Below are positions 1 to 64,000 of a stretch of DNA of 64,000 nt, in pieces. The DNA is from Zootoca vivipara (lineage: Eukaryota), in contig NC_083279.1 in NCBI RefSeq assembly GCF_963506605.1, positions 59,954,001 to 60,018,000 on the forward strand. The letters run 5' to 3'. Numbering within the stretch: the stretch's first letter is position 1; the number at the start of each line of letters is the position of its first letter. The position numbers and the translations under genes were made by a program. The notes beneath the pieces are model-generated. The model did no database searches and was not told the origin of the DNA. It saw nothing but the letters and a program-made list of their open reading frames with translations.

Positions 1-12232: not shown

Positions 12233-12390
12233 CAGGGTTGCCAGACTCAATAGTAGACAGGACTTTTGTGCCTTTAATTGCCCTGCTCTCTTTTGAGTCT
12301 GGAAACTTTAAAGAGAAACCAGCAGACCCTTTGTTTAATTTCCAATTAAAGGCACAGAAGTCCCGTCCACTATTGAGTCTGGCAACCCTA
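12233..12390. mobile_element. hAT-type MITE with long TIRs
   Basis: (C/T)AGGGTTGCCAGACTCAATAGT... inverted over ~45 bp; 8-bp TSD CTGTCCAC/CTGCCCAC (7/8). Confidence 0.85.
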
Positions 12391-13773
12391 CTGCCCACAT
12401 GAATCAGGGCAAAATTCTGCAAAGTTCCACAATACTATTAAGAGTCATAAGATTTGAAGTGTAGTCAGGACCTATTGCTATCAGTCACATGTGCCACATT
12501 TAACCAGGTTATTTGTACATTTCAATGCATAGATTACTGAAATAATATTTATTGATTAGCATAATTTTTATTTTTCCTGTGATTTATGCTTTAGAATATT
12601 TTGAAAGATTGCACACTAGGCTTTTCCACTTCAGTTTAAAAGAAGGATGTGGGAGAGAACTTATGCTGAATCCCTCTAATTTGCTTTCATTTGCTACTCA
12701 ACTCATTCAAAACCAATTCTACTTGTAGCTAAATCTTTTACCACTCAACTGATGGGAAAACAATGCCATTTAGGAAAAAAGAAAAGCCCAAGAAGGACGA
12801 GGATTTCTCCAAGCATTTGAACTAATGAATAGCTCAAACAGTAAGCTCTAAGAACACTGCAGTACCTCTTATGTGTTCCATAGTTGTTTCTATCCTGGGT
12901 AATGGCGGGGATTTTCATACTGATAAAAAAGATGAAAAAAGAGAACTCATTCACCAACAACTACACTTGACATTCATGTTGAAGGAAATTTGTGAAAACA
13001 AATCCTTTTCATGGGAGTACTGATTAGCTGATTGAGGGAAAGACAATCAGGGTGGTCTCTCTGCTTCCCCCAATTTCCCAGATAGGACAACCATTTCCTG
13101 TAAAAAAAAATGCATGGCAGCACAGTTAATATGAATGCAACAAAGGAAGCAGTTATCTAGAACAGTCAGTGTTATAGAACAGTGAGATAACAGTCATCAC
13201 AACAAAGGATATTTGAATAACAGAAGAAATGGGAAATTCAACCCCCCCTTTAAAAAATTATAGTGATGGGCTTCAGGGGAAATTATCCCCCCCTCCAAAC
13301 ATGCACACACTAGCTGTATTGACATTGTAAACAACATTCCCTTTGAAATTTTGCGTATGCACACATGGGCAGAAGAAAGTCATTCCTGGTCCACAGCAGA
13401 TTGATTATGACCCAAACCCAGATTTCCCCCCTTCCTCAACCTAAGTTGAATTTTACCCCCACACTGTGGTGGGTGAGAAATGGTGAAGAGATCTAACAGA
13501 TGAGAAACTCCATAACAATTGTTCTTTATGGATGCACATTATCAAGAGCATTTTCCAGCTAGGCAAAAACAGTAAAGGAAGGGCTACTGAGGGGTGTGGC
13601 TGAGGAGGGCATGTGGCCTGGAAAGAGTCCAGGGCTGGATCTAAACTGACCTGCTTTACCTTATTAGAACAATAATAGATACATCATTCTAATACATCAC
13701 AGAGCCTACTTGTAAAATAAAGCGTTTCTTACCTTTGTTTTTTTGTTCCAACTACTGCTGGTTATTGGTTGCT

Positions 13774-13793
13774 CTGCAGCGCCCTCTGGTTTC
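13774..13793 (-). promoter_or_regulatory. Candidate CTCF-binding motif
   Basis: Minus strand GAAACCAGAGGGCGCTGCAG matches the CCAG(A/G)GGGCGC core with its CpG retained. Motif match only. Confidence 0.35.
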
Positions 13794-14002
13794 ACATTTT
13801 AATAACACATTGTGAACATTAAAAGTAGAACATCATGTGTGCATAGGGTTATCAAAACCATTCATCAACCCTTCCTTAACGTTAAAAGCCATGAGTGCCC
13901 CAGGAGTGCGATTGAGAGCCCTGGACGGCCATATTTGGCCCCCAGGTATGAAGTCTCCTAACCCCTGATGTACAGGATTGCAGTGTAAACATTTCTAGCC
14001 CC

Positions 14003-14331
14003 TGGCCATACATACCCTATATGTAAGGCAGTACTATACCACTTTAAGTAGTTGACTTCCCCCAGAGAATCCAGGAAACTGTACAGTAGTTTGTTAAGGG
14101 TGTTGAGACTTTTAAGGAACTTCCTATTCCCTTCACAGAGTTCCAGTTCCAGAGTTCTCTGGCAAAAGGAAGTAGACATTAAACCACTCTGCAACTGTAG
14201 CTCTGTGAAGGGAATAGGGGTCTCCTATTAGTACCCTTAACAAACTAAACTTCCCAGGATTCTTTGGCCGAAGGCATGATGGCTTAAAGTGGTGTGCTAC
14301 TGCTTTAAATGTATAGTGCAGATGGTGCCCT
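14003..14331. mobile_element. Old palindromic non-autonomous DNA transposon (PIF/Harbinger-like)
   Basis: Imperfect long inverted repeat (TACCACTTTAAG/CTTAAAGTGGTG, AGTTTGTTAAGGGT/ACCCTTAACAAACT, CCTATTCCCTTCACAGAG/CTCTGTGAAGGGAATAGG). Superfamily assignment is tentative. Confidence 0.55.
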
Positions 14332-15364
14332 AGTCACAGATGCTTGGCCTTGGGTACAGTTGAATTCCTTGAGTCTCCTGTTTTTGTTTTCATTCATGTG
14401 CTTGAGCCCCACCTTGAAATTTGGCACCAATCATGGAAGGATGGCATATCTCCTTATCATTCCTGGCACTTTGGCAAGAGGCCGTTTTTCAGATACGGGG
14501 CTTCATTTTGTCGCCGTGCTATCGCTTTGCCTTCGTTTCACAGACTTCTGCTAATCCTTGCTGTCTATTTATCTGCCTGCTTCTTCTGACAGACCTAATG
14601 AATGTCATATCCTGTAGCCTGTTGGCTGGGAGAAATATTTTTAAAAACAAGGGTGAGATTGACTGGGGTCAGTAAAATAAATAGCTTATCTGAACTCGAC
14701 ATCTCCTTTTACCTCATACATTCGCCTTGTCAAAGATATCAGTAATGTTCCATTTTCTGAGTCACCATTTAGAATGGCTAAGGATTTAAATGTCATACTT
14801 CATTACTATTTGATGTGATAAGGGTTTCATAGTAAAGACCATCAGCCTCGATAACTGTTTATGCAATTCTTTCCTAGAAATGTATTAATTTTGTTCCTTA
14901 AAATACTTTTCTATCACAAGGCCTTTTCTTCTCAGGCATATACAGCTTACCTGCATTAAAGTTCATCTAGAAACAGATTTTTTTGTTTGGTATTTTTGTT
15001 ATACAACTCACATTTGAATTCTGTTTAAATCCCAGGAGGCTCAATAACCTTTTTTTTTTCATTACAGGGGTAAGAATTATAAGATGTGCAGCTTGATACG
15101 ATGAGCTTCTAAGCCAGTATAAGGCAGCTTACTATGTAGGTGTGATCCAACAAAAATTGTCCCCTTCTGATTTTACACAAGACTTTCAATGGGCGTGCCA
15201 AACCCCACACTTCAACGCTTGCATTCAACAGTTCTTAACGGTGCATGGGTTTTGCATGTGAAATCGTGACATATTCTATTGTTCTGTATTCTCTGTTGTT
15301 CAAAGATTTATCTCCCATAGTTCAGTACAATTGCACAAATAAAAAAAATAAGCCAGTAACAACA

Positions 15365-15480
15365 AGAACAATTTATTTGTACCCTGCCCATTTGACTGGG
15401 TTGTCCCAGGCACTCTGGGCAGCTTCCAACATATATAAAAACATTAAACCTTAAAAAGCTTCCCTATACAGGGCTGCCTA
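15365..15480 (-). mobile_element. L2 3'-terminal fragment
   Basis: Matches the 3' ends at 6504, 8090 and 26915 (CACTCTGGGCAGCTTCCAAC, CAGGGCTGCC). Confidence 0.75.
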
Positions 15481-15529
15481 TAGAGTGTTCATCTTAAGTC
15501 ATAACCAGACCTAAGTTACAGGTTGATAA

Positions 15530-15557
<28 letters not shown>
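15530..15557. repeat. (GT)n microsatellite
   Basis: Direct observation. Confidence 0.95.
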
Positions 15558-15562
<5 letters not shown>

Positions 15563-16528
15563 TTTGATAACAGAATCCTCGGTCCAACAGATATGTAAAT
15601 TGCACAATTTCTAAACCAAGCCCAAGTCTTACATTTATGATTACAGCCAAAGCAGCATTCTCATTTAACCTTTTGGCAATACTGTAATTTGCTACCTTAT
15701 CATTGCCTGCCTTTCATTATCTCTTTCCCTAATTTCTTTGATTTCTCATTAATATATAAAGACATTTTACAATCAAGTAAATTCCAGTTCATGTTAAATT
15801 GTCCATCCTATTAGGCGCCTTTTGTAGATAGGAGATCAGAGATAGTCGGTCTCCTACTGAGGCCCTTGCCGGAATTCTCTGCTTTGTTTTTTCGATGGCT
15901 TATCAGCAGTATTATTAGCCTTATGCAATGGCCCATTCCTGCACTGCTATTTCTATTAAAATTTCATAATTAGGTGTGTGTAATTAAGTTTTTCATTATG
16001 TTCTCTAAATTCCCCCTGTCCCAATAAAAATGACAGACAAATGCCTTGAGACGTCTTAATGCCTTAATTGTTTCCCCAGAGTTAGATTACAGTTAAGGCC
16101 TCATCTAGAGAAATGCACTATGCACCATTTCTCTGAGCTACTTCTCCTATGCCCCCCATTAAAAAAAACCCACTTTATTGAGAATGTTAAATCTTCAGAG
16201 GAAACTACAAATGCCTCGGATCTGCATAAAACCATTGGAGTGAATCTCTGCTTTTTCATGATGACAGGAACTTTGCTAACCTCTTTGGAAACAGAAGTTG
16301 GTTTCTTCTTGATATTCTGTTTATGGGAAACTGAGCAAGAACAACAACAACAGAAAAGAAACAGACTAGGCCCTGTCATTTATCATTCACATGATGGGGA
16401 CATCATGCAATGAATGCTCCTGCCCTTCTTCACCCCTGTGTATCTGGTGCCCTGATTGCATGGAACATAGAGAAGCTGCCTTATGTCAAGTGAAGCCATT
16501 GGCTAATCTGTCTCAGTATTTTCTATAC

Positions 16529-16663
16529 CAGGCGTGGCCAAACGTGGCCCCCCAGCTGTTTTGGGACTACAATTCCCATCATCCCTGACCACTGGTCCTG
16601 TTAGCTAGGGATAATGGGAGTTGTTGTCCCAAACAGCTGGAGGGCCAAGTTTGGCCGTGCCTG
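16529..16663. mobile_element. Hairpin hAT-type MITE inserted into an old tRNA-SINE
   Basis: Same core as 9764-9899, in inverted orientation. Ends are CAGGCGTGGCCAAAC/GTTTGGCCGTGCCTG and the flanks are the two halves of a minus-strand SINE. The TSD is degenerate. Confidence 0.8.
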
Positions 16664-17395
16664 GTATAGACTGACTGCCAGCAGCTTTTCATTGTTTCAG
16701 ATAAGGGGGATTCCCAGCTTTATCTGATGATGCAAGGGAGTCGATCCGGGACCCTTTGCGTGCAAAGCAGAGCACCAAGCTACAATCAGCCCCCTATGCA
16801 CGACTTGCTTCTGCTTCCTTGCAGATTATCATGCTAATGTGTGGACATCTGTGGGCAAGGCCAGGCAGCATGATCGATGCCAATGAAGAAACCAGGAGTG
16901 CATCTCCATAGCAGCTACATGATGCCCCCTTTGTGAGGCTAACACCTGAAAGGGGCCAATATTGTAACTGATTAGTGGGGGGAGGCTATGCAATGGTTCA
17001 GGAACACATTGCTTCTTCTACTGCCATCTTTCCAGACATACCTTAATTTGGAAGACAAGGATGCTGTGTTTCTCACAGCATTGAAAAAGAGGGGTAGTTG
17101 GGGGACAGAAGACAAACAAAAGTGGGACTAAAGAAGCATTAAAGGAATGGGTTCAGCTATTTGGGAGTGGAGGCACAGGCAGAAGTGGATTGGGGAAAGA
17201 GAGCTTGGGAAGCAGGAGGGACAAATTGGATGTGAGAGAATAGCTGGAGATCTCCCTTCACTCCCAACCATTCTCCACCAAGCACACTTACAGGGCCACT
17301 CTACAGTTGTATATATGCAAAATTATTAGTTGCCAACATTTCCTTGTCTCCCCCCACCCACTATAGCATGAAATTAGGCGTCCCATGTATCTGAT

Positions 17396-17512
17396 TCTTG
17401 AAGCTACCAACATGAGTTTGACCAAACAGTGGGAGACAGGGGAAGACAGGAGTGCCTGGCGTGCTCTGGTCCATGGGGTCACAAAGAGTCAGACACGACT
17501 AAACAACTAAAC
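17396..17512 (+). mobile_element. RTE-BovB 3' fragment
   Basis: ...GTCCATGGGGTCACAAAGAGTCAGACACGACTAAAC is the BovB 3' terminus and is homologous to 34269-34499. A 12-bp TSD CATGTATCTGAT lies at 17384-17395 and 17956-17967. Confidence 0.85.
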
Positions 17513-17952
17513 AGCTTGGTTTTCCAGCTGCACAGTCATGGATAGGAAAGTGCTTCAGAAGGTCATAACCACAGCCCGAAAGATCATCAGTCATCTGCTC
17601 CCATCTCTGGAAGAACTATACAGTTCCCGTTGCCTTAAAAAAGCAAATACTATTTTGCAGGATTCATCTCACCCTGGACATAGTCTTTTTGCACCGTTGC
17701 CTTCAGGCAAGAGATATAGAACAATTAAATCAAGAACAAATAGATTAAAAAACAGTTTTTATCCAAAAGCTATAACCATCCTAAATGCTGTAACTAAATA
17801 ATATGACCTTGGGGAGTTGTGATGTGTGCGTATGTATGTGTATATGTGGCTGTAATTGTGTTTTTGTTTTCATGGGATGCCATTCAATTTTGTTGTACTA
17901 TGTACAATGTCAATAAAGTTATATCTGTCTGTCTGTCTGTCTATCTATCTAT
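17513..17952 (+). mobile_element. Rex1/Babar LINE 3' fragment with (TCTG/TCTA)n tail
   Basis: ORF 17538-17801 (DRKVLQKVI..A.KII...LPSL..LY..RC..KA..I..DSSHPGH.LF..LPSGKRYR....RTNRLKNSFYP.AI..LN) is the Rex/Babar C-terminus. It is followed by AATAAA and a tetranucleotide tail. Confidence 0.88.
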
Positions 17953-20900
17953 CAACATGTATCTGATATCTCTTTTAAACTGGGTTGCCTCTTTTGCATA
18001 TGCACTGCTAATACACTGGTGAGCCATGGATCGGGCTGATCCTGTGCTGGCATGCCACTGCCATGGCATATGAAACATACTTGATGCAGACAAGGGAACC
18101 TGAGCCCCCTTTGAGCATTGCTCGAAATATGTAGAAGGCAACAATGGGATTCACCTTTTGGCTGCAGCCCCGCCAAACACATGTTAGCATGAACCTCTGA
18201 AGTTGGGAATCTTTCACACATAGATATTTATGCATGTAGGATTTGCATGCAGGTGCTGGGGTGTGTTTGGATGATTAGCAGCTTTCCTGCCCACCCCAAA
18301 ATCAGGAGCTGGACCTCTTAGTTCTCATTGTGGTGACAAATTTATATTTGACTACACCGCTGGACTGCGTACTCCTGTAAACAAAACTTCCATTTTACAT
18401 AGAAAGCTAGATTTCTAGCAATGACTGCCCAGAAAAACCACTGTCAAGGGGCTGGATGTGGGAAAGGGGAAGATTAAGCTGTCTCCATGACATGCTCTAG
18501 GAAAAGACACCACAGGCTAGGTACAGACACCACAGCAAAACCGGCTGCCATGCAACCTTGCATAATTTATATTTACCACCACCACATACAGGTACACACT
18601 TTATGGCGTTCAGGAGTGCTAAGGGACAAGGAAAGGCAATTAGAGAAAGAAGCAGCAGAAACATTATGGGATCTAATAGGAGAGGGCTATAGGGAAGGTC
18701 TGGAGAAGGTTAAAAAAGTCAGAAGTTTGGATGGAGAATGGGGGCAGAATTGAGGGGGGCAAAAGAGAAGGGGAATTTGCAGGGTTGAAATAGGTATGAG
18801 CAAAATTGACCTGCCTTACAGCATATTTTACAGATTATTGCAAGAATCTCCCCTTTCACATCCCCCCAAGAAGGTTCCTTAGACAGATGGAAAGTGTTCA
18901 TCCAGCCCATAATGGGACACCCTAGTTGGATGCTGCCTATTGCCTTTATTCTGAATGGCTTTATGGCATCATCATGAAGCCAATTCAGTGTGAGGGAAGG
19001 AAGCACTGTCCTCATTCCGATGGCATGGCAACTATGTGATCCTCAACTGGCTACATTTTCAGACATTTAATTCAGATTAAAATATACAGTAATGTTGCTG
19101 GCAAGTAGCTAGTGAGAGCGACAGTGAACAGATGTTAACAAAGGTAAATATTGGGAGGCTTTTAGAGAACATTCAGGGCGTCCATGAATCTCCCTTTTAT
19201 GCCAAACAATGCTCCCCAAGGAAATCAGCTGACAAGCTTTCCTTTGCAAGTGGAAGAATAGAAAACATAAGCGCCCCCTACTCATCTGCAATCTGAAGTG
19301 GTACAGTCTGAGAAGGACAATACCACACACTTCATTCGCACATGTAGATTAGCTTTTAGCTGCAGCTGCATTTGCTTTTGGAAGTGCAGATAAAGCAGAA
19401 TAGGATCCGGCTGCCTGTTCCATCAGTAAATTAAATCTGTTCTTGCTACTCCTGATCTAGCATCTTAATACAATAAAGGCTATCTATGCCAAGACAAAAT
19501 AAAGTGAATGAGAGGAAAGCTAGCCTGAACACCTTCAGTCTGCTCGACACATCAGTTTTGCTTTCTGCCCTGGGGCTCTTGGAATACTTTAATGTCACTT
19601 TTCAGAGCAGGTTCTTTGTGCTGGTCTTGGGTTATAAATTTTAGTGTCTTAAAGGATTGACCTTGGGGGAGGGGGGCTTTTTTTTTGAGTGGGGGTTGCT
19701 GATGTTTTTCTTCTTGTCTCCAAGGTACATCTACTTCCTTTTTTAAATATTTCTTTTTTCCAATCTGAGCAACATGATATATGCTGAAGGAGAAATAATT
19801 TATCCTATATTTGCCCTGCACAACTCTCTCTCTGCCTCCCCTACCCTACCATTTATGTGTGGTGTGTCGGATATCGGATATTCATTCTATTCCACTTGGC
19901 TTAAAAAAAAAAAATCTCTGGTGGTTTTCTGTCCTTTCTCTTCCAACATTCCAAAATATAAAATATGTGTTTTTATCTTTTAAGAACTAAGACTGGGGTC
20001 TGTTTCACTGGGACTAATTATGAGAAGGGATATTTAGGACTGAGGGGGAGCCTTTCCTTCAAGTTGCATTGAAGAGGAAAAAAACACCCTCCTTTTAAAT
20101 ACAGAACTAATAGTGCAATCTAAAATCTATTTACTCAGAAGTAAGCCCAACTGAGTTCCTTAGGAATTGCTTCCAGATAAGTGGATATTGGCCTTAGCTC
20201 TGTTTTGCACCCATAAGGTCCCAGGATCAGCCCCCAGCTTCTGCAGATAGAGCAGGCAGAGACCCCTGATTGAAATCCTGGAGAGCTGCTGATTAGTATA
20301 GACAACACTCAGCTCAATGGCCCATTGGTCTGACTCAGTATGTCAGCTTCCTAAGATTTCAGCAAAAACAGAAGATGCTCATGGGTGGTATTTAGAAAGT
20401 AGTGGCATCTTAAAGAAGAGGCAACAGGGTAGGGGGGCCCAAGTATATCCTTGCTCTCCCCCTCACGTTATTTTTTAATAGTGTGGTGGACTGGAAAGCC
20501 TGAATAGTACTTTCATTTCAATCCTAGGGCTGCTGCTGCAGCAGTAGGCTTCCTCATTAACACATTCTTCACTAAATAAATAAAACGTGTGCAGGTTTCT
20601 TTCGTTATTTAAAGGATCGCATGTGGTTTAGTGTAATAGAGGAACTTTTTTTATGAACCTTAGCGAAACTAGCATCTGCTTGATTATGAAAATGTACTTT
20701 TTACCATTATCTTTAGGTTGCTGGTGTTGTACACCCCAGATTGGACCCAGTTTACCCCAAGTACAGTTCATTTCACAAGTGCTAAAGTAGTTTGCCTCTT
20801 AAGTTCTTGGGTATAATTTGGGAAACCCGTAAAACTGGTAAGAGGGAGAATGCATAAATCACTATCCCTATATGACATACCCATACCTGGTGTTTCTCAA

Positions 20901-21071
20901 AAACAATGGGATATCAGGAATTTCTTTTTCTTTTTCTTTTTAAAAAGCACATAATTAATGTTTAAGTGCATGTATGGAGGATGGGTTGACCTATCGTATT
21001 CATATTGGCATCTAAGGAAAACATAATGAAATAAGCTTTCATAAATCCTGTCTCAAAGAGCCAGGTCCTGA

Positions 21072-21325
21072 AGAGCCAGTGTGGTGTAGTGGTTAAGAGC
21101 GGTAGACTCGTAATCTGGTGAACCGGGTTTGCTTCCCCACTCCTCCACATGCAGCTGCTGGGTGATCTTGGACTAGTCACACTTCTCTGAAGTCTCTCAG
21201 CCTCACTCACCTCACAGAGTGTTTGTTGTGGTGGAGGAAGGGAAAGGAGAATGTTAGGCGCTTTGAGACTCCTTAAGGGGAGTGAAAGGCGGGATATCAA
21301 ATCCAAACTCTTCTTTTTCTTCTTC
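21072..21325 (+). mobile_element. tRNA-CORE SINE (Squam3-type) with (CTT)n tail
   Basis: Head GAGCCAGTGTGGTGTAGTGGTTAAGAGC (A box), CORE GGGTGA.CTTGG.CTAGTCAC and tail ATCAAATCCAAACTCTTC. Near-identical copies lie at 45395 and 53893. Confidence 0.85.
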
Positions 21326-22675
21326 GTGACCCAAACCTAGTCCATATGAAACTCTATGCTGAAGTGGGGAAGAAATGGTATTGATTGATTAAGTAACTGA
21401 GCAATGAATCAATAAGGTGACACATTTATTTTTCTTATTAATTTGCATGATCACATTTGCTTTATGTAATTGCTTTCCGAAGACAATTTTTGCCACATGC
21501 AAATGTGCATTACAATAATAATAAAACATTCCCATAGACTTCTGTGATATACACAGGACTATTTCATAGCTTTTGTTGACAATCATGATTCTTTCTCCCA
21601 TGTAACTTCTACCCTATTACAAGTGCGGAAAACAGGAAAGGAAATGATTACCTGGCGACAAACTCAAGTACGTATAACTGTAAGGAGAGCAGTTCCATTG
21701 AAATCTTTGACAATAATTAGCCTACTTCTTAAACTCTGGCAATTATCTCTTTCCCTTACCCTTCTGAGTAAGTGCACACCTCTTGTCTCAGACATGATAG
21801 CTGCTCAAAATACTTCAAAATGGCCATCTAACTAATTTGCTTTAGAACATTTCATTGTTACTTACTCTTCAAAATATGGTGTTAATTTCCAATTTGTGTG
21901 GCATTCTCTTTTGCTTTCCCCTTCATTATCTGCAAGGAAGAGCTGAACAGTCTTCAGATGACATGGCAGTTCAAAGGCTTTATTATTTCATGTAGGATCT
22001 TCTCAGAAACTTCACATGATCATGTTTCAGCAGTTTCTCTTTGTGATAATTAAACTTAAGGGTTCTCAAACATTCCCTTTACTTGGTGGACTAGATACTG
22101 AACTTACCTAAGACATGGGGCCTCATAGATGGTACTCTTAACATTGCAATTAATGGAATGTGTGCAAGTTCATAGCTTTCTGGTACAGCTTGTTGTCTTC
22201 TATGGGCCTTTAGGAAAAGGATGGAAGAACCTAATTCTTAATACTGTTTGCATTGAGAATATGTCTTTTCCTATTATATCTGATGCACATTTGTTTCTTA
22301 AAGTGGAATCAAATGGCTCTTTGACATTGTTACAAAAATTAATTATGCAAAGGAACCCAAAGCATCAGATGGGAACATTTTTTATGTGAAAGAGATAAAT
22401 AAAAAGCTACAGGCCACTTTCTGTCATACTGGATAATTAAGTTTTACACAAATTATCTTACATTTAATGTCTTGTCAAAATAGGAATCCAGTATTTTACT
22501 TTCAAGGCACTTGCCAAAATAAACTCTGGCTCTATAGAAACTTTAGATCAGGATTCTGTTACAGTGAATAACACCTGCAAAATAACAATAATAACAACAA
22601 TAATAATAAATTAATTAATTAATAAGTACCAACAGTTAAGCTCATCTGTAATGTTTACCAATTTTAGATAAACTA

Positions 22676-22719
22676 GCTATCTTTATTGCTTGAACCTTGG
22701 CTATCTTTATTGCTTGAAC
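22676..22719. repeat. Local tandem duplication (20-bp unit x2)
   Basis: GCTATCTTTATTGCTTGAAC repeated with a 4-bp spacer. Confidence 0.9.
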
Positions 22720-25700
22720 TGTTATCCACCTGCCCCTGTTAAAACTTTTTCAGGTGTTAAATATATTTCCTGATGTTTGTTAAGCATACCACTTGGCCCC
22801 AAACCCAAATATGCAGTTGGCAACATCCATGGTTGCCTGTGTGACCCTCTTCAAAAATCAGTAAACAGATGCTTGGCAGGAAGGTACTAAATGGAGTCCT
22901 CACCCCCCACTGTTGATAGGCAGGATATTGCTTTGTGTTAGTATCCTGGCAGCAAGATCAGGGAGAGAACCGCTACATGCAGAAACCACTTGCACACATT
23001 GCTCCTCATCCAGCTGTGGAAATCTAGCCAGAATGAGCTTGCACATTATAAACAAAAACATAGGCATTTCTGTATGACACTTTTTTGTTTGCTCATAGAA
23101 AATTCAAGGAAGTTCAAAGCTCCATCACAACAAAAGAGGTAATAAATAATGCACTGGCTGAGTTAGTTAGACCTACCTTTTCATGCACAACTCACCTAAC
23201 TAAATCTATATGCAGTTATCTTGCATAGTTTGTTGTTTGCCATTCTCTGGCACCTCTTGTTGTATGAATGAAACATACAAATTATGTGTGGCAAATTAAG
23301 GTAACCCTGGTGATCATTTAGATCATCTATGAGTCAGAACTCCTACTAAGAAACCCTGAAGAAGCAAATATGGTGCATTTTATTTCCAAATTCAATCCAC
23401 ATTCCTTCTTCTTTCCCAATAGTCCAACTGATCTAAACTTGGTCATTCTTTTGTAATGGAAGTTCAGATCCAGGGGCACTGACTTTCCCGCCACATTGAG
23501 GAGGCCCGGTGTCATGTGTCACTGGTTTCCAATTAGCATAAATACGTGAGGCATCCCTTCAGTTGCCATGGGTCTGTAGCTACTCAGCGATGACTTATAC
23601 TTGCTCAGAACCATTTTCTTCCAAGGAATGTTGTGAAAAGCAAGATTGAAGCAGGTGCAAGAAAAACAATAAAATTAGACTGACTGCATATATGTAATTT
23701 ACAGTTTTGGGATATAGCAGTGCTTAAATTTCAGAAGGCAAGTGTCAACTTTCCTTAATGCCTCAGCTGTTCCCCATGAAACAGGCTGAAATGGCCTGGA
23801 CTAATTTGGGGCAGTGGAGAATAAACAAACCAAGATTAAATAACGAAGCATTTTGCAAATACCTATGAGTCACTGGACCAAACACCAAAAAGAGATAATA
23901 GGATAATTAATTTTAGTAAATTTTAGAGATAATAAGAAATAAATTTTAGTATTGACATATTAATGCACACTTGTCACTCCCAATTGTTAACATTTGATGG
24001 CAAGTATTAATGGGGCTCTGATAACAGTTAGCAAATTGTTGTGTTTATAGAAGATGGGGTGATCAGAAAGAACAGATGGTGCTATCATCTTCACATTCCA
24101 CTTGTATAGGCATTTTTGGAAGAAGAAAAAGAGAGCTTTATTTATGTTATCTGTCTCTAGATGTGCCTGTCACAACTTCTCAATGAATGCTAAGTGCATC
24201 ACTTTTTGTTATTTTCATGTAAGCCCTCACAAAACTTAAAGTCCTGCTATGTGCTCCGGTTATAGCATTGTTTGATACCATCCACTTGAAATATTGTCAT
24301 GAGGATGGGCCACAAAATAAGGGTGTGCTATAAATATCAAGTATTAATGTGATGCTTTGGTTGGATGCCATGAGCACACTACAGCTGAGTGTAGATATTC
24401 TCAGCTGGATAGAGATTCATCTGAACAAATGGATCTTGCATGCATGGTTCCCCTTTGTCATTCAGGAGTTGTGAGTGTAGAGCACTTTCTGTCTTGCAGA
24501 TAGCTAAAGGGAGGAGACACGTCTGATGACATCCACCATTGTTTCACACCGCAGCCTCTGGTATGGACGAAATGTAGCACAACATGGAGGTATATTGATC
24601 CAAAAGCCTCAGTTCCACAACGCAACATGTAACACAGTACAAAACGAACATTAAAAATTTGGACAGAAGTTCTAGCATTATAACCAGAAAACTAATGCAA
24701 TAATCCCCACATCTGAATACAGTCTTATCGCTCCCCCGCCACCCAGAAAAATGATCAAAATGGAGTATGAATTTATTTATTTATATCAATACCAAATGGA
24801 GAATTTTCCATTCTTCTGGCTTCTTTTAGATCTGTCTCTGTTATTATGGGAGGATTTAAGTGGACAGTACATACATTCTCTGGGTCTCACTTAATACACT
24901 GGCTCTCTAACACTAACTGTACCTGAAAGATTTGTGGCAAGACTGAGAAACATCTGGGCAATCATTTTTTATGTACCAGATTGCTTCTGAAATGAGAACA
25001 TATTCCTAATGTTTCCAGGGGAAAAACTTCACCATGTTTTTTCTTCACTCTTTTCTTTACACTTTAAGAATTCCTGTAGGCACATTTTTACTTTTACAAC
25101 TGAAGTTCATGTCATTTTTCAAAGAGGAATGCTTGTTGATTGGTTTGTCGATGCAAATAAAGAGTAGGCTTAGCAGAATTGTGTTGACATCACATGACCT
25201 TGCATTGTACCAGACACAAAGATTGTCACCAGTATTATTCTCGTTGCATATCAAATATTCCCCTCTAAAGCCATTGGCTTATGGAAAATAGGCTCACTGT
25301 GTAGTCTGAGAATTCTCATAAAGGAGAGATTTAGACGCTACATTTCAAATACAACATTTCTTTGCCTGCTTCAGAATTATTGCTGTAAATTAGAATGGCC
25401 ATGTCCCATTAGAGGAGAGTGTAAATAAATAAATTAGATTTTCTTTTTTCCCCATATTGCAGCATTTGTTTCTTCTCTAAGAATTTCCTTGGATAGGAGC
25501 CACATCAGCTTTCAGTAGTTTAATTTTCTGAGGATTTTGCCTCTTTTTCTGAAAAGGGCTGTATTTATTCATATAACATGACATGTCACAACATTATAAT
25601 GATTATCCTGTTGCTTTATCCATGGTCCATAATACCATCTGGTACAAAGCTAGCCTTCTCATTGCATGTGCACCATCTGGAACACCATCCATCTACATTC

Positions 25701-26849
25701 TAATTATTGTACAGATGAGATTTTTGTTTCTACAGAAACACCATATTGGCTGTATCCTTCACTGATTGCTTAATTTGAAAAAAAAATACAATGCAAATAG
25801 CATACAACAGAAGCAAATTCTTGGCATCTTTAATTATTTTTAGATGTTACATTTGTCATCGCCCCCTTTCCCCAAAGCCGTTTCATACAAAAGTACAGTA
25901 TCAAAAAGCTGCAAAGAAACAATCATCAGACATTTTTACAATGTATTGTCTATTACACTATTATTCCCATATAGCCTCTGGGTGAAAAGATACCTGATCT
26001 TCTGGAATAAAACCAAACCAAACAAAACATAAAGCTTTAGTAGCACAATAAAACACCATGCCCCACATTTAGGCCTTTCAAATGTATGTGGATTGTTTAG
26101 ATACTGTTAGCTCTTTTTGGAGGAAGCAGATTGGGGAAACCTGTGGCCCTGAAAATATTGTTGGACTCCATCTCCCATCAGCCCTAGTCAGCATGTCAAT
26201 GGTCGGGGATGATGGGAGGTGTAGTCCAATGTCATCTTGAAGTTGACAGGTTCCTCACCCCTGCTCTAAGTTTTGTAACTGATTGGAGGGTAAGGGAATG
26301 GATCAGCTGGTTTGGGGCAGCCCATCATTACCAGATGAGGGAAGGGAAAGATAGTTTCCTCACCATTCTCCAATTTCAGTTGTTATTTTTTAGCATTCAT
26401 TTATTGAACACATGTGCATACTCAGCAGTGGGAAGGCACAGACAAGTGTGGATATTTTGATATGTACTCATCTACTAATGCTATCTTTGAACAGGCCATA
26501 CAAGTCTACATATGTATTCGGGCCATACAATTTGTCCCTGTCATTACATTCTGGACCTCCCTCGGTGGTGAGGATCCTGGTTGGCTGCCTCACTCCAATG
26601 ACAGTGAGGCTGTACAGCCAATGATATGGCTGTAGCGGCATAGTGGTGGTGGGGGGGTGCAAGAGGAGTAGCTACACTATCTGGTAGGCTGACCAAACTG
26701 ACTCAGCTTGCTCCCCTGCACTTGCCACCCACTAGTCAAGCCCTTCCAGTGTGGAAGATGGACTGAAATGACTACCAGGACAGTATTGGATTTCTGTATT
26801 TTAATGTTTTGTTGGAAGCCGCCCAGAGTGGCTGGGGGAACCCAGTCAG

Positions 26850-26905
<56 letters not shown>

Positions 26906-27323
26906 TTATTAATTATACCCCGCCCATCTGGCTGGGCTTCCCCAGCCACTCTGGGTGGCTTCCAACTGAATATTAAAAACAGTACAGCATCAGACATTAA
27001 AAACTTCCCTAAACAGGGCTGCCTTCAGTTGTCTTCTAAAAGTAAAACAATTGCTTATTGTCTTGACATCTGCTGGGAGGGCGTTCCACAGGGCGGGTGC
27101 CACTACCGAGAAAGCCCTCTGTCTGGTTCCCTGCAACCTCACCTCTCGCAATGAGGGAACCGCCAGAAGGCCCTCGGTGCTGGATCTCAGTGTCCGGGCT
27201 GAATGATGGGGGTGGAGATGCTCCTTCAGGTATACAGGACCGAGGCCGTTTAGGGCTTTAAAGGTCAGTACCAACACTTTGAACTGTGCTCGGAAACGTA
27301 CTGGGAGGCAGTGTAGATCTCTC

Positions 27324-28750
27324 ATAGCATCATAGAATCATAGAATCATAGAGTTGGAAGAGACCACAAGGGCCATCCAGTCCAACCCCCTGCCAAGCAG
27401 GAAACACCATCAAAGCATTCTTGACATATGCCTGTCAAGCCTCTGCTTAAAGACCTCCAAAGAAGGAGACTCCACCACACTCCTTGGTAGCAAATTCCAC
27501 TGCCTAACAGCTCTTACTGTCAGGAAGTTCTTCCTAATGTTTAGGTGGAATCTTCTTTCTTGTAGTTTGAATCCATTGCTCCGTGTCCGCTTCTCTGGAG
27601 CAGCAGAAAACAACCTTTCTCCCTCTTCCATATGACATCCTTTTATATATTTGAACATGGCTATCATATCACCCCTTAACCTTCTCTTCTCCAGGCTAAA
27701 CATACCCAGATCCCTAAGCCATTCCTCATAAGGCATCGTTTCCAGGCCTTTGACCATTTTGGTTGCCCTCTTCTGGACACGTTCCAGCTTGTCAGTATCC
27801 TTCTTGAACTGTGGTGCCCAGAACTGAACACAGTATTCCAGGTGAGGTCTGACCAGAGCGGAATACAGTGGTACTATTACTTCCCTTGATCTAGATGCTA
27901 TACTCCTATTGATGCAGCCCAGAATTGCATTGGCTTTTTTAGCTGCTGCATCACACTGTTGACTCATGTCAAGTTTGTGGTCTACCAAGACTCCTAGATC
28001 CTTTTCACATGTACTGCTCTGAAGCCAGGTGTCTCCCATCCTGTATTTGTGCCTTTCATTGTTTTTTTTGCCCAAGTGTAGTACTTTACATTTCTCCCTG
28101 TTAAAGTTCATCTTGTTTGCTTTGGCCCACTTGTCTAATCTGTTAAGGTCATTTTGAAGTGTGATCCTGTCCTCTGGGGTATTAGCCACCCCTCCCAATT
28201 TGGTGCCATCTGCAAACTTGCTCAGGATGCCCTCAGGCCCATCATCCAAGTCATTGATAAAGATGTTGAATAAGACTGGGCCCAAGACAGAACCCTGTGG
28301 CACCCCACTAGTCACTACTCTCCAGGATGAGGAGGAACCATTGATGAGCACCCTTTGGGTTTGTTCAGTCAGCCAGTTACAAATCCACTGAATGGTAGCA
28401 TCGTCTAGCCCGCATTTTACCAGCTTCTTTACAAGAATATCATGGGGCACCTTGTCAAAGGCCTTGCTGAAATCAAGATAGGCTACATCCACAGCGTTCC
28501 CTTCATCTACCAGGCTTGTAAAATGAGATCAAAAAATGAGATCAGATTAGTCTGACATGACTTTTAGTGATCACAGCATTTCTTTCTAGGTGCTCACAGA
28601 CCGTTTGTTTAATGATCTGCTCTAGAATCTTTCCTGGTATTGATGTCAGGCTGACTGGGCGGTAATTGTTTGGGTCCTCTCTTTTCCCCTTTTTGAAAAT
28701 AGGGACAACATTTGCCCTCCTCCAGTCTGCTGGAACTTCGCCTGTTCTCC
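27324..28750 (-). mobile_element. CR1 LINE, 5'-truncated, young
   Basis: 360-aa RT/C-terminal ORF and canonical (ATTCTATG)n 3' tail, seen as CATAGAAT repeats at 27324-27350. Confidence 0.97.
27410..28492 (-). pseudogene. CR1 ORF2 reverse transcriptase C-terminal part
   Basis: [42 protein letters not shown] and LEKRRLRGD. The catalytic FADD reads FADG and the N-terminus/endonuclease is missing. Confidence 0.95.
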
Positions 28751-31649
28751 AGGACCGGGGTTATGTGGTCCCGGCAGCCACTCCCAGTCACTAGTCTAGC
28801 TGCCACATTCTGGATTAATTGCAGTTTCCGGGTCACCTTCAAAGGTAGTCCCACGTAGAGCGCATTGCAGTAGTCCAAGCGAGAGATAACCAGAGCATGC
28901 ACCACTCTGGCGAGACAGTCCGCAGGCAGGTAGGGTCTCAGCCTGCGTACCAGATGGGCGGGCTATAAATAAAATATTATTATTATTATTATTCTTGCAA
29001 TGAGCTAGCACAGGTATAGCAGCAGCACTGGAGCCTGGTCTCCAGCAGAATATGTTGGGAATAAATGGGAAGAACCTGGAAGTGACAGAACAGAGTGTCA
29101 CACTATAGACAGCAAGTGACTGTTCCTGGCATAACAAGCTTACCACGACCGGCTGGACCATGTTGTAACTTTTTAAACCAATTTTTATGCAGATTCTCCC
29201 CATGTCCCTGTAGCAGACTCAAAACATCATTCCTTGCCTATACTGTAGTCTGAAACAGTATAATCATCTACCTTCCGAGTCTACCATTTCATTCTGCCTT
29301 ATGAGTATCTTCAATCCATCCAAGCAGAATGTATTTTTCTAATAAAATGGGTATCAGTATACAGTCATTACTACAGAAAATCTGTCTTAACACTTGCGTT
29401 TTAATAGCATGTGCATAATTATAAACTTGCAACAGTCCATACTTCAATCTATGCATACAATTTTGAATATAAATTTCTTTTCTTTTTTATTAATTCTAAT
29501 AACAGCCCAAGTTTAGCATCTTGGGCATTCTTTTTGAGAAGTGATTGAAGATCTGAATAAAATAGTTTTTCTAAGGTCCTTAAATTAATAAAGGAGATAA
29601 TGATTAATTAGGCATGCTGTTCAATTTGTGTTTTTCTTAGTAATCTAAAATTCAGGTAGAATTAGTGCTAGGATAAAAGGTTAATAAATAAAACATTATT
29701 AAAGTTTATAAAACTCTTCTTAAATCAGAAGCTTCAGCAAGCTGCAGTGCCCCCAGTGTAATGCGGCTTTTTTGTAAATTGCTCCCCTTTGGCAAAAAAT
29801 CAATAAAATACAAAATTCTCTAATTAGCTGGAAACTCAGACTAAGTGCCCTTTCTTTTCAAATTTCAAATCATTAGAAAGGTGGGGGGAAGCCTGGAGAA
29901 ATGAACTCAGCAGAAAAAAGCAATATGTAGATCATAAGATTTTTTAAAATATATATAAAAACTATTAATTAATTGACTGCCTGCACAAAGATTGTTCATC
30001 AAAGCACGCTGCTATGGTCAGCCTTCCTGAGAAAGATTTCTCTAGGGATTGGGTTGCCGGTTTGCTTCAGAGGATGCTCAAAGCATATACTTCTGTTGAA
30101 TATGCCCACATTATTCTTGCTTCAGTGGTGGCTGTTCATCCACAAACCAGCAAGCAGCATCTGGATTAAAGATTACTGCCATCCTGTTGCTCCACAAAAC
30201 TTTGTTGCTGGCTGGATCAACTTAAGGCAGTCAGGCTCGTCTGAGTGTTTTGAACAGACAATCCTACCTTTAGATGTCCATCTGCTCAGGCACATGAAGG
30301 TCAACACAATGGGTGAATGCCTGGAACTAATTCAAGGAACCTCGATTATTCTGTCAAACGTGTTAGATGTTCTTCTACAGCATTGTTGTGGTGCCCCCGC
30401 TACCCTAAATCTGCCTCTGGACCTTGGAACATCATAGATGGCCAGAGACCGAGATTTCCTAAACGGGAGATGGAGGTATTGAGGATTGGTTGTGCATTTG
30501 GCAGAACCCAAAGGCATTTGGCTCTTGATATTTTAAGTGAAGTTATTATACCTGTGCTAGCTCTTTGCAAGGATTTGCTAGGCTTGACTGGTGTTCCTCC
30601 TCAAAGTTTGATGGAGCCTATGGCCTTGCTGATTCTGCAGTGGGCTGAAGAAAGATAGGTAAACTGTGGTTAGAGCTGGAAGGATCTGTCAATTTTAGTT
30701 TTCTCGGTTCTCATACTGCCAGTTTAAAATTCAGTTCTGCATAGTTGTAATTCTGTAGCAATTCACATTTTAAAAAATCCTCATGAAAATGATTCAGCAT
30801 TTTATTGAAAATTGCTCCTAATAAATACATTTTTGTGCACATCATAGCAAACAATTTCTCCTGGCATTTTTGTACGTCATTTTTAGTACTCTATCATTTT
30901 TTTATGCATGTTGTACCCTATCATGTATATTTTTATAAACATTCTTTGGTTGGAGAACTGCATCACAAAATTAAGAGAAGTACAATTTTCGAGGATGCTT
31001 GTGTTTCAGTTCCTATATTGTTTCATAAATTGCAAAACTGAAAAAAAGGGCTTTAAATACAAAGTGAATAAAATTCTCCCCTTTTCCTAATTGTTAATAA
31101 ACCAGGACCAACCCATTACTGATAGAGTTGGCTTTACATTTTAAAAGAAACGAATTCTAGTATAGCATAAAAACTGCAAATTTACATTTGTACTGGGGGA
31201 GGGGGAATACGAACTTCTCAGCAACAACTTTTCCATAAATCTTGTGTTTTATGGTCAGAATGTACAACTTGAAGCTGAAATTCTGTTGTGTAACATAGTT
31301 ATGGAGTAGAGAATCTATATGTTAATTGTTCAAGAATATCTTCTTTTGATAGTTGTTGTAAGCTGATGTATTTGTTTTGCATCTCACTGTAGGGTTTTGG
31401 CACAGCTGGAGTAAACAGAAGTCAGTATCCAATGGGGAGCTTGAGGCCACAATGTTCCTAGTTCATTTTGTAAACAGTTTAGCACATAATGCCTTAAATT
31501 AGCTAGTTGTCTTTTTCTCCAGATTTTTCCTCTCAGATTTCGTTTTGAAGGCATAATTTTTATTTTATGTTAACGCTCTCTATTTCTCAGTAACATAACA
31601 AGATATTCCAATACTGTGCAGAAAGTTGTTTTACACCACTTGGAATGTA

Positions 31650-32023
31650 AAAAGGTAAAGGTGAAGGTACCCCTGACCGTTAGGTCTAGTCACGGACGAC
31701 TCTGGGGTGGTGCACTCATCTCGCTCTATAGGCCGAGGGAGCCGGTGTTTGTCCGCAGACAGTTTTTTGGGGGTCATGTGGCCACCATGACCTAAGCTGC
31801 TTCTGGCAAAACCAGAGCAGTGCACAGAAACACCATTTACCTTCCCGCCGGAGCGGTACCTATTTATGTACTTGCACTTTGGCGTGATTTTTGATCTGCT
31901 AGGTTGGCAGGAACAGAGGCTGAGCAACAGGAGCTCGCTCCGTCATGGGGATTCGAACTGCCGACCTTCTAATGAGCAAGCCCTAGGCTCTGTGGTTTAA
32001 CCCACAGCACCAACCACGTCCCT
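31650..32023 (-). mobile_element. Sauria SINE, full length
   Basis: (ACCTTT)n tail, B box GGTTCGAATCCC-like head and 14-bp TSD CCACTTGGAATGTA (31636-31649, 32024-32037). Confidence 0.92.
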
Positions 32024-32117
32024 CCACTTGGAATGTACCTTCATGCAAAAAAGAAGAAGAGAGAGTAAGTAACAATGTGTGTATAGGCAAATGCTGAGAA
32101 TGATACATTTCTTTAAA

Positions 32118-32350
32118 AAGCCAGTGTTGTGTACTGATTTGAGTGTGAGACTAGGACCTGGGAGACCAGTATTCAATTCCCCAACTCAGCCATGAAGCTC
32201 ACTGGATGACCCTGCAACAGGCAGACCTCTTAGTGTAACCTACCTCATACAGTTGTTGTGGGATTTTAATAAGGAAGGGGAAGACCATGTGCATCACCTT
32301 GGGCTCCTTGGATAAAAAAAGTGGGATACAAATGCAATAATAAATTAAAT
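32118..32350 (+). mobile_element. Old CORE SINE (MIR/Squam3A-like)
   Basis: AGCCAGTGT head, TTCAATTCCC B box, CORE AACCTACCTCA.AG.TTGTTGTG and TAAA tail. Related fragments at ~44470-44600 and 62620-62775. Confidence 0.6.
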
Positions 32351-32609
32351 AAACGTACTCAAGAGTGGTTCTCATAAAAAAAACCACTGGCTGACAATGG
32401 CTTCATGAAGTGGCCTATCTCTTTGTCTGTTCTTTACTCTATAATATGGGAGACAGCCCCCCCCCCCAAGGCAGGGAGGCAATAGTGTATTGAAGCCTCA
32501 CCTCTCAGCTTCTATCGGATTCATAATCTAATGATGGATTGATGCCTTAGCAAAGTAACAGCTCAGCAAAGATTCCCTATTCTGCCTTTTGTTATTACTT
32601 TAGGAATAC

Positions 32610-32645
32610 TCCATTCATGTCTGTATATCCATTCATGTCTGTATA
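32610..32645. repeat. Perfect 18-bp tandem duplication
   Basis: TCCATTCATGTCTGTATA x2. Confidence 0.9.
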
Positions 32646-34268
32646 TTAGTTGTTCCCATCTAGAAAAAGGGTATCAATGTGGTTTGGCCTCAGCAGCTGC
32701 CTGGTCTAAAGAAGGATTTTGAAACACTTTGAACATTGAAATTGCTATCTATATGGTAAGTAATGGCAAGAGCCACAACAACACCATTCTCGCCCCTGAA
32801 ATCCAATATATTTGCCATTATTTTAAAGTGCCCTTTTTACACACAACAACGGCAACAACGAGTTTATTGTCAGTGTGCCATGCAGTATATATTTTAAAAG
32901 TTTCCAGAGAATTATGTTATAGTTTAAAGGAAGGAGCAAATAGGGCAGCTGGCAAGCAGCGCATATCTTGTGTGCTGCAATTCTCAATGAGATGATAGTT
33001 ATTCACCGCCAGCTGTTCGCAGTGCAGCAATGACTGTGGACCAATTGACCAGGGATTATTGCTTCTTCCCTACTTAAGGTGAAGTGTTTTCATATTCTAT
33101 CACTATCCCTGATGAAGGGCCATGTGGGGAACAGTGGCAAGTGTTGCATAATAAAAAACCTTCCCAACTAGCACTGCCTTTTTAATTGACCTATATGCTG
33201 ATCCAGTCTTGAAACCGGTCAGGAATATGACTCTGGCTGTTCCAGCGGTGACGCTCTTTTTAAGCATATCAACCTTTCAAATTAAGTTGACATGCAGAAG
33301 TTGGATGCTTTTTAGCTTGGCTGGCAGAAAGGGCTACGGAAGGTTACAGATGATGAGAAATGTTGTTCCTGCATCCCATGTCACACGTGCTTTGAGTGCT
33401 GCAGGCTATTGGTGAGCTGCACTCTCTCCCCCAGCCCTATAACTTTGTATATATTCTTACGTCAATTATAACCTGGATTTAAGTTGATTTAGCACCATTG
33501 ATTTGAACAGGTGTTAATTATTTCAAAACCGCATGTTAGGTTTAATATTGTCATCTGACCTCCACTAACCAACAGGAACAGTTTCATGGATTAACACTTA
33601 TCCTGTGTGAATGTGAAATAGTTGGACTAAAGGCCATGAGGTTTCCTTGCAAATCCGTAGGACCAACCCAGAGTAGAACCAGACCTCCAGAATTGAGGCA
33701 TGCTCATGTGGATTCTGGTGGAGTTTGGGACATTTTGGCAGGAACTGGGATATGTAAGACAAGAAAGAGAAGTTAGCAGCTGAAGAATGAGGCTGGGAAG
33801 CAGCAGAGACCTAAATTGTTGGGGAAGGCAAACTATTGTGTGATGGGAACAGCGGATGCTGATTTATACCAAGTCAGATTATTTCACTGGGTATTGTCTG
33901 CACTGACTGGCAACAGTTGTCCAGGGTTTCAGATGGTGGGCATTCCCAGCCCTACCTAGAGATGCCAGCACCCCATGTCACACACGCTACAAGGATACTG
34001 GAACCAGTATCCTTTTTCTTGCAAATCAGATGCTGATGCTGTACCACTGAGCTGTGGCCATTCCCCTTGTCAAATTCATGGGAATGTGTTGTCACAGGTC
34101 CTTTGTAGGTTTTGAAATTTTGGGCAATTCAGCCAGTCAATTGTGTGGATTGTTTCAATCTTGTGTACCCTTGTTGCTTCCACCTCTGCCCAAGCTGTGC
34201 TCAGCTTTGCATGCAGTACAAATGCTGGATGGGTACAAGACACTAGACAGATTGCACAAGTCAGACGT

Positions 34269-34499
34269 GTTGTTGTTTAGTCGTTTAGTCGTGTCCGACT
34301 CTTCGTGACCCCATGGACCATAGCACGCCAGGCACTCCTGTCTTGCACTGCCTCCCGCAGTTTGGTCAAACTCATGTTCGTAGCTTCGAGAACACTGTCC
34401 AACCATCTCGTCCTCTGTCGTCCCCTTCTCCTAGTGCCCTCAATCTTTCCCAACATCAGAGTCTTTTCCAAGGATTCTTCTCTTCTCATGAGGTGGCCA
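34269..34499 (-). mobile_element. RTE-BovB 3' fragment
   Basis: ORF MRREESLEKTLMLGKIEGTRRRGRQRTRWLD...VHGVTKSRTRLND, (CAA)n tail and 11-bp TSD AAGTCAGACGT (34258-34268, 34500-34510). Confidence 0.95.
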
Positions 34500-37400
34500 A
34501 AGTCAGACGTATTAAAGAGATTACTGTATGCTCACTGAAACTGAAGTCTTTTTACCATTCTGGATTTCACAGTGTGCACATAGAAAGACACTTACCTGTA
34601 GCTATATCTCTAGCTGCAGGTTTATAATCCGAATCTAATTACATAGTTTTCAAAATTAATTTATGCTGTTGTTTATAACAAATATAAGGCTAGCAATCAA
34701 ACATTATATTACTTCTAATAAAAGTATTCTTTTATAATAGGAAATTTGGATGGATTGTTGTGAGTTACCATCAGGACCAATTCTGCAATTCTGCCCCTAG
34801 GCAGAGTACTGATGCTCTGAAGTGAACAGTGATGGTGAGGAATTGGAGGGGACAGAGGTGTGAGCTATGTGGCTCAAGATGCACTTTCTAAGCTAGCCTG
34901 TAGCCCTTAGGTGTGGTGATGGATGCTCAATTGCAAAGCATATGATTTGCATGCAGAAAGTCCTTGGTTCAATCTCCAGCTTCTCCAGGTAGGACTGGGA
35001 AAGACCCTTTCCTGAAACCCCAGAGATCCAGCTGCCTGTAAGTGTAGACGTTGCTAAACTTGGTGGACCAGAGGTCTGAATTACTTTAAGGCAGCTTCCT
35101 TTGTCCTTTGGCCGGCGTTGAAGTAAGATTTAATTCTCAGTCTGCTCAGCTTTCTATGTGGTGAAGGGAGAGCACCAACTTATCATTTGCCTCAGGCAGC
35201 AAACTGTCTTGGACAAGCTTTAGTCACCATATTGTTGCTACTAACAGTGTCCTAAATCTCAAGCAAGAAAACCAATGCCATTGCAATAGATCTGGAACTT
35301 ATACGCCACAATAATCTTTTCCAGAGCTGGTTCCTCATTCACAATAACAGAAGCAAAGTAAGAAGAATCGCAGCGTAGCAATCTATCAGTAGAAAAAATT
35401 ACTAAGCAATAATCACAAAAAAGACATTCCAAAGATGAATTCAAACCAATAAAGCTTCATCCCAACTGTATTAAATGCAAAAGGAAAATCTGATTAGAAT
35501 AGTATTAAAGTAGCAGTTAAGAGTCACTACACATCAGGATATGAGCAAGTTGAATTTCCACCTGCCGTACTAACTCATATGTATTAAACATTCTTTATAG
35601 TTTGCTGGGCATTTTGCAATAACAATAATTTATTAAAGGCACATTTAACTTAAAAAATGGGATCCATCTGAAATTTATCCACGCTATCAGCGCCTGTTCT
35701 CATCTCCTGTTCCAACAATTCTCTGTACGCCACAGCATTATATAAGCAAAACATTATTTGAAATTTATTTCTAATAAAGGTAGAATTCTACTCTAAAACA
35801 TTAATTGAAATTCGAGTGCTGTGGGACACCATAACTGTATATTTGACTTGGGTCATTTTAAAGATAAAGTATGCATTTCCTATTTGTAATTGCACTTCAA
35901 AATCTGTATGTCAGGTATTGATATCTAAGTACAGTACCAGAACTCAGGTCTAAGGTCACTGGATTGGATCAAGTGGACATCCTGAAATCCACAGGCTCTC
36001 TGCAGACCTTATCCTACATCCAAGGAGCCCCTGACCTAATTTCAAAGGCCCTCTGCAAGCTATCAGTTGAGTCCTGTGGCAAGAGGAATTTATCCCTTTC
36101 CTTACAGCCCACTGGATGGGAGGTGGGAAGAGAAAGAAAGGGAAAAGGAGTGGCAGAAGGAGATAATTGTGGTTCTGTGGTTTTGCTCCTTTCCGCTGCT
36201 GGCTTTGGCACCATCTGCTGCCAGCATGTGACCCCACCCCCTCCAGTGGAATATGGATCTTGACAGACAAAAGCTCTACCTCAGTCTAAAGATTTCCTTC
36301 CTCTAACAGAAGGAGTCATTCTGTTAGATGAAATCAACCTTTGGATCTAAGCAGAGATCTATTCCTTCTTCTACTTGTCACAGGTAGCGCTGTTTCCGAT
36401 CCACTGCAGCTTGCCACCTGCCGTGGCAAAACTGAATAGTTTATGTAAATTATGTTGTCATTGCATTCTTCTACCCCATTCATTTCAATGCAAAGGAAAT
36501 ATGGTTGTAAACAATATTTTATATCATTATGATACCAGCACTATATAAATATTTTTGTAAACAAACAAATAGATTAAACAAAATGCAAATGAGGTGAAAT
36601 GGTAATCAAGTAACTGAAAACAAAAGTAACAATGAATACTGATCATATTAACTGGATTGATTTTTGCTCCACACATGGGAAGAATAAGCCAACACCAGTA
36701 GTTTTTGCTCCTGTTTCTCTTTTTATTGGAATTCTCTGTCATTGCTAGATCTAACTCATACCATCAAATTTCCTAGTAGGCATTGGAAGCAGTTTCCCCC
36801 CTCATTACATAGATATCTTTCCTTCTCAATGCTCCTTGAAACCTGAGGGGATCCTGCACTGGCATTTTGACTGATGATAGTATGACATAGACAGGACCTT
36901 TTCAGTAGTCTTGGGTACTTTTTCCTAAAATAATCATGCCCCCCACCTTTCCTAGTTTTTAAACATTTATGCTAGTTCTTGTAGAAAAGAGCTTTGAGTT
37001 GAGTTTTACACAGCTGCTTTGTATAGCTTTTGTAATTAGATCATCTTATTTGTCTTTTAGAAAAGTTTTCTTATTGTGAGCTATCTTTTCCAAAGCATCC
37101 AAATATGCTTTTAGGAACTGGGGGAAAATGCTGAGAATCTTAGCTGTGTATTAAAAGCAGAGAATATGTATGTACTGCGTACATTTGGGGAATAACTTCC
37201 CTGCCAGAACTTACTAAGTTTTGCCTGCTTTGCAGTTGGTCTGGCTATGGCTCCTCTTCTATAGCTGATGGTATGTGTGCATGATGAGTCGTATTATAGC
37301 TATTTTATTAAATAGGGATAACTATAGGCCATCACCTTGAAAACCCTGAGCAGAAATTCAGGACTCTCTCATTCTGCCAGAAATCCATAAAACTAATAAA

Positions 37401-37846
37401 AGCTAAGACGCCTTTTATACAATGAAAAAGTAACAATAAAAATCACAGCCAAATCATAAACCCCAAGTGTCCCTATGTGCTACCCTTGAAGAAAATCTGT
37501 AAAAGCCAATCATTTAAATATTAAATCAGTTATAGCTAACAGTCTTTTGTCTCCTAATACCGGCACCATTTTGAATCATTTCTTGTCTTCTGCTGGCAAA
37601 ATCTGCTAGCGGTTATGTAGCACCAACATACATTGATGTTTGCCTCATTGATCATTTTTGTTCCAGGAAAACAAAGGAGTAATCAATCCTCCATATCACC
37701 TCTTTCACAGGGTCACAGATAACAGGGGGTACTATAAATATTCTCCATTGTTCGACTCCCATCCCACCTCCACCCTGACAATGTGCAGAATCTTTTCCCA
37801 AGGTTCTTCCAATGGCATCCCAGTTCTTTGGACAATGATGCAGTCC

Positions 37847-38118
37847 AAAATGTCCATCAACCTAGATGGCTTTTAAAAAAGGATTAGACAAAGTCATGGA
37901 AGAGAGGGCTATCAAAAGCTCCTAGCCATGTTGCTATGCTCTTCCTTCATAGTCAAAGGCAGTAGTATATCTGAATCCCAGTTGCTGGAAACCACAGGAA
38001 GGGAGAGTGCTCTTGTGCTCAAATCCTGCTTTAGGGATTTCTACGGGCACCTGTGAGAATAGGATGCTGGGCTAGATGGGCCATTGGCCTGATCCAGCAG
38101 GTTCGCCTTATGTTCTTA
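37847..38118 (+). mobile_element. Old CR1 3' end
   Basis: GGATTAGACAAA.TCATGGA.GA.AGGGCTATC ... GGGCTAGATGGGCCATTGGCCTGATCCAGCAGG..CTTATGTTCTTA terminus. Confidence 0.75.
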
Positions 38119-38176
38119 CAAAGCCCAGAGCTTCCCTAGCCCAGCAGAGAGAAAGTAGCCAGGGAAGTGAGGGCTC

Positions 38177-38771
38177 TGTCATGGTTGAGCCGGACGAGGA
38201 GGAGTGGTGGCAAGCCCCCCCCCCCCGGGAGGATGCCCCCATGGGAGAATCTGGGGGAAATGAAGGTCTTCATACCTGGAGAAGACTGGTGGTGGCACTC
38301 CTCAGAAGAGGAAGAATCAGATAGGGAAGAGGGAAGACCAGAACAGGAGGAGGAAGGAGTTGAGGCAGAATCAGGCCCTTGTGAGGAGAGGAGCCAGCGG
38401 GCCCCCTACCCTCCTCCCTTCTCAGCTGTAGAGCATAGAGCAGAGAAACGGATGGAACAATTGGAGGCAGCTGCAGCTCGTAAGAGGCGTGGTGAGGAGC
38501 CGGCTACATAAGGAAGGCTGGCTGCTCCCTTCGCCAGCACTTGACTTGCAACTGCTGTGCTGAAGCGCGTGGTTGTCCTTGCTCATCCTGTTTCTGAATC
38601 CAGTGTTCCTGACTTCGGCTTTTCCTGACTCCTGGTACTGATACCTGACCTCGGCTGGTTCCTGACTCAGACTGCTCCTGACTTCAGCTTCTCCTAACCT
38701 GGACTGTGGACCTAGGCTCCCTCTGCATCCAACTGCTGCCTTCAGTGCGGCAACCTATTGGCGCCCTAACA
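38177..38771 (+). mobile_element. Solo LTR (595 bp; probably Ty3/Gypsy), family A
   Basis: TGT...ACA termini, perfect 5-bp TSD GGCTC (38172-38176, 38772-38776) and internal CCTGAC(T/C)TC(G/A)GCT repeats. Orientation is inferred from the ORF. Confidence 0.88.
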
Positions 38772-38959
38772 GGCTCCTCCAGAAGTCCTATTTTTTTTAG
38801 CATTCTTCATGATTTGCTTGCACGGAGTTTACAGAGCAGTTATAGTAGGTCTGGTCTTTACTGAGCATTCATTCTGATTTGTTCACAGGGTGTTTTCACA
38901 TCTTCCCATTCATCATTTATTCATCCATCCAACACTTTTACAGTTCACTTCCCCGTCAC

Positions 38960-39205
38960 TTTCTCAGGAAAGGACTTGGTTGGCGCACCAATCTAAGCCA
39001 TAATAGGCACTCCTTGCTGCAGAGGTTACCTGAACCTTCAGTGACAAAGATGGATATAGATTCACTCCCAAACTGCATACATGTTCATTCAGAGGGAGTG
39101 GACCCCTGTCCAGAACCAGCAAATTCCCCAACTCCTGGACCTGGAACTGCACACCCACAGAGCTTCCACCTTACCAGGATTCAGTCTCAGTTTCTTGGCC
39201 CTCAT
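38960..39205 (-). mobile_element. Old L2 fragment
   Basis: Minus strand encodes degenerate LRLNPGK.E.L and V.SLGV..D..LS...QV, as in the other L2 copies. Confidence 0.65.
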
Positions 39206-42200
39206 ACAGAAAGAGAAAGGAAGCCCTGAATTGGCCTGGTTGTGGTTTCATGGGTTACTCTTGTACTTCTTCCCCACTTCAGCTGTTTCTTGTCTCGGAG
39301 CTCCTGCGCTCTTCCACTCCCTTCCACCTCACTTCATCCTTCCCAATGGGAATAAGTGGGAAGGGCCTGGAAGCCCATGCCTGAGCTCCTACAGTGCTGC
39401 CTATCCCCAGCTGTGTTTGCAATCAGACTGGAAAGCTGCAGGAAAGCGGTTTTCTGTCAGGCTCCCGAGACACCCCTGAGAACAATCAAATGAAATATTT
39501 GAAATCACAAATACTTTTTTTTGCAAAGCTATGAAAACAACTTGTATCAGGACAGATGCTGCAATCTGAAAAAGGAGGAGGATATAAATCCATCCGAAGA
39601 TGAACATTTAGCTGTGGCAGGGACAGGGACAAATAAAAGCAACAAATCAGAGCTAGATTTATTCAGTCACATAGTCCACTACCCTTTGTGTTAATGAGCT
39701 ATTTACAGCAGGAGCAGGAATGTATAAGGAGGACTGGCACTGAGATTCCCTACATGGCGAGGACGGTAATAATAGTTCCCTGCCACCAGCTGCGCACTTA
39801 GATGGTTCAATTAAACAAATGCAGGTCAAGTTATTGCTGGGCATTTTACATGTAAGACCAGAATTTGAGCACTGACATATTAAGTTCTGCAAGGTGGAAT
39901 TCTGTGTGGCAGGAATAGCATTCCATGTTATTCACTTGTAGTTGTGTGGAGGCTCTCCATGCCACTCTAGATAGGTCCTGCCAACAGCACGGAGGGCTCC
40001 TGTGTAGTTATGTCAAGCCGCATGGAAAGTGAATTCCAGCTGTGTGGAGTCCTGCCCCCTGGAACAGGTTGGGGCAGCCTCTTAGTACTATTGATAATAG
40101 CAATGGCAGAATGCAAGAGTCATGTTCTTTGCTGTCCTTGTGGAGCTCATCAGTTACCTGTTCAAAGTTGTGAACTATACTGTTACACGCCACTCCAATT
40201 TCTGAGCAGCGAGAGATGCCAGGGTATCCAGTGAGTTCAGTTACCTTGGAATGAGGGTGAGCAGAGGCTGTTGTGTCGTAAGGATTTATGGTTTTATTCT
40301 CACATATATGTATCCTGAGCAAAGGGCTGATAGCTCTGCCTTTTGTTCTTTTACCAAGCAGCTAGGTCGTGAAGGACAGCAGCTTACTTGGTTCTGCTAA
40401 TCATGGTGCTTAACCAGTCAGCCAAACCATTACCTAGACAAATGGACGGGTTTTGCAAGATTGCTGTCAGATCCTATCCCCACAGATACAGGATCTTGAG
40501 AATTGCAAGGGGCTCAGGGCATCATCCACCCCCCCACACACCCCAAAAATCCCCAGAAGTCTGTGGCATTTGCAATTCTGTCCTCCAGCTCCCAGCACTG
40601 GCTGTAGAAAACACATGGTCAATGAAACAATGAAGCTGCAATATGTCAGATCCAACTTTTTGTCTGTCTAGACAAGCACTTTTTCATCTCCTGGCAGCAG
40701 TAGTTCTCCAGGATCACAAGCAGAAGTCTTTCACATCACCCCCATTTAACTGGGGATGCCATGGAATGAACCTGGGACCTCCTGCTTACAAATTATGTGC
40801 TCCATCACTGAGCTATTAGCCCTCACCTGGTCTGTAATAGCTACAAGTCATATTGTACTAGCTTCAGATTGCCAAACGTATATATAGCAGTGATGCTCTT
40901 AGAGATGTTAGTGAGCATCAGGTCTATTTGTTATCACGTGCCTCAGTAAACCCCAGCAAATGATCGCTTAAATACTAATTACAAGTGAATACAAATTTAA
41001 ACCTATTTTTCTTAACAGTCATCCTGAGGGGAGGGAGATACCACTGAATCAATGACAAACCTGTTCAAAGACAAAGTTATATGTCATAACAGTTGCATTC
41101 ATATCATACAATAGCAACGTAATGCTTTTCTACAGGGAAAATGCTTGTGTAATTGTTTAGTAGTGTAAGAACAATTGGAAAAAAGAATGAGGGAAATGAG
41201 GGTGCATTGAATGGGTAAAGGTCATTCTGTGCACTAAGAGAGAAGAGTGGGGAAAAACATTTTACGCTCACTTTGACTATGCATTATATCTCAGTTTAGG
41301 CCTTGATGTTAGTATTCTAAAGAAATGGCTGCACATTACATTAAACTTCTTATACAGAGACAGCAGGGAAGGCTGAGCAGCTTCAAATCTTTATCGTTAC
41401 AATCAATGACCAGCATTGGACTGAGCATCCCATTTTGGGTTTGGTGGCTCTCAGTCATAGGCCTGTTCCATACCATTACATCCCATTGTGTGCAATTGTG
41501 TGCTTTGGCATCCTGTTCCCATCCATTCTGGCCTATTGCATGCACTTTCTATGCATTTAGTGCACACTGTTTACATAACACACACTTTCAATGTATTAAT
41601 GAAATACAAACTTTGTTGGGGATAAGAAACCTAGCATGCTGCCATCCATTAGAGGGCAGGGTTGAGACTAGCAGACGGACTGGGAAAATACACTTTGTGG
41701 TTCCCCACACCTAAGCTTCCTCTTGCTCACTCGCTCTATTCTCCCTCCCTTCATGCACAAGGATGCCATGAAGGTAGTTCCAGTTGTGTATTGTAGAATC
41801 CAAAGCCATTCTCATGAGTAAAGAACTGTTTTTCTTTACCAGTGGGATTCCCACATATTTCCTTTTTTCTTTTGAAGCAATGGTAGTGATGTATGAATGA
41901 AACAGAATGGTTGGAAGGACTCCAGGCAGCTCCAGCTTCCAAGCTCTCCCCCCCCCCTCTCTCTCTCTAACTCATGATTATTCTGCAAATAAAAGTCTTG
42001 ATATATTTGGGTAAAAATAGAAGGGAAGGTCATTCTTGAAAATTCATGAACAAGCATGCATTCATATCTGTGTTAACTTCCATTAAAATGAGAGAGGAGA
42101 TTTGTAGCCACTAAACTCAAACACTGCAGGCTAGACTATAGGTGTTCACTGTTCACTATCTCTCTTTCCATGCACCTACTAATTTCAAGATTTCATAGTG

Positions 42201-44783
42201 GCCCTGACTCATCGTCTCTGTCACACACCTTGATACAGCTTTAACTAAAGTGGCATATGCAAATTGGAGCTGTTAGCTCCAATGTTTGGGTCATGTAATT
42301 GTACAGTTATTATAACATTATAAGGAAAACATTTTTCCCCCATTCAGGAAGACTCAGCAAATGTAATGCCTCTCAAATTTTCCTTTTCTCCTTCTGTCTG
42401 TGATATCCTGTTGGCTCTAGTAAGTTTGTTAGCAGAGCCGCTGAGCTAATTTGGATTGAAATGCAATAAAAGAACTAAGAAGAGCAAGCATTTCCGATAT
42501 GGTAGAGAGATGTCTGGAAAACAAAACCCGGCCAGTGCACAAAGCAGTCAGTGGGATGCTGTAAATAGTGTGTTGCAGCTCTTTTGTTGATACTCTGAAA
42601 ATAATTATGATTGTGAGCTGTCAAAAAGATTCAGTGCAACAATTATGGCCACCACCAGCTGACATGCCACCTAGGAAAACCTTTTCAAACACCAAGCTTT
42701 CTGCAACACTAATGAGCTATTAAAGGAGGGAAAAAATGAAACTCCCACAAGTCACGGGCTCAGCATCATAGCTGAACATGACTATAGCTTAAATCTTTAC
42801 ATATGGCTGATGATTACCATGTTCAACAAATATCAGCTTGGCGTTTCCCCGCACTTTAATCTCTTCAATAATGCCATTCTTTTTCATGTCAACTGTTTTC
42901 CTTTTCCAGATGTAGTGCATGGAAAGCTCAGACTCCACAGGGTTGTTTCCTATTGGATGACAGAGCACAGTGTTCCTTTACAAATGTAAAGGTTGAATAA
43001 GTGTTAGGGAAGTGCACCATGCATGACCATCCATATCCATTCACTTCACCAACACCATATGTGCAGTTGCACTGCTGTTTCAACTGTTAAGTGGATAAGA
43101 CAATACTGATACAGCCTTCCTTTGTCACATAATTTCATCTGCTAGGTGAGGGGGAAGGAAATGCAGTTTCATTCATAAATCTCTGGAGCAGGGTGCAGAA
43201 CTTTCCCCTCCCCACCTTGTGAGCTCAACAGTCTGACTGTTGAAAAGGGGTGGATTGCCCCCATCAGTTACAATATTTCACTGATGCCAATAGGAGAAGC
43301 CAATCTTTCTGCTTTGTGTGACACAACAGCATAAGAAACATTTAACTGCAGGTGGATACAATTGGGTACATTTTTTGGTAAAACCCTTGACAAACATTAG
43401 GACCCCCAGATTGTTGTTGTTGTTGTTTTACAATCTAGTGGTATATAAATTGTACACACACAGGCGCACACACACACACACACACACATCAGAGTGCCAG
43501 AGAATTCTGATAAAAATGCAAAGAGGAACAGAAATTGCCAGTGCTCGCTTATTCGTTTCATTTCCAGAATGGAAATCCATCCAGCGAATATGATGCAGTG
43601 GAACATCCCTGCACCAAGTAACCACAAAAAGAGGCATCACATGGACACATGGCACAGGTTGCAAAGTTCATGGAGAATATAAAGGTGATAAAACTAAAAG
43701 AATAAAAAATGCAAATGTTAAGAATCCCACAGAAATGAACAACATGGTCACAGTTAAAGCTTGTGCCAGCTTCAGGCTTCATACAAAACAAGTGCCTGGG
43801 GACTATCCTGTATGTTGACAGCTGAGAGTTCCCCTGATGATTTCAGAAACATCACCACAAAGTTCTTATCTGTGTTTCTTGCTCAGGGAAAGTCCCCCCC
43901 CTTCAAATGTTGTGGTTATGGGAGAGTGCCACAATCTTTGTCGTACTGTGTGCACAGCGATGTAGCCATTTGTCAGAATGTCACACGCGCTGCAGGATCT
44001 CATTGAGGTGTCATGCCCTCAAACCCATTCCTCTTGCCAACAGAGAGGCACAATAAAACATGGCTAAGCACTGTGAAGAAAATAAATCGCTTTGTTTGTC
44101 AGGATTGTTGGGAGATGTCTCTTCACTCCGATCAGCGCTCCCTCCATGTTATCTAAACACAGTTCATCACATGCACAGATAGCAACTGTGAAACACAGAT
44201 TGCTGAATCATTATTTATAAAGCTCCCAGCACAAACTTCTAGTAGTGGCAAGGAAGAAAACCCTGGAGGGTTGTTTCCTCATTTTCAGTCACTCAAATGA
44301 AAGTTGGTTTACCATTTAAAAGTACTGGAGGTTTCTTACCTGCTTTCTAAGAATCATCGACAAGTATCATTTCCTTTTGGGAGAAGCAGCTATTGGCTTT
44401 GAACTTTGAACTCGCTGAGCCTGAACTGAATTTAAACATTAGATTGCATGAAACTGTGTGGTGCAAAGCACAGAGGCTTGGCTTTGAAGCTGGACTCGGA
44501 TGACCTGCATTAAAATCCTGAGTAACTCACTGGATTGCCTTGTGCAAGCTACTTAGCATACACCGCAGGATTATATGGGCTGCTGTTAGGATAATCTGAG
44601 ATAAAGATATATATTATAGCACATTCTAATGAATTATGATGCAATGAGGGTGGGGAGAAGCATGGAATCTAACTGTCTGATACTGTTTGTGATTCTTTGT
44701 GGCAGCAGTAAGCCTGATATCTGATTAAAGAGACAAACCCAAGAGACTTTGACACAGCTGCTACAATCCAAATCCGCCCCCTG

Positions 44784-44827
<44 letters not shown>

Positions 44828-44921
44828 ATTTTATTATTCATACCCCACCCATCTGGCTGGGTTTCCCCAGCCACTCTGGGCAGCTTACAGCATATATAAA
44901 ACATAGTAAAATATTAAACAT
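44784..44921 (-). mobile_element. L2 3' terminus with (TAC)n tail
   Basis: CCCATCTGGCTGGGTTTCCCCAGCCACTCTGGGCAGCTT preceded by ~14 TAC units. Confidence 0.85.
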
Positions 44922-45045
44922 TACTATTGCAGAAGAAGCCATTGTCACTGATGTACTTGTACCTTATAGAAGGGCAGGTTGTGTCAGGAAGGCAAGAAGA
45001 CCAAAAGCCCCCTGAGAGAGTTTGCATTATTGTTATGTATCAGGA

Positions 45046-45175
45046 CAGGAATGTCCAACTCCCAAGAGACTGCAATCTGCTCCCACTACTAAGTTGTTGA
45101 GGTTTTTTTGGAAGACCAATCAGGAACACCCCACAATCGACCAGTAGATCGCAATTGACCAGTTGGACATCCCTG
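45046..45175. mobile_element. hAT-type MITE
   Basis: TIRs CAGG(A/G)ATGTCCAACT; 8-bp TSD TATCAGGA/TATTAGGA (7/8). Confidence 0.75.
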
Positions 45176-45394
45176 TATTAGGAAAACAAATTCCTGTGAG
45201 AGTGGCCCAGAATACTCCCTCATGTGAAGACAAAACAGCTCAGGTGGTCTATTCCCTGCAGCTCTGTGTCCATCTTATGTATGCTTTATCTGTTTGATGG
45301 AGTTTGCCTGACCCTCACCCCAGTTTGTTTTGATGTCTTGAAGTTGGGGCCAGCTCAAGACACTTTGCTGCCTGAAGCAAATGACAAAATAGTT

Positions 45395-45626
45395 GAGAGC
45401 CAGTGTGGTGTAGTGGTTAAGAGCGGCAGACTCGTAATCTGGGGAACCGGGTTCGCGTCTCCACATGCAGCTGCTGGGTGACCTTGGGCTAGTCACACTT
45501 CTCTGAAGTCTCTCAGCCCCACCCACCTCACAGGGTGTCTGTTGTGGGGGGGGGGGGAAAGGAGATTGTTAGCCGCTTTGAGACTCCTTCGGGTAGTGAT
45601 AAAGCGGGATATCAAATCCAAACTCT
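45395..45626 (+). mobile_element. tRNA-CORE SINE (Squam3-type)
   Basis: Homologous to 21072-21325. Confidence 0.85.
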
Positions 45627-46112
45627 AGTTCATTCATTCATTCCATTTACAGAAGCTGACTATACTGGTAGCTGAATCTTGTTTTAACACTGCCAATGGG
45701 ATAATGTCCTCCAATTTACTTCCATCGCATTGCAATAAATCTGGGTTCTCCCTGACAATTTGGCAAAATCCTCCCCCCATGCCATTTGAACAACGAAAAC
45801 CAGTAATTTTCCTGACATATGGCAAGCCTACCTCCAGTGCACCTGAGGACATCAGGCTATTTCGGGCTGCATGCTCGTGACATATTTTGCTACAATTCCC
45901 AGCAGAAAGAAATGGGCAGAGAGCTGAGGATAAGAAACAATCAGAAGCCCTCCAGCTTCCGCTGTCTGAGGCAAATACCTTACACTATCTAATGGTAGGG
46001 CTGGACATCTTTGAAGTGAAGTTGATAGCAACATTATAAGCAGGCTTCTCACCAGATGCAATCATTTTTGAAACACATGTTGACTGTTGAATTGAATATT
46101 TTGTAATGCTAT

Positions 46113-46539
46113 TGTCACGGTGGCCGGAGAAGGCTACTTCAGAGTAACGACTCTACACAGCTCTGCATTTTGTCTTTTATTGGTGCTGAGTATTTACAGT
46201 GCTAATGGCAGTGCTATTTACAAAGACACATCTGTTCAGCTTGAATCAGAACCTCCAAGTGGCTTTTGGCGCGTCTTGCGCCAGCATAACAACTTGGGGA
46301 GACCCATCCTCTTCCCCCGACGCTTTCTGCGAAGTTCCGGAGTTGGGGGGACTGGCCTGCCCCCCTTCCTTCCCCCTTCCTGTCCCACCTGGGACGATGG
46401 CTCTTCTACCCTGCCAGAGCCTTGGACACCACTTCCTGTTTCCCCACTTGAGCTGGAGCTTTCCCTCTTTTCAGCCTCGCTCGGGGCTGGGCTGGAACTC
46501 AGGAGGGGAGGGGCTTCGCGATATCCCTTGCCCCTCACA
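46113..46539 (-). mobile_element. Solo LTR (427 bp; probably Ty3/Gypsy), family B
   Basis: TGT(C/G)A...T(C/G)ACA termini, perfect 5-bp TSD GCTAT (46108-46112, 46540-46544), minus-strand AATAAA at 46176-46181, and CpG-rich sequence (young). Confidence 0.92.
46236..46538 (-). other. LTR-encoded open reading frame (100 codons, no initiating ATG; putative C-terminal module of a retroelement protein)
   Basis: Open from LTR base 2 to TGA. The C-terminal motif is conserved with the ORF at 49465-49740 via synonymous codons. Confidence 0.65.
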
Positions 46540-46660
46540 GCTATATTTCAAAATTAATACATTTCAGTAGCTTTCAGCATTTGAAATTTATGAATCAGGA
46601 ATATGGAATTCCAAAAGAACATGTTTTTTAATTAACAAAATGCTAATCTTTTGATTTCCA

Positions 46661-46770
46661 GAGGACTAGCCGTGTCAGTCTTTTATGGCAAAAACAAGTT
46701 TTGCAGTACCATAAAGACTAACAAATTTATTATGGCATAAGCTGTTGTCCCCTTCATCAAGTTCATGAAG
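46661..46770 (-). mobile_element. Old Penelope pseudo-LTR remnant
   Basis: TAGCCGTGTCAGTC...GTACCATAAAGACTAAC...GGCATAAGCT...CTTCATCA is collinear with 1487-1600. The hammerhead is degenerate. Confidence 0.6.
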
Positions 46771-48919
46771 CATTATCCTGAATTATAGATTGTACAAAGT
46801 GAGGTCAGAGGGAAATGAAATGCAGAAAAGTACAATGATAATTACATACTTAACAGTGGTAATTCACAAAACAGTTGGTGAATTAAATTTTTGGTATTTC
46901 ATATAATGGAATCAACAGATGCTAAAAGTTCCGTTCAGCATTTTAAACTTTGTGGGTCTCTCCCCCCCCCCCCCGCATCCCATGGAATTTGAACACCTCT
47001 GTGAGGTATTTGCAATTAATGTGAAATATGACCCCCAAGCTACCTTTAGCCCTCTTTTGTTCTGCACAGAGGAAGAGATATACTGAAGTTACAAACATTC
47101 AAGTGCAAGGAATGCACAATATAGAAATTAAACAGGAAGGGATTGCTTTACATCTATTGCCAAGGCTGCATTTAAAAGGCAACTCATATCAAACTGGCAG
47201 TGCATGCGTTGCATGGGAGAGTGCTTGTTTACCACCATGGTTGGAGGCAGTATACCTCTGAATCATAGCTGTCAAGTTTTCCAGAGATATAGACTAAATG
47301 AGCAGCTGACCTGATCCAGTATCCTTTTTTGGTCTTATGGTGTTTGGATCCTGAGGTGCCTAAGGAAAGCATCAAGCCTAAGGTTTAGAAGAGGTGCTTT
47401 TTGCTCTCAGGAGATAAGCCATTTTAATCTTTCTGAATATGTTCCTCTTGCAGGTGAGTCTATGAGAAACAGCTTTGTAAAACAGAGAGACAGCTTTACA
47501 TGCAGAATTTTTTTTAAAAAAACCTTCACTGTGGGTGCTTACGGAACTCAATTCCCTTCCAGTGAGATGATCAGCCACTGTTTGAGGAAATAAGGCAGAA
47601 TTATTCCTGCAGCCACGTACCTCTGAAAATAATTGACACTAGTATCTCAGTTAGATTGCATTCCCCTACAAAATGGAGTGATTTCAGCCAGGTGTTGCCA
47701 CTTTCTTAAATGCTGTTTAATTAGTGCTATCATTTATTGTTTTAATTGATAGCTGCATGCAGTTGTTATGGTGCTTTATTGATTGTATACTTCCGTGATT
47801 ATGCATGGCGTCTGAGAAGCCATTTGAGCACCCGCTGCTTTTAAGACCTTGACGATTTTCCTGGAGAAGCCAATAAAGAAATACATACCCTAACCCTGCC
47901 ACAACAATAACTTGCAGAGGCAAGTGTGTTGCAGACTTCCACATAAAAGATTCTGGCCATTTCAGTTCATTGATTTAGCCGTGTGCCCTGCATTTCAATG
48001 TCCTGCACAGCTCGTGTTATTTTATTTTTCTTTAAGAGTTCCTCTTTTCTTTGCTTTGCTTGTTAGGGGAGAGAACAGTCAAAAGAACTGAAATCCTATC
48101 CCTCTGTCCTTTAGGTATTTAGAATTAGAAATTTGCTACTATTGTGGCTGCAGTTTCCCATCTTAGACAAATGCTGCAAATTGAACTTCAAGCTTTCTAG
48201 AGTAGACAGATTTGCCACAAGAGGCCTCCCCCCAAAAAAAACTCTCTCTCAAGTCCTCTTACTGAGCTATTGTGCTTGAACTCAACAGGCATCCTGAAGG
48301 CTTTTTAACTACAGTTTCTTTTCAATCATTTATCCCCCGCCCTCGCAATCAGACCACGTTTGACAAACCAAAGGTCACTATTCCATTGCAAGGGCCTTTG
48401 CCAGATATTAGATTTAAATCACTTGTATTGCATAAGAACTGAAGCAACTGGTTGAAGTATCTAATCAGGGGATATTTATCAAGCAGAATAGCTGCTTACT
48501 AATAAGAAAAGCAGAATGGGGAAGGAAAGCTTGATATTGCTGACTTTCTCTCAGATCAAGATTATACGTAATTTCCCAACCCTTATGTGCCAACTCACTC
48601 AGTCAAATGGTAAATGATTGCAGACAGACAGACAGTTTTGCTGTGCAAGTATGGCTAGATTTTGCATTTCTTGCCACTCTTTCAAATGGATCTAGTGCCT
48701 TGTACCTCTATAATGAGGACACGGTGGGTGTGAGTAACTGCCAAGAACATTAATTTGTGAATGTCTGGCCAAATAGAGATTCCTGAGCAGAGTGGGCTTA
48801 TAATGATGACTGAGACAGGAATTAATTTTCTTTTTCTACATCATATAATCTAGTCCAGCTGTCTCCCACATCATGCTCTCAATAAATTTTAGAGTACAGT
48901 TCCCAACATGCCTGGTCAC

Positions 48920-49009
48920 CATAGCTGCCAAGTTTTCCCTTTTCTCGCGAGGAAGCCTATTCAGCATAATGGAAAATCCCTTTAAAAAAGGGATAACTTG
49001 GCAGCTATG
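48920..49009. mobile_element. 90-bp hAT-type MITE (second copy)
   Basis: 3 differences from 1277-1366; perfect 8-bp TSD CTGGTCAC (48912-48919, 49010-49017). Confidence 0.9.
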
Positions 49010-49078
49010 CTGGTCACTGTCAGGGTGCCTCGGTGGCTTCACACGAGTAAAAGCTCCAAACTCCATAACTGGCTTTTA

Positions 49079-49414
49079 CAGAGTGGGTTAAACCACTGAG
49101 CCTAGGGCTTGCTGATCAGAAGGTCGGCGGTTCGAATCCCTGTGACGGGGTGAGCTCCCGTTGCTCGGTCCCAGCTCCTGCCAACCTAGCAGTTTGAAAG
49201 CATGTCAAAGTGCAAGTAGATAAATAGATACTACTACAGCGGGAAGGTAAATGGCGTTTCCGTGTGCTGCTCTGGTTCGCCAGAAGCGGCTTTGTCATGC
49301 TAGCCACATGACCTGGAAGCTGTACACCAGCTTCCTCGGCCAATAACGCGAGATGAGCACCACAACCCCAGAGTCGGTTACGACTGGACCTAATGGTCAG
49401 GGGTCCCTTTACCT
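49079..49414 (+). mobile_element. Sauria SINE (slightly 5'-truncated)
   Basis: GGTTCGAATCCC B box, body homologous to 31650-32023 and CCCTTTACCTTT tail. Confidence 0.92.
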
Positions 49415-49464
49415 TTTTATTATATACATATGTACAAAGGAAAAGCAGAAAAGTCCATGACCGT

Positions 49465-49807
49465 TCAGTCCGAGTCAGAATCCAGAAGTGCCTGTCGTCG
49501 GGACTGCCTCCAACAAAGTAGCCTTAGGGACCTAAATCTCCTCCTCTGCTCCCAACGCTTTTCACCTCTGCGTAACTGGGGGGATGGAGGGACAACGTCC
49601 CCCTCCCCTCCTGAGCTGCTCAGTTGCTTCTGCCCAGAAACCTCCCCTTCCGTAGCGCTGCGATCTGACGCTCCCGACCTCCCCTGTGGGTGTTCCGAGC
49701 TGTCAGCATCCCTCCTCCTGCACCATCTCCCTAGGGTCACCCCTGTCTGAGAGCCCCGGCACCGCTGTGCTGGGCTCTCTGCTGACCCCTAGTGGTGGTC
49801 CCCTGAC
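49465..49807 (-). pseudogene. LTR-encoded reading frame with one frameshift (~49710)
   Basis: VRGPPLG...MVQEE (frame from LTR base 2) joins DADSSE...VPPSPQLRRGEKRWEQ...LLCWRQSRRQALLDSDSD* if one G is removed. Confidence 0.6.
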
Positions 49808-50135
49808 AGTCACTGACCATGCTGGTTGTAGCTGGTTGAAGTTGGAGTTCAAAACAACTGGAAGACATTGTGTTGAGCAAGGCAACATGGACCTTTATTG
49901 TGACATATGAAATGCTTCAGCAGAAACATGTCCTATTTGCAGGAGAAAATAAAATATTTGTTCATTTCTCAAGATTTACATATTGCATGATTGTAATGAA
50001 ACCTCAAAGCTGTTTACAAAAAGAAGAAAAGAAACACAGGGGATATTTAATAATTATATTTCTAAATGTACAAATGAGAGGCTTGGGCTGATGATATTAG
50101 TTCTAATGATTCATCATAATCACAACATCAAGACT

Positions 50136-51505
50136 CTAAGCGTCTGCTAACCAGCTAACATTCCTACTTGGACAGGTATACCCTAACTTCTGTGGTCTAT
50201 GCTCTGGCAACTTCTGGGTTAGATTACTGTGATATGTTATCACATGGTCAGAATTCACCAAGATTTGGAAAAGAGATAGTGTATGCTCATTAACTCGTAT
50301 CCTTTTGTGCTGGGGTCTTGGTTCCTGGGGGGATGGATTAATTAACTGTTCTGTCTTTCTCGATAAAAAGACAAGTTTGCAATGTAGAGGAAGATGGTCA
50401 CTAAGCATAGGATCACCTATGTAGAACTCAACCATGTAGGGCATCATTTTAGTCCACCACACTATTTCACTGCCGGGAGATATAAGTAAAATTCCCAGAG
50501 CCTTCCCAATCGGTTAGCCCATTGATCCATGTCAGGGCCCTAGTGGTGGTCAGCTTAGTGAGTTGCAGACCCGCCAGATTAATTACTGGATCCCGGGATC
50601 TACGTTCCCAAAAACAGAAGTCTGGGAGAACAGAAGTATCCAAGATCCCCCATGCTTTTGTATACCCTTCCCACCCTTGGCCTAGGTGGGCATTAAAGTC
50701 TCCAGTCAAGAAGATAGGTAAGTCAGGGCAGATGAAGTCCAGATTCTCGAGCACATGTGCAATAAATTCCCATTGTAGGTTCTTGGCTGTGACAGTGGGA
50801 GTGGGAGGGATATACACATTGATCAATAACATTTCCTAGCTCTCCAGCTCTATCTTTGTTACTAGTAATTTACGGCTAGCATTTGTCGACAGGATATGTT
50901 CACTTTTTATATGGGGAGCCATCAGGGTTAACAAGCTGGAACGTGTCCAGAGGAGGGCAACCAAATGGTCAAAGGCCTGGAAATGATGCCTTATGAGGAA
51001 CGGCTTAGGGAGCTGGGTATGTTTAGCCTGGAGAAGAGGTTAGGGGTGATATGATAGCCATGTTCAAATATATTAAAGGATGCCATATAGAGGAGGGAGA
51101 AAGGTTGTTTTCTGCTGCTCCAGAGAAGCGGACACAGAGCAATGAATTCAAACTACAGGAAAGAAGATTCCACCTCAACATTAGGAAGAACTTCCTGGCA
51201 GTAAGAGCTGTTTGACAGTGGAATTTGCTGCCAAGGTATGTTGGTGGAGTCTCCTTCTTTGGAGGTCTTTAAGCAGAGGCTTGACAGCCATCTGTCAGGA
51301 ATGCTTTGGTGGTGTTTCCTGCTTGGCAGGGGGTTGGACTGGATGACCCTTGTGGTCTCTTCCAACTCTATGATTCTATGAATTCACCTGAAGGGCTACC
51401 TTTCTTGTACCTTTTGGTTGCCGGAACTGAAAAGGCATTAAAACCTGCAAGTTTGATGTGACGTAATGACCAGGTTTCTTGTAAACAAACTTTATCATGT
51501 GCCCT
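50136..51505 (-). mobile_element. Non-LTR retrotransposon APE endonuclease region (RTE-X-like), split by CR1
   Basis: CLQETW (51470-51487), LINVYIPP, GDFNAHLG, RSRD..IN..G, NG......G.FTY.S and SDHLPL. Clade assignment is tentative. Confidence 0.8.
50931..51381 (+). mobile_element. CR1 LINE 3' fragment
   Basis: Reverse complement of ~27335-27792; ends CCAACTCTATGATTCTATGA. Confidence 0.95.
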
Positions 51506-51516
51506 TATGTTATGCA

Positions 51517-51920
51517 TGGAGCTGTCTTCGAAGACAGTTCAGAAACTGCAGCTAAGGCAGAATTTGGCAGCCAGGTTGCTCCCCAGAGCAAGATGGTTTG
51601 AGCATAAAGCACCAATACTGGCACAAGTACTGACTACCAGTTAGTTCGTGATCCCAATTCAAAGTGCTGGTTTTGATCTATAAAGCCTTTTACTGCTTAG
51701 GATTCAATACCTGAAATACTGCCTCTCTCCATATGAACCAATCCAGACTCTGTGATTGTCATCTTAGGCCCTTCTCTCTGGGTCCATCTGTGGTAGGTTC
51801 AGAGGGTTGCAACACAATAATGGACGCTTTCAATGATGGCCCCCTGCTTGCCTCATCTTTAGGCACCATTACCTATCTTTAGACTTCAGGCAAAAACATT
51901 TTTATTTTCTCCCAGGCATT
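51517..51920 (+). mobile_element. Old L2 3' fragment
   Basis: Degenerate KLQL.QN.AAR and QFKVLVLIYKA motifs. Confidence 0.7.
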
Positions 51921-52222
51921 TGGCTTTTAATTATCTGTGGCCTCCTTCAGTGGGTGGGATGGTTTAGTCCTATCTTAAAAAAAATATGAAAGCATTTAAG
52001 ATTTTTCTCTTTTTTGTTTTATGCTGGTTTTTATGTAGGTATTATTTATTTATTGTTGTAAGAGATTTTGAGTTATTTTTGTACTGTAAATGAGAATATT
52101 ATGTTTAATAAGTAATAATAAGAATAAGAATAATATTGAAAAGGTCCTCCTGATGACTTTGTGGTCAGGTATGTGGTCAGGCTCATGCAGGAGGATGAAG
52201 AGGTGTTCTGGTTGTTCTAAAC

Positions 52223-52358
52223 CAGGCATCCTCAAACTGCGGCCCTCCAGATGTTTTGGCCTACAACTCCCATGATCCCTAGCTAACAGGACCAGTGGTC
52301 AGGGAAGATGGGAATTGTAGTCCAAAACATCTGGAGGGCTGAAGTTTGGGGATGCCTG
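52223..52358. mobile_element. Hairpin hAT-type MITE
   Basis: Same core as 9764-9899; TSD TTCTAAAC/GTCTAAAC (7/8). Confidence 0.88.
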
Positions 52359-53892
52359 GTCTAAACTATTCAGGGCTTTAAATATCTTCAGTAGGTGGTC
52401 CAAGCAAGTTTGGCTTACCACATTGTACAAAGCAGGTCATTGCATTTTACCATATAAAACATTACATTTGTGATTATTAATCAGACAAAAGGTAAAAGTT
52501 GCTGGGTAAGTTGGTGGAAACTGGGAATTTCTATGCACAACCAATCAAAGGTCTCAAGGATGAGGGAACAGACGATCCACACAGCTATATTTAAGTGTAT
52601 CTTTTGCTAGCTGGGAAAGTTACTAGCACAAGAAAGTCAAGGAAACTGTACTTCCTAAGAGGGAAAGGGAAGCGATCAGATGGTATCTGATAGAAGAAAG
52701 AACAGAAACTTGGAAAATTATTAGTAAAGATGTGCTGTGTTCCTGTTTATTATTTTGAAGATTTAATGTTACAGTAACATAGGGTCAGCTTTCACTCCTA
52801 GCAAGCTTAGTGCAGGCAGGATGGAGGACAAATGCAGTCTGCGACCAGAAAGGGCTGGTCTTCCAGTTGCTCCAACTGATAAGCAAAGATGACTTGCTGC
52901 AAACTTTGACGGGGATCAGTTAAATCTCATCTGATCTTCTCTGGCCTGCTGGCAGAAGGTGACTCTTCAGATGGTTTGCCTATTTGATCCTTCTGTTAGA
53001 TCTGGGTGGGTGATAGCATGGAGCTTGACTCCTCCCTTGACATCCCTCAGGTCACTAGATCAAGATCCAGCAAAGGCTCAAGTCCTCATGTGTAGGTTTG
53101 TTATGTAGGCCTGGAGAAATCATCTGTCTTATATACTGTCAAAAGAACAACAAGTAACATACAAAAATACTGTTTAGGTTTTGTAGGTAAAGGCTAGTGA
53201 GAATTTCTTACTATATCTGAATTACAGAAAAGAAAGCAGCACAGCAATGAATGCACAGAACTAATGGTAGTTTTCATAGGCTGAGATTATGACTTTAAAA
53301 AAATCATATATAATTTAAAGTTTGCTGTGCTAAAATTCACAGAGTTAATGCAAATGAATTTCAATTTAAAGAAAAACTTTTTCTCTTAAATAGTAAAGTT
53401 GAAGTCTATCTAGTGTTTGGATCACCATCTCCCCCTCCCTTGATCTCCCTGTTGTTATTAATTGCCTTTTCAATATAAGGGTTGGAGGGGGGGGGGGAGA
53501 AAAGATGGACCATATTTTACTCATTTATTTTTTTCATATGAAGAAGATGCTTGTTCACGTTTTTACAAGCTCTATAAATATAAATTAAGATATAGAAAGA
53601 GCTATTAGAGAACAACAGTGTCCTATACATATGCTGTTGCTCATGGGACTATTTTCTGCTCAAAAGATGGTCAGTGCTGCCACACAGCAGAAAATTGCAC
53701 TCTGAGAACTCATGTAGAAGATTTCACTACTATCTGTACCTATAGCTCTTGAAGCAGCTCAGTGTATTTCAGAGTCACTCTGTCTTTCTTATGTGACATA
53801 CTTAGGACCGAATTAGATCTGTTAAAAGGCCCTATAGTGAAGAATATTACAAATGGCTATAACTTCATTTTTATATTTGCACAGAAGTAGAT

Positions 53893-54138
53893 GAAGAAGA
53901 AGAGTTTGGATTTGATATCCCGCTTTATCACTTTGAGGAGTCTCAAAGCGGCTAACATTCTCCTTTCCCTTCTTCTCCCACAACAAACACTCTGTGAGGT
54001 GGGTGGGGCTGAGAGACTTCAAAGAAGTGTGACTAGCCCAAGGTCACCCAGCAGCTGCATGTGGAGGAGCGGAGACGCGAACCCGGTTCCCCAGATTACG
54101 AGTCTACTGCTCTTAACCACTACACCACACTGGCTCTC
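53893..54138 (-). mobile_element. tRNA-CORE SINE (Squam3-type)
   Basis: Reverse complement of 21072-21325 / 45395-45626. Confidence 0.88.
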
Positions 54139-56682
54139 TGAAATTTGCAGGCACATGAAACTCATCAGAGGGGTTTAAGCCTGGTAATAGGTAAGCATAT
54201 ATGTCCAGGGATTTTCATGCAGGACACCTTTAAATTTTGGTTTCTTAAACTAAGGAAGTGTTTTTAACTCTTTTTCATATCCTGCCAGAATTGGATATGA
54301 TTTGCAAGAGTGGTCACCTCTTCTGAGGGGTTGGAGCCTGCCAAACTTCAGAACTATAGCTGCAGTGGTTCTACCAAAATGGCAAACTTTATCATTTGGT
54401 GCTGGTATAACATGAATCAGAGAGAGCAGAGTGGTGGAAGGAAAAAAGAGAGAGTATTGATGCCCAGAAAATACTGCAGACCGTATCATCTCTCCAGCAA
54501 GGACCATGTTACCCTGTTACTTCAGTGATTCAGGAAATACTCTTTACTGCATGCTATTGCTCTGATGCTTTTGCTCACATTAACCAGCAGTCTATTTGTG
54601 AATAATTGTATTTAAAATATTGTGAATAAAATCATCTGGACACTCAAATAGTCACAGTGGCATAAGACACAATCTTATTTTTGGTAGTAGTAGTTGTTGT
54701 AATAGCATATATAGTGCTGCATATCTTTTCTTTTCGTAGGCATCATTCCTTAGGAGAGATTAATACTTTCTCTTCAATGATAAAAGCCAAATGCTTGTAA
54801 CAAAGCTCAGCTTCCAAAATGTCAGGTATAATGGAAAGGGAGGCAAATGCAGGAAAGAGTGAGAGTAGATGTCATGCTGCCTTCTACATGAGTAATGCAC
54901 ACTCTGCTCTGATCCCTTGGCTCATTGACCCAGCCTAGGTGACCACCACAGCATCAGTCTTCTCTCTGGTGCTTTCTTGCACAGTGACAATGCGTCAAGG
55001 ATTACATAGTATCAGTGCTGGCTGCCAGCCTGAGAAATATGGCTTGAATTCTGAATTGCTTCAAGGCTGGCGAGGGAGTGGGAGACCCAGCACTGAAAAC
55101 CCACTTGGTAGACAAAACGGAACATAGTATCATTTGTTTACTGATACAGAAATCCCTTTACATGGGAGAAACCCATTAGGTGCAGAAAGAACACAAGCAG
55201 ATAAGCCATAGTCTAAAGTGACCCCAGAAGAAATTTCCTTGTCATTGACAATACCAGCTGTTACTGGCCTGAACTTAAAATGTTGTGCATTGTGCCAAAG
55301 ACAGCAGTCAAGCAAGGATAAGCCAGTAAATTAAATGCATGCCCATTTATACCATCTGCCACCAAAGTGTCAATTAAAAATATATATAACAGTGGCACAG
55401 CTGAAACACAACATGCATAGAAATACTATGTCAGGATGTGTCATATTGCAAAACTTGATGTGCAATGACATGAAGAAATCTGGGGCCGATTCACTATTTT
55501 TAAAATGTACATATGCATTGGAAAGGGAGCCAGACACATACAATAAACATTCATAGTATTGGGGGGTATTCAAATTGGATACACAGTATGTGAATCCGCA
55601 GCTATCAAACATTTTGTAGTCTTATCAAGATTAAACTCTATAACAATGGAAAGCTTCCTGTGAAGGGAAAGAGGAAAAGAGGTTGACGATCAGTTGTGTT
55701 AGTTGAGTGGAGAAGAAGTATGTTGCAAAGCTCTGGCCCTCCCAGGGGGTCACCTTTTGGGGTTTAGAGTCCTTTTCTCCTTCCTCTCCTCTCCCGCAAC
55801 CTTCTTTTTGAGTAGATTTTGAGGATGCATGGTGACTCCAGGGAAGAGAAGAGTGGAGAAGTGCTATGTTTTGCAAGAGGGAGTTTGTTGCCTGAGAAGA
55901 ATGACAGCATTGGCTACACAGTGATTAGAAATGTGATATAAGGGAATACAGTGATTAAAACTGTGACTATGTCCTATTCCTGAAATAATACTTCCTTCCT
56001 TCTGCCCAAGACTTTATGTATCATCATATCAAAGCAGATTCCTCCCAAATGTTCTGCTATACCTGCACACTTAATAAAATTTAGTGAAACTATTATAATA
56101 TTATCATATCCCCAATTGTGGTAGTTGGATTTCTTGGGTGTAAAACATATTCACTTCTATCACAACCCCAACAGGAATCTCTCACTCTCGCTCTCTCTTA
56201 CACACCCCCACACACGATTTGCATAGGGAGGGAACTTCCATTGGTCCCAATGGAATCTTTATTCACAATACAGACAGTAGCTTGAGAAATGATTTCATAG
56301 AATTGCAGAAGGGATCCCAAGGGTCTGGAATTGCAGCAGAGAGAAAGCATGACCACAGTGGCTGTTACTGTCATTATTTAAAAGACTCCGTAGTCTACAT
56401 GTGGCTAGTGTTTAGCATCATATGTAGTTGTGCCCTTTCAGTAGCATTGTGGGTTATGAAAACTAATGACTGACAAATTTGCCCTGATGTACAGTATATA
56501 TGCTGATAGGGTGATTCCTTGTGACATTATCACCATCTCATTCCAGTTCTAATTGGGTGAAGGAATCACATAGAACAAGTGAGTCAGAATCAAGGTAGCC
56601 ATGTAGCAGAGGCCTCCAGAGTATTATGACTACCGTACTTGCTCCATGATTGGTCAATTCCACAAATTTCCTTTCTCTAAAG

Positions 56683-56818
56683 CAGGCACCCCCAAACCCG
56701 GCCCTCCAGATGTTTTGGGACTACAATTCCCATCACCTCTGACCACTGGTCCTGTTATCTAGGGATGATGGGAGTTGTAGTCGCAAAACATCTGGAGGGC
56801 CGAGTTTGGGGGTGCCTG
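56683..56818. mobile_element. Hairpin hAT-type MITE
   Basis: Same core; TSD CTCTAAAG/CTCTGAAG (7/8). Older diverged relatives lie at ~26130-26263 and 60119-60255. Confidence 0.88.
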
Positions 56819-57586
56819 CTCTGAAGGTTACTGGAGCTGCCTCAGGTTGTGTCAATGGGAAGCAATAAACTAAGTGATAAAAAGTTTGTGACTCGAATGC
56901 AAGAGAATTCTTTCTTAAGAATCCTCAATAGCTTATGTTTAAAGAACTTCACCCATTTTATTGTACAAATTCCATTGATAGGGACTGGAGTACCATCAGG
57001 TCTTTTCTTTAAATGACTGCTTACATGCACCTATGAATTAGTGCTGGCAAGTAAAAAAAAAAAAACCATTGCAGATACCATTGTAGTGTGCAGCTAAATG
57101 AACACCACCAAAAATAGTACAAGAATGCAAGTCATTAAATTATTACTCCCAGTCTCATGATGATTATGGTTAATAGGGCAATCAAATCCTGCTGTATTGT
57201 TCTTTAACTACATGGCTGTTTAGTAGGAGGCATACATTTTCATTAAATAAAGACTTATGGTAAGAAGAATGTAATCAACATTAATGACCTGGAGTCTAAT
57301 TGAAAATGCTGCCTTAGTCACCATCCCACCCAGCTATTAAAAAAAAGACAACCATTTTCTTTAAAAACCCCTCAAATGTTTGTAGACTTATCATTTCCAC
57401 TTCTCCCACATTTCACACACCTCTCTTATACTGATTAAGTTAATCCAACTTTAAAAGTATAAAATTGTGCTGAAAAATGAGCTTGAGGATTTACTATTCT
57501 TGGGATTCATTCGTGTACGTATACTTGTACAGGACTACATTTTCCATCACTTACTGACTGGCAAATGAATGAATAATTCCCATTCA

Positions 57587-57816
57587 AAGTAAAAAAAAAA
57601 TTCCTTCAGTAGCACCTTAAAGACCAACTAAGTTTTTATTTTGGTATGAGCTTTCGTGTGCATGCATACTTCTTCAGATACACTGAAACAGAATCCACTA
57701 GACCCTTATGTATATTCAGAGGGTGGGGGTGATGGGAATGGGTGATGGGCTGATAGGAGTGGTAAACCTGTTGATGACTGTTAACGACTGTTAATGACTG
57801 CAATTGGTCTTGCTGG
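57587..57816 (-). mobile_element. Penelope pseudo-LTR fragment (second copy)
   Basis: Near identical to 1507-1612, then related but diverged. Confidence 0.88.
57644..57681 (-). ncRNA. Minimal hammerhead ribozyme, second copy (one stem II mismatch)
   Basis: Minus strand GTAT CTGAAGA A GTATG CATG CACAC GAAA GC TC ATAC. Confidence 0.8.
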
Positions 57817-58755
57817 TATATGAAGTGATATGAAAATTTGACCAAGTATCATGATTTATATTGGCTCCTTGCATGCATGCAAATCATCACTTGATGTTTC
57901 AGTCATTAAGTGACCAGCATGCATTAAAAACCACCATTATGTGAACTGCACTCCACCACTAGCTGAACTGCAGTTGGTGGGAATGAGTGAAAGGACCTTC
58001 TCTGTACCAGCAGCACCTAACTTGTGGAACTCCTTGCCCTAAGGCAATTTATCTTGTCTCTTTATTGCTGGTTTTTGGTCACCAGTTAAATACAATTTTT
58101 CTCTCTGATACTATTTCATTTTCCTCCGATTATTTTTTCTTCTGTATTCATTTTGTCATGATTCTACTGATGGGGAAATCCTGAAACACAGAAGCAAGCA
58201 ACCCCTTGGCCACATGCTTTGAGGACACTGTAGCCCTTTCCAGCCTTTGTTAATGTGAAGGGGGCTAATGGGGAAAGGGCCATTTTGGGGAATAATTGTT
58301 TTACCTATCGGGGCTTCCACACACAATTCAGAACTCTAAATTGTTCTATATTATTATCCAGGCTCTAAATTATGCACTGAGCCTGTACCTGTAGAATAGA
58401 CTTGCAACTTTAGAAGCTGTATGCCCACCTGATGATGATGGAAGAATCCACATGACTTTGGAGTTGGTGCTAAATGTTTAACCCTGCAGATCATTTTGCC
58501 CTGACTGCCCCTTTTTCGGGCAAGGAACACTTGAAGAAGACAACTGTGGTTGTACAAATTGCTATCTATTTTTTGACCACTAAATTGGCTTTGTATTTTA
58601 CAAATTGCCTAGTCGCTGAGGTACAGATAGCTTCACTCCTCCTCCGCTGGCTTACTTGGCTTCTGTACTAGCCATGGAAAAAAGAGGATCCCTATCGTGG
58701 TAGAAATCAATGCTTTAAATAGTCGGCTAAAAAGACTAATAGCCTCTTACATAAT

Positions 58756-58756
<1 letters not shown>

Positions 58757-58801
<45 letters not shown>
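58757..58801. repeat. (AGAC)n microsatellite
   Basis: Direct observation. Confidence 0.95.
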
Positions 58802-61269
58802 GGTCATAGATGGCAGGTAACTTTTTCAGGGTTATTTGGAAGGTTGCATGAAATTTTTGGTGAAGACATCTGTGTACATGGAGCATCACAAAACATATTG
58901 GAACACGAGGCAGAAAATACGAATGGTGTTGCCCAATATAGTAAAAAATAAACCAGTCATATAAATAACTAACAATTTGCAGCTCTTTAATGCTACCACG
59001 AAATCTCCTAAAATCAGGCCAAGTTTGGAATTAATGTGAACCATTAGTTAGCTATTTTTCTTTGCTAGTTACTACCAACCTCATGAATTGAACCTTCAGT
59101 GTTCTGCAGAGTTAAGATTTAAAAAGAATGTTTTGCTAAATAACTAATTTTGTTTTCCTTTAAACTTGAAATATGGCACTTATTTCTGGGATTCAAGGTA
59201 GCAGATCTCCCCCTCTGCTTGGTTTATAACTTGCAATTTAATTATATGTCAGTGCTTTTTGTTAAACAGGTTTTGTTTTCTAGGGTGAAGAGGCACAGCA
59301 GGGAGGGCAACGAAATGGAGGGACAAATTGCCAGACTTTGGCTTCTCAGCTTAGTAGGCGGGTAGCAACCTTCAGCTTTAAATATTTCTTCCAGGCATAA
59401 TATCAACAGCTTGAAAGCTCAAATACTTGAAAGTATTTCTAGTTTAGGGACTTTAGTTAGACGACAGGGATTGAAATGCCTTCACATTTCCATTTAATAA
59501 AAAAAAAGATATTAGAAGTAATATCATTCCAAGAATCAATTGTAGACATTTATTGTTTAGATAGAGGGAATTTCTTATTTTTTGGAAACATCTGTAACAG
59601 GCTTTTCTTCCCTCTTATCTGCAAGGAGGCACATGGTTCTGAATTAATACATGTGCTTCATTGGCTATGCATTCTTTAATATATAACGAAATACATTTTG
59701 TGGTGTCAAGGAAAGTATTAAATAGAACCTGTAACATAATTTACTGACTTTTGTAAAATGTGGATAGACAGGGGGAGTAATTACTTCCATAATTCTCTTT
59801 CCTTCATGTAATTTACTCCCCCCCCCATCCTTTTAATCAGAATGGTAGTAGCTTCCACTTTGCTCAGTTTAAGGCTGAAATCTTATACACCCTCATTTAG
59901 GAGTGAGTGCCACTGGATTCAGTAGGACTTACTTCTAAGTAAATATGCATAAATTTACCTGCATGTTTGTAGTATACAGTCTTCAAGGAGTCATCATAAA
60001 TAATCTTTAATAGATTTTTTGGGGGAAAACATTTTATGTATTATTTTACTGTAGACCCAAAGTGATCCCCAACCAGTGATTCAAGACAAGAGGCTGCTAA
60101 AACAGGGATCTGCTAAAACAGGGATAGCCAATGTGTTGCTCTCTGGATGTAACTGGACTACAATTCCCATCATCCCTGCCCACACTGACCTTGCTGGCAG
60201 GACTGATGGGATTTGTAGTCCAACAACTAGAGGGTACCACATTGGTTACCCTTCTGTGAAAAAGTGATGGTTTGCCCATACATGCATACACCTTCAGTGC
60301 TACCCTTGCAAACCTTTCCACATTTTGTGTTCCCCAAAACTGGGACTGGTTGCACAGAAAAGTAAATGGAGAAAAAGAATACACAAGAAGTAAAAAGGGC
60401 AAGAGTAGTCTGTTAGCCAGACCAGTCTGGCTTAGCTTGCTTCTCACTTGTTTTTTTTTTTTTTTTTGTGCACAAGGGGCAAAAAAACAGCCCAAGTTTA
60501 GCTTAACCACATCTCTATAGGAAATTTGTGTGGCATGGGCTCATGTATTAGAGAGCCAAATAAGTGGGGAAAGGATGTGTTCCAAAGCCATAGCTGATTC
60601 TTCATTGATTTCAGAGAGAGCGATGGAACCTGGAGAAAGAAATGATGTAGGATCGCAGACATTGTTACTACATCAACTGACTATGAACAAAAATTGAACA
60701 AGCATATATTACAAAGACTGTTGCTAAATTTACTCTTCAGGCTGCAAGGATAAAAGAAAGTGATATTTTATTTCATCATATTAATAGGTTATGTATATGG
60801 CCAACTTGGATAGCTGAATAGCTTGAACTGCCTTGACTGTTTTTGTAATAAAAACAAAAATAGTCAAGGATAGTTCATCAAAATATATGGCATAACTGTT
60901 TGACACAATCTTTGATTTCTCCACATGCTGCATTTTATTTTCAGTTCCTTTTTTATGCTGAAAGTGCAGTGGGGATGGCGGCTAGTCAACAGTGAACATT
61001 AATTCAGTCATTGTTGCATCAATGCTAAGAGCATCAGACTTTCTGTAATCCAAATCCCCATAAGTCCTTGCACCTCAGTTGGCTTAACATTCTAACTTAC
61101 ACATCAGTTTTTGATCTCTACAGTCAGAGGCAGTGAATACCAGTTTCTGGGAATCTCAAGTGGAGAGACTGCTGTTGCACTCAAGACAGTGGTTGGCCAC
61201 TGTGACAACCAAACGCTGAACTAGGTGAGTTTTTTGGTCCACTTGCTGAACTAGGTGACTTTTCTTAGT

Positions 61270-61410
61270 TCATAGAATCATAGAGTTGGAAGGGACCATG
61301 AGGATCATCTAATCCAACCCCCTACAATGCAGAAATATGCAGCTATCCCTTACAGGGATTGAACTTACAACCTTGGCATCATCAGCACCACACTCTAACC
61401 AACTGAACTG
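61270..61410 (-). mobile_element. Short tRNA-derived SINE with CR1 3' tail (lacertid POM/P.s.1-like)
   Basis: Minus strand: tRNA-like head AGTTCAGTTGGTTAGAG...GTTCAATCCC fused to a CR1 terminus GGGGTTGGA.TAGATGA...CCTTCCAACTCTATGATTCTATG. Confidence 0.75.
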
Positions 61411-64000
61411 TACAAACTTCATGTCTTCCTTGTTCTGTGCAGGTGCCTTTGCTCATGTCAATATAGAATCTTGGCCTAAGCAGAGAATTTTAAATTCTGT
61501 GACCCATTGCCTCTTTCAGGTTGGTAAACATAGTTTCAGATTCTGCCCCTATTTTAAAGGATAGTTTTATTGTAAAAACATAGGGCAGTCTTCTTGAGCA
61601 ACAGAATTTCCTCTTCTCTTCTGCCCTCACCATTTGCACCCCACCCCCTCCCCAAGTCTGAGGGATGGGGAGCCCTGGAACAGATTTAGGGGAAGAAATG
61701 GGGATAATGGAGGGGCAGAAAATTCCATTGCATAAGTAGAAATTATTGTAATGATAGAAGGTTATCCATAGAGCTATGTTGAATAAAACCCATAGAGAGG
61801 CTCCCCATATTATTGATAAATGAGATTTATGATAGTCATGCCACGAAAAAGAAATGTGTTTCAAATAGCTGCCAACAAAGAAAAATAAAACACAGATAAA
61901 AATATTTACCCATTAACCCACATTTTGTTCCTGGGCAAGGCCTATGGAAACAAAACCAAGTAAGCTGATTGTGTGTTCTCAAAATGCTCGTGTTTCATGT
62001 CAGAGCTCTTAACAATTCTTACTTAAGGAGGAAAATATGCAAACATTCATTTTGTGCTGATCAGTTTACAATCATAAGCAGATATTCCACTCTTTCTTGG
62101 AAGCTGCCAATTTCCATTTTCCTTATCAGCCACCGTGAATAACACACCTGTTCACTAACTGATTTCATGGCAGTCCCTTGTGTTACTTATTGGATCGAGT
62201 CAGAGTTTTTGTCATTGAAATTCAATCTTTCTTTTTTCTTTCCTTTTTTTAAAAGGAAAAGTGAAAATTTACATGTTGCTTTCAAATTTTCCTTACTGAA
62301 AACTTTCTAAGCCTATGATCCTAAGCACATTTGCTACTTTCCAACTTTCTTTGAAATCAAAGGGATTTCTTTCAAGTGAAATTCTTTAGGATTGTACATA
62401 AATATAATGCATTCTGAGAAACCATCAAAAGGATTTTTTTTTTTAAAAAATGAAGCTATAGAATCAAGCATATGTTGTATTTCAAAACAGGAATTATTTT
62501 TATTTTTATTTTTGTACTGGCCCATTGCATTCAGAAAGGGCTGGTTTTAAAAGACCAGCAATTATAAAGAAAAATAATTTATTTTGCATATGATGCACCT
62601 GTCTCAGGGAGTATTATCGTGGCCAGACTAGGACTTGAGCTAGGATCTGAGCTCAAATACCCTCAGCTATGAAATACACTGGGTGAATCAGAGCCAGACA
62701 CCATCTGTCATCCTAACCTATGTTACAGGGTTGTTGTGAAGATAAAACGACGAGAGAGGAGAAAGAACCATGTGAAAAATAAATTATCTATTTACGATAT
62801 TTATAAGCTGCTTTTCAGGTGGGCCTCGTGAAGTCGTTTACATAAGATTTAAATAAATGTAAATAGTAATAATATCAGGTATCAGAATGTTAGGCCTTCT
62901 GTTTTTCTATAATTCAGGTGTTTCATCTTCAATAAAGAAACCTCACTGGATAAGTCTCACTATACATTACAGAGGGACAGAGAGTGGTAGACATGGTATC
63001 ACTGTGATGAGTTGCCCCTTTGCTTTCACAATGTTTAGCAAGACCCATCCAAATCTCATTTACTGCTTTTCAAAGTTGTTGTATTATACCCTTTCTCCAG
63101 ATTAGTTTGCAGGACAAACTCTTTCTCACTAACATCATTAGCTTCTGCTGGAGAATTGGAGAATCGAAAAGTATGAGATTTATAGGACATTGATAAGTTT
63201 CACAGAAGACTGCTATTTATAGTTGCAGGTCTGTGTCTAATCATGTATTGTTCCATACATACCGGATAGTTTAGGGGTAGGCTGCATGGCACAGTACCTA
63301 CAGGACATTTCTTTCCTCACCATAAAACTGCCCTCCTCTATTCAAGAATTCAGAGGTGATGGTCTTGGATACTCCATTAGGACTGATTAACTAGGAGAAA
63401 CATCTAAACAAATAAATTCACATTATCACCAAAGAGAATTTTTCTTTTACATATCAAACACGAGGAGGCTTGGATGCATTGGCTATTCCCTCCTGAGATC
63501 CTAGAGAGGCCTCTACATCTAGAAAAAACAGAAAAGAAAACCTATGCTCTTCATTTTGAAGAGGGACATTACAAAAAATATATTTTAAAATAGGTTCCTG
63601 ACATGCCAGCTTTAAAGCAATCTCTTTGGTGCCACATTCTCTGCTTATCTCATTATTTATCTTTTCCATTGTCTTAATTTTGTTGATTTCTGGAGCCAGC
63701 CCTGCCACCAACACTATCAAAATGAGGACTTGCGGAAAACAGAATGAGGTTTCATACTTCTGTGGGAGGTTTAAAAGCATGGAGATGAAAGAGAGGGGGG
63801 GGCGGGAATGAGTATCCACAATGTAAGATAACTTTCATTGCAGTTAAAAACAGTTTAGGCTCTATATACAAGATGCATTTTATTGTTCGTGCAGCTGTTG
63901 CAACAGATTGTGAATCAGCTAAGGAAAAAAGTATGATCGGACACTTTTTAAGTGAAATCCTGGTTCAATTTCCTTAGTTAAGGGGATGTTATGCCACTAA

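Follow-up and report, generated by a model that had tools for sequence, protein, structure and literature searches.

Two solo long terminal repeats (LTRs), designated B and C, lie in a 64,000-nt stretch of the Zootoca vivipara genome (contig NC_083279.1, positions 59,954,001 to 60,018,000), which is referred to here as the window. A preliminary description of this DNA reported that both LTRs carry a reading frame ending in a common peptide motif, which raises the question of which protein the frame belongs to, how it is entered, and what the encoded peptide might do. The best explanation as a whole is, in our judgment, a probable one: the frame is the end of pol, which runs through U3 under selection, and it closes a tail that likely tethers the integrase to chromatin, with docking to LEDGF/HRP2 predicted.

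The two solo LTRs and their parent elements

B and C derive from chromoviruses of the Ty3/Gypsy class, more exactly from the Tf1/sushi type, which primes itself. Both have TG...CA ends and lie on the minus strand, and each is bounded by a 5-bp target-site duplication (TSD), as expected of solo LTRs (Table 1). LTR C is 791 nt long because a SINE-like repeat of ~335 nt, presumably a Sauria SINE, was inserted directly after its AATAAA; an inverted copy of this repeat occurs near 31657-32005. A comparison against the 1.44 Gb genome gave 2191 candidates for LTR B, 40 of which were scored and proved 99-100% identical; relatives of LTR C were 68-93% identical. Thirty B loci comprised 10 solo LTRs, nine 5' LTRs and 11 3' LTRs.

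Table 1. Features of LTRs B and C, in window coordinates
Feature	Position	Strand	Basis
Solo LTR B of a very young family, 427 nt	46113..46539	-	TSD GCTAT at 46108-46112 and 46540-46544
LTR-coded final 100 codons of pol plus stop, LTR B	46236..46538	-	Frame scan, two-LTR copies
Conserved block of B, with Pro-rich start and basic cluster, then P-K-L-L-C-W and stop	46236..46352	-	Block comparison, selection
11-nt self-primer of LTR B	46250..46260	-	Perfect complement to primer-binding site, covarying variants
AATAAA of LTR B	46176..46181	-	
Solo LTR C, older subfamily, split by SINE-like insertion	49018..49808	-	TSD GTCAC at 49013-49017 and 49809-49813
LTR-coded pol end in LTR C, one break at about 49740 to 49700	49465..49807	-	Frame scan, C-family copy
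Conserved block of C	49465..49593	-	
Predicted self-primer of LTR C	49479..49489	-	Position only: 25 nt before end of stop; inferred from B
AATAAA of LTR C, abutting SINE-like insertion	49416..49421	-	
SINE-like insertion within R/U5 part of LTR C	49083..49416	-	Repeat comparison; 90% match in L098, L113

Full-length elements, which the preliminary description had proposed to recover, were found as two-LTR B copies of about 5.8 kb that encode gag, protease, RT, RNase H, integrase, SH3 and a chromodomain. Pfam assigns RVT_1, RT_RNaseH, Integrase_H2C2, rve, SH3_Tf2-1 and Chromo (residues 957-1002) to protein P0001, with gag and protease upstream; its chromodomain (PF00385; 27.3 bits against a cut-off of 25.1) is located at the integrase C-terminus. 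The gene order of gag followed by PR-RT-RNase H-integrase, the TG..CA LTRs and the 5-bp target duplication are traits of the Tf1/sushi group, as is 11-nt self-priming (10.1101/2022.12.06.519325, available in part). In 15 of the 16 LTRs found, an 11-nt stretch is the perfect complement of a site located 2 nt past the 5' LTR (26 loci were examined, of which 10 are without such an LTR; the single miss is without a leader). Five variants of this self-primer change on both sides, and it pairs with the primer-binding site in the fold. From this self-priming we infer that the 5' end of the element RNA, and thus the U3/R border, lies at the base matching 46260. RNA coverage of the element is thin (268, 594 and 1728 reads in three runs of one study), and the raw reads of these three runs do not map the RNA start. 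U3 is ~280 nt long and wholly coding, and the stop codon falls ~25 nt into R.

A pol frame that continues through U3

In LTR B, the frame is open from base 2 (46538) to a TGA at 46238-46236, a total of 100 codons. The frame of LTR C had been said to need one repair, and a single break is indeed seen, the motif-bearing frame being open from 49788 to 49465. When the two blocks are aligned with anchors at the block start and at the stop, they share 18 identical residues, of which 11 use different codons, a slight gain on the 17 and 10 counted before. The AATAAA follows closely 3' of the stop, as described, at 54 nt in B and 43 nt in C. The central block of the frame exceeds chance, because 27 of 28 distinct motif blocks genome-wide end at the same stop codon; these blocks were picked by their LLCW pattern and the stop was not selected for. 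Other parts of the proposed module did not hold up. The shared VRG start, which had been taken for protein constraint, instead reflects the fixed LTR end, TGT-x-A-G-G; the Sushi att motif is given as TGTYANR (PMC3601003, available in part). At the suggested phospho-site [ST]P-x-x-R, the residue before the proline can be Ala (L090, L091, L096 and L097) or Val (L122). The supposed acidic terminus, SDSD, is variable (GSAPD, GTEPD, GSVPD) and overlaps the self-primer. Pfam returned no family match for the LTR frame of B or of C. A role in nuclear localization or at chromatin is plausible for the basic cluster of the block.

Entry into the frame is from pol. As had been suggested, pol is in frame across the polypurine tract: in seven of seven two-LTR B copies, the frame begins inside the element and spans 296-1229 codons. 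The junction between pol and the 3' LTR reads G-V-D-V-R, and the same junction occurs in 11 of 11 3' LTRs among the 30 loci. In an internally deleted C-family copy (L068), reading is likewise continuous from the chromodomain across the junction. Pol read-through thus stands as the entry route, and splicing, the other route that had been proposed, is not needed. The solo LTRs of the window are by-products, and no such protein is made from them; the frame of solo LTR B is untranslatable because it has neither an ATG nor an upstream frame. Read-through of this kind may already be recorded in Butler 2001 or in Repbase entries.

The LTR frame could also be imagined as a separate small gene, reached by splicing or from its own start in the manner of nef or sag. 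Spliced RNA reads, which had been proposed as a check, do exist in the form of rare GT-AG joints, one in the LTR and another in pol, each with four reads in one of three runs; the joint in the LTR excises the motif and therefore gives no access to it. No ATG opens the frame, which is in phase with pol in all copies examined. We reject a separate spliced gene on this ground and regard a separate gene of either kind as hardly credible.

That a frame of pol crosses the polypurine tract under purifying selection is almost certain. Pooled pairwise dN/dS was 0.10 in the U3 motif, 0.44 in the spacer and 0.32 over the whole LTR part, as compared to 0.15 and 0.12 for two repeats upstream of the LTR and 0.06 for the chromodomain; these values derive from 12 copies that were picked out of 41 for an open frame and represent different subfamilies; the copies share ancestry, and the pairs are not independent. 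With four pairs in which no copy was reused, the U3 motif gave a pN/pS of 0.15 (Fisher p 2e-4 to 1e-9). Control frames in the same four pairs gave 1.09 (sense +1) and 3.0 (sense +2), and the antisense frame that shares third positions gave 0.34, as expected. The protein-level purifying selection inside the LTR that the preliminary description had claimed is thereby borne out, and the two upstream repeats are likewise under selection.

The competing view is that the LTRs are conserved at the DNA or RNA level, through the att end, the promoter and the self-primer, with the open frame being a read-through that is tolerated. Such conservation does hold for the first three LTR codons, set by the LTR end, and for the last eight, which overlap the 11-nt self-primer, with its covarying primer site, and its flank. 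Against its extension further stands the part of the block that lies in U3 alone, where pS is 0.67 (near saturation) and pN 0.10, a pattern confined to the frame of pol and the antisense frame that mirrors it. Promoter constraint may overlap LLCW, since its codons precede the inferred RNA start by ~20-32 nt; against this, LLCW is kept in proteins less than 50% identical, and third codon positions vary more than second ones (0.36 vs 0.19 with anchor codons counted, p 0.002). Some weight for the view comes from the C family: in 30 old LTRs selected on DNA alone, a comparison of shared and private changes found no third-position excess in the motif (p 0.34-0.68), the spacer giving a p of about 0.05. 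Taken over the whole frame, we consider conservation at the DNA or RNA level alone to be very unlikely and retain the reading of a selected pol end.

Chromodomain and FxGF repeats upstream of the LTR

The tail that follows the chromodomain measures ~210 residues, and its most telling part for function is a set of repeats that lies outside the solo LTRs. Between the chromodomain and the LTR are one to three copies of W-x-x-[VI]-F, an acidic linker and F-x-G-F. FxGF occurs within 600 nt of the chromodomain at 69 of 75 anchors (not de-duplicated) vs 0 of 13 in a tail-less sister clade. Among 84 distinct matches, [VIL]F stands 8-10 residues upstream of FxGF in 73; the linker has nine residues in 61 matches, eight in 11 and 10 in one, and it is absent in 11, several of which are off-frame chance occurrences. 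On average, the linker contains 2.9 D/E, 3.6 S/T and 0.1 K/R. A CK2-type [ST]xx[DE] site falls within it in 30 of 34 repeats, position -2 of FxGF is mostly Thr (22 of 34), and in most repeats W-x-x-[VI] follows D/E. Pfam gave no match for 35 repeats.

A type I chromodomain has three aromatic cage residues (PMC6317226). The tail-bearing chromodomain departs from this type, its first and third cage residues being non-aromatic in P0001, P0043, P0045, P0050 and P0194. The tail-less sister clade has the full aromatic cage, and its protein stops right after the chromodomain.

The repeats resemble the TND-interacting motif (TIM), which consists of a helix, an acidic Ser/Thr linker of 8-16 residues and FxGF, often in series, the FxGF being required for and special to recognition by LEDGF and HRP2 (PMC9987994, available in part). 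Both the FxGF and an acidic, Ser/Thr-rich linker within 8-16 residues are found. The strict consensus of the IBD-binding motif (IBM) is D/E-x-E-x-F-x-G-F (PMC8022399, available in part); because only three of the 84 repeats fit it, we class the repeats as TIM-like and not as members of TIM/IBM. Phosphorylation could offset the presence of Thr/Ser where Glu is expected. When a profile of 34 repeats was searched against 177,635 PDB sequences, rank 1 was the JPO2 motif in a LEDGF-JPO2 fusion (5yi9), at a non-significant E of 0.29. A Podarcis repeat aligned over the JPO2 helix, linker and FxGF (LRRIF...FAGF) at rank 2 of 2, also not significant (E 1.3), and this same weak alignment sets the pattern [WF]xx[VIL]F against LRRIF of JPO2. 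A profile of repeats with eight-residue linkers gave no TIM match in the PDB. The host genome has an HRP2 IBD exon; the closest named match to an HRP2 exon of this genome comes from a lacertid lizard (97%). A complex prediction of the lacertid HRP2 IBD (P0005, residues 462-547) with one 32-residue repeat scored 0.11, with the mark at 0.34, when run without alignments and with a tool unproven on peptides.

HIV chooses its integration sites by way of the chromatin reader LEDGF. The ~210-residue tail would be a chromatin-tethering module of the integrase, to which it would stay attached after protease processing. Two to three repeats would dock on the IBD/TND of LEDGF or HRP2, aided by CK2-type phosphorylation of the linkers, and this docking would replace methyl-lysine reading. 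The LTR-coded basic/LLCW block would add nuclear import or contact with DNA or the nucleosome, and integration would thereby be biased to transcribed chromatin. These steps differ in strength. The tail likely serves to tether the element to chromatin or to give it access to the nucleus; LEDGF/HRP2 as its partner is a tentative assignment that we rate at slightly below an even chance.

The repeats may be real protein and serve another partner, such as the TND of IWS1, TFIIS, ELOA or MED26, or else ATG8 or a trafficking adaptor. An acidic W-x-x-[VI] stretch is the LIR pattern that binds ATG8, and the D/E that precedes W-x-x-[VI] in most repeats suits it; a LIR, though, needs no FxGF at a fixed distance of 8-9 residues. 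The rarity of the strict IBM consensus and the weak PDB scores speak for another partner in general. The special tie of FxGF to LEDGF/HRP2 (PMC9987994) tells against such partners, as does the position of the repeats directly after the chromodomain, where chromovirus targeting domains lie (PMC3059260, available in part). Another partner is thus unlikely in our view, and we keep LEDGF/HRP2 as the candidate.

Known systems and distribution of the tail

The lizard elements share gag, the PR-RT-RH-IN-chromodomain order, the 5-bp TSD and 11-nt self-priming with Tf1/sushi chromoviruses such as sushi-ichi; unlike these, they add ~210 residues, FxGF repeats, a cage-less chromodomain and an all-coding U3. 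The tail of fish-like relatives is only short and basic; from the protein alone, it consists of a Gly-rich junction-like stretch and ~25 residues. These relatives may read through into the LTR by these ~25 residues, which suggests that short read-through is common. The main text of an LTR survey that includes Sushi, in the part available, mentions no reading frame (PMC3601003).

The layout in which pol runs into the LTR is not new in kind, as it is known from plant CRM group A elements, in which pol runs into the 3' LTR and encodes a putative targeting domain there (PMC3059260, available in part). Although coding sequence continues into the 3' LTR in both, CRM elements have a CR motif that replaces the chromodomain, prime with tRNA-Met and target centromeres, whereas the lizard elements keep the chromodomain, use a self-primer and have a short, basic LTR block without a Pfam match. 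They are therefore not CRM members. With its LTR-coded tail the clade varies a layout that was already known; the TIM-like array is the more surprising part and the more open to testing.

As in the TIM/IBM of JPO2, MLL1, IWS1 and PogZ, the lizard repeats have a hydrophobic stretch ending in Phe, an acidic Ser/Thr linker of 8-10 residues and FxGF, and they occur in series; they differ in sitting on the integrase of a mobile element, in mostly lacking Glu at -2, and in that their binding is only predicted. Lentiviral integrase binds LEDGF through folded domains. The same host domain would serve the lizard elements to reach transcribed chromatin, but their tail would mimic a short host motif. Lentiviral integrase reaches transcribed chromatin via LEDGF (PMC9987994, available in part), and the available part of this TND review contains no word starting with "transpos". 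A search of openly accessible literature, as distinct from subscription papers, Repbase and Dfam, turned up no account of FxGF repeats in the integrase of a retrotransposon.

A lacertid Ty3/Gypsy clade may have swapped methyl-lysine reading for an array of host-type LEDGF/HRP2-binding motifs and gained a second selected module across the whole of U3, a proposal to which we give not quite even credence. If this is true, an LTR retrotransposon of a vertebrate would have converged on LEDGF/HRP2. Integration-site partners of chromoviruses with cage-less chromodomains have not been identified (PMC6317226), and the lizard clade offers a directly testable answer on site choice, with short peptides on one side and a well-studied host domain on the other. 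Thousands of very young insertions are also on offer, for which the tail-less sister clade, present in the genome as well, can serve as control. Because all of U3 also codes, LTR evolution in the clade cannot be read as regulatory only.

When the B tail was used in a word-based search of proteins of 675-2151 residues, nothing was found; the ESM Atlas gave no usable match, and a single-sequence PDB search of the B tail returned a chance match only. The same word-based search with P0043 found four other proteins. Among 1.84 billion representative proteins there were 181 matches, mostly to the chromodomain only. The tail layout is also present in Podarcis proteins and in other proteins less than 50% identical, with LLCW ends in P0043 and P0045. 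In a rough tree of integrase ends (33 rows, being protein and genome matches from this analysis, with a midpoint root and some long branches), the tail-bearing rows form one group with a support of 0.82. In one Podarcis-type branch (P0194, P0049), the repeat is degenerate and the end differs.

Chromodomain tails and a second chromovirus clade

The C-terminal ends of six fish-like chromovirus proteins (P0062, P0093, P0108, P0138, P0176 and P0178) combine a basic stretch of the RGRP type with a Gly-rich segment resembling the junction and with S-P-x-[FY]; judging from the protein sequence, these ends may be shorter forms of LTR read-through. In P0091 from Podarcis muralis, a more canonical chromodomain is followed by a repeat that matches the strict D/E-x-E-x-F-x-G-F consensus. 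This pairing hints that the FxGF-type motif predates the loss of the aromatic cage. A second chromovirus clade was observed in the same genome (L127-L137, e.g. G000:C18:2853896). Its chromodomain retains the complete aromatic cage and is directly followed by a stop codon, providing a natural control for studies of targeting.

Transcripts and genomic copies

Rare GT-AG joints on the element sense strand were found at L062:273-477 and L062:2661-3806 (positions in the locus L062), each represented by four reads in run X15; the former removes the LTR motif, the conserved block at the end of pol. The LTR 5' end (L062:627) is crossed by 44-68 RNA reads per run that continue into varied flanks, suggesting that host transcripts read into solo LTRs. 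A 2.7-kb copy of the B family with an internal deletion (L067; G000:C9:56404776-56407463) has both LTRs, and its frame is still open into the 3' LTR. By eye, most of the older copies retaining internal sequence (L084-L106) are no more than a few Mb away from a chromosome end, while young copies appear dispersed.

Other repeats and reading frames in the window

No host-gene domain was detected in the 60 of 153 window ORFs that were scanned. The near-palindromic repeat listed below is also present at other loci and is MITE-like.

Additional features of the window
Feature	Position (window)	Strand	Remark
Near-palindromic repeat, 92 nt	48920-49011		Adjoins LTR C
Near-palindromic repeat, second copy	1277-1368		97% identical to the copy at 48920-49011
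LINE-type RT fragments and GIY-YIG fragment	27413-28528, 7283-7756, 1796-2239	all minus
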